Origin: Myxococcota bacterium
GTDB taxonomy: Bacteria > Myxococcota_A > UBA796 > CAJQPC01
Direction: 5' to 3'
NCBI GenBank assembly: GCA_036229005.1
Contig: JAZAMN010000052.1
Coordinates: 224,001 to 288,000 of the forward strand
DNA: 64,000 nucleotides
Shown here one piece after another: positions 1 to 64,000 of the stretch. The notes beneath the pieces were generated by a model. The model was given only the letters and a program-made list of their open reading frames with translations, made no database searches and was not told the origin of the DNA. Made by a program: the position numbers and the translations under genes. Positions within the stretch are counted from its first letter, which is position 1, and each line of letters begins with the position of its first letter.

Positions 1-172
1 GCCACGGGCACGTCCTGGACGGGGACCGCGTGACACACATTACAGCTCCCCTGTGCGATGGCGTCCTGGGGTGCGACAGGGGGCGCGGGCTGCTCAGCGG
101 CGACGGCCTCCTCCACGCCCTGGGAGACGGGGGTGGGGGAGGCGGAGACGCAGGCGAGCAGCAGCGGCAGCA

Positions 173-439
173 TCAGGAGGTGGGCGCCTGGGGCTGCGCG
201 GGCTCGGCGGGGGGCTCGGTCGGGGCCTTGGCCTCTTCCTGGGCGGGCTCGGGCTCGGCGGGGGCCTCGAGCTCTGCGTCCTCGGGGGCGACGACCTCGG
301 CGACGACGGGGTTGGGGGCCTCGATCTTCTCCATCGCGTCTGCGAGGGACAGCCCGGCCTTGGGGGGCATGCCGCAGGCCAGCGCGGAGCTGGAGCACAG
401 GGCGATGGCGGCGACGGTCAGGAGCTTGAGGGAACGCAT
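173..439 (-). CDS. Small secreted Pro/Glu/Ala-rich hypothetical protein
   Basis: 88-aa ORF with signal peptide MRSLKLLTVAAIALCSSSALA and GGAGG SD upstream; acidic low-complexity tail. Confidence 0.7.
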   Translation of the reverse strand: MRSLKLLTVAAIALCSSSALACGMPPKAGLSLADAMEKIEAPNPVVAEVVAPEDAELEAPAEPEPAQEEAKAPTEPPAEPAQPQAPTS

Positions 440-523
440 TGGAGGCCTCCGGGGTTGGCTGTTCAGGTGGACAACGATCGGGGGAGGGGGTTCCTTACAG
501 GTTGGATCGGGGGTTTTTTGAGC

Positions 524-601
524 GCGGCGACCGGCGACCGGCGACCGGGGACCGGCATGACGTGGAGCTGGGAGCGGGCGGGAGGTGGCTCTGTCCGAGG
601 G
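524..601. repeat. Dispersed intergenic repeat, copy 1 (GGCGACC heptamer run plus conserved flank)
   Basis: gcggcgaccggcgaccggcgacc...accggcatgacgt...ggctctgtccgaggg; similar to 7822-7890. Confidence 0.55.
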
Positions 602-754
602 CGGCTGGCTGGGCGGAGGAGGGCCGCCGGGCCGTTCGTGCTGGGCTCCAAAGCGTGCGTGGTTGAGCTCGCGACCGGCTGCGACGGGAGCCCGGCTCGG
701 CGTGATGCCTGATACCCGAGCTCTGAGACCCGAGACCCGAGCCCCGCCTGCGTC

Positions 755-1159
755 TCAGCCCTCGACATGGCACCCGACGCATGAGAAGGAGCGGTCGCCC
801 AGCAGTTCCTTCATCTCGGGGAGCACCTGGTCGTGCATGAACTCGGCGCCGGGGCCGTCGCTGGCCTCGGGGAAGCTGCCCTCTTCCCAGTTGATGAGCT
901 CGTCGGTGGGCATGCTGTAGTCGCCGCCGGCGCTGTGGCAGGTCTCGCAGCCAAAGTCGGCGTAGGCCTCGGCGTCGTAGGCCTGGAAGAGCTCCGCCAT
1001 CCTGGGCGTGACCGTTCCGGCCATGTAGCTGGTCTTCTCAGCGTCGCTGAGCTCGGAGAAGACGGGGCCCGCTGCGCTGTCGGTGGGCTCACCGTCTTTG
1101 CTGCATGCGCTCAGGGTCAACAGGGGAATCAGGGCCCAGGCGAGGACACCACGGCGCAT
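755..1159 (-). CDS. Diheme c-type cytochrome lipoprotein (paralog 1)
   Basis: Lipobox LSAC; two heme motifs CETCH and CVGCH; clearly homologous to 1215-1631. Confidence 0.85.
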   Translation of the reverse strand: MRRGVLAWALIPLLTLSACSKDGEPTDSAAGPVFSELSDAEKTSYMAGTVTPRMAELFQAYDAEAYADFGCETCHSAGGDYSMPTDELINWEEGSFPEASDGPGAEFMHDQVLPEMKELLGDRSFSCVGCHVEG

Positions 1160-1214
1160 GCGCAACTCCAGGTCAGAGGCCGACGATACACGACCTCTGA
1201 CCCGGCGAGCGGCC

Positions 1215-1631
1215 TCAGTTGGCGGCGGGGTGGCAGTTCAGGCAGCCGAAGCTCTCGTCGTCCAGCAGCTCCTGCATCTTGGGGACGACCTCGTTGTGCA
1301 TGAAGGCGTAGCCGTCGCCCTCGTCGGCGCCGGGGATCGCGGCGGGGTCGAAGCCGTAGAGGTCCGAGGTCGGCATGCTGTAGTCGCCGCCGTCGGTGTG
1401 GCAGGTGTTGCAGGTGAAGCTGGCGTAGGCGTCCGCGTTGTAGGCCTGGAAGAGCTCGGCCATCTGCGGGGTGACGGTGCTGGCCATGTAGGCGTTCTTC
1501 TGGTCGGCATCCATCTCGGCCCAGGTGGGCTCGGAGGCGACGGCGGAGTCCCCGGTGTCCTCGGCGTCCTTGGTGCAGGCGGCGAGTGAGAGCAGGGACA
1601 GGATCGAGAGGGCGACGAGGCGCTGGTGCAT
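1215..1631 (-). CDS. Diheme c-type cytochrome lipoprotein (paralog 2)
   Basis: Lipobox LAAC; heme motifs CNTCH and CLNCH; shares YMAxTVTPxMAELFQAY and GGDYSMPT with paralog 1. Confidence 0.85.
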   Translation of the reverse strand: MHQRLVALSILSLLSLAACTKDAEDTGDSAVASEPTWAEMDADQKNAYMASTVTPQMAELFQAYNADAYASFTCNTCHTDGGDYSMPTSDLYGFDPAAIPGADEGDGYAFMHNEVVPKMQELLDDESFGCLNCHPAAN

Positions 1632-1753
1632 TTGGGTCTCCATGAGTGACCGCGCCAGAGTAGTCAAGATTCTGTTCCGCAGGTGGAAAAAGCTGCTCTG
1701 GGTCTGGAACGGCCCGTCGAACGCCGCTCGCCGCTTCGGGATAGCCTTGGGGC

Positions 1754-2566
1754 ATGCGCATCATCACGCCCCCCGCCCAGGACTTCCTGCTGGAGTCCTC
1801 GCCCTGGTACCTGCCGGCCTCCGACGAGGTGCAGATCTTCGAGACCGCCCACCAAGCGCAGCTCCCGGTGCTGCTCAAGGGGCCCACGGGCTGTGGCAAG
1901 ACCCGCTTTGTGGCCCACATGGCGCACAAGCTGGGGCGCCCGCTGGTCACGGTGGCCTGCCACGAGGACCTGTCGGCGGCGGACCTGCTGGGTCGCTTCC
2001 TGATCCTGGGCGACGAGACGGTCTGGAAGGACGGGCCGCTGGTCACCGCGATGCGCCACGGCGCAATCCTCTACCTGGACGAGGTGGTGGAGGCCCGCAA
2101 GGACACGATGGTGGTCATCCACCCCCTCTCCGATGACCGCCGCGTGCTGCCCATCGACAAGCTGGGGCAGAGCCTCAAGGCGCCCCCGGAGTTCATGCTC
2201 GTGATGAGCTACAACCCCGGCTATCAGTCGGTGCTCAAGGAGCTCAAGCAGAGCACCCGCCAGCGCTTCATCAGCCTGGAGTTCGACTACCCGGCGCCGG
2301 AGATCGAGGCCCAGGTGGTGCAGAAGGAGTCCGGGGTCGACAAGACCCGCGCGGGGCACCTGATCAAGGTGGCCGAGAAGGTACGCCGCCTGACCGACCG
2401 GGGCCTGGAGGAGGGCGTCTCCACGCGCCTGCTGATCCACGCCGGGACGCTGATGGCTCGGGGCATCGAGAGCCGCCGCGCCTGCGAAGTCGCTTTCGTG
2501 CGCACCCTCACCGACGACGCGGATCTGCAGCGGTCGATCCACGAGGTCGTGCGGGACTTCTTCTAG
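1754..2566 (+). CDS. norQ: CbbQ/NirQ/NorQ family AAA+ ATPase
   Basis: Walker [16 protein letters not shown], Walker [17 protein letters not shown] and LKQSTRQRF, all typical of the family. Confidence 0.9.
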
Positions 2567-5065
2567 GTGGACTTCATCCGCGAAGGTGGGCGCCGGGCTC
2601 GGCTCCTGGCGCGGCTTCAGTCCCTCGGCCTGCAGGCTGGGGTGGCGGCGGAGCTGCTGCGTCTGGACCGGCAGGCGCTGCGCTCGTGGTCCGAACAGGT
2701 GGGGGCGGTGCGAGCGGCTCTGGGGCCGCAGGTCGCCGAGGTGTACACCGATCTGGTCCTGCAGGGCGCTCGACACGATGTGGGGGCTCAGGTCGCCCGC
2801 GAGGTCCCCGACCATGTCGCCCGCGTGGCGGACGCGGAGCGCCTGGAGTACCTGCGCCTGCTGGGCGTGGTCCTGCGCCAGAGCCCCTCGGCGGTGGGGC
2901 TTGTGGCCCGGGCGCTGCCGCAGCTCATGGAGCGCCTGGAGGGGCCGGCCCTGGGCCGCTTCATCGAGTCCGGACTGACCATGCACGACCTGGACGCGGG
3001 GCGCGCCGAGGTCTTCCTGCGGGGCGAGTCCAAGGCCAGCCAGCAGGAGCTCTCGCGGCTGGAGACCGGGCTGGCGCTGAGCGAGGTGAGCCGCACCCTG
3101 GCGCTCTACGCCCGCGCCCACTGCGGGGAGGACGTGCAGATCAAGGCGGTGCCCGGCCGCCAGGGCCGCCAGGCGTGGTCCGAGGGCCGGCACCTGCACC
3201 TGCCCGAGCGCGTTGACCGCTACGGGGACGAGCGGGACTTCACCGTGTACCGGGTCATGGCCGCCCGCACGGCGGCCACGCTGGAGTTCGGGAGCTTCGA
3301 GCTCAAGCTGCGGGAGGTCCCTGGCCAGTGGGTGGAGCCCTTCGAGGGCGAGAGCGAGCTGGAGCGGCTCTATCGCAGCTTCCCCAACCGCTCGCTGGCG
3401 CGGGATCTCTTCCAGATCTGCGAGGACTGGCGCCTGGAGCGCTGCATGGTGGCCGAGTACCCGGGCCTGCAGCGGGACCTGGACACCTTGCGCCCAGAGG
3501 AGCTGGCGGAGCGGCCCCCGGCACACTCGCTCCCACCGGTGCAAGCCGTGGTCGAGGGGCTGCTGCAGAAGAGCATGGGGCGGGTCGAGGCCCTGGAGGA
3601 TGCGGCCCTGGAGGCCGAAGTACAGGCCCTCTGGGCGCGTGTGGAAACGCTGACCCATTCCTCGACGGTGGAGGACAGCGCTGGGTTGCTCGCGGGGTTG
3701 TATGCCCAGGCGGAGGGCCACCTGCGTAAGGTCGCCGACGAGCCACCTCCCCAGGAAAGAGAGCGCAAGAAGGGGGGCAAGCGTCCGCAGCGGCCCAGCC
3801 CTGACGACGCGCCCGGAGAGTCTCAGGCGCAGATGGCCTACAAGGGACTTGATCCCAAGGGGATGGGCGCGGCGCTGCGGCCCGAGGCGCTGGGAGACGA
3901 GGAGCGCTGGGAGGACGCGCAGGCCCGGGAGCTGCAGGAGCAGATGTCCGAGGAGGGGCTGGAGGCCAGCCTGCGGGAGATCCGCCGGGCGATGCGGCAG
4001 GAGCTGGGGGCGGATGAGCGCAGCTATGAGGAGATGGTGGCCTGGCTGGAGCGGCACCCCCCACCCGAGGGCGGGCTGGTCGAGCAGGGTCGGGAGCGGC
4101 CGCCGGTGGAGCGCGAGGCCCGGCATGGTGGGCTGCCTCTGGATCCTGACGCAGACCCCCGCGCCAAGAGCACGCTTCAGCCCGAGTGGGACGAGAAGCT
4201 GGGCGACTACAAGCCCGCCTGGGTCAAGGTCAAGGAGCACCGCCTGGAGCCCGGAAGCGGGGAGTTCGTGCAGGCCGTGCTGGACGAGTATGGGGCCCAG
4301 ATCTGCCTGCTGCGGCGGCGCTTCTCGGCGCTGCGTCCCGAGCAGATGCGGCGGGTTCGCGGGGTGACGGATGGGGAGGAGCTGGACTTCGACCGGGTGA
4401 TCGAAGCGCGGGTTGAGCGGCGGGCCGGCGTGACCCCCAGTGACCGGATCTACAGCCGCCAGGTGCGCAAGCAGCGGGACGTGGCGGTGGCGTTCGTGGT
4501 GGACCTGAGCAGCTCCACGAACGAGGTCGCGGGGATGGCTGGAAAGCGCATCATCCAGGTCGAGAAGGAGGCCCTGGTGATGATCGCCGAGGCGGTCGAC
4601 GCCATCGGGGACGCCTGTGGGATCTACGGCTTCTCCGGCTACGGGCGGGACCATGTGGCGTTCTACGTGGCCAAGGACTTCTCGGACCCCTACGACGACG
4701 CGGCCCGGCGGCGCATCGGCCGCATGACCCACAAGATGGAGAACCGCGACGGGGCGGCGATCCGCTACGCGACCTCCAAGCTGCTGGCCCAGCCCGCCAC
4801 CACGCGCCTGCTGGTGCTGCTCTCCGACGGCCGGCCCCTGGACTGTGGCTGCGAGCGCTACTTTGACGCCTACGCCCAGGCCGACACCAAGGTCGCGCTG
4901 CGGGAGGCCCGTCAGAAGGGCGTGCACCCCTTCTGCATAACGGTGGACCCGCGGGCGCGCAGCTATCTGGAGCAGATGTACGGCGAGGTCGGCTACGTCG
5001 TGATCGAGGACGCCGAGACCCTGCCGCGCAGATTGCCCGCGATCTACCGCCGCCTGACGCGTTAG
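2567..5065 (+). CDS. norD: NorD/CbbO-type VWA-domain activation protein
   Basis: Starts directly after the norQ stop; PEWD motif, MIDAS DLSSST, ENRDGAAIR, LLSDGRP. Confidence 0.85.
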   Translation: MDFIREGGRRARLLARLQSLGLQAGVAAELLRLDRQALRSWSEQVGAVRAALGPQVAEVYTDLVLQGARHDVGAQVAREVPDHVARVADAERLEYLRLLGVVLRQSPSAVGLVARALPQLMERLEGPALGRFIESGLTMHDLDAGRAEVFLRGESKASQQELSRLETGLALSEVSRTLALYARAHCGEDVQIKAVPGRQGRQAWSEGRHLHLPERVDRYGDERDFTVYRVMAARTAATLEFGSFELKLREVPGQWVEPFEGESELERLYRSFPNRSLARDLFQICEDWRLERCMVAEYPGLQRDLDTLRPEELAERPPAHSLPPVQAVVEGLLQKSMGRVEALEDAALEAEVQALWARVETLTHSSTVEDSAGLLAGLYAQAEGHLRKVADEPPPQERERKKGGKRPQRPSPDDAPGESQAQMAYKGLDPKGMGAALRPEALGDEERWEDAQARELQEQMSEEGLEASLREIRRAMRQELGADERSYEEMVAWLERHPPPEGGLVEQGRERPPVEREARHGGLPLDPDADPRAKSTLQPEWDEKLGDYKPAWVKVKEHRLEPGSGEFVQAVLDEYGAQICLLRRRFSALRPEQMRRVRGVTDGEELDFDRVIEARVERRAGVTPSDRIYSRQVRKQRDVAVAFVVDLSSSTNEVAGMAGKRIIQVEKEALVMIAEAVDAIGDACGIYGFSGYGRDHVAFYVAKDFSDPYDDAARRRIGRMTHKMENRDGAAIRYATSKLLAQPATTRLLVLLSDGRPLDCGCERYFDAYAQADTKVALREARQKGVHPFCITVDPRARSYLEQMYGEVGYVVIEDAETLPRRLPAIYRRLTR

Positions 5066-5213
5066 GACGGCGCCCGACAGCGAGCGGGTCTCCATGGGCA
5101 GCAAGCCGAGAAAGTGGGTCAAGCCCCAGGTGGACTGGGACGCCGACGACCACGGCTGGGACCAGTGGCCGCCCGCTCAACAGCAGCCCGATCCCCCCTG
5201 GCCAGGAGAGGAC

Positions 5214-7766
5214 ATGGATTCAAGCGCGTGGGTGGTCCTCAAGTTCGGAGGCACCAGCATGAGCGGTGGCTCGCAGGTCATCGCGGAGCAGCTTCGGCTG
5301 TGCCTGTCGCGGGGGGAGCGTCCGCTGGTGGTGTGCTCGGCGCTGTCGGGGGTGACCTCGGCGATCGAGACCCTGCTGCAGGAGGCCGTGGACGGCGAGG
5401 GGCAGGGGACCTTGGACTGGATCCGGCAGCGGCACCAGGACCACGCGGTGTCGCTGGGGGTGGACTTGGACGAGCGCGCCCAGACCTTCCTGGATGACCT
5501 GGAGCGCTTCGCCCAGGGCGTCGGTCTGCTGGGGGAGGTCTCGCCCCGCCTGCGCGCCCGGGCGCTGTCCGCCGGAGAGCTGCTCTCCACGCGGCTGCTG
5601 TTGGCCTTCCTGGAGGGGGCTGGCCTGGATGTGGAGTGGAGGGACGCTCGGGAGCTTCTCCGCGCTCGGGACACACCGCTCGGGGATCGGCGGCACCTGA
5701 GCGCCCACGTCGATTGGGAGCGCGACGAGGTGCTCGCGTCCACGCCCGGCCAGAGCGTGCTGATCACCCAGGGGTTCATCGCCTCGGACATCGAGGGGGA
5801 CACCGTGCTGCTGGGGCGCGGGGGCTCGGACACCTCGGCGGCCATCTTCGCGGCCAAGGTGGGGGCGGAGCGCCTGGAGATCTGGACCGATGTGCCGGGC
5901 ATGTTCACGGCCAACCCTCGGGACATCCCGGAGGCCAGGCTCCTCAAGCGTCTGGACTACGACGAGGCCCAGGAGCTCGCGACCACGGGCGCGAAGGTGC
6001 TGCATCCGCGCTGCATCGCGCCGCTGCGGGAGCAGGAGATCCCGCTGATCATCCGCTGCACGCCGCACCCTGAGTGGGAGAGCACCCAGGTCTCCCCCAA
6101 GGTCCAGGCCGGCGCCCCCCAGGTCAAGGCGGTCTCCGCCCGCAAGGGGATCACGGTGATCTCCATGGAGACCCTGGGCATGTGGCAGCAGGTGGGCTTT
6201 CTGGCCGACGCCTTCGCCATCTTCAAGCGCCACGACGTGAGCATCGATCTGGTCACCACCAGCGAGGCCAGCGTCTCCGTGACCCTGGACGCCGCCGCGA
6301 ACACCCTGGCCGCGGGCACCCTGGAGCGCCTGCTGGAGGATCTGGGCCAGGTCTGTTCGCCGACGATGATCCAGGGGGCCGCGCAGGTCAGCCTGGTGGG
6401 TCGCCGCATCCGGGCCATCCTGCACAAGCTGGGCCCGGTGCTGGAGCGCTTCGAGGACAAGGCCGTGCACCTGATGAGTCAGGCGGCCAGCGACCTGAAC
6501 CTGAGCTTCGTGGTGCCGGAGGAGCAGGCCGACGCCCTGGTCGGCAGCCTGCACAAGCGGCTCTTTGGTCGGGCGCACGCGGACGATGTGTTCGGGCCGA
6601 GCTGGGCCGAGTTGTCCTCGACTGCGGAGCCTGGCCTGCCGCCTGTGTGGTGGGCCCGCAAGCGTGAGGCGGTGATCCAGGCCGCTGCGGGGGGCACGCC
6701 GCTCTACCTCTACGACGGGGAGACCCTGGATCGGCAGGTGACGGCCTTGCGTTCGCTGCCGCTGGACCGGGCTCTGTTCGCGATGAAGGCCAACCCCCAC
6801 CCCGGGATCCTTCGCCGCTTCTTTGAGGCTGGGCTGAGCTTCGAGTGTGTCTCGCCCGGGGAGCTTCGGCGCCTGCGGGAGCTCTTTGGCGCGGGCGTCG
6901 ATGGGCGGATGCTCTACACGCCGAACTTCGCGCCGCGGGAGGACTACGAGGCGGGCTTCGCGTTGGGCGCCCAGGTCACCTTGGACTCCGTGGCGCCGCT
7001 GCGGCAGTGGCCGGAGCTGTTCGCGGGCAAGGAGATCTTTGTGCGCCTGGACCCGGGTCGCGGCGATGGGCACCACCGCTTTGTCGTGACCGCGGGGGCG
7101 CAGTCCAAGTTCGGTGTGCCTCCTGCGGAGCTCTCGGAGCTCAAGCGCCTGGTCGAGGAGGTGGGTGCTCGTGTGGTGGGCCTCCACGCGCATGCGGGCT
7201 CGGGTATCCACGACGTGAGCGCGTGGCGGGACAAGGCCAGCTTCCTGGCGGAGATGGCCCAGCAGTTCGGGACCGTGCGCGTGCTGGACCTGGGCGGTGG
7301 CCTGGGCGTTCCGGAGCGCGCGGGTGCCCCGGGGCTGGATCTGGAGGCAATGGCCCAGGTGCTGGCGCAGGTCAAGCGGGCCCACCCCCAGTTCGAGATC
7401 TGGATGGAGCCTGGGCGCTTCCTGGTGGCCGAGGCGGGGGCGCTGCTCGCGCGGGTCACCCAGGTCAAGGACAAGGGCCAGCGCTTGTATGTGGGCGTGG
7501 ATGCCGGCATGCACACCCTCATTCGGCCGGCGCTCTATGGGGCGTGGCATGAGATCGTGAACCTGAGCCGCTTGGAGGAGCCGGGCGCCATCACCGCCGA
7601 GGTCGTGGGCCCCATCTGCGAGAGCGGGGACGTGCTGGGAGCAGGCCGCCGCTTGCCGCATACCGAGCATGGCGACTTGCTGCTGATCGGGAACGCGGGG
7701 GCCTATGGGGCGGCGATGAGCTCGGACTACAACCTGCGGGAGCGGGCGCGGGAGGAGGTGCTCTGA
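5214..7766 (+). CDS. lysAC: Bifunctional aspartate kinase / diaminopimelate decarboxylase
   Basis: N-terminal VLKFGGTS and LGRGGSDTS (aspartokinase) with ACT region; C-terminal FAMKAN, EPGRFLV, GPICESGD (PLP decarboxylase); SD GGAGAGG before 5214, alternative start 5094. Confidence 0.93.
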   Translation: MDSSAWVVLKFGGTSMSGGSQVIAEQLRLCLSRGERPLVVCSALSGVTSAIETLLQEAVDGEGQGTLDWIRQRHQDHAVSLGVDLDERAQTFLDDLERFAQGVGLLGEVSPRLRARALSAGELLSTRLLLAFLEGAGLDVEWRDARELLRARDTPLGDRRHLSAHVDWERDEVLASTPGQSVLITQGFIASDIEGDTVLLGRGGSDTSAAIFAAKVGAERLEIWTDVPGMFTANPRDIPEARLLKRLDYDEAQELATTGAKVLHPRCIAPLREQEIPLIIRCTPHPEWESTQVSPKVQAGAPQVKAVSARKGITVISMETLGMWQQVGFLADAFAIFKRHDVSIDLVTTSEASVSVTLDAAANTLAAGTLERLLEDLGQVCSPTMIQGAAQVSLVGRRIRAILHKLGPVLERFEDKAVHLMSQAASDLNLSFVVPEEQADALVGSLHKRLFGRAHADDVFGPSWAELSSTAEPGLPPVWWARKREAVIQAAAGGTPLYLYDGETLDRQVTALRSLPLDRALFAMKANPHPGILRRFFEAGLSFECVSPGELRRLRELFGAGVDGRMLYTPNFAPREDYEAGFALGAQVTLDSVAPLRQWPELFAGKEIFVRLDPGRGDGHHRFVVTAGAQSKFGVPPAELSELKRLVEEVGARVVGLHAHAGSGIHDVSAWRDKASFLAEMAQQFGTVRVLDLGGGLGVPERAGAPGLDLEAMAQVLAQVKRAHPQFEIWMEPGRFLVAEAGALLARVTQVKDKGQRLYVGVDAGMHTLIRPALYGAWHEIVNLSRLEEPGAITAEVVGPICESGDVLGAGRRLPHTEHGDLLLIGNAGAYGAAMSSDYNLRERAREEVL

Positions 7767-7821
7767 GGCGGGGGGGGATCAGGGATCGGGTATCGGGTAT
7801 CTGGGGCCCGGTGTCGGGGCG

Positions 7822-7890
7822 GCGGCGACTGGCGACTGGCGACCGGCATCACGTTGGGGCGACTGCGGGGGCCGGGGCTCTGGCCGAGGG
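7822..7890. repeat. Dispersed intergenic repeat, copy 2
   Basis: gcggcgactggcgactggcgaccggcatcacgt...ggctctggccgaggg; aligns by eye with 524-601. Confidence 0.55.
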
Positions 7891-7947
7891 AGGGCAGCAC
7901 GCTGAGGTGGGTGGGGGAGCCCGGTGCGTTGTCGCGCTTCGGAAGAA

Positions 7948-8210
7948 GGTGGCTACGGGCCCTGAGTGAGCGGGACCCGGTGGCTACGGGCTCTGAGTGA
8001 GCGGGACCCGGTGGCTACGGGCTCTGAGTGAGCACCTTTCTGAGGCTACGGCCCACCGGTGAGCGCTGTTGGCCGTTCGATGGCCGTAAGAAGGTCCGTA
8101 AACACAGAATTTCGAGCCACCTGGGGCCTGAGGGCGCCAGATCGGTGGCTGTTTCGCTCACCGGTCAGGCGTAGCCTCGGAGGAGCGCTCACTCGCGATG
8201 CGTAGCCTCC
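7948..8210. repeat. Element E1: four direct 31-bp-period repeats, spacer, two inverted copies
   Basis: GGCTAC at 7951, 7982, 8013, 8044 (unit ggtggctacgggctctgagtgagcgggaccc); inverted GTAGCC at 8171 and 8202. Confidence 0.9.
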
Positions 8211-8363
8211 GACCTGGCACCCGAGGCCAGGAGGAGTGCCTGGCAGAGGGTCCGACTTTGGGGCGAGGACACCTGGATGGCCTCTCGAGGTCGAGCCTGG
8301 AAGCGCGGGCCCCGGCTCGGCCGGGGCTAGGGGGGCGAGCCCCCCATACAGCCACCTACCATC

Positions 8364-9776
8364 TCACCCGGGGGAGAACAGGAAGGGGTAGGAGACGATG
8401 ACGATCCCGTCGCCCTTGGGCTGGGGGAACTGCAGCTTCATCATGGTGTTGTTCAGGCAGCTCTCGACCGCCGAGTTGCCCACGGAGCTGGCCTTGGTCT
8501 TGGACGCGCTCACCGAGCCGTCCTTGGCGATGGTGAACTTCACCGTGACCTTGCCCCCCAGGCTGGGGTCCTTGGTCAGCTCGCGCTGGTAGCAGTAGCG
8601 GAAGCGGCTCAGGTTCCGGCGGATCACCGCGTCCACCTGCGAGCGGTCCAGGCTCCCCAGGATGATGGTCTCCCGGCTGGTCGGGAGCTGGGCGGTCCCG
8701 CGCGGCCCGATGTCACCGCCGCCGTCGTAGTCCCGGCTGCCCGTTCCAGGGCCGTCCGTGCCCGTGCCGAAGTTCCAGTCCGCCGTGCCGCCGCCACCAG
8801 GCCCCCGGCCGGTCAGCCCCAGGCCCGTGCCGATCTGGACGCCCTTGGGGCCCGCGCTGCGCCCGATGGCGTTGCCCAGGCCGCTGTCCAGGGCGTTGTT
8901 CCCCAGGATGGAGGACACGCCGCTGTCCTGCATCGCCCCAAAGAGCCCCGCCTCGTTGGCGATGCGCTGGTCGCGGTTGCGGCCCGCCACCGGGTTGCCC
9001 GAGGCCCGGTCCAGGTTCCCGTTCTCCTTGCCGAGCTTGCCCTCCTTGCGCTTGAAGCGCTCGCCGGCCTTCTCGCTGGGGGGCTTCACGTCCTCGATGA
9101 AGGACTTCACCTTCTCAGGGGGCGGGGTCAGGAACACCTCGGCGACCTGCTCGGGAACCTCGTTGACCTGCAGTCCGGCCTCGGGCGGCGCGGTCCAGGC
9201 CAGGATGCCGACCATCGCGGCCATGAAGGCAGTGAACACCGTCGCCCCGATGAAGGGCAGGTCCGCCTGCTTCTTGCCGACCACCTTGGCCGCCGCGTTC
9301 ACCAGGCGGATGACGTAGGCAAAGTCACCAACACACACGACGAGCTGCTCACCAGGGCGCAGCTCCAGCTCGCGGGTACCGCCCAGGTCCAGCGCGCGCT
9401 CAGCCAAGGGCAGGGGACCCTCAGCGCCACGCAGCACTGCGTGCCAGTCGCTGATCAACGCCACGGTGACCTCGCCGGCGGGGGAGATCGATACCAGGGT
9501 GTGGGCTTCATCGAGGCCAGGGAGGGGTTCCAGGGTGTCCCCAATCACCAGGGCCCCCTCCTTCTGCTCCAGGTGGCGCACGCTGAGCAGGGTGTCTCCC
9601 CACAGTCGAGCGATCTCGACGCGCTGCGCGGCTTTGATGTCCTCACCGAGGGTGCCCCTGGGGGCGCCAGAGTCGGTGAGCTGAGCCATGGGGTCCGCGG
9701 CCTGGAGCAGCTCGGCCTGGAAGGGGCTCGGGATGAAGGCAGAGGAATCCTCTGCGCGGGGGTTGCGCTTGGTCAC
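8364..9776 (-). CDS. AgmX/PglI (GltG-like) protein with TM helix, Gly-rich linker and TonB-like C-terminal domain
   Basis: C-terminus VIRRNLSRFRYCYQRELTKDPSLGGKVTVKFTI...FPQPKGDGIVIVSYPFLF; central TM FIGATVFTAFMAAMVGILAW; GTG start inferred from GAGG SD. Confidence 0.8.
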   Translation of the reverse strand: MTKRNPRAEDSSAFIPSPFQAELLQAADPMAQLTDSGAPRGTLGEDIKAAQRVEIARLWGDTLLSVRHLEQKEGALVIGDTLEPLPGLDEAHTLVSISPAGEVTVALISDWHAVLRGAEGPLPLAERALDLGGTRELELRPGEQLVVCVGDFAYVIRLVNAAAKVVGKKQADLPFIGATVFTAFMAAMVGILAWTAPPEAGLQVNEVPEQVAEVFLTPPPEKVKSFIEDVKPPSEKAGERFKRKEGKLGKENGNLDRASGNPVAGRNRDQRIANEAGLFGAMQDSGVSSILGNNALDSGLGNAIGRSAGPKGVQIGTGLGLTGRGPGGGGTADWNFGTGTDGPGTGSRDYDGGGDIGPRGTAQLPTSRETIILGSLDRSQVDAVIRRNLSRFRYCYQRELTKDPSLGGKVTVKFTIAKDGSVSASKTKASSVGNSAVESCLNNTMMKLQFPQPKGDGIVIVSYPFLFSPG

Positions 9777-9876
9777 ATCACACCTCGTCGGGAGTGGGAG
9801 GGTCTCGGGGCCGGCGGGGATTTCCCTCGGCGCTGATGTGGCAGACCGCTTGGGCCGGAGGGGGTTCGTCAAAGGC

Positions 9877-9896
9877 GGCTTGACGGGTGTCAAGCC
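9877..9896. promoter_or_regulatory. Perfect palindrome GGCTTGAC-N4-GTCAAGCC, candidate operator
   Basis: 8-bp inverted repeat about 100 bp upstream of the AgmX/PglI gene; TTGAC-N4-GTCAA resembles CRP/FNR-family spacing. Confidence 0.45.
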
Positions 9897-9973
9897 TTCC
9901 TTTTCGACTTTGTTGGAACCGCTCGGCGCCAGCGAGGACAGGCTGGGCGCTCTTGTGAGAGCCAGGCGCCCTG

Positions 9974-10297
9974 AATGCACGTTCCCTGTGAGCTACGGCC
10001 GCTCAATGCACGCTCCCGGCGAGCTACGGCCGCTCAATGCGCGCTCTCCGGGAGCTACGGTGGCTCAATGCGCGCTCTCTGCGAGCTACGGCCGCTCAGT
10101 GCGCGCCTTTGGGGCTCCTCTGGCCCCCCACAGACCCGACAACGGCCACGATGCGCGCACTGACACCCCGTAGCTCCGCCAATGCGCGCATTGACGCCCC
10201 GTAGCTCCGCCAATGCGCGCACTGACGCCCCGTAGCTCCGCCAATGCGCGCACTGACACCCCGTAGCTCCGCCAAAGCGCGCACTGACACCCTGTAG
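9974..10297. repeat. Element E2: about 4.5 direct 31-bp repeats, spacer, about 4.7 inverted 31-bp repeats
   Basis: GAGCTACGG at 9990, 10021, 10052, 10083; opposite-arm unit atgcgcgcactgacaccccgtagctccgcca at 10151, 10182, 10213, 10244, 10275. Confidence 0.95.
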
Positions 10298-10310
10298 TGC
10301 TCCCGACCGC

Positions 10311-13300
10311 CTACTCCTCGGCGCTCAGGTCCTCGGGCCGCTCGGACATGAACTCGGGGACGCCGGGGGCTGTCCACTCGCCGCCGTCCACGTTCAGGTA
10401 GATGGGGTTGGAGATGGCGTAGGGGTGCACCGGCTGGGTGCGGGGCGCGGGGGGCATGGGCTCGAGCAGGCCGGAGAGCGCCTCGACGCCGCCCAAGGCC
10501 TCGGTGACGACCTCTTGGAGCTGGACGGGCTCGTAGAGCACCGGCGTGAACAGGGGCTCCAAGGAACCGCTGCCCATCGCGATCATCACGTACCAACTGT
10601 CTTGGTCGGGGGCGTCCTCGTAGAACTCGACCAGGTTGAGCACGTCGGCGTTGGGGGTCTCGATCTCGAAGACCTCGATGAGCTCGCCGTTGCGGTAGAG
10701 CTCCACCCGCTCGACGTCGAACCAGGTGGGGGACTGCACCTCCAGCTCAAGCTCGATGCTGGCGGCGTCCAGGGTGTCGCCCATGAGCACCTGGCCCTCG
10801 TCCGCGGTGAAGCGGAGGAAGGGGCCGTAGCTGGCGAACACGTGCCCATCGCGCACCGCCTGGGCGATCTCGACGGCGTCCACGTAGGCGGGATCGTCCG
10901 TGGACGAGGCCACGAAGTTGCGGGGGCAGCCCGACTCCGTGCTGCTGGTGCCGTGGGTGTCCGAGTTGCCCAGCGCGGTGAGCTGGTAGCCCAGGTTGAG
11001 CAGCGTGAACCAGTCGTCGATCTGGCCGTGGATGCCATAGCCGAGCTGGAAGATCTCCCCGTCGTCGTCGACCCCGGCGTCCAGCATCTCCTGCTCGGCC
11101 AGGCTGCGTTCGATGATGTCGTAGGCGGTGGTGCTGCCGTCCGCGGCGTAGGCGTCCAGCTCGGCCTGGGTGGGCGTGCGCAGGAAGTCGTAGCGCTTGC
11201 CGTTCATCAGCTCCAGCGCGTCGAAGTTCAGGGTGAAGTTCTCCGAGTTGGTGAGCGGGTTGGTGATCTTGAGGATGCCGTCGTCCACGACCGGCGCGCC
11301 CGGGTTGCCGCCGTAGGGCGAGAAGCCCATCTGGTCGAAGTAGCCCAGGATGCCGTCCCGGGGGTGGGCCACCATGGTGACCGGCTCGATGCGGCCGTCG
11401 CCCAGGCTGCGCAGGTCGTTGAGCATCTGGCTGGGGGTCTCGCCCGTCCAGTCGAAGGCCCCGCCGCCATCCGCCAGGTAGTCGTGCTCCACCGGGAAGC
11501 CGATGTAGTGGCCGACCTCGACCGTGGTGACCTCCAGTCCCACCGCCGAGGAGATCCAGGGCTCCATGCCCATGTCCTGGATGACCGGGCGGTAGTCGGC
11601 CACGTAATCGTGGTCCGAGGAGATGAGGAACTCGACCTGCTCGCTGGCCATGGTCGCGATGCGGTCGTGCAGGCTGACGCCCGAGTCGTGGGAGGCCACG
11701 GCGTGGACGTGGAAGTCCGCGGAGATCCACCCGCTGGTGTCCACGGAGCGGGTCACCTGCAGGATGGCATCGGTCTGGCCGCCGCTGGTGACGCTGATCT
11801 CGGCGACATCGAGCTCATACTCCATGCCCCGGGTTGCGTACGCGACGTAGTCACCGGGGGGGAGGCTGACCTCCTTCTGGCCGTAGGGCATGAACACCAC
11901 GGCCTCGGGATCCCCAGCGATGTAGCCGTCGCCCAGCACCGGGTCCCGGACCACGCCCTGGCCATCCGCCGGGAAGAGCGTGACCTTGCCCGGGACGCGC
12001 ATCCCGGTCTCGTCGATGAGCTCCAGCGACAGGCTGCCCGAGAGGGGGAGGGTGGGGTTCACGTCGACCTGGCCGCCCTCGGTGACCGTGATGGCGATGC
12101 GGTCGCCGGTTCCGTGCGCGCCGTCGTGCACCTGCAGCTCCCACTCGCCCACGGGCAGGGTCCCGCCAAAGCTGCCGTCCGGGACGGTGTCGGTCCAGGA
12201 GACGTCGGTCTCCCACTGGGAGAAGGGGGCCTCCGCGCCGGGCTCGAACACCAGCACGCTGACCCCGGAGAGCGGCTCGGCCCGACCCTCGGAGTACACG
12301 TGGCCGTCCACGCGCCCAGTGGGGACGCCGCGGGCCTCCAGGATGCCGTCCAGCACCGAGCCCACGTCGCCATCTCCGATCACGAAGATGCGCTCGTAGG
12401 TGTAGGCGCTGCCCTCGGTAAAGCGGTCCTCGCCGGCGTCCGGATCCCCGGTCTTGCCGACGCCGAAGGCGGCGGTCTGGGAGCTGGTGAACAGCGGTAC
12501 GGAAACGGGCCCGGACAGGGACGCCAGCCCATAGCTCACCCCGTCTGCGGTGCCGGCCACAAAGTCCAGCTCGAAGGGGCTCGTGAAGGTGTTCAGGCCA
12601 GCGTCCCGCGCCTCGTAGACCGCGCCGTCCTCCCAGAAGCCAAGCCCCGGGGCGAACACGTTGACCGACCCGCCCTGCAGGTAGAAGTCGCCGAAGGTCA
12701 CGCCGCTCTCCAGCGCCAGGTCCAGCAGCTCCATGCCGGGCTCGTAGCTGAGCAGCTCGGGGTCCTCGGGCACAGATTCGTCGGCGGTGAACGCCGCGGT
12801 GGTGCGCATGGTCAGCCAGCTCTGGCCGGGCTCCAGGATGTAGTCGGTCTGCAGCGTGAAGTCGGGGGCGTCCACCAGCACCCACAGCCCCGCGAGCAGC
12901 CGCAGGAAGGGCTCGCTGGGGGCCGTGACGCGCACGATGGCGGGCTCGGTCTCGCTGCCCTCGCTCAGGATCTGCACCTGCTGGGCGGCCAGGGTCTCGG
13001 ACCAGCTCTCGGTGTCCGGGTCCACGCCGTCCGCCTTGGGCACGTTCATGTTGACCGTCGGGAAGATCTCCGCGAGTCGGTCGTTGCCCCGGCCGCCGGT
13101 GTACTGCGCCCCCACGCGGTTCAGGTCCGCGTCGATCACGCTGCCGCCAAAGAGGCTGGGCCCCATGGAGTTGTGCGCCGTCGTCACCGCGACCTTGATC
13201 CGGTCGTTCTCCAGCACGATGTCCCCGGGGCGCGCCAGGGCCTTGGGCCCGCCGATCCCGTCGCGCAGGTCCTCCATCACGCCGGCTTTGGCGTAGGCAT

Positions 13301-13349
13301 CGGGCCGTTGGTTGCAGGCGAGCAGGGCGAGCAGGTTCATTGCGTTCAT
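10311..13349 (-). CDS. CehA/McbA-like PHP-domain metallohydrolase lipoprotein
   Basis: Lipobox LLAC; PHP motifs ADFHVH, SSDHD, VAHPR, GNSDTH; beta-sandwich modules before the catalytic domain. Confidence 0.8.
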   Translation of the reverse strand: MNAMNLLALLACNQRPDAYAKAGVMEDLRDGIGGPKALARPGDIVLENDRIKVAVTTAHNSMGPSLFGGSVIDADLNRVGAQYTGGRGNDRLAEIFPTVNMNVPKADGVDPDTESWSETLAAQQVQILSEGSETEPAIVRVTAPSEPFLRLLAGLWVLVDAPDFTLQTDYILEPGQSWLTMRTTAAFTADESVPEDPELLSYEPGMELLDLALESGVTFGDFYLQGGSVNVFAPGLGFWEDGAVYEARDAGLNTFTSPFELDFVAGTADGVSYGLASLSGPVSVPLFTSSQTAAFGVGKTGDPDAGEDRFTEGSAYTYERIFVIGDGDVGSVLDGILEARGVPTGRVDGHVYSEGRAEPLSGVSVLVFEPGAEAPFSQWETDVSWTDTVPDGSFGGTLPVGEWELQVHDGAHGTGDRIAITVTEGGQVDVNPTLPLSGSLSLELIDETGMRVPGKVTLFPADGQGVVRDPVLGDGYIAGDPEAVVFMPYGQKEVSLPPGDYVAYATRGMEYELDVAEISVTSGGQTDAILQVTRSVDTSGWISADFHVHAVASHDSGVSLHDRIATMASEQVEFLISSDHDYVADYRPVIQDMGMEPWISSAVGLEVTTVEVGHYIGFPVEHDYLADGGGAFDWTGETPSQMLNDLRSLGDGRIEPVTMVAHPRDGILGYFDQMGFSPYGGNPGAPVVDDGILKITNPLTNSENFTLNFDALELMNGKRYDFLRTPTQAELDAYAADGSTTAYDIIERSLAEQEMLDAGVDDDGEIFQLGYGIHGQIDDWFTLLNLGYQLTALGNSDTHGTSSTESGCPRNFVASSTDDPAYVDAVEIAQAVRDGHVFASYGPFLRFTADEGQVLMGDTLDAASIELELEVQSPTWFDVERVELYRNGELIEVFEIETPNADVLNLVEFYEDAPDQDSWYVMIAMGSGSLEPLFTPVLYEPVQLQEVVTEALGGVEALSGLLEPMPPAPRTQPVHPYAISNPIYLNVDGGEWTAPGVPEFMSERPEDLSAEE

Positions 13350-13404
13350 AGGCGCTATGGTAGCCCAGCTCAGGGCGCCGATCCGCGTCCGCTGCGAGGT
13401 CCCC

Positions 13405-14472
13405 ATGCTCCTGTCGCTGTTGCTGTCCACCTCCGCCCACGCCGCCGAGCTCGAGCCCTACGCCATGGGCCAGATGTGGGTCACCCTCTACGACATGGAC
13501 GAGGCCGCGCAGGCAGATCCCGCGGGCTACGGAGACCCGGAGGACGACCCCGGCTTCAAGCTGCGCCGCGCCCGCCTGGGCATGGTCCGCCCCGCCGAGT
13601 TCGGCGCCACCCCCGCTGAGCGACTGGGCGTGAGCATGATCCTGGGCATGAGCGCCGGCTCCGACCCGATCCCCTTCGCCGCCACGGGACAGCTTGGCCT
13701 CATCGACGCCAACATCTCCTACGCAGCCAACGAGAACCTCACGGTCTATGGCGGTCTGGTCAAGGTGCCCTGGGGCCGCGAGAACCAGTTCTCCTCTCTG
13801 CAGCTCCCCTTCCAGGACCGCACGGTCCAGTCCAACCACATGGTCTCCCTGCGCGAGGTGGGGGCGCTGGCCGTCTGGAATGCGCCCGCCAACCTCCGGG
13901 TCCAGGGCGGCGTCTACAACGGCAACGGCTCCCTGCTCGGAGACGAGGACAACCTGTTCTTGTTCGCAGGCCGCGTGGACTGGACCCTGGGAGGCGACCA
14001 CAGCCAGGCCTACCGCAGCTTTGGGGTGGTGGACGCCCCGGTGATCGGCGTAGGCGCCGACGTGGTCTACAACGACGAGGCCGCCGTGGATGAGCTGGTG
14101 GTCGGTGGTGACCTCATCTTCCGCATGAAGGGCCTGACCGTCATCGGCGAAGGCCACTGGGCTCGCCTCACCCCCACCGACACCACGGTGGTGGACCCCG
14201 CCGTGCTCGCGCAGACCACCCGCATCGGCGCCTACGCCCAGGTCGGCTACACCGTGGCCGATCGCTGGGAGCCCGTCGTGCGCTGGGAGACCTTCGACGA
14301 GGACACCGCGCTCAGCGACAACGGCGACCTCATGCACACCTACGCGGGCGTGACCGGGCACTTCCTGGAGGACAAGCTGCGGGTCGGCGGCGGCTACGTC
14401 CTGCGCATGGAGACCGGCGGCGCGAACATCTCCAACGACACCGCGCGTCTGTGGATCCAGGGCACCTACTGA
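13405..14472 (+). CDS. Outer-membrane porin, OprO/OprP-like
   Basis: Signal peptide ending SAHA; GFKLRRARLG, GVYNGNG, EPVVRWE; C-terminal aromatic beta-signal LWIQGTY. Confidence 0.75.
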   Translation: MLLSLLLSTSAHAAELEPYAMGQMWVTLYDMDEAAQADPAGYGDPEDDPGFKLRRARLGMVRPAEFGATPAERLGVSMILGMSAGSDPIPFAATGQLGLIDANISYAANENLTVYGGLVKVPWGRENQFSSLQLPFQDRTVQSNHMVSLREVGALAVWNAPANLRVQGGVYNGNGSLLGDEDNLFLFAGRVDWTLGGDHSQAYRSFGVVDAPVIGVGADVVYNDEAAVDELVVGGDLIFRMKGLTVIGEGHWARLTPTDTTVVDPAVLAQTTRIGAYAQVGYTVADRWEPVVRWETFDEDTALSDNGDLMHTYAGVTGHFLEDKLRVGGGYVLRMETGGANISNDTARLWIQGTY

Positions 14473-14517
14473 GCCTGCGGCCGGCCGAATCCCAGACCGG
14501 CAGCTCCCTCGGTCGGC

Positions 14518-16335
14518 CTACTTGACCGGCACCTTGATCGGCGAGAAGCCCGAGCCCTTCTTGAGCAGCTCGCCGCCCGCCTTGGGCTTGGCCTGGATGT
14601 AGTACTCCAGGCCCGCGCTGTAGCTGGCGTCCGGGGTGATCTGCGTGCTGTACCCCGAGCCCGAGTAGCGCATGGCCTGCGCGCTGTAGCGACCGCCTCC
14701 CGCGGACCGGTAGTACAGCGTGACGGTGTAGCCGTCCGGAGCCCCCACCGAGAGCGTCAGCGGGCTGCCTGCGCGTGCGCTGCTGGGCTTGGTGTGCGTG
14801 AGCGCCTGGGGCACCGTCACGGTGGTCACCGGCGGGTCCTTTGGCTGGGGGTCCACCGCGGGCTTGACCGGGTCCTTCTCAGGGGCCGGATCCTTGGGGG
14901 TGTCCCGGACCACCGGCGTCACGGGATCCTTGGGTGGGTCCTTCTCGGGGGTCGCCACAGGCTGCGTCTCCACCGGAGGCGTCTCCACCGGCGGGGTCTC
15001 CACGGGCTGGGTCTCGATCGGCTGCACCTCGGGGGGCGGCGGCTCGGTGACCCCGATTGGATCCGGCTGGACCTCCGGCTCCTGGGAGGCCCACCACAGC
15101 CCACCCGCCAGCGCGATCAAGAGCGCCAGGCCACCTCCGATCAGGGCGTAGGGGGGGGAGCGCTGGGGGACCGTCGGCTCTTCCGGGGCGGAGAGCGTCA
15201 GGCCGCTATGGTCCGTACCCAGGGCGGGCTTGGGTGCCGGGGTGGGCGCCTGCGCGGGCGGCAAGGGCTCCGGGTCCATGTGGTCGTCCGGGACCATGGT
15301 GCCCAGCGCTGGAGCAGGCCCCGGGGAGGGAGAAGGCGGCAGGGCGCTCGGGGCGGGAGGGCCCACCTCCGGGATGGCGGTCTCCTGGATCACGCGGCCA
15401 GCAGACCTGGGCGCCGGCGAGGACCCACTCCCGTCAAGCAGACCGGTGCCCCCACCCACCGGCGCCAGGTGTCGCTGCTGGTGAAGGTCCGCGGCGGCGG
15501 CCAGCAGCTCTGGGGTCTCGGGCGGGTCGGCCGGCAGCAGCTCCAGGATCGCGCGCAGGGCGTCGGCCATCTCCGCCGCGGTGGTGTAGCGCTCCTCGCG
15601 GTCGTAGCGGGTGCTGCGCTTGATCACCTCGGCCAGCTCGGGGTCGATCCCCGCGAGCAGCCCCTTGTCCATGTCCGCGACGAACAGGTCCACCGGCGTC
15701 TTGCCCGTGAGCACCGAATAGAGCGTCGCTCCGGTGGAGTAGATGTCCGCGCGCACGTCCACGCTCTTGGCGTCCACCCGCTGCTCCGGCGCCATGAAGC
15801 CCCAGGTGCCCATGACCGCGCCGGTCTTGGTCATGCCGTCGTCGCCCTGGTTGTCGATGCGGGCGATGCCAAAGTCGGTGATGCGCAGCTTGCCGTCGGT
15901 GGACAGCAGGATGTTGTGGGGCTTGATGTCGCGGTGCACAACCCCGCGCCGATGGGCCACATCCAAGGCGTCCAGCATGTCGATGGTCACCTGCACCGCC
16001 ATCCTGGGGGGCAGGTTCCCGTGGAGCTTGACGCGGTCCAGCAGCGAGCCGCCGTCCACCAGCTCCATCACGATGTAGACCCGCTCCCCGTCCGCGCCGA
16101 CGTCGTACACCCGCACGATGTTCGGGTGCTCCAGCAGCGCCATCGTGCTGGCCTCACCCTCAAAGCGCACCCGCAGCGAGCGCCGCTTGGCCAGCTCTGG
16201 CGAGAGGATCTTGATCGCCCGCTGCACCTGCAGCCGGGAGTCGAAGCCCCGGTACACCTTGGCCATTCCGCCCTCGCCGAGGACAGAGATCAAGCGGTAG
16301 CGGCCATCTGCGAGGGGAGGGGCGGCTTCTGACAT
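14518..16335 (-). CDS. Membrane Ser/Thr protein kinase (Hanks type)
   Basis: GEGGMAKV, AIKIL, HRDIKPHN, DFGIAR, FMAPEQ; Pro-rich linker, TM helix and extracytoplasmic Ig-like tail; start placed at MSEAAPP. Confidence 0.92.
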   Translation of the reverse strand: MSEAAPPLADGRYRLISVLGEGGMAKVYRGFDSRLQVQRAIKILSPELAKRRSLRVRFEGEASTMALLEHPNIVRVYDVGADGERVYIVMELVDGGSLLDRVKLHGNLPPRMAVQVTIDMLDALDVAHRRGVVHRDIKPHNILLSTDGKLRITDFGIARIDNQGDDGMTKTGAVMGTWGFMAPEQRVDAKSVDVRADIYSTGATLYSVLTGKTPVDLFVADMDKGLLAGIDPELAEVIKRSTRYDREERYTTAAEMADALRAILELLPADPPETPELLAAAADLHQQRHLAPVGGGTGLLDGSGSSPAPRSAGRVIQETAIPEVGPPAPSALPPSPSPGPAPALGTMVPDDHMDPEPLPPAQAPTPAPKPALGTDHSGLTLSAPEEPTVPQRSPPYALIGGGLALLIALAGGLWWASQEPEVQPDPIGVTEPPPPEVQPIETQPVETPPVETPPVETQPVATPEKDPPKDPVTPVVRDTPKDPAPEKDPVKPAVDPQPKDPPVTTVTVPQALTHTKPSSARAGSPLTLSVGAPDGYTVTLYYRSAGGGRYSAQAMRYSGSGYSTQITPDASYSAGLEYYIQAKPKAGGELLKKGSGFSPIKVPVK

Positions 16336-16416
16336 GGCTCCCGGGGGGCTTGGGGCCACATGATAGCCCGGTTCCACCATTGGACGCCCCCGCCCGCCGG
16401 GGGGTAGCGTCCCGCC

Positions 16417-18351
16417 ATGCTCTTGTTGTTGCTCGCAGCCTGCGGCAGGCCAGTGGATGCGGACGGAGACGGTGTCTTCGCCGCCCGGGACTGTGATGAC
16501 GCAGACGCGTCCGTCGGCGCGCCGGCGCTCCGCTACCTGGACGAGGATCTGGACGGGTGGGGCCGCGAGTCGGTCTGGTCCGAGCGCTGCCCCCAGGTGG
16601 GGTGGGTGCTGGAGCCTGGAGACTGTGACGACGGGGACCCCAGCGAACATCCGGACGCCCTCGAGTCGCGCTGCACCTGCGGCGGGGCGGACGCCGAGTC
16701 CGTGGACGTGTACGCGGATCAAGACGGCGATGGCGTGGGCGCGGGTGAGCCTGTGGGGGCGCAGTGCGGCGCGAGCGAGGGGCTCTCCCCCCGCGGCGAT
16801 GACTGCGACGAGGCCGATTCCAGCGTGTTCCCCGGTCAGTCCGAGACCTGGTACGACGGCGTGGACAGCGACTGCGAGCCCGACGACTACGACGCGGATC
16901 GGGACGGCTTCGACGCGGCCGAGCACGGGGGCGACGACTGCGATGACCTGGACCCAGAGGTCAACCCCGGCGCCCTGGAGTTCTGCGATGCCGCCCAGCG
17001 GGACGAGGACTGCGACGGCCTCACCAATGGCGAGGACCCCGACGCCCGGGGGTGGACCCTGGGCTACGTGGACAGCGACGGGGACGGCTACGGCACGGGG
17101 GGCAGTGAGCTGGTCTGCGCGCCTGGCGCCGGCTTCGCTGACAATGACCTCGACTGTGCGCCAGAGGACCCTACGACCTACCCGGGGGCTGACGAGATCT
17201 GCGGAGATGGGGTCGTCAATGACTGCGGGGTCGACACCCTCTCCTGCGGAATCTACGGCAGCATGAGCGCTTCGACCGAAGACGCGGCCTGGGTCGACAG
17301 CCTGGGGGCCTACGCGAGCCACGAGCCGGTGGTGCTCAGCGAGGGCGACGAGCCGGTCTGGCTGCTGGCCGGGAGCTTTGTGGAGGGGGGACTCGGTGTC
17401 ATTCAGGGGCTCGACAGCGACGGGGACGCGCGCGCGCTGGTGGTCAGCGAAGACACCCGCGGCACCGCCTACGCCCTGGACGCCCACGACCCCGACCAGG
17501 ACGGCGTCCACGCGGTGCTCATGGGCAGCATCTCCACCTACCGCAGCGAGGACACCATCAGCCAGGGCCGGGTCTGGTATTGGCCGGATGGCGGGCTCGC
17601 GGGCGCGATCGACGACCACGACTCCATCACCGGGCGCTACGGGGACAGCAGCTTTGGCTACCGCGTGGCGCTGCTGGACGACGGCATCCTGGTCACCACG
17701 CCCTGGTTCTCGGCCGTCACTCGGGGCGAGGTCTACCTCTTCGACCTGGATCCGGGCCCGGAGGCCACCTGGCTGGAGGCCGAGGCGACCTGGACCGCAG
17801 ACGGCGAGCTCAGCTCAACGGTGGGCATCGCGCTGACGGCCTGCGCGCTGGGCGGGGAGGGGAGGGAGCAGGGGCTCGTGCTCTCCCAGGGTTCAGGGGT
17901 GCACCTCTTGGACCCCGACAGCCCCGGTGCACTCGACCTGGATTCCCGCATCGTCGAGGACACCAGCAGGATCGCGAGCGATTTCTCCTGCGCGGACGTG
18001 GACGGCGACGGCTACGCCGACGTGAACCTGCTCACCTACACCGGGCTCAGCGTGCACCTGGGGAGCGTCGAGGGCTTCGAGGGCGTGGACTTCCAGCTCC
18101 TGCTCAGCCCGATGGCAAACCACGTGGTCGCCGGCGACCTGGACGGGGAGGGGAGCCGGGACGTGGTCCTGGTGTCCAGCCAGCGGGAGGTGGTGCCCTT
18201 CTACGGCCCCTTCGACGCGGGGAGCTACACCAGCGAACACGTGCTGCTGCTCCCGGAGGGCGTCACGAGCATCGCGGGGCAGGGGCAGGAGCGCTTGCTG
18301 GTCACCACCGGCTACCACGGCTTCCTGCTCTCGGGGGGGCCGGGCTACTGA
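16417..18351 (+). CDS. Lipoprotein with MopE-type putative metal-binding repeats and FG-GAP-like C-terminus
   Basis: MLLLLLAAC lipobox; repeated DxDGDG...DCDD...PG.E.C..DxDCDG units; ADVDGDG and GDLDGEG motifs. Confidence 0.85.
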   Translation: MLLLLLAACGRPVDADGDGVFAARDCDDADASVGAPALRYLDEDLDGWGRESVWSERCPQVGWVLEPGDCDDGDPSEHPDALESRCTCGGADAESVDVYADQDGDGVGAGEPVGAQCGASEGLSPRGDDCDEADSSVFPGQSETWYDGVDSDCEPDDYDADRDGFDAAEHGGDDCDDLDPEVNPGALEFCDAAQRDEDCDGLTNGEDPDARGWTLGYVDSDGDGYGTGGSELVCAPGAGFADNDLDCAPEDPTTYPGADEICGDGVVNDCGVDTLSCGIYGSMSASTEDAAWVDSLGAYASHEPVVLSEGDEPVWLLAGSFVEGGLGVIQGLDSDGDARALVVSEDTRGTAYALDAHDPDQDGVHAVLMGSISTYRSEDTISQGRVWYWPDGGLAGAIDDHDSITGRYGDSSFGYRVALLDDGILVTTPWFSAVTRGEVYLFDLDPGPEATWLEAEATWTADGELSSTVGIALTACALGGEGREQGLVLSQGSGVHLLDPDSPGALDLDSRIVEDTSRIASDFSCADVDGDGYADVNLLTYTGLSVHLGSVEGFEGVDFQLLLSPMANHVVAGDLDGEGSRDVVLVSSQREVVPFYGPFDAGSYTSEHVLLLPEGVTSIAGQGQERLLVTTGYHGFLLSGGPGY

Positions 18352-18366
18352 GCGCGCAGGGCGGCC

Positions 18367-19119
18367 CTACTGGCTGACGGCGAAGCCCTCGCGGTGCAGG
18401 CCCTCTTTGACCTCGCCGATGGTCAGGTGGCGAAAGTGGAAGAGGGAGGCGGCGGTGACAGCGGTGGCTCCAGCCAGGCAGGCCTCCACAAAGTCCTCCA
18501 CCGTCCCAGCTCCTCCGTTGACGACCAGGGGAACCCGGACGCGCTCGTGGACGTAGCGGACCAGGTCGGTGTCGAACCCGGAGCCCGTGCCGTCGCGATC
18601 CATGCTCACCAGCATGAGCTGGCCCGCCCCCCGACGCTCGAGCTCGGCGCACCAGTCCAGCGCGTCGAGCAGGGTGTTGCGCAGGCCGCCGTGGGAGTGG
18701 ACCCGCCAGCCGTTGCCGGCCCAGCGCACATCCACCGCCCCCATCACCCGCTCGCTGCCGAAGGTCTGGGCGGCGCGGGTGACGAAGCCGGGGTCCCGGA
18801 TGGCCTGGGTGGCGACGCTGACGGCGCTGGCGCCCGCCATGAGCAGGGACTCGAAGGCGTTGAGGGTGCGGACGCCGCCGCCGGCGATCACGGGGACGCC
18901 GGAGCGTTGGACCATCTCGCGGATGATCTCGACGTAGCGGGCGGTGTGGGCCTCGGAGCGGGACAGGTTCAGGGCGATCAGGGCGTCCGCGCCCATGGAG
19001 GCGTACAGGCAGCCCGCCTGGACCGGGTCGCCGGCGTCCTGGAGGTCCCCGAACTGCACGCCCTTGACCAGGCGGCCCCGGCGGATGTCCAGCACGGGGA
19101 TGACGCGGCGGATCAGCAT
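18367..19119 (-). CDS. hisF: Imidazole glycerol phosphate synthase cyclase subunit
   Basis: RVIPVLDI..GRLVKGVQF, AGGGVR, SMDRDGTGSGFD, AASLFHF. Confidence 0.85.
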   Translation of the reverse strand: MLIRRVIPVLDIRRGRLVKGVQFGDLQDAGDPVQAGCLYASMGADALIALNLSRSEAHTARYVEIIREMVQRSGVPVIAGGGVRTLNAFESLLMAGASAVSVATQAIRDPGFVTRAAQTFGSERVMGAVDVRWAGNGWRVHSHGGLRNTLLDALDWCAELERRGAGQLMLVSMDRDGTGSGFDTDLVRYVHERVRVPLVVNGGAGTVEDFVEACLAGATAVTAASLFHFRHLTIGEVKEGLHREGFAVSQ

Positions 19120-19811
19120 GGGCTGGCCCAGGACTCGCACAGCTCCTGCAGGAAGGCCTCCGTGTCCTCTCGGTCCTGCAGGCCCTGGAGCAGCGGCATT
19201 GGGCTGTCCACGACCGGGAAGAAGTAGATGGGCACGCGGGTGTAGGCCTGGGCGTTCCGCGCCACGCGGCGGTCGTCCTCGCTGTCGCCGAACATCACGC
19301 AGAGCTCTGCGCCCGCGGGGATCAGCCGCAGCAGGGCCTCGGGGTCGGGCTTGCGCACCTCGTCCATGGTCGTCGCCGCGGAGAACTGGAAGTCCAGGGT
19401 CTCCTGGGCGCGGGCGAGCTCCCAGCGGTCCCGGCCGGTGCAGGCGACCACCTCAAAGCGGGTGGAGAGGCTGGGGAGCAGGTGCGGGGGCACCAGCGGG
19501 GTCTCATCGCGCCAGTAGCCGCCGCGGTAGAGCGCCTGACCGGCCTCGGCCAGGTCGCCGGGATCGTGCCCGATGCGCGCCACGAGCTCTTCGACGGACG
19601 CCACCTGCCCAAAGATCTCGGGGCGCCCGGCGTCGATCCAGGCCTTGCAGGCGCGGGCCGTGTCCCAGTCGCAGTTGAACCCGCCGTTCTGCTTGAAGCG
19701 GTGGATCTCGTCCAGGGTGGCCCCGGAGAGCTCCTGGATGATGCGGTAGAAGCTGGGGCGCACGTCGATGAGCGCGCCGTCGATGTCACAGGCCAGGACT
19801 TTCACGTTCAC
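19113..19811 (-). CDS. HAD-superfamily hydrolase (possible histidinol-phosphatase)
   Basis: Motif I DIDGALID, CTGR, KPDP, FGDSEDD; GGFNCDWD cap motif; overlaps hisF start. Confidence 0.8.
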   Translation of the reverse strand: MNVKVLACDIDGALIDVRPSFYRIIQELSGATLDEIHRFKQNGGFNCDWDTARACKAWIDAGRPEIFGQVASVEELVARIGHDPGDLAEAGQALYRGGYWRDETPLVPPHLLPSLSTRFEVVACTGRDRWELARAQETLDFQFSAATTMDEVRKPDPEALLRLIPAGAELCVMFGDSEDDRRVARNAQAYTRVPIYFFPVVDSPMPLLQGLQDREDTEAFLQELCESWASPC

Positions 19812-19911
19812 GAGCTAACCGGGAGAGGTGACGAGGGGGTGCCGATCCGCGCGGGAGGCGTTGACAGCAGGCCCTGCCGGGCAAAGGTGGGTGCCCTGAA
19901 TTGGAGAGTAC

Positions 19912-21237
19912 ATGCCCCGCGTGTTGTCTGGCCCCTTCCAGCGGGCCTTGGTTGTCGAGAACCCCCACCCCAGCCTGGATGATCTCCTCCAGGAGGGGGC
20001 CTTCGAGGAGGTCGTGCGCGTCGCGGAGGCGCCCAACGCGGAGACCCTGCTCAAGCTGCTCAACGAGCACCGCAGCCAGGTCCTCTTCAAGCGCAGCCGG
20101 GTCCCCGTGACCCGCGAGGTCCTGGAGGGCGCCAGCGATCTGATGGCCATCCAGCTCTGCTGCATCGGGGACGACAGCATCGACAAGGCCGCCGCCGCCG
20201 AGCAGGGCGTGCTCATCTTCAATGACCCGGTCTCAAACGGTCGCTCGGTGGTCGAGCTGGTCGTGGCCAACCTCATCGCGCTGTCCCGCCGGCTCTACCA
20301 GTCGGATCGGGAGACCCACGAGGGCAACTGGCAGAAGAACAACCACGAGCGCTACGAGATCCGCGGCAAGGTCCTGGGCATCGTTGGCCTGGGCAACATC
20401 GGCCGGGCCACCGCCCGGGTCTGTGACGCCCTGGGCATGGAGATCTGCTTCTACGACAACCGCCGCGTGGCGCAGGAGGTGGGCCAGGAGATGGGCTGGC
20501 GCTCCGCTGACAGCCTGGAGTCCCTCTTCGAGAGCTGCGACTACGTGACGCTGCACCCCAGCGCCGTGGACTGGCAGGGCCGCAGCAACGACGGGCTGAT
20601 CACCCGTGAGCTGTTGATGAGACTGGGGTCGAAGCGGCCGGAGAGCTCGCCCCGCATCTACCTGAACCTCTCTCGCGGCTTCCTGCACGCACCCCAGGAT
20701 CTTCTGGATGCCATCGAGGCCGGGGTCATCCGTCGGGCCGCTGTGGACGTCTACCCCTCCGAGCCCCGCGCCAAGGGCCCGGGCTGGACCAAGAACCCCT
20801 ACGCCAACGAGCCGCGGGTCATCTGCAGCCCGCACATCGGCGCGGCCACCCAGGAGGCCCAGCCCCGCATCGCCCTCCGGGTCTCCCGCACCACCAACGG
20901 CTTCTCCGAGCGCGGGGCCATCCGGGACTGCGTCTACTCGCCCCGCACCCAGATCTCCATGGCGGACGACCTGCGCGCTGGCCGCGCCGTCCTGGTGGTC
21001 GTGCACTCCACCACCCGGGGTACCAAGCGGGCGCTGGACGCGGCCATCTTCGAGGCCGGCGCCGACAACCTGCGCTCCGAGCACCAGGACCTGGGCGACT
21101 GGGGCATCGCGGTCGACGTGAACCTGCTGGACCGGCCGCTGCCTCGCAGCGCCCTGGACAGCATCGTGGCCCGCACCGAGGCGCTGAGCGGGGAGTCCGG
21201 CGCGGTCCGGAGCATCCGGCAGGTGCTGCTGAGCTGA
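19912..21237 (+). CDS. serA: D-3-phosphoglycerate dehydrogenase-like protein
   Basis: CIGDD, NGRSVVE, GIVGLGNIG, NLSRG, DVYPSEP, PHIGAATQEAQ; C-terminal ACT-like region. Confidence 0.85.
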   Translation: MPRVLSGPFQRALVVENPHPSLDDLLQEGAFEEVVRVAEAPNAETLLKLLNEHRSQVLFKRSRVPVTREVLEGASDLMAIQLCCIGDDSIDKAAAAEQGVLIFNDPVSNGRSVVELVVANLIALSRRLYQSDRETHEGNWQKNNHERYEIRGKVLGIVGLGNIGRATARVCDALGMEICFYDNRRVAQEVGQEMGWRSADSLESLFESCDYVTLHPSAVDWQGRSNDGLITRELLMRLGSKRPESSPRIYLNLSRGFLHAPQDLLDAIEAGVIRRAAVDVYPSEPRAKGPGWTKNPYANEPRVICSPHIGAATQEAQPRIALRVSRTTNGFSERGAIRDCVYSPRTQISMADDLRAGRAVLVVVHSTTRGTKRALDAAIFEAGADNLRSEHQDLGDWGIAVDVNLLDRPLPRSALDSIVARTEALSGESGAVRSIRQVLLS

Positions 21238-21266
21238 GGGCGCGCCCCGGGCAGCCTGAACGCAGA

Positions 21267-21305
21267 ACGGGCCGACAGTCACTCTCGACTGCCGGCCCGT
21301 GTTGT
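21267..21305. terminator. Bidirectional intrinsic terminator
   Basis: Hairpin acgggccgacagtc-actctc-gactgccggcccgt between convergent genes. Confidence 0.7.
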
Positions 21306-21325
21306 CTCTGGGACGCCTCAGCGGC

Positions 21326-23284
21326 TCAGGACTCGCCCTTGTCGTCAGCCTTGGCAGCCGAGTCGGCGCTGGCTTCGGTCTTGGCGCTGGCCGCCTTGGT
21401 CCGCACCGTGGTGGTCCGCTTGCGGGTGGTCGAGCTGCTGGCGCTGCTCTCCTTCGTCGCGGCGGAGGTGGTGCGGGGCTTGCGGGTGCGGGTGGTCTTC
21501 TTGGCCGCGGGCTTCTCGGCCTCGGCAGGCGCCTCAGCAGCCTCAGCGCCCTTCTCAGCGGGGGCGTCGGTCGCTGTGGAGGACGTCGACTTGGCGCTCG
21601 CGGTCTTCTTGGCCGCGGGCTTCTTGGTCGTCGTCTTCTTGGCTGCCGTCGTCTTCTTGGCGGTGCTGCTGCGCTTGGTGGTGGTCCGCTTGGCCGGAGC
21701 CTTGGCGGGAGCCTCCTCGGCGGGGGCCTCAGCGGCCTCCTTCACCGGAGCCTCGGCAGGAGCCTTGGCGGGAGCCTCGGCGGGCGCATCAGCCTTCGCG
21801 GACTTGGTGTCCTCGCTGGCGGTCGCGGGCTTTGCGGCCTTGGAGGTGGAGCTCCGCTTGCGCGGTGCACGGGTCCGCTTGGGCTTGCTGGGTGCCTCCT
21901 CCTTCTTGGCCTCTTCCTTGTCAGCGGGCTTCTCCGCTTCCTTGGCGGCCGGCTTGTCGGCATCCTTGTCAGCGTCCTTGGCAGCGGACTTGCTGGCAGA
22001 GGACTTGGAGGGGCTGCCGGACAGCTCCCAGGCCATCAGCTCTTCGACCACTCGGGTCTTGCTGCGGTCGCCGAACAGCAGCTCAGCGACGTCGGGGACC
22101 ACCTTCTTGAGGGCGACACCCTGCTCCTGCAGGGTCTTGAGGGCGGCGACGTCCAGGGTCTTCATCACGCCCGCGGCGTCCTTCACGCCCAGCTCGAACG
22201 CGGCGAAGAAGCTGCGGACGGGCTCGCCGTCGGTGTGTCGGAACACCCCCTGGGCGTGGAGCACGTTCACCAGGCTCTTGACCTGACGGCCATTGAGCGA
22301 GGTCTCCCCGCTGCGCACCTTCTTCGCGGAGTCCTGGGTCACCCACTGGATGTTGACCCGCTTGTTGCGGCCGCTGCGGTCGGCGATCACCTGCATCATC
22401 GCGTCGGCCAGGGCCTGACGATGCTCGCGGGTGAGCAGCTCCAGCTCCTCGCCCTTGAGGATGTCGTAGAGCTTGCGGGCGCCGGAGGACAGCTCCAGAT
22501 CGGTGCCGCTCTCGGAGCCGCCGCCATCGTCTTCGGCGTCGACCAGGTAGCCGCCGCCCTTCTGGTCGCGGGACAGCGAGATGATGTTCTGCTTCTGGCA
22601 GTACTCCAGGAAGCGGGCGAAGCTGGAGAAGCCCAGGTCGGCCTCGTTGAACGCCGGGTGCTTGCGGAGAAGCTGCTCCTTGATCCGGCTCCCGTGGGCG
22701 GGCTTGGGGTCCTCGCGCTGCAGGGCGGCCAGGGCCTCCGTGACCAGCTCCATGGCCTCTTCGCGGCTGAGCTTGTTGGGCGTGTCCTCGCCCTCGCTGC
22801 GACGCTTGGGGCGCTGGGTCTTCTGCTGACGCAGGGTGTCGTAGAAGATGAACTCGTCCACGGCCTCCACGATCAGGCGGCTGGTGCTGCGGCGGGTGCC
22901 GAGCCCGATCACCCGCTTGTCCAGCTCGCGGAGCTTCTGGATCAGGGGGGTGAAGTCGGAGTCACCCGAGACCACGACGAAGGTGTCGATGTAGTCGCGG
23001 GTCAGGGCCAGCTCCATGCAGTCGACGACCAGCGCGACGTCGGCGCGGTTCTTGTCGTTCATGCCGTGGGCCGACAGCTCGAAGAGCTGCACGGATTCGA
23101 AGAGCATGTCCTTCTTGAAGCGGGCGAAGCGGCCCCAGTCGGCGTAGCTGCGGGCGATCAGGACTTTGCCCTTCTCGCGCAGTCGGTTCATGATCAGGCC
23201 GACGTTGACCTTGCCAAGGCCTTCCTTTTCGGTGCCTGCGGCGATGTTCTCAAAGTCGATGAGAACGGCGATTTTCGGTTCCAA
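21326..23284 (-). CDS. NYN (LabA/PIN-like) domain protein with OST-HTH/LOTUS domain and Lys/Ala/Thr-rich tail
   Basis: IAVLIDFEN, KNRADVALVVD, VSGDSDFTPL; PAFNEADLGFSSFARFLE (LOTUS); long KKTT/AKK tail; TTG start inferred. Confidence 0.88.
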   Translation of the reverse strand: MEPKIAVLIDFENIAAGTEKEGLGKVNVGLIMNRLREKGKVLIARSYADWGRFARFKKDMLFESVQLFELSAHGMNDKNRADVALVVDCMELALTRDYIDTFVVVSGDSDFTPLIQKLRELDKRVIGLGTRRSTSRLIVEAVDEFIFYDTLRQQKTQRPKRRSEGEDTPNKLSREEAMELVTEALAALQREDPKPAHGSRIKEQLLRKHPAFNEADLGFSSFARFLEYCQKQNIISLSRDQKGGGYLVDAEDDGGGSESGTDLELSSGARKLYDILKGEELELLTREHRQALADAMMQVIADRSGRNKRVNIQWVTQDSAKKVRSGETSLNGRQVKSLVNVLHAQGVFRHTDGEPVRSFFAAFELGVKDAAGVMKTLDVAALKTLQEQGVALKKVVPDVAELLFGDRSKTRVVEELMAWELSGSPSKSSASKSAAKDADKDADKPAAKEAEKPADKEEAKKEEAPSKPKRTRAPRKRSSTSKAAKPATASEDTKSAKADAPAEAPAKAPAEAPVKEAAEAPAEEAPAKAPAKRTTTKRSSTAKKTTAAKKTTTKKPAAKKTASAKSTSSTATDAPAEKGAEAAEAPAEAEKPAAKKTTRTRKPRTTSAATKESSASSSTTRKRTTTVRTKAASAKTEASADSAAKADDKGES

Positions 23285-23465
23285 GTTCCATCTCGCGTGA
23301 TTGCGCGCCGGCGGGCGATTCATTTCGCCCCGCGCTTGTGAGGGGGACGGCGGCGAGGCCGCTTCATTGCGGCTGCAGGCCCTCCCGCTGGGGCACGTAT
23401 CACGTCCGCGCCAGGGACATCTGGGACAATGGGACAATCCTGCGAGAGGGCGATAGCCACAGCAC

Positions 23466-24290
23466 ATGCGCTTCGACTCCTTCTCCGGCTCCAGCCGCTA
23501 CATCGCCGACCCCGACCTGCTGTCCGCGGTCAACGCCGCCATCGCCCTCCAGCGACCGCTGATCGTCAAGGGGGAGCCCGGCACGGGCAAGACCCTGTTG
23601 GCCCACGCCATCGCCGAAGCCCTGGAGAAGCCGCTGCTCTCCTGGCACGTCAAGTCCACCTCCAAGGCCAGCGAGGGGCTCTACACCTATGACGTGGTGC
23701 AGCGCCTGAACGACTCCCGCTTCGGTGACGGGGACGTCTCGGACATCCGCCGCTACATCAAGCTGGGCCCCATGGGGCGGGCCTTCGCCAGCGATCAGCA
23801 GGTGGTCCTGCTCCTGGACGAGATCGACAAGGCGGACCTGGAGTTCCCCAACGATCTGCTCCGCGAGCTCGACGAGATGCAGTTCTACATCCCCGAGCTG
23901 GACGAGACCGTCAGCGCCAGGCACCGGCCGGTGACCATCATCACCTCCAACGCCGAGAAGGAGCTCCCCGACGCCTTCCTGCGCCGCTGCGTGTTCCACT
24001 ACATCGGCTTCCCCGACAAGGAGCGCATGGCCAAGATCGTCGCGGTCCACCACCCGGACCTGGACAGCGCCCTGCTGGAGACGGCCATGAACCGCTTCTA
24101 CCGGCTGCGCAAGACCGACGGCCTCCGCAAGAAGCCCAGCACCTCCGAGTTCCTGGATTGGCTCACGGTCCTCGTCCGCGCCGGCATCCCCGTCGAGCGC
24201 ATCGACAAGGAGATGCCCTTCCTGGGCGTGCTCCTCAAGCAGGAGAAGGACCTGGAGACCCTTGAGATCCGGCGCAAGCGGGGCCACTGA
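23466..24290 (+). CDS. MoxR-family AAA+ ATPase
   Basis: GEPGTGKT, LLDEIDKAD.EFPNDLL, ITSNAEKELPDAFLRRC, KKPSTSE. Confidence 0.92.
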   Translation: MRFDSFSGSSRYIADPDLLSAVNAAIALQRPLIVKGEPGTGKTLLAHAIAEALEKPLLSWHVKSTSKASEGLYTYDVVQRLNDSRFGDGDVSDIRRYIKLGPMGRAFASDQQVVLLLDEIDKADLEFPNDLLRELDEMQFYIPELDETVSARHRPVTIITSNAEKELPDAFLRRCVFHYIGFPDKERMAKIVAVHHPDLDSALLETAMNRFYRLRKTDGLRKKPSTSEFLDWLTVLVRAGIPVERIDKEMPFLGVLLKQEKDLETLEIRRKRGH

Positions 24291-25486
24291 TGGCCACCGA
24301 GACCGTCAACTCCGGGAGCGACAGCGTCCACGGCCGGCTCTTCCTGCCGCTGCTCTACAACCTCCGCGCCCAGGGCCTCCCCGTCGGAACGGGGGAGTGG
24401 CTTGCCTTCCTGGAGGGCCTCAAGGCCAACCTCGCCCGGGATCTGGACGGCGTCTACCGCCTGGGCCGCGCGCTCCTGGTCCACAAAGAGGCGCACTACG
24501 ACGCCTACGACATCGCCTTCCACGCCACCTTCGCCGGTGTGGAGCTCAAGCCTGAGCTCAAGGAGGCCCTGGAGAGCTGGCTGAACGACCCCGCCGCCTG
24601 GGAAGAGGGCCGCCCCCCCGGAGAGCATCAGTTCGCCTCCCTCGAAGAGCTGCTCCAGGCCCTCGCCGACACCCTCCGTGAGCAACAGGAGCGGCACGAG
24701 GGCGGCAACCGCTGGGTAGGCACAGGCGGGACCAGCCCCTACGGCAACTCCGGCAAGGCCAATCAGGGCGTCCGAATCGGCGGCAGCGGGGGAGGCCGCA
24801 GCGCGGTCCGGGTCGCCGGTGAGCGGCGCTGGCAGGGCTACCGCACCGACCTCAAGCTGGAGATCCGCGACTTCAAGGTCGCCCTCCGCGAGCTGCGCAA
24901 GCTCAAGCGCGAAGGCCACGAGGTCCTGGATCTCGACGGCACCATCGACAGCACCGCCAAGAACGCCGGCGACATCGACCTGGTCTTCACCAAGGAGCGC
25001 GCCAACCGCGTGCGCTTGCTCCTGCTCATGGACGCAGGCGGCTCGATGGCCCCCCACGCGCAGCTCGTCTCCCGCCTCTTCACGGCCTCCAAGGAGATGA
25101 AGACCTTCAAGAGCCTGGACCACTACTACTTCCACAACTGCGTCTACGGCTGGCTCTACCGCGACTACCAGACCTGGGATCGCCGCCGCACGGAAGAGGT
25201 CCTCCGCGAGCTCACCCCCGAGCACCGGGTGATCTTCGTCGGCGACGCATCGATGGCCCCCTGGGAGCTCTTCGCGGACAGCGGCGGCTTCGGCGAGCGC
25301 GGCCCCAGCGGCCACGAGTGGCTCCAGCGCATCAAGGCCGAGTGTCCCCACAGCGTCTGGCTCAACCCCGATCCGCAGACCTACTGGCGCCACCCCACCG
25401 TCAGCGCGATCGGCACGCTGTTCCCGATGTTCCCGCTGACCATCGACGGTCTCCGAGAGGCCACCCGCAAGCTCCGGGCCGCTTGA
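24290..25486 (+). CDS. VWA (CoxE-like) domain protein, MoxR partner
   Basis: GGNRWVGTGGTSPYG, LLMDAGGSM, YFHNCVY, FVGDASM, WLNP; TGATG coupling to moxR. Confidence 0.88.
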   Translation: MATETVNSGSDSVHGRLFLPLLYNLRAQGLPVGTGEWLAFLEGLKANLARDLDGVYRLGRALLVHKEAHYDAYDIAFHATFAGVELKPELKEALESWLNDPAAWEEGRPPGEHQFASLEELLQALADTLREQQERHEGGNRWVGTGGTSPYGNSGKANQGVRIGGSGGGRSAVRVAGERRWQGYRTDLKLEIRDFKVALRELRKLKREGHEVLDLDGTIDSTAKNAGDIDLVFTKERANRVRLLLLMDAGGSMAPHAQLVSRLFTASKEMKTFKSLDHYYFHNCVYGWLYRDYQTWDRRRTEEVLRELTPEHRVIFVGDASMAPWELFADSGGFGERGPSGHEWLQRIKAECPHSVWLNPDPQTYWRHPTVSAIGTLFPMFPLTIDGLREATRKLRAA

Positions 25487-26812
25487 GTGTGGTGGGCGTG
25501 GCTGGCCTGCAGCGCCGCCGACCGGGGGGACCGCGCCTTCGAGCAGGGTGACTGGGAGCAGGCCGTCTCCCGGTATCAAGAGGCCGTTGGGCTCACGGAC
25601 ACCCAGGCCCAACGTCTGGCCCGGTCCTGCCTCAAGCTCGACAGACCCGACTGCGCAGACGAGGCACTGCGTGGCGTGACGGATCTCGACGCAAACGGGG
25701 CTCTGGTCCGCTGCGTGCTCACCCAGGACCTTGCCGACTGCGCGTTGGACGAGCCCAGCCTGTCCTCGCCGGCGCTGCAGGTCAATGCGTGTTTGCTGGC
25801 GCTGACCCAGGACAAGAGGTGGGCCCCCGGTCTCTGTGAGGCCGCGATGCTCGCTGCCCCCCTGGACCCCCTGCCGAGGCTGGCTGCCGCAGAGCTCGCT
25901 CTGGATGAGGGCATGCGCCCTGCCGCCCTCAAGCTGCTGGAGAGCGTGGGCTCCCTGGAGCTCGGGGACTCTGAGCTGGCCTGGACCATGGCTCTCTGGC
26001 AGCGCGCCGGCCTGCCTCTGGAGGCCTGTCAGCTTGGGAAGGGGAGGAGAGCGGAGGGGCTGGGGCTCGGGGCTGCCTGTCTCGCCGCCGGGGATCCGGC
26101 TGGGGAGGACATCCTCGAGGAGCTCGGCACCCCCGAGGCCAGGGTCCTGCTGCTCCGCCTGAGCCTCGCCCGCGCAGAGGCGGCGCGCCCCGGACCCGAG
26201 CGCAGCCTGGAGCTCGACAAGGCGGAGTCGCTGCTCCGAGGCTTGGGGCCCCTCTCCGAGACCTCGGGGGTGCTCACCGACCGCGGGCGCCTGCGCCGCC
26301 TGCAGGGACGCGAAGATGACGCCATCGCACTCTTTGCGCAGGCCTTGGCCCAGGACCCTGAGGAGCTGGCGCCGCGCTTGAACCTCTCCCGGCTGCACCA
26401 CCAGCGGGGGGACTCCGCCGCCGCGCTCCTGGTGTTGATGCAGGCCCCGGAGCTGGACCCCGTGGAGTCGCTGGCCCTGGAGCTCGAAGTGGCCCAGCTC
26501 CGCTCGGCCACGGGGGATCTGGAGACCGCGGCGCTGCTGGAGCTCCTTGAGCGCTGTGAGAAGGCAGGGCAGCGGCAGTGCGCAGCGGAGACCACCTTCC
26601 TGTTGGCCATGCACGCGGAGAGCGACGAGGTGGGCGTGGCGTGGCTGGACCGCGCGCTGGAGCTCGGCGGGCTGGTCATGGGCAGACGGGCGCTCGCGGA
26701 GCCACGCCTGCTCGAGCTGGTGGCCTCCCCGGCTGCTGTGGCTTGGGAGCGAGACCCTGCGCTGAGGGAGATCCGGGCCCAGGCGAGCGCGATGGCGGGG
26801 GGGGCTCGCTGA
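25487..26812 (+). CDS. TPR-like helical repeat lipoprotein
   Basis: MWWAWLAC start; GDRAFEQGDWEQAVSRYQEA and further TPR-like units; abuts the VWA gene stop. Confidence 0.65.
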   Translation: MWWAWLACSAADRGDRAFEQGDWEQAVSRYQEAVGLTDTQAQRLARSCLKLDRPDCADEALRGVTDLDANGALVRCVLTQDLADCALDEPSLSSPALQVNACLLALTQDKRWAPGLCEAAMLAAPLDPLPRLAAAELALDEGMRPAALKLLESVGSLELGDSELAWTMALWQRAGLPLEACQLGKGRRAEGLGLGAACLAAGDPAGEDILEELGTPEARVLLLRLSLARAEAARPGPERSLELDKAESLLRGLGPLSETSGVLTDRGRLRRLQGREDDAIALFAQALAQDPEELAPRLNLSRLHHQRGDSAAALLVLMQAPELDPVESLALELEVAQLRSATGDLETAALLELLERCEKAGQRQCAAETTFLLAMHAESDEVGVAWLDRALELGGLVMGRRALAEPRLLELVASPAAVAWERDPALREIRAQASAMAGGAR

Positions 26813-26942
26813 TGCTCCGGGGCAGCCCTGGCATAGCCCCGATGGCCCGCCGGTCCAGCGTGCCACGGTCCTGCAACAGCGCGGGGCTGAGGGACGCTTC
26901 GGGTTGTCGTGTCGCCGAGGCTTGCTATTAGAGGGCCGTCAC

Positions 26943-27014
26943 TGGGGCGTCGCCAAGTGGTAAGGCAGCGGGTTTTGGTCCCGCCATTCGCAGGTTCGAA
27001 TCCTGCCGCCCCAA
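26943..27014 (+). tRNA. tRNA-Gln (TTG), CCA not encoded
   Basis: Acceptor TGGGGCG/CGCCCCA, anticodon loop TT-TTG-GT, GGTTCGAATCC T arm; canonical position before prs. Confidence 0.95.
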
Positions 27015-27054
27015 ACTTCACATCCTCCGCTCCTTCTGCTCCGAGGCGAGACCG

Positions 27055-28005
27055 ATGTACGGTGAGATCAAGCTCTTGACCGGGAACGCCAACCCGGAAC
27101 TGGCCCAATCCATCTGCAAGCATCTCGGAGTGTCCCTGGGGCAGGCCAAGGTCGGTCGCTTCTCGGACGGGGAGGTCCAGGTGGAGATCGCGGACAACGT
27201 CCGCGGGCGGGATGTCTTCCTGCTGCAGCCGACCTCCGCGCCGGCCAACGACAACCTGATGGAGCTGCTGATCCTCGGGGACGCCTGCAAGCGCGCCAGC
27301 GCAGGGCGGGTGACCGCGGTGGTGCCGTACTACGGCTACGCACGTCAGGATCGCAAGGTGGCGCCGCGTGCGCCGATCACCGCCAAGCTGATCGCCGATC
27401 TCTTCTCCGCGGTGGGCTTTGACCGGGTCCTGACCATGGACCTGCACGCTGGCCAGATCCAGGGCTTCTTCGACACCCCGGTGGACAACCTCTACGCCAG
27501 CCCGCGCCTCATCGGCTACCTGCGGGAGAAGACCGTGGGGCGGGACGACGTGGTGGTGGTGAGCCCCGACGCGGGCGGCACCGAGCGCGCCCGGGCCTAC
27601 GCCAAGAGCCTGGGGGCCGCCCTGGCCATCGTCGACAAGCGCCGCAGCGGCCCCAACGTGGCCGAGGTCATGCACATCATCGGCGATGTGAAGGGCAAGT
27701 ACGCCGTGCTGGTGGACGACATGATCGACACCGCGGGCACCCTCACCAAGGCGGCCAAGGCCATCATGGAGAACGGCGCGAAGGAGGTCATCGCGGTGGC
27801 CACCCATCCCGTGCTCTCTGGCCCCGCCGCCGAGCGCATCGCGGCCGCCCCCTTGAGCGAGGTGGTCGTCACCGACACCATCCCGCTCTCGCCCGAGGCT
27901 CGGGCCACCGGCAAGATCAAGGTGGCCAGCGTCGCGGTGCTCCTGGCCGAGGCCATCCGCAGCATCCACCACTCCGACTCGGTGTCGCGCCTCTTCAGCG
28001 TCTGA
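27055..28005 (+). CDS. prs: Ribose-phosphate pyrophosphokinase
   Basis: [37 protein letters not shown]. Confidence 0.97.
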
Positions 28006-28202
28006 GGCTTGCCCCGATGGGCTGGGGGAGATAAGGCGGCGCCGCGAAGGCCACAGGTCATCGCTTCAAACCGCCGCCGCGTTGGATGCCCCCGGGCGTC
28101 CCGGAGCCCATGACGCGACTGGCCGGCGCTCTCCCGTTTTGGGCTGGGCGCCAATCGCACGCTGAACAGGCGCGAGGGCTCCCGCCGAACCGGGAACTTC
28201 TC

Positions 28203-28772
28203 ATGGACGCCACCCCGCTGCAGGCACAGAGCCGCACGGACTTCGGGAAGGGGGCTGCTCGCAAGCTGCGCGCCGCCGGCCAGATCCCCGCGCTGGTGTA
28301 CCGCGATGGTGCTGAGCCCACCCACGTCGCCGTGGATCCCCAGGCCCTCAGCCTCATCTACCAGCGCTCCAACAACCCCAACACCATCTTGGGCCTGACC
28401 GTCGGTGAGCAGGTGATCAACTGCCTGCTGGTCGACACCCAGAAGCACCCCGTCAGCCGCAAGCTGCTGCACGCGGACTTCTACGCGATCCGCGAGGACG
28501 AGTCCGTCCTGGTCGAGGTTCCGGTCGTGCCCGTGGGCAAGGCAAAGGGTGCCACCTTCGGTGGCAAGATCCAGCGCCTGCGCCACACCGTCCCCGTCCG
28601 CGCCCTCCCCAAGGATATCCCCGCGGTCATCGAGGTGGACGTGTCCCCGCTGGACCTGGGCGACATCCTCCGCTCCACCGAGGTCAGCACCCCCGAGGGC
28701 TGCACCATCGTGAGCGACACGCCCTTCAACGTGTTCGCCTGCAAGGGTCGCCGCGTCGCGGCTTCCAGCTGA
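28203..28772 (+). CDS. rplY: 50S ribosomal protein bL25 (Ctc type)
   Basis: GKGAARKLRAAGQIPALVY, Q.HPV...LLHADFY, CTC C-terminal domain; prs-rplY-pth synteny. Confidence 0.95.
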   Translation: MDATPLQAQSRTDFGKGAARKLRAAGQIPALVYRDGAEPTHVAVDPQALSLIYQRSNNPNTILGLTVGEQVINCLLVDTQKHPVSRKLLHADFYAIREDESVLVEVPVVPVGKAKGATFGGKIQRLRHTVPVRALPKDIPAVIEVDVSPLDLGDILRSTEVSTPEGCTIVSDTPFNVFACKGRRVAASS

Positions 28773-28789
28773 GCGCCAGGACGTCCTGA

Positions 28790-29428
28790 ATGAAGTTCAT
28801 CGCCGGCCTGGGCAACCCCGGACGCAAGTACGCCGGGACCCGACACAACGTCGGGTTCCTGGTCGTCGAGCGTCTGGCGGAGCGCTGGGGCATCGACTGC
28901 AGCAAGCTGCAGCACGGTGCTCTGGTGGGCTCGGGATCCATCCGGCATGAGAAGGCGGTGCTGATTCAGCCCCAGACCTTCATGAACCGCTCGGGACACC
29001 CGACTCGCTCGGTGGTGGGTTTCTACAAGGCTGGCGTCGAGGACCTGTTGGTCGTGCACGATGAGCTGGACCTCCCCTTTGGCACTGTGCGTGTCAAGCA
29101 GGGTGGGGGACACGGTGGGCACAATGGCCTGCGTGATCTGCACAAGCACTTTGGCGGCGGGAACTACGTTCGGATTCGGGTCGGCATCGGCCGTCCCCCC
29201 GAAGGCTGGGACACCGCTGACTATGTGCTCGGCAAGTGGGCCCCTGGTGAGAAGGATGATCTGCCCAGCGTGGTGGATCTGGCCGCCGATGCGGTCGAGT
29301 CCATCCTCGCAGAGGGGGCAGGTGCTGCCGCGAACCGGTTCAACGTCCGCCCCGGCAGGGGCAGGAGTGCGACGTCGTCCCAGGTATATGATTCCGCATC
29401 GACCACTCCGGTCGCAGGAGAATCATGA
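28790..29428 (+). CDS. pth: Peptidyl-tRNA hydrolase
   Basis: [34 protein letters not shown]. Confidence 0.97.
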
Positions 29429-31539
29429 TGGAACCTATCGTCTACGCAGTCCCTGGCGCCGCAGTGCTCGCCCTCGCCTACGCCTTCTGGAAGTCCGCCT
29501 GGGTCTCCAAGCAGGACCACGGCACGGCCGAGATGAAGGAGATCGCCGATCAGATCCAGACCGGCGCGATGGCCTTCCTGGCTCGTGAGTACAAGACCTT
29601 GGCCATCTTCGTGGTCATCGTCGCTGGGCTCCTGGCAGTGGCCAACCTCTCTGGTGAGAACCAGAGCCCCGTCATCGCCCTGTCCTTCGTCATCGGCGCC
29701 ATCGCGTCAGGTGCCGCTGGCTACGTGGGCATGAAGGTCGCGACCAACGCCAACGTCCGGACCACCGCTGCCGCCCGCAAGAGCCTCCCCGAGGCCCTGG
29801 ACGTCGCGTTCTCCGGTGGCGCTGTCATGGGCATGACCGTGGTCGGCTTGGCCATCCTCGGTCTGACCGGTCTCTTCTTCCTCTACCACTTCGTCATGTT
29901 CGGCGACGACTGGAAGACCATCCTCAACGTCCTCACCGGCTTCTCGATGGGTGCCTCCTCCATCGCGCTCTTCGCGCGCGTGGGCGGCGGCATCTACACG
30001 AAGGCTGCCGACGTGGGCGCTGACCTGGTCGGCAAGGTCGAGGCCGGCCTGCCTGAGGACGACCCCCGGAACCCCGCCGTCATCGCTGACAACGTTGGTG
30101 ACAACGTCGGCGATGTGGCAGGCATGGGCGCCGACCTCTTCGAGTCCTACGTGGGCGCCATCATCGGCGCCATGGTGCTGGGCCTGGGCCTCAACGTCCA
30201 GGCGGGTGAGAGCGATCTCGCCCCGGTCATCCTGCCCCTGCTCATCGCGGGCGGTGGCATCGTGGCCTCCATCATCGGCACCTTCTTCGTGAAGACCAAG
30301 GAGGGGGGCAACCCCCAGATCGCTCTGGACATCGGCGCCTTCGGTGCTGCCGGTGCCATGGCTATCGCCACCTTCGGTCTGGCCTACGCCTTCTGGCCTG
30401 CAAGCGGCGTGACCGCACCCGGCTCCGCCCTCGTCGTCGAGTGGTGGCAGGTGGGTGCAGCGACCGTCGCTGGTCTTGCTGCTGGTGTCGCCATCGGTCT
30501 GGTGACCTCGTACTACTGCTCCATGGGCAAGCGCCCTGTGAACAGCATCGCCGAGCAGTCCCGCACCGGTGAGGCCACCAACATCATCGCCGGCCTGGCT
30601 GTAGGCATGGAGTCCACCGCCATCCCCGTGCTGCTCATCGCAGTCGGAGTGGTCGCTGCGAACGCCTTCGCTGGTCTCTACGGTGTCGCGATCGCGGCCC
30701 TGGGCATGCTCTCCACCACCGGCATCCAGCTGGCTGTGGACGCCTACGGTCCTATCGCTGACAACGCTGGTGGCATCGCTGAGATGTCCCACCAGGAGCC
30801 CATCGTGCGCGAGCGCACCGACAAGCTGGACGCTGTGGGCAACACCACCGCGGCCATCGGCAAGGGCTTCGCCATCGGTTCTGCAGCCATGACCGCCCTG
30901 GCGCTGTTCGCTGCCTTCATGCAGACCTCCGGTCTGGACAAGATCGACATCAGCCAGCCCATGGTGATGGCCGGTCTCTTCCTCGGAGGCATGCTGCCCT
31001 TCCTCTTCTCCTCGATGGCCATGAAGGCCGTCGGCGAAGCCGCGATGGAGATGATCGAAGAGGTCCGCCGTCAGTTCCGTGAGATCGACGGCCTCCTCGA
31101 GGGCAAGGCAAAGCCGGACACCGCCCGCTGCGTGGACATCTCCACCAGCGCTGCCATCAAGCAGATGGTCGTTCCTGGTCTGCTCGCTGTGGTGAGCCCT
31201 GTCGTCATCGGCTTCGGCTTCGGCAAGGAGGCCCTCGGTGGTCTGCTGGCCGGTGTGACCGTCTCCGGTGTGCTCATGGCCATCTTCATGTCCAACGCCG
31301 GTGGCGCTTGGGACAACGCCAAGAAGTCCTTCGAAGGTGAAGGCTTCAAGATGCCCGACGGCACCTTCGAGAAGAAGGGCACCGCCACCCACGGCGCCGC
31401 TGTGGTTGGTGACACCGTTGGCGACCCTTTCAAGGACACTGCTGGTCCTTCCCTCAACATTCTCGTCAAGCTGATGAGCGTCGTGGCCTTGGTCATCGCG
31501 CCACTGCTTGCCAATTTCGACGGCCTCATCGCCTTCTAG
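29425..31539 (+). CDS. hppA: Membrane ion-translocating pyrophosphatase, K+-dependent, probably Na+-pumping
   Basis: [26 protein letters not shown] (Ala variant), [10 protein letters not shown]; many TM helices. Confidence 0.95.
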
Positions 31540-31550
31540 GATAGAACTAA

Positions 31551-32042
31551 ATGCTTGTTCAGCACGAATACGAGACCATCTACGTGGTCAAGCCCGAGGT
31601 GGCCGAAGACGCCCTCAAGGGCATCTCGGAGAAGATTGAGTCCATCATCGGGGACAACGAGGGCACCCTCTTGTTCTTCGATGACTGGGGCAAGCGCAAG
31701 CTGGCCTACCCGATCCAGAAGAACTCCAAGGGTCACTACGTCTACGTCCGCTTCGCGGGCCCCGGCACCCTGGTGCCCGAGCTCGAGCGTCGGCTCCGGA
31801 TCGAGGACAAGCTCCTGCGCTTCCTGACCGTCCGCATCAACGAGGACATCGACCTCGCCGAGGCTCAGGCCGAGGCCACGGTCATCATGGAGCAGAAGGC
31901 TGTCGAGGCTGCCAAGCGCGCAGCCGAGGAGGCCGCTCGTGCTGCTGAGGAGGCCGCCTACGAGGAGATGGCTCGTCAGAAGGCCGAGGCCGCCGCTGCC
32001 CGCGGTGACTCCGATGACAACGACGCCGACAAGGAGGACTGA
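31551..32042 (+). CDS. rpsF: 30S ribosomal protein bS6 with long C-terminal extension
   Basis: YETIYVVKP, WGKRKLAYPIQK..KGHY, LLRFLTVR. Confidence 0.95.
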   Translation: MLVQHEYETIYVVKPEVAEDALKGISEKIESIIGDNEGTLLFFDDWGKRKLAYPIQKNSKGHYVYVRFAGPGTLVPELERRLRIEDKLLRFLTVRINEDIDLAEAQAEATVIMEQKAVEAAKRAAEEAARAAEEAAYEEMARQKAEAAAARGDSDDNDADKED

Positions 32043-32045
32043 GTC

Positions 32046-32489
32046 ATGAAGGTCATCCTGCAGGAAGACGTCCAGCACTGCGGCGTGGTCGGTGACGTGG
32101 TGAACGTCGCTGACGGCTACGGCCGCAACTACCTGATCCCCCGCGGTCTGGCTGTCCTGGCCGACGAGCGCAGCGTCAAGCGCCTGGAGCACCAGAAGCG
32201 CGTGACCGCGGCTCGCCGCGCCCGCATCGAGGGTGAGAGCAAGGCCATGGCCGAGCAGCTCGCCAACGTCGCGGTGTCCATCAAGCGCGCTGCCGGCGAC
32301 GAGGACAAGCTCTTCGGCTCCGTCACCACCAAGGACATCGCCGAGGCCCTGGCCGCTGAGGGCTTCGAGGTGGATCGCAAGTCCATCCACCTCGACGACG
32401 CCATCCGCAGCATCGGCGTGCACCACGCCGGCATCAAGCTGCCCATGGGTGTTGAGGCCAACATCAAGGTCTACGTCATCCGCGAGTGA
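32046..32489 (+). CDS. rplI: 50S ribosomal protein bL9
   Basis: MKVILQEDV, VADGYGRNYLIPRG, KLFGSVT. Confidence 0.97.
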   Translation: MKVILQEDVQHCGVVGDVVNVADGYGRNYLIPRGLAVLADERSVKRLEHQKRVTAARRARIEGESKAMAEQLANVAVSIKRAAGDEDKLFGSVTTKDIAEALAAEGFEVDRKSIHLDDAIRSIGVHHAGIKLPMGVEANIKVYVIRE

Positions 32490-32505
32490 CGGACTGACCT
32501 TGGTC

Positions 32506-32550
32506 AAGGAGGGCGTCGTGGCGATTCGCTGCGGCGCCCTTCCTTTCTCT
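32506..32550 (+). terminator. Intrinsic terminator after rplI
   Basis: aggagggcgtcgtggcga / tcgctgcggcgcccttcct hairpin followed by TTCTCT. Confidence 0.65.
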
Positions 32551-32639
32551 GGGGACCAGGCGTGGAACGCGACCGGGTGACCTCGCCGGGACAGGTGGGG
32601 CCGGGATGTTCTGGTTAGCTTGGGGGGGTAGAGGTGTAG

Positions 32640-33983
32640 ATGTCTGTCGAAGCGCAGCGCCAGTTCCCTCAGTCCCTCGAAGCCGAACGTGCGGTGCTCG
32701 GCGGGCTGCTGATGGACCACGAGCAGATCCCGTCCGTGGGGGAGCTGCTCAACCCGCAGGACTTCTACAGCGCGGCCCACACCAAGATCTTCGAGATCAT
32801 GCTGGCCCAGAGCTCCAAGGGCGAGCCCTTCGACGTGCTCGGGCTGCACGACCACGTGGTCTCGGCCAACGCGGCGGAGGACTTCGGCGGGCTGTCCTAC
32901 ATCACCTCGCTCCCCGAGCACTGCCCCAGCACGGAGAACCTGGAGTACTACGCAAAGCTCGTCTCCGAGAAGGCCATCCTGCGGCGCCTGCTGGCGGTCT
33001 CCGCGGAGATCAACAAGCGGGTCATGGACGGCTCCGAGGACCTGGCCGAGGTCCTCAACTACGCCGAGCAGGAGGTCTTCCAGGTCGCCCAGAACAAGGG
33101 CAAGAAGGACTGGCAGGCCCTGGGCACCCTGCTGGACGAGGAGTGGGTCAAGCTCGAGCAGCGCGCCGCCCACAGCGGGGATGTCACCGGTATCCCCACC
33201 GGCTTCATCGACCTGGATCGCATGCTCGCCGGCCTGCAGCCCTCCGACCTTCTGATCCTCGCCGCCCGCCCGGCGATGGGCAAGACCGCGTTCGCCCTGA
33301 ACATCGCGCAGCGTGCGGCGCTCGGGGGCTACGGCGTCGGGGTCTTCTCATTGGAGATGGCCGCGGGGCAGCTCGCGATGCGTGTGCTGGGCTCCCACGC
33401 CCGGGTGGACGCCGGAAAGCTCCGTACCGGCATGCTCTCCCGCAGCGAGGACTGGCCGCGCCTGGAGAACGCCAACGAGGAGCTCTTCCACACGCCCATG
33501 TTCATCGAGGACACGCCGGGCCTCTCCATCACCCAGGTGCGCTCCAAGGCCCGCCGTCTCAAGGCCCAGAACCCCAAGCTCGGCCTGATCGTCATCGACT
33601 ACCTGCAGCTCATGAGCGCCAACGCCCAGAGCCGCGAGCAGGAGATCTCGGCCATCTCCCGTGGCCTCAAGCACATGGCCAAGGAGCTCCACGTCCCGGT
33701 GCTGGCCCTCTCCCAGCTCAACCGTGCCGTCGAGCAGCGCGCCGACAAGCGCCCCATGGTCAGCGACCTGCGTGAGTCCGGCGCCATCGAGCAGGACGCG
33801 GACATCATCATGTTCATCTACCGAGACGAGTACTACAACCCGGAGACCACCCAGGAGCCCAACGTCGCGGAGATCATCATCGCCAAGCAGCGAAACGGCC
33901 CCACGGGCACCGTGAAGCTCTTCTTCGAGGGCAAGCACACCCGCTTTGAGAACCTCGAGCAGAACATGGGGTACGCGGAGTGA
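32640..33983 (+). CDS. dnaB: Replicative DNA helicase
   Basis: PQSLEAERAVLG, AARPAMGKT, IDYLQLM, LSQLNR, DLRESGAIEQDAD. Confidence 0.98.
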   Translation: MSVEAQRQFPQSLEAERAVLGGLLMDHEQIPSVGELLNPQDFYSAAHTKIFEIMLAQSSKGEPFDVLGLHDHVVSANAAEDFGGLSYITSLPEHCPSTENLEYYAKLVSEKAILRRLLAVSAEINKRVMDGSEDLAEVLNYAEQEVFQVAQNKGKKDWQALGTLLDEEWVKLEQRAAHSGDVTGIPTGFIDLDRMLAGLQPSDLLILAARPAMGKTAFALNIAQRAALGGYGVGVFSLEMAAGQLAMRVLGSHARVDAGKLRTGMLSRSEDWPRLENANEELFHTPMFIEDTPGLSITQVRSKARRLKAQNPKLGLIVIDYLQLMSANAQSREQEISAISRGLKHMAKELHVPVLALSQLNRAVEQRADKRPMVSDLRESGAIEQDADIIMFIYRDEYYNPETTQEPNVAEIIIAKQRNGPTGTVKLFFEGKHTRFENLEQNMGYAE

Positions 33984-34594
33984 GCGGGGCCCTCCTGCTG
34001 GCTGCAATCACCGCCCTGGATCCCGGTGACCAGATGCACCTCGAGCTCGTCGGCGACGGCGAGGTCACCGGTATGCTGGCCGAGGTGGGGACGCAGTCGC
34101 TGGTGCTGACCGGGGGGAACCAGCGCACGGAGGTCCCGCTGGCGCTGGTCGAGGCGGCCTGGGTGGACGGCGCCCCGATGGATCTCCCCACCCTGCACCG
34201 AGAGGTGGGTGACCTGCATCACCGCCAGGAGCTGGAGCTGGCCGCATTGGCCGCGCACACGCCCAACCCCTTCCTGGTCGTGGGCAGCTCGCTGCTGCTG
34301 CCGGGGAGTGGTCACCTGATGCTGGGGGAGCGCTCAGAGGGGTGGGGCTACATCGCGGTCACCTCCATCATCTGGGGGACCGGGGCCTGGCTCATGTACA
34401 GCGAGAACTACCAGCCCCTGCTGCCCCTCGCTGGGGTGGATCTGCTGTTCAGGACCTACGCCACCGCGGACGCCGCGATCCTCACGCGTCAGCGCCGCAC
34501 GCGCCTGGGCTTGTCGGTGCACCAGAGCGGACTGGGGGTGCAGCTCTACCGCCCCCTGGGCGCGATCCCGGAGCCGCCGCCGGGCGTGCCTTGA
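33980..34594 (+). CDS. Hypothetical membrane protein
   Basis: GTGA overlap with dnaB; SLLLPGSGHL followed by two hydrophobic segments. Confidence 0.6.
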   Translation: MSGALLLAAITALDPGDQMHLELVGDGEVTGMLAEVGTQSLVLTGGNQRTEVPLALVEAAWVDGAPMDLPTLHREVGDLHHRQELELAALAAHTPNPFLVVGSSLLLPGSGHLMLGERSEGWGYIAVTSIIWGTGAWLMYSENYQPLLPLAGVDLLFRTYATADAAILTRQRRTRLGLSVHQSGLGVQLYRPLGAIPEPPPGVP

Positions 34595-34682
34595 CGGCGG
34601 GGTCTCGCATCCACTAAAACCGGGCTCCATTCGTCTGCCGGATGGTCAGGCGCAAGCGCATTGGGGCATTCCCCGGGAGTGG

Positions 34683-35963
34683 TTGGAGTACATGGAACAG
34701 GCTGAACTGCTGGAAGCCTTCAAGGCGAACCTCGAGGAGTACGCCAAGCTCCGGACCTTCATCAACAGGGCTCGCGAGCAGGAGGGCAAGTTCTCCTCGG
34801 CGACCATTGAGAAGGTCATCATGAAGAACGAGATCGCTTCGATCGAGGTCGGGGACACGATCCGCCCTCAGGTCACGGAGATCGAGGGCCAGATCCTCTC
34901 TCTCAGCGGCCAGATCGAAGAGGTCAACTCCAAGAAGGCGTCCGCCGACGAGGAGATGGAGGAGCTCCAGCTCCGCCAGGCCATCGGTGAGCTCTCCGAC
35001 GAGGAGTTCGAGACCGAGGCCGCTTCCTTCAAGGAGGAGCTCGAGGCCGCCGGTCAGCGCCTCGAGGATCTCGAGTCCCAGCGCACCAACTTCTCCGAGG
35101 CGCTGGCCCTTTGGGTCGAGCTCGCCACCGACGCGGAGCACGAGACGGGTGTGAGCGGCTCCGAGCCCGAGCCTGAGCCCGAGCCCGAGTCCGAGGTTGA
35201 GGACGAGGTCGAGTTCGACGCCGGCCTGGATGAGGAGGGCGCTGAGGTCGAGTTCGAGGACGTGGCTGAGTTCGACGAGATCAAGCCCGCTCCCGTCGAG
35301 GACTTCGGCGAGAGCGACGAGGAGGTCCTGTTCACCGAGGAGCCCAACGACGACGGCGTGCACTCCAGCACCGAGCACATCCGTGAGGATCTCTCCGGTG
35401 TCTTTGGTGATGACGTCGCCGCCAGCGTCCGCGTGGGCGAGGAGGAGGAGGTCATCTCCATCGAGGCCGGCGAGGCCGCCGAGGACGCCGAGGACGGTGA
35501 GTCCGTTGACGTTGACTTCGGCTTCGAAGGGGACGAGGAGGACATCCTGGGCGGCGACGTCGAAGATGTCGAGATCGACCTCGTGGGCGATGCGGATGAC
35601 CTGGGTCTGGACGACGACGAGATCCCGGGCGCCGACGATGAGGCACCGGCCGCTGGCGACGACAACCGCCGCGCGCTCCTGATCTACCAGGAGGGCACCG
35701 CCGAGGAGCAGATCTACCCCTTCATGGGTGACACGTTGACCATCGGTCGCGGTCGGGACAACGACATCCAGATCAAGAACGACTCCAAGGTCAGCCGCTA
35801 CCACTGCAAGGTGTTCCGCCGCGGCGACAACTTCTACATCGAGGACAACAAGTCCTCGAACGGCTCCCTGGTCAACGGTGAGCTGATCACGGAGCGTCGT
35901 CTCTTCGGTGGGGAGGAGGTCATCATCGGAGAGACCTTCTTCCGGTTCCGCATCATGGAGTGA
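34683..35963 (+). CDS. Coiled-coil / acidic linker / C-terminal FHA domain protein
   Basis: TIGRGRDNDIQI...VSRYHC...DNKSSNGSLVNG (FHA); heptad-rich N-terminus; TTGACG-N18-TAAAAC promoter at 34591-34620. Confidence 0.9.
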   Translation: MEYMEQAELLEAFKANLEEYAKLRTFINRAREQEGKFSSATIEKVIMKNEIASIEVGDTIRPQVTEIEGQILSLSGQIEEVNSKKASADEEMEELQLRQAIGELSDEEFETEAASFKEELEAAGQRLEDLESQRTNFSEALALWVELATDAEHETGVSGSEPEPEPEPESEVEDEVEFDAGLDEEGAEVEFEDVAEFDEIKPAPVEDFGESDEEVLFTEEPNDDGVHSSTEHIREDLSGVFGDDVAASVRVGEEEEVISIEAGEAAEDAEDGESVDVDFGFEGDEEDILGGDVEDVEIDLVGDADDLGLDDDEIPGADDEAPAAGDDNRRALLIYQEGTAEEQIYPFMGDTLTIGRGRDNDIQIKNDSKVSRYHCKVFRRGDNFYIEDNKSSNGSLVNGELITERRLFGGEEVIIGETFFRFRIME

Positions 35964-35983
35964 TCGCGCCTGGCGATCACTGA

Positions 35984-36010
35984 GACGGGGTCCTCCGGGA
36001 CCCCGTTCTT
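35984..36010 (+). terminator. Intrinsic terminator after FHA gene
   Basis: gacggggtcc-tccg-ggaccccgtt followed by CTT. Confidence 0.65.
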
Positions 36011-36026
36011 GTCTCTGGGGTTTCTC

Positions 36027-36569
36027 ATGCTCAGCGCTGCCCTGCAGGACCCGACCTGGGGTTCTTGGCTTCAACACGCGGCGGCCCAGGCCGGGGTCGA
36101 GCTCAGTCGGGACGACGCGCTGAGTTGGTGGCGCCGGGATCTCGTCCTGGTCGGGCCCGAAGCCCGGCTCATTCAGGCCCTCCCAAACCTCAGTGCGGTC
36201 TGGCTGCCGATGGTTGTTGGGGTGGGGGAGTGCCCCAGTGAGCCCGCCGCGGTGTGGTGCGAAGGCTGGCTGCGCGCGGGAGATGTCTCAGGTCTGGCTC
36301 GGCTGCTCCCGAGGGCTGCGCGGGCCGGAGCGCAACGCAGGACGCTCAGGCGCTGCCTCGCGCACGACCTGCGTGGGCCAATCGGTGTGGTGTCCGGGTA
36401 CTGCGAGCTGCTGTCCGAGCAGCTCCTGGGCGCCCTGGAGGAGAAGCAGCTCGGAGCGGTCAGCAAGATCCAGGACCAGAACGAGCGGCTGCTCAGAGCC
36501 ATGGAAGACCTCGCGCTGGTCGTTGGTCCTCCGGATGGGGTCACGGACCCTACGCGCCCGGCGGTGTAG
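36027..36569 (+). CDS. Small protein with HisKA phosphoacceptor domain, no ATPase domain
   Basis: H-box LAHDLRGPIGVVSGYCELL...LEEKQ; ORF ends about 50 aa later with no N/G boxes. Confidence 0.6.
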   Translation: MLSAALQDPTWGSWLQHAAAQAGVELSRDDALSWWRRDLVLVGPEARLIQALPNLSAVWLPMVVGVGECPSEPAAVWCEGWLRAGDVSGLARLLPRAARAGAQRRTLRRCLAHDLRGPIGVVSGYCELLSEQLLGALEEKQLGAVSKIQDQNERLLRAMEDLALVVGPPDGVTDPTRPAV

Positions 36570-36578
36570 ACTGCAGCC

Positions 36579-37178
36579 ATGGGTACCAAAGACTCCAGCG
36601 ACCAGCGCTTTCTGACGACCCACCAAGTCGCGAAGCTGTTGGGCGTCAGCCTGCCCACCGTCGTCAACTGGGTGAACGCCGGCAAGCTGAGCGCACACCG
36701 CACGCCTGGTGGGCATCGCCGCATCGCGCGCTCGGACCTGCTCCGCTTCGCGCGGGACTTCAACTATCCGCTGTCCCAGGACTTCCTGCGGGAGCTGGTC
36801 GGGACGCCCAGGATCCTGGTGGTGGACGACGAGGCCGACTTCTGCGAGATGGTCCGGGACTATCTGCAGATCAAGGGGCCCTTCGAAGTGCAGGTCGCCC
36901 ACAGCGGCTTCAAGGCCGGGCTCCGGGTCGCCACCTTCAAGCCGGACCTGATCCTCATGGACATCATGATGCCGGGCATGGACGGCTTCGCGGTGTTGCA
37001 GACGCTGCGAGACAGCCCCGACACCCGCGCCATCCCGGTGATCGCCTGCACCGCCTTCAAGGACCCTGAGATCGACGCCCGGATCGAGCAGGAGGACTTC
37101 AGCGGCTTCGTGCGCAAGCCTCTGCGTCTGGACGAGCTGCTCGCGGAGATCCGGTCCCAGCTCAAGCTGGAGGCCTGA
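36579..37178 (+). CDS. Excisionase-type HTH plus receiver domain response regulator
   Basis: LTTHQVAKLLGVSLPTVVNWVNAGKL..HRTPGGHRR; ILVVDDE, LMDIMMPGMDG, KP. Confidence 0.9.
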   Translation: MGTKDSSDQRFLTTHQVAKLLGVSLPTVVNWVNAGKLSAHRTPGGHRRIARSDLLRFARDFNYPLSQDFLRELVGTPRILVVDDEADFCEMVRDYLQIKGPFEVQVAHSGFKAGLRVATFKPDLILMDIMMPGMDGFAVLQTLRDSPDTRAIPVIACTAFKDPEIDARIEQEDFSGFVRKPLRLDELLAEIRSQLKLEA

Positions 37179-37187
37179 AGATCCCGT

Positions 37188-38012
37188 TCAGCGCAGGGCG
37201 GGGGCCACTGCGTCCCCTTGGCGCGCGGGCAGGTCCTTTGAGGACATGGGAGCGGGGGGCTGCTGGTGACCTCGCCGAACCAGGATCAGTTCGGCGGCGA
37301 TGGACACCGCGATCTCAGCGGGGGTTTGGGCGCCGAGGCTGAGTCCCACGGGTGCGCTCAGCTTCGTGAACAGCCCGGGATCCATGCCCGCGACCTGGAG
37401 GCGCTGGAAGAAGCGCGTGACCTTGGCCCGCGACCCGATCATCCCAAGGTACGCGAAGGGGAGGGGCAGCAAGGCCTCCACAAGGTCTTGGTCGAGCTGG
37501 TGATCGTGGGTCAGGATCAGCCCGTAGTCAGCAGGTCCGAGCGCAGGGAGATGGAGGCGGGGGTCGCCTTCGTGCCGCTGGAAGTCTGCGAATGCCGGGT
37601 GCTCCAGCAGCTCAGGGCGGGGGTCGTAGACCTGCACGCGGAAGCCCAAGGTGGGAAGCAGAGGGGCCAAGGCCTGGGCCACGTGGCCGGCTCCCCAAAG
37701 GTGCAGCTCAGGCTGCAGGTCCAGCACCTCGATCATCGCCTCCATCGCGCCTCCACAGCACATTCCGAGCTCTTTGGTGAGGTTGCGGGCCACCCGGCGG
37801 TTCTCGCGCAGCTCCAGGGCCTCCAGGGCCTCGGAGACCAGCAGATGCTCCCAGGCGCCACCCCCGACGGTTCCGGTTGTGGTGCCGTCCGCGTACACCA
37901 GCATCCGCGCCCCGCCGCGCCTGGGGACCGAGCCCTTGACGCCAATCACCGTCACCAGTGCCGCTGGGGTGCCGCTCTGGCTGGCTTCGGCAGCAGCGAT
38001 CAGGACTCTCAT
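37188..38012 (-). CDS. xdhC: XdhC/CoxI family molybdoenzyme maturation factor
   Basis: GSVPR..GARMLV, GTVGGG, LGMCCGG, WGAGHV, THDHQLD, GMIGS, TPAEIAVSI. Confidence 0.9.
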   Translation of the reverse strand: MRVLIAAAEASQSGTPAALVTVIGVKGSVPRRGGARMLVYADGTTTGTVGGGAWEHLLVSEALEALELRENRRVARNLTKELGMCCGGAMEAMIEVLDLQPELHLWGAGHVAQALAPLLPTLGFRVQVYDPRPELLEHPAFADFQRHEGDPRLHLPALGPADYGLILTHDHQLDQDLVEALLPLPFAYLGMIGSRAKVTRFFQRLQVAGMDPGLFTKLSAPVGLSLGAQTPAEIAVSIAAELILVRRGHQQPPAPMSSKDLPARQGDAVAPALR

Positions 38013-38116
38013 GGACAGCGCTCCAGCAGCGACTTCGTGTCGCCTTGGTGCCCTAACCGCGCAGACGTTTGACCGTCTCTGGGCCAGTGCCTACCATCAC
38101 CACCCTTGGAGCCCCA

Positions 38117-39988
38117 ATGCGTCCCCTGAGCTGGTCCGGCCTCTTGTCGTTGCTCGTGGTCTCGACCGCAGCGCAAGCGCAGGGTGCTCCCGAGCCGGAG
38201 GCAGCAGGAGAGGTGGGGCTGTCGGATGGCTCGCAGCCTCCGTCCTCACCCCCTCGCCGGGTGCCCATTCAGAGCCACGCAGAGGGCTGGGTGTGGCACG
38301 AGGTGCTGTCGACTCGGGCCGGCATGATGGACCTGGCTCAGGACCCCCAGCGCCCGACCACGCTGCTCGCGGTGGACCTGAACGGCGGTGTCTGGCGCAG
38401 CGATGATGGGGGCCGAAGCTGGACAGCGACCCTCGATGCGGCCGCGCAGGAGGTCCAGAACCTGGACCAGGAGGATCTGCTGCTGGAGGCGGAGGCCACG
38501 GCGCAGGACTTCCTGGACGACCAGGAGGTCGAAGAAGAGGGGGACTTTGACGACGAGTCTGAGCTGGTGGACGAGTTCTCCGTCTCTGCGGATCTGGTCG
38601 ACCTGATGGTCATGCGGGAGGGGGTCTCGCCGCAGGGGCCCTCCCAGCGGCTGGGTGGGGTCCTGTGGTTCCACCCTGAGCGCGGTGGCCTCGCGCTGCT
38701 CTCCCGGGCCGATGGGCTCTGGCGCTCCAACGACTCCGGCATGACCTGGCGCAAGCAGTCCGAGCTGTCCACCGCCACCAGCTTCACGCTCACACCCTCT
38801 GGCCTGCTGCTGGCTGGCACCTCGGACGGGGTCGTGTACAGCCGGGATCTGGGGGGCTCCTGGCGGCCCGCCACCGGCATCCCCACCGGGACGCGCGTGC
38901 GGGACCTCGCGGTCAGCGCTGGGCTCGTGCTCGCGGCGACCGACGAGGGCCTCTACCTGTCCGGAGATGGCTCTGCGTGGGCGCCGGCGTCGGGCTTTGG
39001 CGAGGTGAGGGCAGACCTCCGGGCCCTGGCGTCCGACCCGCGGATGGAGGGGGGGATCTGGATCGCGACCGACAACGAGGTCCTGCGCAGCGACGACGTC
39101 GGCCAGTCCTTGTTCGCGCTCTCCGGGACCCCGCTCCCGGACACGGAGAACCTTGTCCTCGCTGGCGGGGGGCAGCTCCTCGCAGCGACGAGCGATGGCG
39201 TCTGGGAGTCGGTGGACGGCGGCGTGGTGTGGCGCCCCGTGTCCTTTGGCCTCCCGGGCCCGCTGACCAAGGACATCCTGGCCGTGGCGGACGGCCTCGT
39301 TGTCGCCAGCGCCGACGGCATCTTCCTGCTCAAGCCCGAGCAGCAGAGTCAGGCCCACGTCGCCCCGGAGCTCGAAGGGCTCCCCCTGAACACCGTGGTC
39401 GGTATCGCGGTCACGAGGCCGGGCCTGGATCCCTACAGCTACGGCATCCGTCCGGGGGCGAGCTGGAGTCAGCGCCTGATCCCCAACCTGGTCGTCAAGG
39501 GGAACCTCACCGACCAGAGCGCGCTGGCTGCGGACTTCACGACCCCCACCACCGGCAGCAACTCCGCGGCGCTCCAGGAGCGCTGGTACGTCACCGCAGA
39601 GCTGCGCTGGGAGGGCTTCCGGAGCGACTACCAGTCCTCCGGGAGTGGGGTCGCGGACGGTGGAGACGCCTTCTACGTGGTGCAGGGCTCCGTGCTGTCC
39701 ACCACCGACCCGAACGCGATCCCGGTCGCGGCCGCGAACGTCCAGACCGCTGGGCTCAAGTACCAGCAGAACCTCACACGGCAGGTCGTCGACCTCTACA
39801 ACGCGCGCATGAAGCTCGTCTCCGAGCGCGCGGACCTGCCCCCTGACGACCTCCGAACCCAGACGCTCCACGAGCTCAAGATCCTGGAGACCACGGCGCT
39901 GTTGGATGCATACACCGACGGCGCCTACTCCGCTGCCCTCCAACCAGCGGGCCCCAGCCAAGAGGGCCCAACGGGAGAGACCCCATGA
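38117..39988 (+). CDS. Secreted BNR/Asp-box beta-propeller protein with C-terminal half-TolC-like module
   Basis: Signal peptide ending AQA; Asp boxes RSDDGGRSW, RSNDSGMTW, SRDLGGSW, ESVDGGVVW; C-terminus homologous to next gene. Confidence 0.75.
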   Translation: MRPLSWSGLLSLLVVSTAAQAQGAPEPEAAGEVGLSDGSQPPSSPPRRVPIQSHAEGWVWHEVLSTRAGMMDLAQDPQRPTTLLAVDLNGGVWRSDDGGRSWTATLDAAAQEVQNLDQEDLLLEAEATAQDFLDDQEVEEEGDFDDESELVDEFSVSADLVDLMVMREGVSPQGPSQRLGGVLWFHPERGGLALLSRADGLWRSNDSGMTWRKQSELSTATSFTLTPSGLLLAGTSDGVVYSRDLGGSWRPATGIPTGTRVRDLAVSAGLVLAATDEGLYLSGDGSAWAPASGFGEVRADLRALASDPRMEGGIWIATDNEVLRSDDVGQSLFALSGTPLPDTENLVLAGGGQLLAATSDGVWESVDGGVVWRPVSFGLPGPLTKDILAVADGLVVASADGIFLLKPEQQSQAHVAPELEGLPLNTVVGIAVTRPGLDPYSYGIRPGASWSQRLIPNLVVKGNLTDQSALAADFTTPTTGSNSAALQERWYVTAELRWEGFRSDYQSSGSGVADGGDAFYVVQGSVLSTTDPNAIPVAAANVQTAGLKYQQNLTRQVVDLYNARMKLVSERADLPPDDLRTQTLHELKILETTALLDAYTDGAYSAALQPAGPSQEGPTGETP

Positions 39989-40809
39989 CCGCCAGCCTGC
40001 TCCTCATCCTCGGCGTCCAGCTCGCCCAGCCCCTCCAGCTCAACCAGTCCGGGGCAGAGGCCTTCGCGCAGTTGGACACCATCGATCTGCCCACCGCCGA
40101 GGCCATCGTGTCCTTGCGCAGTGAGCGCGGACGCCTGAACTCCGTCGAAGAGCTGCGGGCCATTCCCGGGATGAACGACCAGCGCCTCAACGAGCTGCGC
40201 GTGAACACCTCGGTGGACCTGCAGCCCCTGGATGTTGGTGCGGCGCGCTTCTCCTCGGCTGACGAGGTCCTGGCCGCCTTCGACCACGAGCCCAGCGTGC
40301 AGGCCGTCCAGACCCTGGCGATGAACTACACGAACACCAACCGGGAGCAGGTGGAGAGCTGGCTGCGGGCCAGCAAGAACAGCGCCTGGCTGCCGGAGCT
40401 CAAGCTCAAGTACAACTACCAGGACACCTTCGGGCAGGACTTCGAGTACCAGGACCAGAACGACAACAACGTCGACCCCTTCATCGACGACTCGGACACC
40501 CAGCAGCGCTGGTATGGCCAGGTCGAGGTCCGCTGGAACCTGGACGAGCTGGTCATGTCCTCGTCCCAGATCCGCGTGATCTCGGAGGCCCAGGACGTCG
40601 TCAAGCTGCGGGACACGGTGCTCACTCAGGTCACCGGCCTCTACTTCGACCGCCGCCGCCTGCAGGTGGACATGCTCCTGGATCCCCCCAGCGATGTGCG
40701 CGCCCAGGTCGACCAGACCCTGCGCCTGATGGAGCTCACCGCCGAGCTGGATGCCTTCACCGGTGGGCAGTTCAGCGCAGAGGTCGCCCGGGGTGTGCAG
40801 ACCCGCTGA
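39985..40809 (+). CDS. Secreted ComEA-type helix-hairpin-helix protein fused to half-TolC-like module
   Basis: LNQSGAEAFAQL...AEAIVSLRSERGRLNSVEELRAIPGM (ComEA HhH); AWLPELKLKY, VRWNLD, QVTGLYFDRRRLQ; ATGA coupling. Confidence 0.75.
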   Translation: MTASLLLILGVQLAQPLQLNQSGAEAFAQLDTIDLPTAEAIVSLRSERGRLNSVEELRAIPGMNDQRLNELRVNTSVDLQPLDVGAARFSSADEVLAAFDHEPSVQAVQTLAMNYTNTNREQVESWLRASKNSAWLPELKLKYNYQDTFGQDFEYQDQNDNNVDPFIDDSDTQQRWYGQVEVRWNLDELVMSSSQIRVISEAQDVVKLRDTVLTQVTGLYFDRRRLQVDMLLDPPSDVRAQVDQTLRLMELTAELDAFTGGQFSAEVARGVQTR

Positions 40810-40921
40810 GGTCCCACACCTGGGCCCACCGCTTTGGGCTGAAACCACTTGGAAACGATGCCCGCGCTGGACTCCCCAAGCGAGGTGCGTGGGCTACCTG
40901 TAGCCGCCCCGGAGGTAGAAG

Positions 40922-42457
40922 ATGGTCGACGGCCACGAGCTGGTTCTGATCCTGGACTTTGGCTCCCAGTACACCCAGCTCATCGCGCGGCGTCTCCGCG
41001 AGCAGGCGGTCTACTGCGAGATCCGCCCCTGCACGGACAAGGTCCCCGCCGAGCTGCCCAAGCTCAAGGGACTGATCCTCTCGGGCGGCCCCGACAGCGT
41101 GCTCAGCGACAAGCGTCCGGCGTTCGACCCGGCGTGGCTGGAGCTGGACGTGCCCGTGTTGGGGATCTGCTACGGCATGCAGCTCCTCACCGTCCTGGAC
41201 GGCGGCAGCGTCGAGCGCGGTCAGAAGCGGGAGTACGGCAAGGCCACCCTCGAGCTTGGGCAGGACCCTGGCCGCTTGTTCAAGGGCCTTTCGTTGGAGT
41301 CCCAGGTCTGGATGAGCCACGGTGACCACGTGGAGCGTGCACCGGAGGGCTACCAGGCCGCCGCGCTGTCCTCGGGCTGCCCGGTCGCTGCCTTCGAGAA
41401 CGCCAGCGCGCGCCGCTACGGGCTGCAGTTCCACCCCGAGGTGACCCACTCCCACGAGGGCACCCAGCTCCTCAAGAACTTCCTGTTCGACATCTGCGGC
41501 TGCAGCGGCGACTGGTCGATGGGGAGCTTTGTGGACGAGCAGGTCGCGCTGATCCGCGAGAAGGTCGGCGACGGCAAGGTGATCTGTGGTCTCTCCGGCG
41601 GCGTGGACTCCAGCGTCACTGCGGCGCTGATCCATGAGGCGATCGGCGACCAGCTCACCTGCATCTTCGTGGACCACGGGCTGCTGCGTCTGGGTGAGCG
41701 CGAGAGCGTCGCCAAGGAGTTCTCGGACTACAACCTGGTGGTCGTGGACGCCGAGGCGCTCTTCCTGGGCAAGCTCGCCGGCGTCACCGACCCGGAGACC
41801 AAGCGCAAGATCATCGGCGAGACCTTCATCCGCGTGTTCGAGGAGGAGGCCCGCAAGGTGGGCGGCGCCAAGTGGCTGGCGCAGGGCACCCTCTACCCGG
41901 ACGTCATCGAGTCGGTGTCCTTCAAGGGCCCCAGCGCGACCATCAAGAGCCACCACAACGTGGGTGGCCTGCCCGAGGACATGGAGCTCAAGCTCATCGA
42001 GCCTCTGCGGGAGCTCTTCAAGGACGAGGTCCGCGCCTTGGGCCGCGAGCTGGGCCTGAACCCCTGGCGCATCGACCGCCACCCCTTCCCGGGGCCAGGG
42101 CTGGCCATCCGCATCCTGGGGGAGATCACCAAGGAGCGCTGCGATGTGCTCCGCAAGGCCGACCACATCGCCATGGAGGAGATCCGCAAGGCGGGGCTCT
42201 ACGACGAGATCTGGCAGGCCCTGACGGTGCTGCTCCCGGTCAAGACTGTCGGAGTCATGGGCGATGAGCGCACCTACGAGGCGGTCGCCGCCCTGCGCTG
42301 TGTGACCTCGACCGACGGCATGACGGCGGACTGGTACCCCATGGACCCGCGCGTGCTGGGGCGCATCTCCAGCCGCGTGATCAACGAGGTGCGCGGCATC
42401 AACCGCGTGGTCTACGACATCAGCTCAAAGCCCCCCGCCACCATCGAGTGGGAGTAG
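40922..42457 (+). CDS. guaA: GMP synthase (glutamine-hydrolysing)
   Basis: [44 protein letters not shown]. Confidence 0.98.
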
Positions 42458-42466
42458 GGGAGGGCG

Positions 42467-43318
42467 CTACTCCTTGCTGGAGTCGGCGTCCGCTGCCAAG
42501 GGGAGCGCGTCGTCCGGGAGCCCCAGCCAGTCCAGGGCTTCCTGACGCAGAGCGCGGGCCACCAGCAGCGGGAGCTCGGCCTCGGTCGGGCTGCCCCGCT
42601 CCAGGTTGCGGCGGTAGACCCGCACCTGCTCTGGGGCGGTGGCCCAGGCCTTCTTGAAGCCAACGGGGGGCGGCGTCCCCTTGTACAGGGCGCCTGCGGC
42701 CGGAGACAGTGGCGGCTCCTGCGTGCGCAGCTCTTCGAGATCGGGGAGCCACGCCAAGGTCAGAGGCACCTTGATGAACCAGTCCCGGAGCTGCTCGGGC
42801 AGCAGGTCCCGGCCCAGGTCGAGGGCGCGTGTCCAGGTGGCCTCAGAGAAGGTCGGCGTGTAGGGAAAGTGCACAGGCTCCAGGCGGGCTGCCTGCCGAA
42901 AGGCGCGGTCCGCGTCCTCCAGGTGGCCCAGGAACTCCAGGCCCACGCCCAGGTAGTACCAGGCAGGCGCGAACGCGGGCTCCAGTTGGATCGCATGCTG
43001 GGCGGCCTTCACGCAGGAGTCCAGCTCGGTGAGCTCGAAGCTGGCCAGCGAGAGCCCGGCCCAGGCGCGGAGGTTGTCGGGCCCGAGCTGCAGAACATGC
43101 TCAAAGGCGAGCCGTGCTGTGGCGTAAGCCCCGACCTCGAGGCTGGCCTCGCCGACCACCAGGAGGGCGTCGACGTTGTCGGGATCGTCGTCGAGCAGCT
43201 CCTCCGCTTCGGTGATCGCCTCGTCGACCTGTCCCTTCTCGAAGGCGTCCGCAGCGCGGCGCAGCCGGAGCTCATCCAGCCCGCCGAGCTCGTTGGCCCA
43301 AGCGCTCCAGTCCATCAC
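42467..43318 (-). CDS. TPR protein with degenerate zincin-like C-terminal domain
   Basis: Several TPRs (AWYYLGVGLEFLGHLEDA); ALYKGTP...PEQVRVYRRNLER...RQEALDWLG in place of HExxH. Confidence 0.7.
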   Translation of the reverse strand: MMDWSAWANELGGLDELRLRRAADAFEKGQVDEAITEAEELLDDDPDNVDALLVVGEASLEVGAYATARLAFEHVLQLGPDNLRAWAGLSLASFELTELDSCVKAAQHAIQLEPAFAPAWYYLGVGLEFLGHLEDADRAFRQAARLEPVHFPYTPTFSEATWTRALDLGRDLLPEQLRDWFIKVPLTLAWLPDLEELRTQEPPLSPAAGALYKGTPPPVGFKKAWATAPEQVRVYRRNLERGSPTEAELPLLVARALRQEALDWLGLPDDALPLAADADSSKE

Positions 43319-43344
43319 GCTGCCTCCAAGACAGAGGCTGCCCT

Positions 43345-44226
43345 CTATCGGAGGAAGAACACCACAGCCACGGCAACGAGCATGAAGATGAACACGGCTG
43401 CGGCGATCAGGGGCGTCTTGGACTTGCCCCCCGCCTCTGCGGCAGGCGCGGCGGGGGCGTTCTCCTTGGGCGCCGGAGCGTCGGCGACCTTGGGTGCGGG
43501 GGTGGGCTCAGGCTCGGGGACCTTGTAGCGGGCGTAGGCGCCGCCGCGGAGGGCCAGCGCGAAGGCCGCGAACTCGGCGATGTCCTTGCAGAGCACCAGG
43601 TCGGAGAGCATCCAGGTCTCGAAGGCCTGCTCCTCCTTGCCCTCGCTCATGCGACCGCCCTCGTAGAGGGGGAGCGGGCCCCAGTCCAGGTTGGCCTTCT
43701 CCGGCACCTCGGTGAAGGCGACGCCGGCCTTGTCGCGCAGCGCACGCTTGAGCGCGTAGCGGGCCTGCAGCACGGCCAGGGGGTAGCCGCCCGCGGCGTC
43801 GGAGACCGTCTTGACCTCCTCCAGGCTGCTGGAGGTGTCGAAGCTCAGGGCCAGGAGCTGGCGCTGCTGCGGGGTCAGGTGTGGAGCGACCTGCTGGAGC
43901 AGCTCTGTGGGGCTGCGCTGACCGGTCAGGGCGTTGGGGTGATCACCACCCTGGACGCGGCCGCCGGCGACCTGGATCTCCTCGGCGATGATGCCGTGCG
44001 CCCAGCCCGGGAGCTGACGGGCCTCGGTCACCGAAGCCACGCCCTGTGCGAAGCGCTGGCAGGCCCGCTCCAGCGGGCTGCGGCAGTTCCGATCCCCAAG
44101 CCGGGAGGCGGAGATGGCGTAGTACCAGTCGGAGAATCGCTGCGCCATGACCTGTCCGGCCTGCGCGTCCCCCGAGCGCCACTTGTTGAAGAGCTGTTGG
44201 GTGGTCTGCCCGGCCAGATCCGACAT
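43345..44226 (-). CDS. ECF sigma factor-like protein with C-terminal TM anchor
   Basis: QLFNKWRSGDAQAGQVMAQRF (sigma2-like), HLTPQQRQLLALSF...SLEEV (sigma4-like); terminal helix LIAAAVFIFMLVAVAVVFF. Confidence 0.55.
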   Translation of the reverse strand: MSDLAGQTTQQLFNKWRSGDAQAGQVMAQRFSDWYYAISASRLGDRNCRSPLERACQRFAQGVASVTEARQLPGWAHGIIAEEIQVAGGRVQGGDHPNALTGQRSPTELLQQVAPHLTPQQRQLLALSFDTSSSLEEVKTVSDAAGGYPLAVLQARYALKRALRDKAGVAFTEVPEKANLDWGPLPLYEGGRMSEGKEEQAFETWMLSDLVLCKDIAEFAAFALALRGGAYARYKVPEPEPTPAPKVADAPAPKENAPAAPAAEAGGKSKTPLIAAAVFIFMLVAVAVVFFLR

Positions 44227-44292
44227 CGAATGACTCCTAGGCCGCGAGGATAGGCCCCGCGCTCACTGCAAGCAAGGTAGCCAGAAATGGCC

Positions 44293-45585
44293 TCAGAGGC
44301 CCGGCAGGGACCTGAGTCGCTCCTGAACCACCGGGTTGTCTGGCTCCAGCGCCCCCGCTCTCTCGTACAAGCTGCGCGCTTCGTCGAATCTGCCGGCCTT
44401 GACGTACAGGTCCGCGAGCCGAATCGTGCCGGAGAAATAGCTGGGATCGATGTCCACGACCTGCTCGTAGGCATAGGTCGCGGTCTCCCACTCAGCGCGC
44501 ATGCGCGCATCACCGCCCATGTAGCGGTAGTAGTCGCGGAGCTGGTCTGTCCCCAGGTGGAAGGCTCCGATCAGCGCCGCGGCGACAAAGGGCGCGGCCA
44601 CCTGCACCGCACCTCGGCTGCCCCAGATCGCAGCCAGTGTGCCGGCAAATGCCAGGCTGGCGGTGAGCCACCGGGCTTCGAGGGGGAGGATCAACACGAC
44701 CCCGGAGACCGCCAGAGCGCCGGCCAGCCAGAGCCACTCGGGGCGCGCCTGACGGAGCTGGGGTCTGGGCAGGCCCTCAAAGAGCCTGGGCGGGAGCATC
44801 AGCAGGTACAGGGTGACCATGATGTAGGAGAAGTTGCCGATCTTGAAGCCGGAGGCCTCGATGCCGACGTGCAGTGCGACGCCCAGGATCAAGGTGGGCC
44901 AGCGCAGCTTCTCGGGCCAGAGGAAGCCGATGGCCAGCCCGAACTCCAGGAACAACACGCTCCAGGCCAGGACTGCATACATCCCGGAGTCCCCGATCCC
45001 AGCGAGGTCACCCGCAGCGCTCACCAGGTCCCGGGCCCACTGCTCGGCCAGCAGCCGGCTCATGACCTCGCCAGACAGCCACTGGGGCTCGGCCTTGGTC
45101 ACCGCGGTCCAGAAGTAGACGATGGCGATCTGAGCGCGCAGGAGCCTGGGCGCCCACGGGGGAAGCTCCTTGCCGTCGCCGTCCACCCAGACCGCGCCCG
45201 CCAGCAGCCCCAGGATCACGACCACCAGGTAGTGATGCTGGTAGCTGTCGAGCTGGGACCAGAAGTAGCCGACGCTGTAGAGCGCGAAGAGCGCGGGGAG
45301 GGTGCGCCGGAGCTGCACACCGAAGGCCACGAGCACGGCCAGCACGACCTGGAGCAGGACCAGGCCGAGCATCCACCGCGCCTCGGGGGCGGGGATCAGG
45401 CCGTCGAGAGCGGGGAAGTGGCTGACGTTGAAGTTGCCCGCGCCGTAGCGGGAGAGGTGGGAGATCTGCGTGAAGGCGTCGAAGCCGAGCAGCAGGAAGA
45501 GGGCGCTGCGGAGCGGGCGGTTCAGGGCGCGCTCGTCCGAGGAGAACCAGTAGCGGTCCCAGAGGCTGGGGCGGGGCTCAGTCAC
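44293..45585 (-). CDS. HTTM-domain (vitamin K-dependent carboxylase-like) membrane protein with C-terminal TPR
   Basis: YQHHYL, LRAQIAIVYFWTAVTK.EPQWLSG, LGVALH; multiple TM helices; TPR tail. Confidence 0.8.
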   Translation of the reverse strand: MTEPRPSLWDRYWFSSDERALNRPLRSALFLLLGFDAFTQISHLSRYGAGNFNVSHFPALDGLIPAPEARWMLGLVLLQVVLAVLVAFGVQLRRTLPALFALYSVGYFWSQLDSYQHHYLVVVILGLLAGAVWVDGDGKELPPWAPRLLRAQIAIVYFWTAVTKAEPQWLSGEVMSRLLAEQWARDLVSAAGDLAGIGDSGMYAVLAWSVLFLEFGLAIGFLWPEKLRWPTLILGVALHVGIEASGFKIGNFSYIMVTLYLLMLPPRLFEGLPRPQLRQARPEWLWLAGALAVSGVVLILPLEARWLTASLAFAGTLAAIWGSRGAVQVAAPFVAAALIGAFHLGTDQLRDYYRYMGGDARMRAEWETATYAYEQVVDIDPSYFSGTIRLADLYVKAGRFDEARSLYERAGALEPDNPVVQERLRSLPGL

Positions 45586-45943
45586 AGAGGGGCTCGCTGA
45601 GCTTGCTGTAGACGGGGGTGTCGCCATCGAGCTCCCGGCAGCGGTAGAGCAGTCGGGGATCCTGGTGTCCGTGGGTGATGCAGACGCGCTCGCTGACGGC
45701 GTCGACCACGGAGGGACGTCCGCGCTTGAGCAGGGTGATCCACGCGGAGTGGAACTCGCGCTTGAGGTTCAGCTCCTGGCCATCGACCTGGTAGCTGACC
45801 TGGCAAGAGAGCAGCCGCGTCTCGGAGAACATGCGCCAGGCGAAGCGCTCGTCGTAGGGATCCGAGCTCCCCAGGTAGTAGTGGAGAGGGAACAGGGCCT
45901 GAAACAACAAGGCCCCACCGATGAAGAGGGTTCTGCGATCCAC
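45578..45943 (-). CDS. Hypothetical protein coupled to the HTTM gene
   Basis: N-terminal TM, YDERFAWRMFS motif; overlaps HTTM start; TACAAT -10 seven nt before GTG. Confidence 0.7.
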   Translation of the reverse strand: MDRRTLFIGGALLFQALFPLHYYLGSSDPYDERFAWRMFSETRLLSCQVSYQVDGQELNLKREFHSAWITLLKRGRPSVVDAVSERVCITHGHQDPRLLYRCRELDGDTPVYSKLSEPLCD

Positions 45944-45996
45944 GGCAGAGATTGTAGGCCGCCAGCGAGGCATGGGCGAGCGCGCCGCAGGACGCT

Positions 45997-46398
45997 ATGT
46001 CCCAGGTCATGCCGCTGCCCCTCGATGTCCTCGCTGATGCCCGTCAGGCCCGTATTGAGCTGGAGGGGGTGCCGATCTCCGAGGGGTTGGCTGCGGCCCC
46101 CCGGCTGCTCCCCAGGGTCTTCGTCTTCTCCGCGCAGCGTCCAATGGGGGGCCCGCTGGATGCTCAGGACGGCGAGCGCCAGAGGGTGTTGCTGAACACC
46201 GTGAAGCAGAAGGGGCTGGTCTTCCACCCCGTGCAGTTGAGCTGGCGGGGGCAAACGCAGGAGGCGGTGGCTGTGCAGGGCTGCACGCGCGCTGAGGCCG
46301 TGAAGCTGGCCTACAAGCGCAAGCAGTGGTGCGTCTGGGAGCTGGGCCGGGAGACGACCCGCGTCATCTACACTGGCCTGAACAGCCGCATGAAGTGA
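45997..46398 (+). CDS. Hypothetical protein (DUF3293-like)
   Basis: FVFSAQRPMG, EEAVAV, AVKLAYKRKQ..VW pattern. Confidence 0.55.
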   Translation: MSQVMPLPLDVLADARQARIELEGVPISEGLAAAPRLLPRVFVFSAQRPMGGPLDAQDGERQRVLLNTVKQKGLVFHPVQLSWRGQTQEAVAVQGCTRAEAVKLAYKRKQWCVWELGRETTRVIYTGLNSRMK

Positions 46399-46428
46399 GG
46401 CCCGCGGGGGCCTCGGGCTCCGGTGGAC

Positions 46429-46836
46429 TCAGTGGTCCTCGCTGACCTCGTTGCGCTTCCAGGTGGGGAGCTCGACGACCACGTCTTCGCTCCCATCCGG
46501 GACGCACTGGCAGGCCAGACGCGAGCTGTCGCGCAGGGCGGGGGCCAGGTCGAGCATGTCCTCTTCCTCGTCGATGGGCTCCGGCGCGGTGTCCAGGCCC
46601 TTCTCCACGTAGACGTGGCAGGTGGAGCAGGCGACCACGCCGCCGCACGCGTGGTCCAGGTCGACGCCGGCAGCGAGCAGGGAGCGCAGCAGGGAGCCCT
46701 TCTGGCCGTCGTACTTGCGGCCGGGGAGGTCTTCGGGATCGACCTCGATGACCTGGCCGCTGTTCTTGACGGTGATGCGGTAGGCCTTCTTGGGGGGCGG
46801 GGGCGGGGCTGCGTCGATGAAGGGGTTGCGTGCCAT
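46429..46836 (-). CDS. fdx: 2Fe-2S ferredoxin, ISC/adrenodoxin type
   Basis: HACGGVVACSTCHVYV, EEDMLDLA, SRLACQ. Confidence 0.92.
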   Translation of the reverse strand: MARNPFIDAAPPPPPKKAYRITVKNSGQVIEVDPEDLPGRKYDGQKGSLLRSLLAAGVDLDHACGGVVACSTCHVYVEKGLDTAPEPIDEEEDMLDLAPALRDSSRLACQCVPDGSEDVVVELPTWKRNEVSEDH

Positions 46837-46958
46837 CGTCTCTCCTTGGGGTGCCTTGGGGGCTGGCGCGCCGGATGTTGCGCGCGTGGCGATGGGGGCG
46901 ACGGCCCGTTAACCGCGTGTGTCCCTCGGCGTGTCCGCCGGGTTGAGAAGGAGACGCG

Positions 46959-47726
46959 GTGTCCGACGAAAAGCGCACCCTGCCCGGTGAAGAAGAAGAG
47001 GTCGACTATCTCTTCCAGGCCCGCATGGGGCTCTTCAAGTGGTTCAGCTCGAACTGGAAGATCTTCGCGGGCATCGCGGCGGTCATCCTGGTGGGCTCCT
47101 TCTTCGTGTCGGTGTGGACCACGTTCCAGACCAACCAGGCCAAGAAGGGCGCCGCGGCGGTCCACGCGATCGACGCGAAGATGCCCAAGGTCGAGCAGAT
47201 GGCGCTGATGGGCATCCTCCCGATGGACGACCTCAGCGATCCCCAGCGGGTGGCGAACCTGGAGGAGGGCGCCCGCCGCTACGAGCAGGCTGGCGACGAC
47301 AACCTGGGCGCCGCTTCGGCCACCGCCTACCTCAAGGCAGCGCAGACCTGGGAGCGCCTGGGCAAGGCAGCCGAGGCCGAGGCCGCCTACCAGAAGGCGC
47401 TCGATGCCGACGACACCGGCGTGCTGGGCTTCTCGGCCCGGACCGCGCTCGCGCAGTACGCGCTGGACGCCGGCGACTCCGCCAAAGCGCTGGAGCACTA
47501 CAGCGTGATCGCGGGTCGGGAGGCCGGCTTCCTGGCGGAGCAGGCTCTGCTCTACACCGCCTCGGTCCAGGCGGATGCGGGCGACACCGCGGCGCTGCAG
47601 GCCACCTACGAGGACTTCATGGGGCGCTTCCCCAGCTCCCCGCGGGCGCAGCAGTTCCAGCGCTACCCCGACCTCAAGCCGGTCGCTGTCGCCGCCGACG
47701 CGCCCGCTGACCCTGTGGAGGGTTGA
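46959..47726 (+). CDS. YfgM-like TM plus TPR protein
   Basis: N-terminal TM after WFSSNWK, TPR repeats, FPSSPRA end; precedes bamB-like gene. Confidence 0.7.
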   Translation: MSDEKRTLPGEEEEVDYLFQARMGLFKWFSSNWKIFAGIAAVILVGSFFVSVWTTFQTNQAKKGAAAVHAIDAKMPKVEQMALMGILPMDDLSDPQRVANLEEGARRYEQAGDDNLGAASATAYLKAAQTWERLGKAAEAEAAYQKALDADDTGVLGFSARTALAQYALDAGDSAKALEHYSVIAGREAGFLAEQALLYTASVQADAGDTAALQATYEDFMGRFPSSPRAQQFQRYPDLKPVAVAADAPADPVEG

Positions 47727-48913
47727 TGGGGCCGCTGCTGCTGGCGCTGGCTCCGGTGATCTTCCAGGCGGAGCCGCCGGCGCGGGATTCAGGTGCCCTT
47801 CAGGCCTTGGAAGGACGCCTCGACCAGGCGCCCGTCCCACACTGGCAGCGTCGGCTCCCCGGGGTGCCCATCAGCGCCTTCACCCACACCGAGCGCAGCC
47901 GCCCGGTGAGCGATGGGGACTCCCTCTTTCTGGGGAGCGCGAGCTCCAGTGAGCTGCTGCAGATGAGCCGCACCACCGGAGAGGTCCTGGCCGTCTACCC
48001 GGCGGGAGCGCCCGTCCAATCCGAGGCCATCCTGTTGCCGGACGGCAAGGTGCTGTTCGCGGACACCGGCGGCTACACCTGGTGCTACGAGGTGGGCTCC
48101 GACGAGCCCCTGTGGTCGCACTTTGGCGGCGCCCCGATCGGTAGCGCGCCGACCGTGCAAGGGGCCCAGGTCTTTGTCTCCAATGTGGACGACGTCGTGT
48201 ACGCCCTGAGCGTGCACGATGGCTCGCTGAGCTGGCGCTACGCGCGGCCTGCGGACCCCACCCGCAGCTCGGAACTCACCCTCTACGGGGCTCCTGGTCC
48301 GGCGGTCGCCGGCCGGCTGCTGCTGGCTGGGTTTTCGGACGGCGCCGTCGTGGCGCTGGACATCGAAGACGGTGAGGTCAACTGGGAGCGCCGGGTGGGC
48401 GAGGGGCGCTACCCCGATGTCATCGCGACGCCGCTGGTGGACGAGGGAGATGTGTTCGTGGGCGGCTACTCCGAGCCGCTGGTGAGCTTCGACGCGGCGA
48501 CCCGCAATGTGCGTTGGCGCCTGGACGTCGGCAGCGCCGCGCCGCCGCTGCTGGTGGGGGACATCCTCTACCACGGGGCCACCGACGGGAAGCTGCGACG
48601 CATCGATCGAGCGACCGGTGGGGTGGTCTGGACCTGGGAGTCCGGGACCACGGGCGCGCTGACGCAGCCCCAACTCACGGATGCAGGCCTGTTGGTCGCC
48701 AGCTCGGATGGGAGCCTGTACCTGCTGGAGCCGGAGACAGGCGTCGAGCTTTGGCGCTATGACCCCGGCTACGTCCTCACCGGCATCACGGTGGCGCCGC
48801 TGGTCATCGGCCGTCAGTTGGTGGCGGTGACCAACGCGGGCCGGGTGCTGTCCATGCTCTCCCCGCAGGGGATCAGCCCGACCATGCCTCCGCTGGGTGC
48901 AGGGCGCCTCTGA
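47726..48913 (+). CDS. bamB: BamB-like PQQ-repeat beta-propeller protein
   Basis: Repeats YALSVHDGSLSW, VALDIEDGEVNW, DRATGGVVW; DVIATP; yfgM-bamB synteny. Confidence 0.7.
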   Translation: MGPLLLALAPVIFQAEPPARDSGALQALEGRLDQAPVPHWQRRLPGVPISAFTHTERSRPVSDGDSLFLGSASSSELLQMSRTTGEVLAVYPAGAPVQSEAILLPDGKVLFADTGGYTWCYEVGSDEPLWSHFGGAPIGSAPTVQGAQVFVSNVDDVVYALSVHDGSLSWRYARPADPTRSSELTLYGAPGPAVAGRLLLAGFSDGAVVALDIEDGEVNWERRVGEGRYPDVIATPLVDEGDVFVGGYSEPLVSFDAATRNVRWRLDVGSAAPPLLVGDILYHGATDGKLRRIDRATGGVVWTWESGTTGALTQPQLTDAGLLVASSDGSLYLLEPETGVELWRYDPGYVLTGITVAPLVIGRQLVAVTNAGRVLSMLSPQGISPTMPPLGAGRL

Positions 48914-48961
48914 GCCTCCCGGCGTCTCTTGCGCCTTGGGGGCGCCTGCCGGGCGGCTGAC

Positions 48962-49969
48962 TCAGTCGGTCTCGCGCAGCGGGCCGTCCGGGAGGTCTTC
49001 CCAGCGGACGGTGCCGGGGGAGTAGACGGTGGCCTGGAACTGGCGGTGCACCACGCGCTCGTTGCGGTCCTCGGGGTCCTCGCCTGGGACCCAGGCCTCC
49101 AGGGACTCCTGCAGGGCCTGATCCGGGGCGGTGAGGGGCAGACCGAAGCGGGCCGAGATCCCCTCCATGTCGACGACGTGGTCCTGGCCGTACATCAGGC
49201 TCTGGCGGTCGATCCAGTGCTGCCAGCGGCGCCCGGCGATGCGGGCCACCCGGGAGAGGACCTGGTTGCCGCGGGAGATCCACTGCAGGTCATTGGGCTT
49301 GCCGCCCAGGGAGTAGGCCAGCTCGACCAGCTCCTCCATGCTGAGCTCTTGCGGGCCGCCCAGCTCCAGGATCTGGTCCTTGGCGGCGGGGTGGTCCAGG
49401 GCCGCCAGCGCGAAGAGCGCGGCGTCCTTGCGGGCCATGGGGGTGATGCGGGCCTGGGGCTTCCCGAAGAAGCGGGGGGAGGGGCCCTGCGCGTCGGACT
49501 CCCGCACCATGTCGGCGAACTCTTCGATGAAGGGGGCGCAGCGGAGGATGGTGTGGGAGAGCCCCGAGGCGCGCAGGTGCTCTTCGGCCTGGCGCTGGCT
49601 GTCGAACTGGGGGTTCTCGTAGCCGCGCCCGGCGCCCAGGCAGCTCACCATCACAAAGTGGCTGACCCCGCGGCCGCGGGCGGCCTCGATGAGGTCGATG
49701 CTGCCGCCCAGGGTCACGACGCTGTGGTGGTTGTCGCTGCTCTCGACCTCGAGGCCGGCGGCGTGGATCACGTGGGTCACGCCGCGGGTGGCGCGCCGCA
49801 GGGACTGGGCGTCCCGCAGATCGCCGAAGAAGTAGCTGCAGCCCGTGTCGTTGAGCCAGAAGTACTCCGAGCCCGCACGGACCAGCGCGCGAACGTCCAT
49901 CCTGGCCTGTCGGAGGAGGCGGACGATGCGCCCTCCGAGCCTTCCAGTCGCTCCGGTGACCAGGATCAT
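48962..49969 (-). CDS. Atypical SDR / NmrA-like NAD(P)-binding protein
   Basis: MILVTGATGRLG, VRALVR, GDLRD, LRASGLSHTILR, LELGGP. Confidence 0.88.
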   Translation of the reverse strand: MILVTGATGRLGGRIVRLLRQARMDVRALVRAGSEYFWLNDTGCSYFFGDLRDAQSLRRATRGVTHVIHAAGLEVESSDNHHSVVTLGGSIDLIEAARGRGVSHFVMVSCLGAGRGYENPQFDSQRQAEEHLRASGLSHTILRCAPFIEEFADMVRESDAQGPSPRFFGKPQARITPMARKDAALFALAALDHPAAKDQILELGGPQELSMEELVELAYSLGGKPNDLQWISRGNQVLSRVARIAGRRWQHWIDRQSLMYGQDHVVDMEGISARFGLPLTAPDQALQESLEAWVPGEDPEDRNERVVHRQFQATVYSPGTVRWEDLPDGPLRETD

Positions 49970-50036
49970 GTGCGCCTCCAGCGGTCTCTGGCATGTATCG
50001 TCTCGGGCCGAGGCGACAAGCGCAGAGGAGCGTCAG

Positions 50037-50369
50037 ATGTCAGATGAAAAGCAGGGTCAGGGAGCGGGAGGCCCGGAGGCCGAGCCCCTGGGGCCCTTGG
50101 TGAGTGAAGCCATGATTGAGCTGCTTGGTGGCGTCGCGCGTCGAGGCCGGAGCGAGGTCGGGCGGCTGGCTCGCAGGGGCAAGGAGCGCCTGGAGGCCAA
50201 CCAGGCGCGGAAGGACCTGGACCACCTGTACCAGAAGCTGGGCCGGGAGACGGTTCGGCTGGTGGAGGCTGGAGAGGTGGTGCATCCGGGGCTGGTGGCG
50301 GGCGCAGAGCGGATCGCCCAGCACCAGAAAAAGGCGGCGGCGGCAGAAGCGCAGGAAGAAGGCGGATGA
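50037..50369 (+). CDS. Small hypothetical helical protein
   Basis: GAGGAG SD before ATG; RKDLDHLYQKLG coiled segment. Confidence 0.6.
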   Translation: MSDEKQGQGAGGPEAEPLGPLVSEAMIELLGGVARRGRSEVGRLARRGKERLEANQARKDLDHLYQKLGRETVRLVEAGEVVHPGLVAGAERIAQHQKKAAAAEAQEEGG

Positions 50370-50501
50370 GTGACGGGCGCATCCGGCCCGGGGTCACAAA
50401 AGTGGTCCTTTTTGGGATCGCCGGAGTTGCTTGGGGGAGTGGGCGTCATTAAAAGGCTGGTGCCCGGACGGGGAAACCCGCTCGAACGCTTCCAACACTG
50501 T

Positions 50502-50577
50502 GGGGCTGTAGCTCAGTTGGGAGAGCACTTGAATGGCATTCAAGGGGTCAGGGGTTCAAGTCCCCTCAGCTCCACCA
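50502..50577 (+). tRNA. tRNA-Ala (GGC), CCA encoded
   Basis: GGGGCTGTAGCTCAGTTGGGAGAGC...TGGCA...GGTTCAAGTCCCCTCAGCTCCACCA; G3:U70 pair. Confidence 0.97.
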
Positions 50578-50580
50578 TAG

Positions 50581-50615
50581 AAACCCCGCCGGTAACCCCG
50601 GCGGGGTTTTCTCTT
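50581..50615 (+). terminator. Intrinsic terminator after tRNA-Ala
   Basis: aaaccccgccgg-taacc-ccggcggggtttt then CTCTTT. Confidence 0.85.
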
Positions 50616-50775
50616 TGGGGGCGCAGCTCAGACGCCAGCGCCGCCTGGAGCACGCCGAGGTGACCTCGTCGACGGGTTTACCGGGGAAGGGCTGGAGAAC
50701 ACCCGCGTGTTACGTGGTGAGACCCATAGCTTCGGGGCAAGCCCCCGTTCTCTTTCTTCTCTGGAGTCAGTCTCG

Positions 50776-53700
50776 ATGATGAGTGGAATCGGCCTGTTGG
50801 CCCTGCTGAGCAACCCCGTCCACGCCCAGGGCATGAGCGAGCTCGACGTCACCGCCTACCCCAAGCTCCCCAAGAAGCCGGGCATGGCCATCAACGTGCT
50901 GCCCTACGAGCTGGTCTCGGGCGTCTACCAGTTTCCCACGGGGTTTCGGGTGATGTTCCAGCCGGACAACACGCTCCCCGTGGTCGCGACGACCATGATC
51001 ATCGACCACGGCTCCTCGGACGACCCCCAGGGGATGGAGGGCATGGCGCACCTCTACGAGCACCTGTGGTTCCGCACGGAGCTGATCAACCCGGAAGGGG
51101 AGAGGCTGCCCAAGACCTGGGACCTGCTCAACCATGAGCTGGGCTGCTCCATCAACGCCTACACCCAGTACGACCACACCGGGTACATGACCGTCTGCCC
51201 CGCAGACCACATGGACCTGCTGACCTTCCTGGAGGGCCAGCGCCTGATGAACCCGATGGAGGGCGTCCCCGAGGACACCATCCCCACGGAGATCGAGGTC
51301 GTCCGAAACGAGATCCGCATGCGCTCGGAGAACGGGAACATCCCCTTCTTCACGCTGCTGGCCTACCTCAACAAGCACGTGTACCCCGAGGGCCACCCCT
51401 ACCATCGGCCCATCGCGGGAGACCACACGTCGATCCGCAACATCACCTACCCGGACGTCGTCGAGTGGGTGGAGGGGCACTACAGCGCGGACAAGGCCAC
51501 GCTGATGTTCGTGGGTGACTTCGAAGCCGAGCGGGCCATGGACTACATGATCCGCGCCAACTACCTGCCGCTGATGCACGAGGACCTGGGGCCCGAGCAC
51601 ATCGTCCGCTACCCCCGGCCGGGTCTGGATCACGAGCCGGACGAGGCCAACGGAGACGATTGGTGGCTGGCGGCGATGGACCCCAACAACCCCACCGAGT
51701 TGCTGCTGCCCACCACGGAGCTGCCCGTCCGGGCCGAGGAGTTCGCGGATTTCGAGCCCCGCAGCCTGGGGGAGGTCCCCCACGGTGAGTACGTGGGCGC
51801 GGTCGAGGACACCACGGTGTTGGTGGCTTGGGAGCTTCCGCCCTCGTACCAGGGCAACGACGCCCTGATGAACACCGTCGCCAACATGATGAACTTCCTG
51901 ATCGGCGCGAACGTCGGGAAGGGGCCGGGGCTCGAGGACAACGACCCCAACGTGGGCGAGTTCCAGGGCTGCGCGCCCTTGGCGAACAAGCGGAGCACGG
52001 TGCTGCTCTGCGCGGCCACCCTCAAGGACCCCTGCAAGGATCCCGAGGCCACCGCCGAGCGCATGCTGGACCGCGTCTACCTGCTGACCGACCCCGACTT
52101 TGCCGGCGCCCCGCTGGAGCGGCAGCTCACCCAGGCGCGGATGAACTTCCTCGCGGACATGTTCCGCAACCTGGATCTCTACGCGGTGGTCGGCGGCGGT
52201 CGCGCGACCAACATCGCTGTGCACGCTCACTACACGGGCAGCCCCAACTACTTCTCCGACCAGATGAACGACTTCAACCGGCTGACGGTGGGCAACATCA
52301 CGGAGCTGGCGGGCACCTACATCACCCGGGCCCGCGCGACCTCGCTGGTGGTCCGCCCCCTGGACCGCGAGGACCTGCTGACCGTGTCCATGGACGGCGC
52401 GGATCACTACGGCGACGGCACCGCCAAGGTCGTGAGCTCGCTGGTGGACCCCTCGGAGATCACCCCCGAGCTGATCATGTCCACCTACCGCAAGCCCAAC
52501 CTGGAGAACATGCGGGAGGCCAAGCTCCCCAATGGGATGCGCGTGGTGGTGGTCGAGCACTCCGAGGCGCCGGTCGCCCGGGTGAACCTGCTGGTGCGGG
52601 GTGGTGACGCCACCGACCCCAACAAGGAGCTGTGGATGGCGGCTCAGACGGACAACCTGTACGTCAACCCCATCAACGGCGACAACGGCGGCGCCCTCGA
52701 GGACGCCCTCTCCATCGCGGGCGCCTGGGACACCACCTTCGGCTCCTTCTACCAGGGCGTCGAGCTGACCGCGTCGGCCGGCAACCTGGACGGCATGCTT
52801 TGGCTGATGCGCGACGCGATGGAGAGCCTGAGCGCCGACACCGACAACCGCCGCGACTGGATCCGCGACATGAAGGAGCGCCACCTGGGTGAGCTCCACA
52901 AGCGCGACTACTGGGTGCGTCAGACCCAGCTCCAGCACATCAACCCCGGGCACCCCGCCATCACGCCGATGACCGTGTCCGAGATCAACGCGCTGAACGA
53001 CATCTCCAAGGCCACCATCCAGGCGAGCCTGGACAAGACCTGGCACCCCGAGAACGCCACCCTGCTGATCGTGGGCAACGTCGATGCCGAAGAGACCCTG
53101 GCGCTGACCGCTCAGTACTTTGGTGGGTGGGAAGGCCGCGGCGAGGTCGGCGTGGTGCCCGACTACGTGAAGCCGAACCCCTCCCAGAAGGGCCGGGCCA
53201 TCAAGCTCTTTGACGACCCCGGCAAGACCCAGACCACCGTCACCCTGCAGTGCCAGGTGCCCGACCCGGCGGTCCGCCCGGATCCCCGCTACAGCACCCT
53301 GAGCGCCGTGCTCCGTCAGGAGCTGTTCTCCCGCCTTCGTGAGAACAGCGGTGTCGTGTACTCCCCCGCGGCCTATGTCTCCGCGTCCGAGGAGGTCCCC
53401 CGGGCCATCCTGAGCGCGCAGATCCAGAACCCCGCTGTGGCGTACACCGTCGAGACCTACCTCAAGACGCTGGAGGAGGTCGAGGCCGGGACCTACGACC
53501 CCAACCACATCAAGCGCACCCAGTACACCCAGGCCTGGGCCAGCGTGCTGAACTACCAGTCCATCGCCCAGCTCTCCGGCGTCTACGAGAACGTCATCGG
53601 CCAGGGCTTTGGCTGGGACGTGTGGGACAAGAACGCGGCCGCCTTGGCCGGCTTCGACTCCCAGGGGCTCGCAGACGCCCTGGGTGACTGCTCCGAGAAC

Positions 53701-53937
53701 GCCATCATCACGATGGTCGGGCCGGTCGAGGTCATCAGCCCCGTGCTGGACGAGGCGGAGATGGAGTACGAGGTCGTGGACTGGAAGGCCCTGGGCGACG
53801 CCGCCCACGAGGCCGAGGCTCCCAAGGACTACGCGAAGTACCTCAAGAAGAAGGCCCGCTCCAAGAAGAAGGCTGAGCGCAAGGAGGCCAAGGGGAAGGA
53901 AGTAGAGGAGTGCTACGACCCCACGGTCGAGGGCTGA
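50776..53937 (+). CDS. Secreted M16 (insulinase/pitrilysin) zinc peptidase, two-half form
   Basis: Signal peptide ending VHA; inverted zinc motif AHLYEH, EVVRNEIRMR, HPY..PIAG; second half LPNGMRVVVVE. Confidence 0.88.
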   Translation: MMSGIGLLALLSNPVHAQGMSELDVTAYPKLPKKPGMAINVLPYELVSGVYQFPTGFRVMFQPDNTLPVVATTMIIDHGSSDDPQGMEGMAHLYEHLWFRTELINPEGERLPKTWDLLNHELGCSINAYTQYDHTGYMTVCPADHMDLLTFLEGQRLMNPMEGVPEDTIPTEIEVVRNEIRMRSENGNIPFFTLLAYLNKHVYPEGHPYHRPIAGDHTSIRNITYPDVVEWVEGHYSADKATLMFVGDFEAERAMDYMIRANYLPLMHEDLGPEHIVRYPRPGLDHEPDEANGDDWWLAAMDPNNPTELLLPTTELPVRAEEFADFEPRSLGEVPHGEYVGAVEDTTVLVAWELPPSYQGNDALMNTVANMMNFLIGANVGKGPGLEDNDPNVGEFQGCAPLANKRSTVLLCAATLKDPCKDPEATAERMLDRVYLLTDPDFAGAPLERQLTQARMNFLADMFRNLDLYAVVGGGRATNIAVHAHYTGSPNYFSDQMNDFNRLTVGNITELAGTYITRARATSLVVRPLDREDLLTVSMDGADHYGDGTAKVVSSLVDPSEITPELIMSTYRKPNLENMREAKLPNGMRVVVVEHSEAPVARVNLLVRGGDATDPNKELWMAAQTDNLYVNPINGDNGGALEDALSIAGAWDTTFGSFYQGVELTASAGNLDGMLWLMRDAMESLSADTDNRRDWIRDMKERHLGELHKRDYWVRQTQLQHINPGHPAITPMTVSEINALNDISKATIQASLDKTWHPENATLLIVGNVDAEETLALTAQYFGGWEGRGEVGVVPDYVKPNPSQKGRAIKLFDDPGKTQTTVTLQCQVPDPAVRPDPRYSTLSAVLRQELFSRLRENSGVVYSPAAYVSASEEVPRAILSAQIQNPAVAYTVETYLKTLEEVEAGTYDPNHIKRTQYTQAWASVLNYQSIAQLSGVYENVIGQGFGWDVWDKNAAALAGFDSQGLADALGDCSENAIITMVGPVEVISPVLDEAEMEYEVVDWKALGDAAHEAEAPKDYAKYLKKKARSKKKAERKEAKGKEVEECYDPTVEG

Positions 53938-54068
53938 CCTCTCTGGGCTGGGCTCCGTTCACCACGGGGCTCGGCCTCTGGCCGCAGGCGAGGTCACCGG
54001 TCCCTGGACGGACGCGGAGCTGAACAGCCTGTCCTCGCTGGCGCCTTGGGTTTGACCTTGGTGCGTAC

Positions 54069-54098
54069 AAAAAAGGGCCGCCCCGTGGGGTGGCCCTT
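54069..54098 (-). terminator. Intrinsic terminator of dnaK paralog
   Basis: A6 then gggccgcccc-gt-ggggtggccc on + strand, i.e. hairpin plus U6 on - strand. Confidence 0.8.
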
Positions 54099-54127
54099 GC
54101 TGGCTCTGGCGGTGAACCCGCGCGCGG

Positions 54128-55972
54128 TCAGTGGATCGGCGCGTCTCCGCCCCCAGCCTTGTCCGCGAGGTGCGCGAAGAAGCGCGCGAGGTAGGTGGAG
54201 AGCTCATCGAGGTTGGCCTTGTCCGAGGACTTGATGAGCGCCATGCGCCCCCGCTTGAGGGCCTGCTCGATCTCGAAGATGTCCTTCTTGTGGAGGAAGC
54301 CGCGGTTGTCGCGCAGGAAGCTCTCCAGGGAGGCGAGCTGCTTCTCCACCTGCTCGCGGAGCTGGCGGACTTCGGCGTTGCTCTCCTGGCTGACGGGGCT
54401 GGAGGGGAGTGCGCTTCCGCCCTCGTAGACGTCGGCGGCCTCGTCCCGGAGCTGGTCCAGCTCCACTGGTGTGAGGCCGGTGGGGGACTCGATGGTGATC
54501 TGGTTCGAGACGCCGGAGCGCACGTCCTTGGCCGAGACCTGGACGATGCCGTTGGTGTCGATCGCGAACTTGACCTGAATGCGCGGCTCGCCGCGGGGGG
54601 CGGGCTCGATGCCCTGGAGCTCGAACTCTCCCAGGGACACGTTCTCCAGGGCGCTCTGGGACTCACCCTGGAGGATGTGGATCTTCACGGTCGACTGGTT
54701 GTCGACGACGGTGGAGACGAGCTGGGTCTTCTGGGCAGGGATGGTGGTGTTCTTGGGGATCAGGCGCGCGCAGCGCCGACCTTCGACCTCGAGGCCCAGA
54801 GAGAAGTTGGTGACGTCCAGCAGGGTGACGGCCTTGACGTCGCCTTCGAGGATGCCGGCCTGGATGGCGGCGCCGACGGCGACGACCTCGTCCGGGTTGA
54901 AGGACTTGTTCAGGGGCCGACCAAAGAGCGCCTGGACCATCTCCTGGACCCGGGGGATCCGGCTGGAGCCGCCGACGAGGATGACCTCGTCGATGTCCTG
55001 GGCGGCCAGGCGGCAGTCCTCCAGGGCGCGCTCGCACTCCAGGATGGTCTCGTCGAAGAGGTCCTGCGCCAGACCCTCGAACACGCCGCGGCTCAGGGTG
55101 CACTGGAGATGCTTGGGCCCGGAGGCGTCCGCCACCAGGAAGGGCAGGTGGATGTCGGCCGTCATGGCGCTCGAGAGCTCGAGCTTGGCCCGCTCAGCGG
55201 CGTCCCGCAGGCGCTGGAGGACCACCTTGTCTTCGGAGACGTCGAGCTTGTGCTCCTGGTAGAAGCGGTCCAGGAGCCAGTCCACGACCTTCTGGTCCAC
55301 ATCGGCGCCGCCCAGCGCGTTGTTGCCGCGCGTGGCCCGGACCTCGGCGAGATCCCGGTCGACCTCCAGGATGGAGATGTCGAAGGTGCCACCGCCGAAG
55401 TCGTAGACGGCGATGGTGGAGCTCTTCCGGCGGTTGTGCACGTAGGCCAAGGCCGCGGCAGTGGGCTCGTTGAGGATGCGCAGGACGTCGAGTCCGGCGA
55501 TGGTGCCGGCGTCCTTGGTGGCCTGCCGCTGGCGGTCGGTGAAGTATGCGGGGACGGTGATGACCGCCTCGGTCACGGGCTCGCCCAGGAAGTCCTCGGC
55601 CGAGCGCCGGAGCTTCTGGAGGACCATCGCAGCGACCTCCTGGGGGAGGTAGACCCGCCCACCGATCTCCACGCCGCAGTCACCATTCCGGGTCTCGACG
55701 ACCTTGTATTGGACCAGGTTGAGTTCGTGCTGCGCTTCGGAGAAGCGGCGTCCCATGAAGCGCTTGATGCTGTGCACCGTGGCCTCTGGATTGATGAGCA
55801 GTTGGCGCTTGGCGATGTCGCCTACAAAGCGCTCTCCGCTCTTGGAGATGCCCACCACGCTCGGGGTGATGCGTCCACCCTCTGCGTTGATGATGACCAC
55901 GGGATCCCGCCGGTCCACGTATGCGCAGACCGAGTTGGTGGTCCCGAGATCAATTCCGATGACCTTGCCCAT
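54128..55972 (-). CDS. dnaK: Hsp70/DnaK family chaperone (paralog)
   Basis: [47 protein letters not shown], linker TLLDV. Confidence 0.9.
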
Positions 55973-56051
55973 CGATAATCCTCAAGTCCGTCAAGCCTAC
56001 CGCAAGCGCCTGTCACGTGTTGTCTCTGGCCCCCCAAACAGCGGGCTGAGG

Positions 56052-56137
56052 TGCCCGGGGCGGGGCTCGAACCCGCACGCCGAAGCATCGGCTGGGGCTT
56101 TTAAGGCCCCTGTGTCTACCGATTCCACCACCCGGGC
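56052..56137 (-). tRNA. tRNA-Leu (TAA), CCA not encoded
   Basis: Minus strand GCCCGGGTGGTGGAATCGGTAGACAC-AGGGGC CTTAAAA GCCCC, long variable arm, GGTTCGAGCCC...CCCGGGCA. Confidence 0.93.
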
Positions 56138-56173
56138 AGGCAGTGATGACAGAGGAGCGATAGCATGTTGGCG

Positions 56174-56995
56174 ATGCTTCTGTGGCTCTCCCTGCTCGCC
56201 TGCGGTGCGCGGCGTGTCGACGCTCCCGATCCCGACGCCCTTGAAGAGGCGGAGTGGGAAGCCGCTTTCGCCGATCGGGCGAACCTGGAGTCCCTGGAGC
56301 GAGCCATCGCGCTGGCCCAGATTCGGCTCGGTCAGAGGCCCGGTGACCCGGCCGCCCTGGGGTTGCTCTCTCGCGCCTTCAACGCCCGAGCGCTCCATCA
56401 GGAGGTCCCCGCGCAGGCCCTCAGCGACCTTGAGACAGCCCGGAGCTACGGCATCCAGTGCCTGAACCAGAACGCGGGCTTCTCGGGGATGATCGAGCTG
56501 CTGCACGGACGCATCGGGCGCTCGCCGGTCCGCCAACTCGGCGTCAGTGACGCAGCCTGCCTGCAGAGCACGGTCTGGGCCTGGGTGCGCTGGGTGGAGC
56601 TCAGGGGCCCGGCTGGCGATGTGGATCTGGAGCCCATCGGCTACATGGCCGAGAAGCTCGCGGAGCTCGCGCCGCAGACCTGGACTGGGCCCTGGGGGCA
56701 GGCCATGGTCTCGTTGCTGCCTCGGGCGGGTGGGCGAGGGGACGTGACGCAGGCTCAGGTGCTGCTGGATCGGGCGCAGGCTTTGGAGCCGGATCTAGCC
56801 GAGATTGACCTCGACCGCATCCTGCACCTGAGCACGGCGCAGGGGGACTGGGATGGGGTGGAGGTGGACCTGGAGGCCTTCAGCACCACGCACCCCACCT
56901 CTTCAGATGGGCGGTGGCGTCTGGAGAACTCTGCAGCCCGGCATGCAGCCGAGGAGCTGTCGGTGGGCGCGCTGCGCGCGGAGAGCTGGGACTGA
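56174..56995 (+). CDS. TatT-like (TRAP-T component) helical lipoprotein
   Basis: MLLWLSLLAC lipobox; ARSYGIQCL, GGRGDVTQAQVLLDRA, WRLENSAA resemble TatT family. Confidence 0.55.
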   Translation: MLLWLSLLACGARRVDAPDPDALEEAEWEAAFADRANLESLERAIALAQIRLGQRPGDPAALGLLSRAFNARALHQEVPAQALSDLETARSYGIQCLNQNAGFSGMIELLHGRIGRSPVRQLGVSDAACLQSTVWAWVRWVELRGPAGDVDLEPIGYMAEKLAELAPQTWTGPWGQAMVSLLPRAGGRGDVTQAQVLLDRAQALEPDLAEIDLDRILHLSTAQGDWDGVEVDLEAFSTTHPTSSDGRWRLENSAARHAAEELSVGALRAESWD

Positions 56996-57055
56996 GACCC
57001 GGTGTCAGGGTCCGGAGCCGAGGGTGCCCGGAGTCTGGTGATGGGCCCAGAGCAC

Positions 57056-57078
57056 AAAAAGGGTCCCGAGGGACCCTG
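57056..57078 (-). terminator. Intrinsic terminator of rpsU
   Basis: aaaaagggtcc-cgag-ggaccct. Confidence 0.75.
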
Positions 57079-57118
57079 ATTGTTCGGTGCGTCCAGCCGG
57101 ATGCGGCTGGAAGGGCAC

Positions 57119-57331
57119 TCAGCGGCGACGAGCCCGCTTGATGGCGCGGCGTGCTGCCTTGCGGCGACGCTTCTCAGCCAGGCGCTGCTTGAGACGACGC
57201 TGCTCGCCGGGCTTGAGGTACACCTTGTTCTTCTTGATGTCCTTGCGGATACCCTCGCGCTCGACCTTGCGGCGGAAGCGGCGGAGGGCCTTCTCAAAGG
57301 GCTCGTTGTCTCGGACAGTGACCTGGACCAA
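57119..57331 (-). CDS. rpsU: 30S ribosomal protein bS21
   Basis: VTVRDNEPFEKALRRFRRKVEREGI...Y.KP; TTG start after GGAG. Confidence 0.93.
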   Translation of the reverse strand: MVQVTVRDNEPFEKALRRFRRKVEREGIRKDIKKNKVYLKPGEQRRLKQRLAEKRRRKAARRAIKRARRR

Positions 57332-57400
57332 AGTGATCTCCAATCGGAGTAAGGGGTTTGAACCCCAGCGTCTTAGCCAGGGATGGGAGCTTCTGCAAGC

Positions 57401-58174
57401 TCAGAACACGATTCCGACGGCAGCGCCGCCATAGAAGAGGGGGTGCATGCCGCCCTCCAGGCGCAGGCTGGCCTTGTCGTTGAAGTGGAACTTCAGGCCG
57501 AAGTTGAGGTCCCAGTAAGGGACGGCGCCGGGGATTGGCAGGGGGTCCCGGTCGGCCTCGCTGCTGTCGAGGTCGTCGCGGTTCCAGGCGGGCGTGCCGT
57601 CTTCGGTGGGGCCCCAGCGCTGGATCTCGCCGATCGTCATGGCGACGCCGAGGCCACCGCCCACGATGAAGGAGAACCAGGGGGCCAGCCGCAGGTCGTA
57701 GTAGTAGTTGGCGCCCAGGGTGACGAAGCCGAAGTTGGAGCTGGGGGCCAGCCAGTAGCCGTCGTTGTAGTCCGGGTTCGCGCCGGAGGACTCGTCTTCG
57801 CGGTCGTCCCAGTAGCCGTCCTCGATCAGGGGGCCCAGGTAGTCGAAGTAGAAGGACCCCATCGCTCCGCTGCCCATGCCGTTGGAGCGGATCGCGAACT
57901 CCATGCCGGCCGCGTAGGCGCGGACGTCCGGGCGCGCGAGGTGGTTTCCGTTGTTGGCGCTCTCGTTGAAGAAGAAGATGTCCAGGAAGCTGTCGGGCAC
58001 GGACATGTACTTGCCGCGCAGGTTGACCTCCATCAGGTAGGGGCGCTGGGGGGCAGCGCTGACCTCGCCGGTGCCGGCTGCGGGTGCGGCGGTCTCCTGG
58101 GTCAGGTGCGAGACCGGGGCGATGGGGGCTTCGGCCGCCTGCGCGTTGGCGGCGATCAGGAGCAGGGGGAACAT
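57401..58174 (-). CDS. Outer-membrane beta-barrel protein
   Basis: Signal peptide ending AQA; amphipathic strands (FIVGGGLGVA, LNFGLKFHF, LRLEGG); C-terminal Phe. Confidence 0.75.
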   Translation of the reverse strand: MFPLLLIAANAQAAEAPIAPVSHLTQETAAPAAGTGEVSAAPQRPYLMEVNLRGKYMSVPDSFLDIFFFNESANNGNHLARPDVRAYAAGMEFAIRSNGMGSGAMGSFYFDYLGPLIEDGYWDDREDESSGANPDYNDGYWLAPSSNFGFVTLGANYYYDLRLAPWFSFIVGGGLGVAMTIGEIQRWGPTEDGTPAWNRDDLDSSEADRDPLPIPGAVPYWDLNFGLKFHFNDKASLRLEGGMHPLFYGGAAVGIVF

Positions 58175-58247
58175 GGGCGTCTCCACGGGATGCCCGGGAT
58201 TCTCTTCGGGGCTACAGTGGGTGTCAACCGCAGTCGGAGAGAGCGCT

Positions 58248-59225
58248 TTGGCACAGGCCAGCCTGGAACAGGTCCTCAGCGGGCCCCTCGCGGCCATCTA
58301 CCTGGTCGTCGGAGACGAAGCCCTGCTGGTCAAGCAGGCCGAAGAGGCCCTCACCAAGCGGGCGCTGGACGGCGTCATGGAGGCCTTCAATCACGGGGTC
58401 TGGAGGGCTGGAGAGGAGGGGGCAGATGCCTGCCTGTCTGTCGCCCGCACCCTCCCGATGATGAGCCCTCGGCGCGTCCTTGTGTTGCGTGATGTCCACG
58501 AGGCCCCGTCGGAGCTGCTCGAAGCCCTGGCCTCCTATGCGGAGGCGCCGGCGGACACGGCGGTCCTGATCTGCAGCGGGCGGAGCTGGCCCAAGGCAAA
58601 GGGCACCGACTGGGGCAAGCGGGCCGAGAACCGGATCAAGAAATCCGGGGTGGTCTTGCGCTTCCGCTCCAAGGACTCCGACCCGGTCGGGTTCGCGGTG
58701 GATGCCGCTGCGCAGCTCGGGGTGGAGCTCCGGCCCGCCCAGGCCCGCACTCTGGTGGAGTTGGTCGGCAAGGACCTGGGGCGCCTGCAGCGGGAGCTGG
58801 AGAAGGCCGCGCTCTACGCGGGCGGGGAAGGCCGTCTCTCTGACGAAGCGCTGGAGGAGGTCTGCAGCCTCCTGGCCGAAGCACAGATCTGGGACCTGAC
58901 GGACGCCATCGTGACCCGGGACGCCAACGCGGCCCTCGCGACCGCACACCGGCTCCTGGAGGCCTCCAAGCGGGGGGAGTCGCACCGGCTGATCTCCATG
59001 ATCAACTGGCAGATCCGCCAACTCTTGCAGCTCCAGGCCGGGGCCAACGTTCGGATGCCCGGCTGGAAGCGTCAGAAGATGGAGCGCGCGCTTAGGGACC
59101 ATCCGCTGGATCCGGCTGAGATCCTGGGGCGCCTGGCGCAGGCCAACGAGGACATGAACGGCCACCGGGCAGGGGACCGGAGGGTGTTCGAGGGGCTGCT
59201 GCTGGATCTCGTCGCGCGCCGCTGA
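58248..59225 (+). CDS. holA: DNA polymerase III delta subunit
   Basis: IYLVVGDE, ARTLPMMSPRRVLV, LVGKDLGRLQRELEK, IWDLTDAI; convergent with rpsT. Confidence 0.92.
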   Translation: MAQASLEQVLSGPLAAIYLVVGDEALLVKQAEEALTKRALDGVMEAFNHGVWRAGEEGADACLSVARTLPMMSPRRVLVLRDVHEAPSELLEALASYAEAPADTAVLICSGRSWPKAKGTDWGKRAENRIKKSGVVLRFRSKDSDPVGFAVDAAAQLGVELRPAQARTLVELVGKDLGRLQRELEKAALYAGGEGRLSDEALEEVCSLLAEAQIWDLTDAIVTRDANAALATAHRLLEASKRGESHRLISMINWQIRQLLQLQAGANVRMPGWKRQKMERALRDHPLDPAEILGRLAQANEDMNGHRAGDRRVFEGLLLDLVARR

Positions 59226-59293
59226 GGCGTGCGCTCCGCTGCGTCACCGAGCCCCACTGTGCGGGGGCTTCCCAGCACAGAGGCCCAGAGCAC

Positions 59294-59321
59294 AAAGGCC
59301 CCGCCGAGAGGCGAGGCCCTT
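59294..59321 (-). terminator. Intrinsic terminator of rpsT
   Basis: aaaggccccgcc-gaga-ggcgaggccctt. Confidence 0.65.
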
Positions 59322-59342
59322 GAAGCTCGTGAGCCGGTTGGC

Positions 59343-59618
59343 TCAGGCGTTGCTGGCCTTGAGCTTGTTCACTGCCTTGTAGAGGCGTGCGACCCGGCGG
59401 CTGGCCTGGTTGCGGTGAATGATGCCCTTGGTCGCCAGGCGCTGGATGATGGAGACGGCGCCGTTCAGGTTGGCGGCTGCGGTCTCGGCGTCACCAGCCT
59501 CGATGGCCACGCGGACCTTCTTGATCTGGGTGCGCATGGTCGCGCGGTAGTGACGGTTCCGCATGCGACGCTTGGCGTTCTGGCGCATGCGCTTGAGGGC
59601 GTCGGCGTGGTTGGCCAC
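59343..59618 (-). CDS. rpsT: 30S ribosomal protein bS20
   Basis: ANHADALKRMRQNAKRRMRN, KGIIHRNQASRRVARL. Confidence 0.96.
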   Translation of the reverse strand: MANHADALKRMRQNAKRRMRNRHYRATMRTQIKKVRVAIEAGDAETAAANLNGAVSIIQRLATKGIIHRNQASRRVARLYKAVNKLKASNA

Positions 59619-59680
59619 AGAGGACTCCAAAGCTTGTCTGAAAGAAGGACTGTGCGGGGCATTCCCGCTTGAACCCTCGC

Positions 59681-59709
59681 GGTCTATGCCAGCGGTGCCT
59701 TGGTGTCAA
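59681..59709 (-). promoter_or_regulatory. Sigma70-type promoter of rpsT
   Basis: Minus strand TTGACA-N17-TAGACC. Confidence 0.6.
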
Positions 59710-59823
59710 GGAGACTGGGACGGCGCCGATGGACCCCAACTCGGGGTTGCAACCCTGGGTGTCCCTTGGGTTAGGTGCAGCGTAGGCTGTCGCCTATGGG
59801 TTGACAGGAAGCATGGAGCGGAC

Positions 59824-61128
59824 ATGGACATCTGTGTTGTTGGTACGGGCTACGTCGGACTTGTTGCGGGGACCTGCCTTGCGGATCTTGGTCACAAGGT
59901 CACCTGCGTGGACAAGGATCAGGCCAAGGTGGCGCTGCTCCGCCAGGGTGGCGTTCCGATCTATGAGCCCGGCCTGGACCAGCTCATCAAGCGCAACGTG
60001 CGTGAAGGGCGCTTGCACTTCACCACCGAGGGCGCCCAGGCGGTCGCAGGTGCGGAGGTCGCCTACATCGCCGTGGGGACCCCCGGTCGTGAGGACGGCT
60101 CAGCCAACCTGGACGGGGTGTTCGCGGTCGCGGAGCTGATCGGCAAGGCGATGGCCAAGCCGACCACCGTGATCATCAAGAGCACCGTACCCGTGGGGAC
60201 CGCCGACAAGGTGCGCGCGATCCTGGAGCAGCACGCCCAGCACCCCTACGACGTGGTGTCCAACCCGGAGTTCCTCAAGGAAGGCGCGGCGATCGATGAC
60301 TTCATGAAGCCCGACCGCATCGTCGCCGGCTGCGCGAAGGAGGAGACCCAGGAGGTCATGCGGCGCCTCTACGCGCCTCTGCTGCGCACGGGGAAGCCGA
60401 TCCTGTTCATGGACAACCGCAGCGCGGAGCTCTCCAAGTACGCAGCCAACGCCTTCCTGGCGACCAAGATCTCCTTCATCAACGAGCTGTCCCGCCTCTG
60501 CGAGGCTGCAGGCGCGGACGTTGACTCGGTGCGGCGGGGGGCCGGCACGGACTCCCGGATCGGGCTCCGCTTCTTCTTCCCCGGGGTGGGGTACGGCGGC
60601 TCCTGCTTCCCCAAGGATGTCCAGGCCCTGATGCGGACCGGGCAGGAGTTCGGCGTCAACATGTCCATCGTCGACGCCGTCGAGCAGGTCAACGCGTCCC
60701 AGAAGACCCTGCTCTTCCAGAAGGTGCAGAGGGTCTTTGGGGAGGACCTGCGCGGAAAGCGCTTCACCGTCTGGGGGCTGTCCTTCAAGCCCCAGACCGA
60801 CGACATGCGCGAGGCCCCTTCGCTGGTGCTCATCGAGGCCCTGCTGGCCGCTGGGGCGCAGGTCGTGGCCTATGACCCCGAGGCGATGGAGGAGGCCAGG
60901 CACAGCCTGGGCGAGCGGATCGAGTATGCCGAGTCCCGCATGGGCGCGCTAAAGGGCGCAGACGCGCTCTTGCTGGTCACGGAGTGGAACGAGTTCCGCA
61001 ACCCGGACTGGGAAGAGGTCGCAGAGATCATGCCCGGCCGCCATGTCTTTGACGGGCGGAACATCTACGACCCAGAGCGGGTCGCTCAGGCGGGCTTCAC
61101 CTACTACGGGATCGGACGCCTCACGTGA
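59824..61128 (+). CDS. ugd: UDP-glucose 6-dehydrogenase
   Basis: [46 protein letters not shown]. Confidence 0.96.
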
Positions 61129-62927
61129 ACATCGAGCGGATCCGCAACTTCGCCATCATCGCCCACATCGACCACGGCAAGAGCACCCTGGCCGACCGCC
61201 TCATCGAGCGGACCGGGCTGCTCTCGCAGCGGGAGATGAAGGACCAGTACCTGGACAAGATGGAGCTGGAGCGGGAGCGCGGCATCACGATCAAGGCCCA
61301 GACCTGCGTGCTCAAGTACAAGGCGCAGGACGGCAATGAGTACCTGCTCAACCTCATCGACACCCCAGGACATGTGGACTTCAACTACGAGGTCAGCCGC
61401 TCCCTGAGCGCATGCGAGGGGGTGCTGCTGGTCGTGGACGCGGCCCAGGGGGTCGAGGCCCAGACTCTTGCGAACGTCTACCTGGCCCTGGACCACGATC
61501 TGGAGATGATCCCGGTCCTCAACAAGATCGATCTGCCCGGCGCCGAGCCCGAGCGCGTCCTGGAGCAGATCGAGGACGGCATCGGCCTGGACACGGAGCA
61601 CCACGTCCGGACCAGCGCCAAGACCGGCATCGGCATCGACGAGGTCCTGGAGGCCGTCGTTCGCCACATCCCGCCTCCCTCTGGGGAGGACCGCGAGGCC
61701 CCGCTCCAGGCGCTGATCGTGGACTCCTGGTTCGACACCTACGTCGGGGTGATCTGCCTGGTCCGGGTCAAGAGCGGCCGGGTGGCCAAGGGCGACAAGA
61801 TCCGCATGATGGCCACCGGCGCCGAGCACGACGTCACGCAGGTCGGTGTGTTCGCCCCCGAGGCCCTGGAGACTCAGGTGCTGGAGGCCGGCGAGGTGGG
61901 CTTCATCATCGCGTCGATCAAGCAGCTCGAGGACGCCCGCGTCGGTGACACCATCACCACGCAGCGAGGTGGAGCCACCGAGCCGCTGCCCGGCTTCCAG
62001 GAGGTCAAGCCCATGGTGTTCGCCGGGATCTACCCGGTGGACTCCGGCGACTACAACGACCTGCGCGACGCGCTGGACAAGCTCTCGCTGAACGACGCCT
62101 CCATGAGCTTTGAGCCGGAGACCTCGGACGCGCTGGGCTTTGGCTTCCGGCTGGGCTTCCTGGGGCTGCTGCACATGGAGATCATCCAGGAGCGCCTTGA
62201 GCGCGAGTACGACCTGGACCTCATCACCACGGCGCCCAGCGTGATCTACGAGGTGGAGCAGAAGGACGGCACCGTGGAGAGCGTCCACAGCCCCTCCAGG
62301 ATGCCGCCCTTGGGCAAGATCAAGGAGATCCGCGAGCCCATCGCCCGGGTCACCATCCACGTGCCGGACGAGCACGTGGGGGCAGCCCTCAAGCTCTGTC
62401 AGGAGCGCCGAGGCATCCAGATCGGCTTCGAGGTGCCGAGCCCCGGGCGGAACGTCATCAGCTACGACATTCCCTACGCCGAGATCGTCTACGACTTCTT
62501 CGACCGCCTCAAGAGCGTGACCCGCGGCTACGCCTCGATGGACTACGAGGTCGCCCGGTGGGAGCCCAGCGATCTCGTGCGCCTGGACATCCTCCTCAAC
62601 GGCGACGCCGTCGACGCGCTGTCGGTCATCGTCCACCGCTCCAAGAGCCAGTGGCAGGGCCGAGAGCTGTGCCGGAAGCTCAAGGAGTTCATCCCCCAGC
62701 AGATGTACGAAGTCGCCATCCAGGCGGCCATCTCGTCCAAGGTGGTGGCCCGCTCCACGGTCAAGGCGCGCCGAAAGGACGTGACCGCCAAGTGCTACGG
62801 CGGTGACATCAGCCGCAAGCGCAAGCTGCTGGAGAAGCAGAAGAAGGGCAAGAAGCGCATGAAGGCCGTCGGCTCGGTCGAGGTGCCGCAGGAGGCCTTC
62901 CTCAGCGTGCTCAAGGTCGGGGAGTAG
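61125..62927 (+). CDS. lepA: Translation factor LepA (EF4)
   Basis: [56 protein letters not shown]. Confidence 0.98.
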
Positions 62928-63505
62928 TGGCGGAGGCCAAGGGCCGGAGCTGGCCCCTGTGGGCGGCGGTCGGCGCCCTGGTGACCTCGCTTGCGCTGCG
63001 GCGCTTTGTGTTTGGTCTGGTGACCATCCAGACCGGAAGTATGCAGCCCAACCTGAGGCCACAGCAGACCCTCCTCTACTCCAAGACCAGAGCGGCAGAG
63101 CCCGGAGATGTGGTCGTCCTGGAGCTCCCGTGGGAGCCTGGAGTGCTGCATGTCAAGCGCTTGGTGGCCCAAGGGCCCGGCGAGGTGGAGCTGGCCGATG
63201 GTCGGCTCTACCTGTCTGGGGAGCCCGTGTTCGTGGACCGGGACGTCGATGTGCCCTGGCGCTCAGAGGACTGCCGGTCGGAGCTCGGGAGGGGGCACCG
63301 GGAGCGGATCGGGGAGGAGGAGTGGCTGGTGCTTGGGGGAGGGGATCACGCCCGCACCCCTCTGAAGGCTGGGGAGGTCTGGGTCCTGGGTGACCGCCGT
63401 GGCCGGAGCGAGGACAGCGGGCAGTGGGGACCGATCCCCGCCTCGGCGCTGCGCGGTACAGTGATCACAGCGGTCTGGGACTCGGGCCGGTGCGAGGGAG
63501 AGTGA
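62927..63505 (+). CDS. lepB: Signal peptidase I
   Basis: GSMQPNL (Ser), VKRL (Lys), LGDRR..SEDS..WG; follows lepA. Confidence 0.88.
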   Translation: MAEAKGRSWPLWAAVGALVTSLALRRFVFGLVTIQTGSMQPNLRPQQTLLYSKTRAAEPGDVVVLELPWEPGVLHVKRLVAQGPGEVELADGRLYLSGEPVFVDRDVDVPWRSEDCRSELGRGHRERIGEEEWLVLGGGDHARTPLKAGEVWVLGDRRGRSEDSGQWGPIPASALRGTVITAVWDSGRCEGE

Positions 63506-63912
63506 TGATCCGCAGAGCGAAGGGCAGGGCAGGCGACATTGACCTTGGGAAGGTCTTCTTCCTGCTCGTGTTCGCCAGCCTGGGCTACCTGGGCTGGGCC
63601 TTTCTGCCGGCCTACTACTCGGAGTTCCAGATGGGGCAGGCCGTCCAGGAGTCGATCCTGGACTGGCGCGACCGGGGGAGCATGGTCAAGGCGCAGGACA
63701 CGCTGGAGCGCCGGATGGAGTACCACGGCGTCCCCGACTACGTCTGGCCCCAGGACTGCGAGTTCTATGAGCAGCTCAGCGAGCGCCACGTGGACTGCTA
63801 CTGGGTCGTGGAGATCACCTACCCTCTGACCCAGAAGACGACGGAGCTGGAGTTCTCCGTCCACAAATACCTGGATCGGGGCGACCTGCTCCACGACGCT
63901 GAGGAGGACTGA
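63505..63912 (+). CDS. DUF4845-like membrane-anchored hypothetical protein
   Basis: Pilin-like N-terminal hydrophobic helix followed by PAYY; position after lepB. Confidence 0.6.
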   Translation: MIRRAKGRAGDIDLGKVFFLLVFASLGYLGWAFLPAYYSEFQMGQAVQESILDWRDRGSMVKAQDTLERRMEYHGVPDYVWPQDCEFYEQLSERHVDCYWVVEITYPLTQKTTELEFSVHKYLDRGDLLHDAEED

Positions 63913-64000
63913 TGGCTGAGACCGAGGTGCTGGCGAACGCGCCCAGGGTGGACGCTCTGATCCAGGAGATGGCGCAGCAGATCCGGGCCATGGGGGATCA
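63912..64000 (+). CDS. Start of a gene running off the window (possibly PyrR)
   Basis: TGATG coupling with GAGGAGG SD; MAETEVLANAPRVDALIQEMAQQI resembles the PyrR N-terminal helix; only 29 codons visible. Confidence 0.4.
   Translation, partial: MAETEVLANAPRVDALIQEMAQQIRAMGD

Follow-up and report, generated by a model that had tools for sequence, protein, structure and literature searches.

Paired Myxococcota genes encoding candidate subunits of a short TolC-like outer-membrane pore

Two adjacent genes, hereafter A and B, encode proteins that are likely exported subunits of a short TolC-like outer-membrane pore with neither adaptor nor pump, in which the HhH domain of B lacks the ComEA motif; we put the probability of this reading at about 0.5. 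Both lie on the forward strand of the window (the whole stretch of DNA analysed, 64,000 nucleotides), whose numbering is used throughout. The C-terminal module common to A and B is likely a relative of outer-membrane factors that would form an adaptor-free pore. TolC-family channels are trimers of two-repeat chains thought to originate from gene duplication, according to two sources (PMC8277102; 10.1101/268029). Widespread one-repeat relatives, if true, would make this origin testable, and would mean that a mixture of subunits, each giving a single hairpin, can make up a channel or an anchor without a pump. No single-repeat TolC family was described in the titles and abstracts covered by our literature search, which lay largely outside subscription papers.

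The gene pair and its neighbourhood

The features of the locus are as follows.

37188..38012, - strand: xdhC, divergent neighbour (in 45/69 close A-B loci)
38069..38097, + strand: sigma-70-like promoter match 5' of A (consensus match only, 9/12 positions)
38117..39988, + strand: gene A, 623 aa, with signal peptide, Asp-box beta-propeller carrying an acidic insert, and single TolC-like module
38117..38179, + strand: first 21 aa of A, ending AQA, a likely Sec signal peptide (assigned by eye)
38270..39340, + strand: beta-propeller predicted in A, BNR/Asp-box type, about residues 52-408
38465..38575, + strand: acidic stretch inserted into the A propeller, about residues 117-153
39380..39946, + strand: module of A, about residues 422-610, homologous to the B module, both strands alternately hydrophobic
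39611..39721, + strand: A-specific insertion after the second strand, not in B, about residues 499-535 (alignment gap, column profile)
39985..40809, + strand: gene B, 274 aa, with signal peptide, degenerate HhH domain and single TolC-like module
40033..40200, + strand: (HhH)2 domain of ComEA type in B, residues 17-72, with two degenerate hairpin motifs
40249..40800, + strand: module of B, residues 89-272, with short helices, long beta-hairpin, 40-residue helix and 22-residue return helix
40396..40533, + strand: long beta-hairpin of B, residues 138-183, base amphipathic, distal part polar and Asp-rich
40922..42457, + strand: guaA (GMP synthase), conserved downstream neighbour (in 59/69 close A-B loci)

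The stop codon of A overlaps the start codon of B in an ATGA at 39985-39988, and every motif that the initial annotation had quoted for these coupled genes is present in their translations, from which the signal peptides of both were assigned by eye. Its view of A and B as a two-gene unit was likewise supported by their adjacency in relatives, in which A lies directly 5' of B (A orthologs P0274-P0285; 281 B homologs found). Sigma-70-like promoter matches numbered 1, against 0.1 in shuffled sequences, no terminator-like site was found on the + strand between 37900 and 41000, and guaA is perhaps co-transcribed with the pair. In addition to guaA and xdhC, a deoxyadenosine-deaminase-like gene flanks the pair in 34 of the 69 close loci. 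These purine-salvage neighbours are restricted to one order, with highly varied neighbours elsewhere, and may represent inherited gene order. No further paralogs of the module were found in the same genome.

The reported absence of an adjacent transporter gene also held, the flanking genes being xdhC and guaA, and adaptor or RND genes were found at none of 197 module loci. Of the 11 canonical OEP loci in the same genome, 10 have an adaptor no more than 7 kb away. Adaptor or pump partners encoded at other sites are possible for the module, as tolC of E. coli also lies apart from its partner genes.

A single TolC-like repeat and its predicted barrel

The C-terminal module that A and B were noted to share was readily recovered by BLASTP (27% identity over 161 columns, E=9e-10) and by profile-profile comparison (probability 99.4%, E=5e-22). 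The family comprises 2,398 clusters at 50% identity across Myxococcota, Nitrospirota and Omnitrophota, and was found in 110 of the 201 genomes sampled, more than half for this phylum. None of the best 150 representatives carries two full modules; 67 of them have an N-terminal region of propeller length, 46 have no N-terminal partner, 18 have an HhH domain and 19 have a partial or other domain. Searches with 110 members showed that the family has no model of its own in Pfam and none in NCBIfam (one chance-level match). In a FastTree phylogeny of 190 modules the partner labels, of which one (L050, marked canonical) is wrong, cluster. Its weak support and unplaced root keep this tree from telling gain of the HhH domain from loss.

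The module resembles TolC weakly but consistently in both sequence and model. The AlphaFold2 model of the B module (pLDDT 92) has the predicted layout of an OEP repeat, with two amphipathic strands, a long helix and a return helix. Pfam OEP matched B at residues 130-226 with 21.6 bits (cut-off 22), the module alone scored 22.0 and 22.5 bits, and A gave no match. OEP was nevertheless the commonest Pfam match of the module (21 of 110 members at E<=0.1; runner-up family, 3), and the module profile matched the OEP repeats of its own genome (P=8e-4) but not an adaptor control (P=0.72). Profile comparison with OEP gave a probability of 25% with the B module and 13% with the A module. Comparison by Foldseek and profile with the TolC fold, a check that the initial annotation had suggested, stood as to ranking but not as to significance: rows 1-21 of the Foldseek output were all TolC-family chains (best E=0.045, TM-scores 0.26-0.43), with no match at E<=0.001. 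VIA aligned 133-172 residues with one TolC repeat (Z 4.7-5.2, rmsd 4.6-6.5), scores that plain helical bundles exceed, and the top 50 of a wide fold search held helical bundles only, without a TolC-family chain (best Z 7.3). Two profiles of the module, searched against PDB sequences, found nothing below E=0.3. Taken together, the layout, the near-cut-off OEP match and the Foldseek ranking support the proposal of one TolC-like repeat per chain.

We further compared the module with the outer-membrane factors TolC, OprM, OprN, CusC and CmeC (OEP, PF02321), with which it has a common element order (short helices, a conserved Leu-Pro, two amphipathic strands, then the long and the return helix). 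Outer-membrane factors have two repeats per chain, whereas A and B each have one; the pair consists of two paralogous subunits with a fused propeller or HhH domain, and its loci lack the adaptor or RND neighbour. The module hairpin also differs in having about 21 residues per strand plus a polar extension. The predicted helices of the B module measure 14, 40 and 22 residues, about 60% of those of OprM, which has 23, 67 and 36 (PMC8277102). With its long and return helices predicted at 40 and 22 residues, the module does not match a tunnel of about 100 Å with a coiled-coil tip, as built by the 67-residue helix.

Placement in the outer membrane is compatible with the AlphaFold2 model, the column profile and the covariation of the amphipathic hairpin. 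Hydrophobic residues make up 93-100% of its outward columns (139/141/143 and 178/180/182/184/186) and 1-24% of the intervening ones, and covariation fixes its register at i+j=321 (pairs 138-183 through 152-169), with the strongest signal among inward-facing residues (15 pairs). Covariation gave no clear second strand register that would reflect pairing between subunits, the signal at i+j=327 being only faintly raised (mean z 1.2). A lone beta-hairpin does not stably span a membrane, so an oligomer would be required. In alpha-hemolysin-type lysins each chain gives two strands to a multi-chain barrel (10.1101/268029), and A and B chains would likewise each give two strands to a common one. The module differs from these lysins in its helices, which are laid out as in a TolC repeat, and none of our searches was led by a lysin match.

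The fused propeller and HhH domains

The BNR propeller assigned to A was borne out by its Asp-box repeats and by its Atlas neighbours in feature and structure, which are BNR/YCF48-type propellers; Pfam BNR, Sortilin-Vps10 and Beta-prop matches were all below cut-off. The acidic insert was equally evident, with 16 D/E per 30 residues in A and 11-17 in 12 orthologs, compared with 3-9 in 91 unrelated BNR propellers. Thus, the domain shares Asp-box repeats and a predicted propeller fold with YCF48- and sortilin-type propellers, but is joined to a TolC-like module and has a conserved acidic insert.

A ComEA-type HhH domain on B was recovered by Pfam HHH_3 (residues 17-72, E=6.6e-7, over cut-off) and by Foldseek against ComEA 8dss (rmsd 1.5 over 64 columns), while B scored 28 bits against TIGR00426, under the cut-off of 53. 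The domain follows a likely signal peptide and has the (HhH)2 fold of ComEA/ComE (HHH_3 PF12836, TIGR00426), but lacks the GIG hairpins and the DNA-contact lysine. The first hairpin was correctly described as degenerate, and the second proved to be degenerate as well. Among 118 orthologs, the glycine of the first hairpin is present in 12 (Asp in 75) and its lysine in none, compared with 55/55 and 48/55 ComEA controls, respectively, and the glycine of the second hairpin in 10 (54/55 controls). In V. cholerae ComEA, hairpin glycine and lysine are required, and transformation is lost when acidic residues are put in at positions of this kind (PMC3879209). DNA binding by this domain is accordingly not supported here, and DNA uptake at the A-B locus is doubtful because the HhH domain lacks the residues that grip DNA. 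Invariant instead are R48, E55, R58 and R72, of which the three arginines could form an alternative nucleic-acid surface. Absence of the HhH fusion from orthologs, which had been named as evidence against a DNA-coupled channel, was found in part: this fusion to a membrane module, itself a difference from ComEA, is missing from 22 of 69 close operons, where B consists of a signal peptide and the module only. Co-occurrence with comEC was uninformative, since 195 of 201 genomes have comEC (the module is in 110 of those 201).

Proposed pore and alternative readings

In the pore that we favour, A and B would lie side by side, probably in a mixed ring of about six, each chain being predicted to place one amphipathic hairpin in a membrane barrel, which would be prolonged outside the cell by the distal, polar halves of the hairpins. 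The short helices are predicted to form a periplasmic barrel of about 60% of the TolC length, without an adaptor-docking tip. Judging from the TolC layout, the A-specific insertion would sit at the barrel base on the periplasmic side, where it may gate or narrow the lumen. Since TolC repeats have their N-terminus in the periplasm, the propeller would hang there and might capture or pass on incoming material, and the HhH domain of B probably either is a relic or makes protein contacts. What passes would most likely be polar nutrients taken up passively. Products of nucleic-acid breakdown lead the candidates, given the purine-salvage neighbours at this locus and the partners that handle DNA in other lineages.

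An unlikely but serious alternative is that the complex is a plugged outer-membrane anchor or scaffold, with no conduit, that fastens the fused periplasmic domain (propeller or HhH). The interchangeable N-terminal domains of the best 150 representatives (67, 46, 18 and 19, as above) would suit such a role, the A insertion could act as the plug, and neighbour genes across loci share no common pathway; however, module-only proteins, which have nothing to anchor, are frequent, and covariation is strongest among the 15 inward pairs of the hairpin, as expected for a long ordered barrel. The strict alternation of inside and outside residues suits a membrane barrel and tells against a superficial likeness to TolC, in which a helical domain would anchor shallowly or dimerise through its hairpin and form no barrel. 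We consider this very improbable, given that four methods converge on the TolC family with the same LP...W-x-L-D landmarks aligned, although the structure and profile scores against TolC are uniformly marginal and covariation lacks a second strand register. A pore that exports or displays surface proteins (such as the Ig/lamin-tail lipoproteins and PEP-CTERM proteins whose genes lie downstream of the module in other lineages), in which the propeller would serve as a chaperone or receptor in the periplasm, would fit a known function of TolC-family channels, protein export. In the more distant set, a same-strand lamin-tail gene lies 3' of the module at 11 of 69 loci, and Big_5/LTD lipoproteins recur in distant groups, but no lamin-tail gene is downstream at any of 53 close-set loci, the adaptor/RND search of 197 loci yielded no energising partner, and a 12-strand lumen would pass unfolded chains only, which makes this reading quite improbable.

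Coupling of the pore to the HhH domain of B as a DNA-binding domain for DNA uptake also appears improbable. HhH is fused in 110 of the 119 homologs among those listed with precomputed Pfam matches, and distant fusions retain the hairpin glycine (18/20) and a nearby Lys/Arg (10/20). Distant loci further include a separate ComEA (L208), ComEC-like metallo-beta-lactamase lipoproteins (L161, L216), yraN-comM (L143, L247, L279), comM with comEC (L142) and yebC-ruvC (L212, L224, L254, L255). Against this stand the loss of both glycines and the lysine in the A-B lineage (12/118, 10/118 and 0/118), the abolished transformation of V. cholerae by acidic ComEA substitutions (PMC3879209), the HhH-free B of 22 close operons, and the canonical ComEA-like genes, comEC and four secretins that the genome has away from the A-B locus. 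The family as a whole may have a link to DNA, as in other lineages HhH domains of canonical appearance accompany lamin-tail lipoproteins. If members whose ComEA domain is intact carry DNA, they would offer an entry route bypassing the secretin, and the A-B locus, with its DNA link apparently lost, would be a natural contrast to them. A bolder proposal, which we hold to be unlikely, is that the module is the living form of the pre-duplication TolC ancestor, serving secretin-independent entry of DNA or fragments, and that the pore scavenges purines here with a changed role for HhH. Material would then pass from lamin-tail proteins and ComEC-like nucleases outside the cell through a half-TolC ring to the fused ComEA domain, acting as a periplasmic ratchet.

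Pairing of the acidic insert of A with the HhH arginines was also considered and set aside as unsupported, because the insert is kept where HhH is absent (mean 12.2 D/E per 30 residues without HhH vs 14.3, in related genomes). HhH net charge was discarded as an indicator of DNA binding, the ComEA controls being acidic too (mean -3.6 vs -2.5).

Genes A and B and their common module

The coupled genes A and B and their purine-gene neighbours are located as follows:
37188-38012: xdhC
38117-39988, + strand: gene A (623 aa), with an Asp-box propeller and the C-terminal module
39985-40809, + strand: gene B (274 aa), with a ComEA-type helix-hairpin-helix (HhH) domain (residues 17-72) and the C-terminal module
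40922-42457: guaA

The reading frames of A and B overlap by ATGA, and both proteins begin with a likely signal peptide (judged by eye). Homology links the last 190 residues of the two proteins (27% identity, E = 9e-10; profile-profile 99.4%, E = 5e-22), which confirms the common module proposed in the initial annotation; no third copy was found in the same genome. The acidic insert of the A propeller is kept in orthologs: 12 of them have 11-17 D/E per 30 residues, vs. 3-9 in 91 unrelated propellers. An A-specific insertion (39605-39721) opens with two cysteines (C-W-G-x-C) in about half of the orthologs (Cys at both columns in 31 of 61), which perhaps form a disulfide; the pair is absent from the A studied here.

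The B module, modelled with AlphaFold2 from a 110-row alignment (pLDDT 92), begins with short helices and continues with a hairpin whose two strands each span about 21 residues, then a helix of 40 residues and, after a turn, a return helix of 22; the full-length model predicts an identical layout. This modelled order is that of one repeat of an outer-membrane factor, whose matching helices have 23, 67 and 36 residues according to PMC8277102, the long and return helices (67 and 36) exceeding the 40 and 22 predicted here. The Pfam outer membrane efflux protein (OEP) model scored 22.5 bits on B (cut-off 22) and matched 21 of 110 module members at E ≤ 0.1 (next family, 3). Against 13 OEP repeats of the same genome, the B and A profiles gave P = 8e-4 and P = 0.002 (adaptor control, P = 0.72), and in the B alignment the Leu-Pro ahead of strand 1 coincides, as does the aromatic-Asp end of strand 2. 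TolC-family chains filled the top 21 Foldseek rows, none at E ≤ 0.001; three of these are titled just 'membrane protein from Pseudomonas aeruginosa', and we take them to be TolC family. VIA placed 133-172 residues onto exactly one TolC-family repeat (Z 4.7-5.2), with helical bundles scoring higher, a wide fold search had no TolC-family chain in its top 50, and an Atlas structure search ranked an OEP cluster (TM 0.58) behind eight clusters of the module family itself. Taken jointly, the profile, fold and layout results make remote kinship to outer-membrane factors likely, with each test short of significance; the TolC-like fold proposed earlier finds weak support in layout, OEP score and Foldseek ranking, and no structural match was significant. 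The module appears to work like half an outer-membrane factor, yet we set it apart from that family because it falls short of both two repeats and the tunnel length. Neither Pfam nor NCBIfam holds a module-specific model, and the literature searched, with incomplete coverage, yielded no description of such a single-repeat TolC-like family.

A putative outer-membrane ring

Columns 139, 141, 143 and 178-186 (even) of the B module are 93-100% hydrophobic and the intervening columns 1-24%, an alternation matched in A; the distal part of the hairpin is polar, with many Asp residues. In a covariation analysis of 447 sequences (effective 342), 6 of the 11 strongest couplings fell on one antiparallel register of the hairpin, 138-183 to 152-169 (mean z 4.3), and a second, inter-chain register was not clear. 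Because a single hairpin needs neighbours for barrel closure, we infer that the module proteins form an oligomer; six chains would match the TolC trimer in design. The B hairpin tip (40447-40479) resembles a Dx[DN]xD calcium-binding loop, and Pfam EF-hand_5 weakly matched 3 of 110 members.

The earlier remark that pump partners are missing nearby was borne out for adaptor and RND genes: profiles built from such genes of the same genome gave no match at 197 distinct module loci, and at 80 of these the sequence reaches at least 4.5 kb upstream and at least 2.5 kb downstream. An adaptor gene is found within 7 kb of 10 of the 11 canonical OEP loci in this genome, and ftsX-type and MatE genes adjoin a few module loci. 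The lack of linked adaptor and RND genes and the short helices argue against a classical efflux duct. We consider an adaptor-free uptake pore the most likely reading (probability about 0.5): exported A and B would each contribute one hairpin to a common barrel in the outer membrane, with a polar crown on its outer side and, in the periplasm, a short barrel of helices, the A propeller would sit in the periplasm, and the HhH of B would here be a relic or a protein contact. That the ring is instead a plugged anchor seems doubtful, its export of surface proteins is rather improbable, and a module forming no barrel at all is the least probable. DNA uptake by the HhH of B ranks between the anchor and export.

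The HhH domain and DNA

According to PMC3879209, K63E, K62/63A and G60E each abolish transformation in V. cholerae ComEA, the DNA receptor of natural competence, and K62/63A abolishes DNA binding. Among 118 B orthologs, the position that closes hairpin 1 holds Gly in 12 and Asp in 75, the lysine column never holds Lys, and hairpin 2 keeps its closing glycine in 10, vs. 55, 48 and 54, respectively, of 55 ComEA-like control domains of the same order, chosen as best ComEA matches, a choice favouring the motif. Unlike the ComEA motif, B orthologs fix R48, E55, R58 and R72. The degeneracy noted earlier for the first hairpin therefore extends to the second, and the proposed DNA binding is disfavoured. 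The HhH fusion itself recurs in 47 of 69 distinct A-B pairs from close relatives; in the other 22, an intact B comprises signal peptide and module, in mostly unchanged gene context. Since the contact motif is lost, these 22 pairs lack the domain, and the genome carries canonical ComEA-like genes on other contigs, plus comEC and four secretins, DNA uptake via this HhH is unlikely.

Outside this group, HhH fusions comprise 12 of the 18 in the 150 best representatives plus nine metagenome loci, with CSSED10-310 and Riflebacteria as named sources; 20 pattern-matched domains kept the hairpin glycine in 18 and Lys/Arg within three residues in 10. Among module loci of other genomes and metagenomes (L-numbers), L211, L212, L218 and L254 have, close to yebC or ruvC, an operon encoding a propeller-module protein, an HhH-module protein and an Ig or Ig/lamin-tail lipoprotein. 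L161 and L216 are flanked by genes for ComEC-like metallo-beta-lactamases. In L142, L143, L247 and L279, which probably form one related group, comM is found upstream, in most cases together with yraN. In L208 a separate ComEA immediately follows the HhH-module gene. A lamin-tail gene lies behind the module in 11 of 69 distant vs. 0 of 53 close loci, a split made by a rough motif with a profile built partly from some counted genes; according to PMC6085458, such domains are part of extracellular nucleases (ExeM, for example), accompany many other hydrolases as well and have no known role. Since most of the remaining neighbours have unrelated housekeeping roles, chance alone should place some DNA genes near the module. 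With canonical-looking fusions and DNA-related neighbours, the family may have a DNA link in other lineages. L208:2636-4731 holds a divergent module copy, the HhH-module fusion and the free ComEA in tandem, with a convergent BamA-type gene nearby.

Distribution and gene neighbourhoods

Within the order, B matched 28 of 41 genomes (a few HhH-only); across the phylum, the module profile matched 110 of 201, and it found 2,398 clusters at 50% identity. Record titles name Myxococcota or Deltaproteobacteria for relatives and, farther away, Nitrospirota and Omnitrophota, where a single gene encodes propeller plus module; the A-B pair occurs in many loci of the window's phylum. The N-terminal part of the best 150 representatives was propeller-length in 67, a signal peptide directly before the module in 46, HhH in 18 and partial or other in 19, and none carried two full modules in one chain. 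In 69 close A-B loci, some cut short, guaA (59), xdhC (45) and a 5'-deoxyadenosine-deaminase-like gene (34) recur, which may be inherited gene order.

The deaminase-like gene is divergent in many relatives (e.g., L023:11221-12516) and absent beside this pair. An FHA-domain protein (34683-35963), which has a coiled coil at its N-terminus and a long acidic linker, is kept near dnaB in 15 of 21 compared loci. The operon also appears (42-59% identity to B) in L074, L078, L079, L104, L109 and L118, titled Klebsiella or Enterobacterales and likely mislabelled metagenome bins. One open frame, L138:3358-5580, joins a lamin-tail domain, PEP-CTERM motif, propeller and module, through either fusion or a lost stop. 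In L151, L152 and L153 a lamin-tail protein is encoded after a module-only gene, and a FadL-type porin gene and a lipase-like gene converge on them; upstream in L151 and L152, a short gene resembles a worn hairpin copy.
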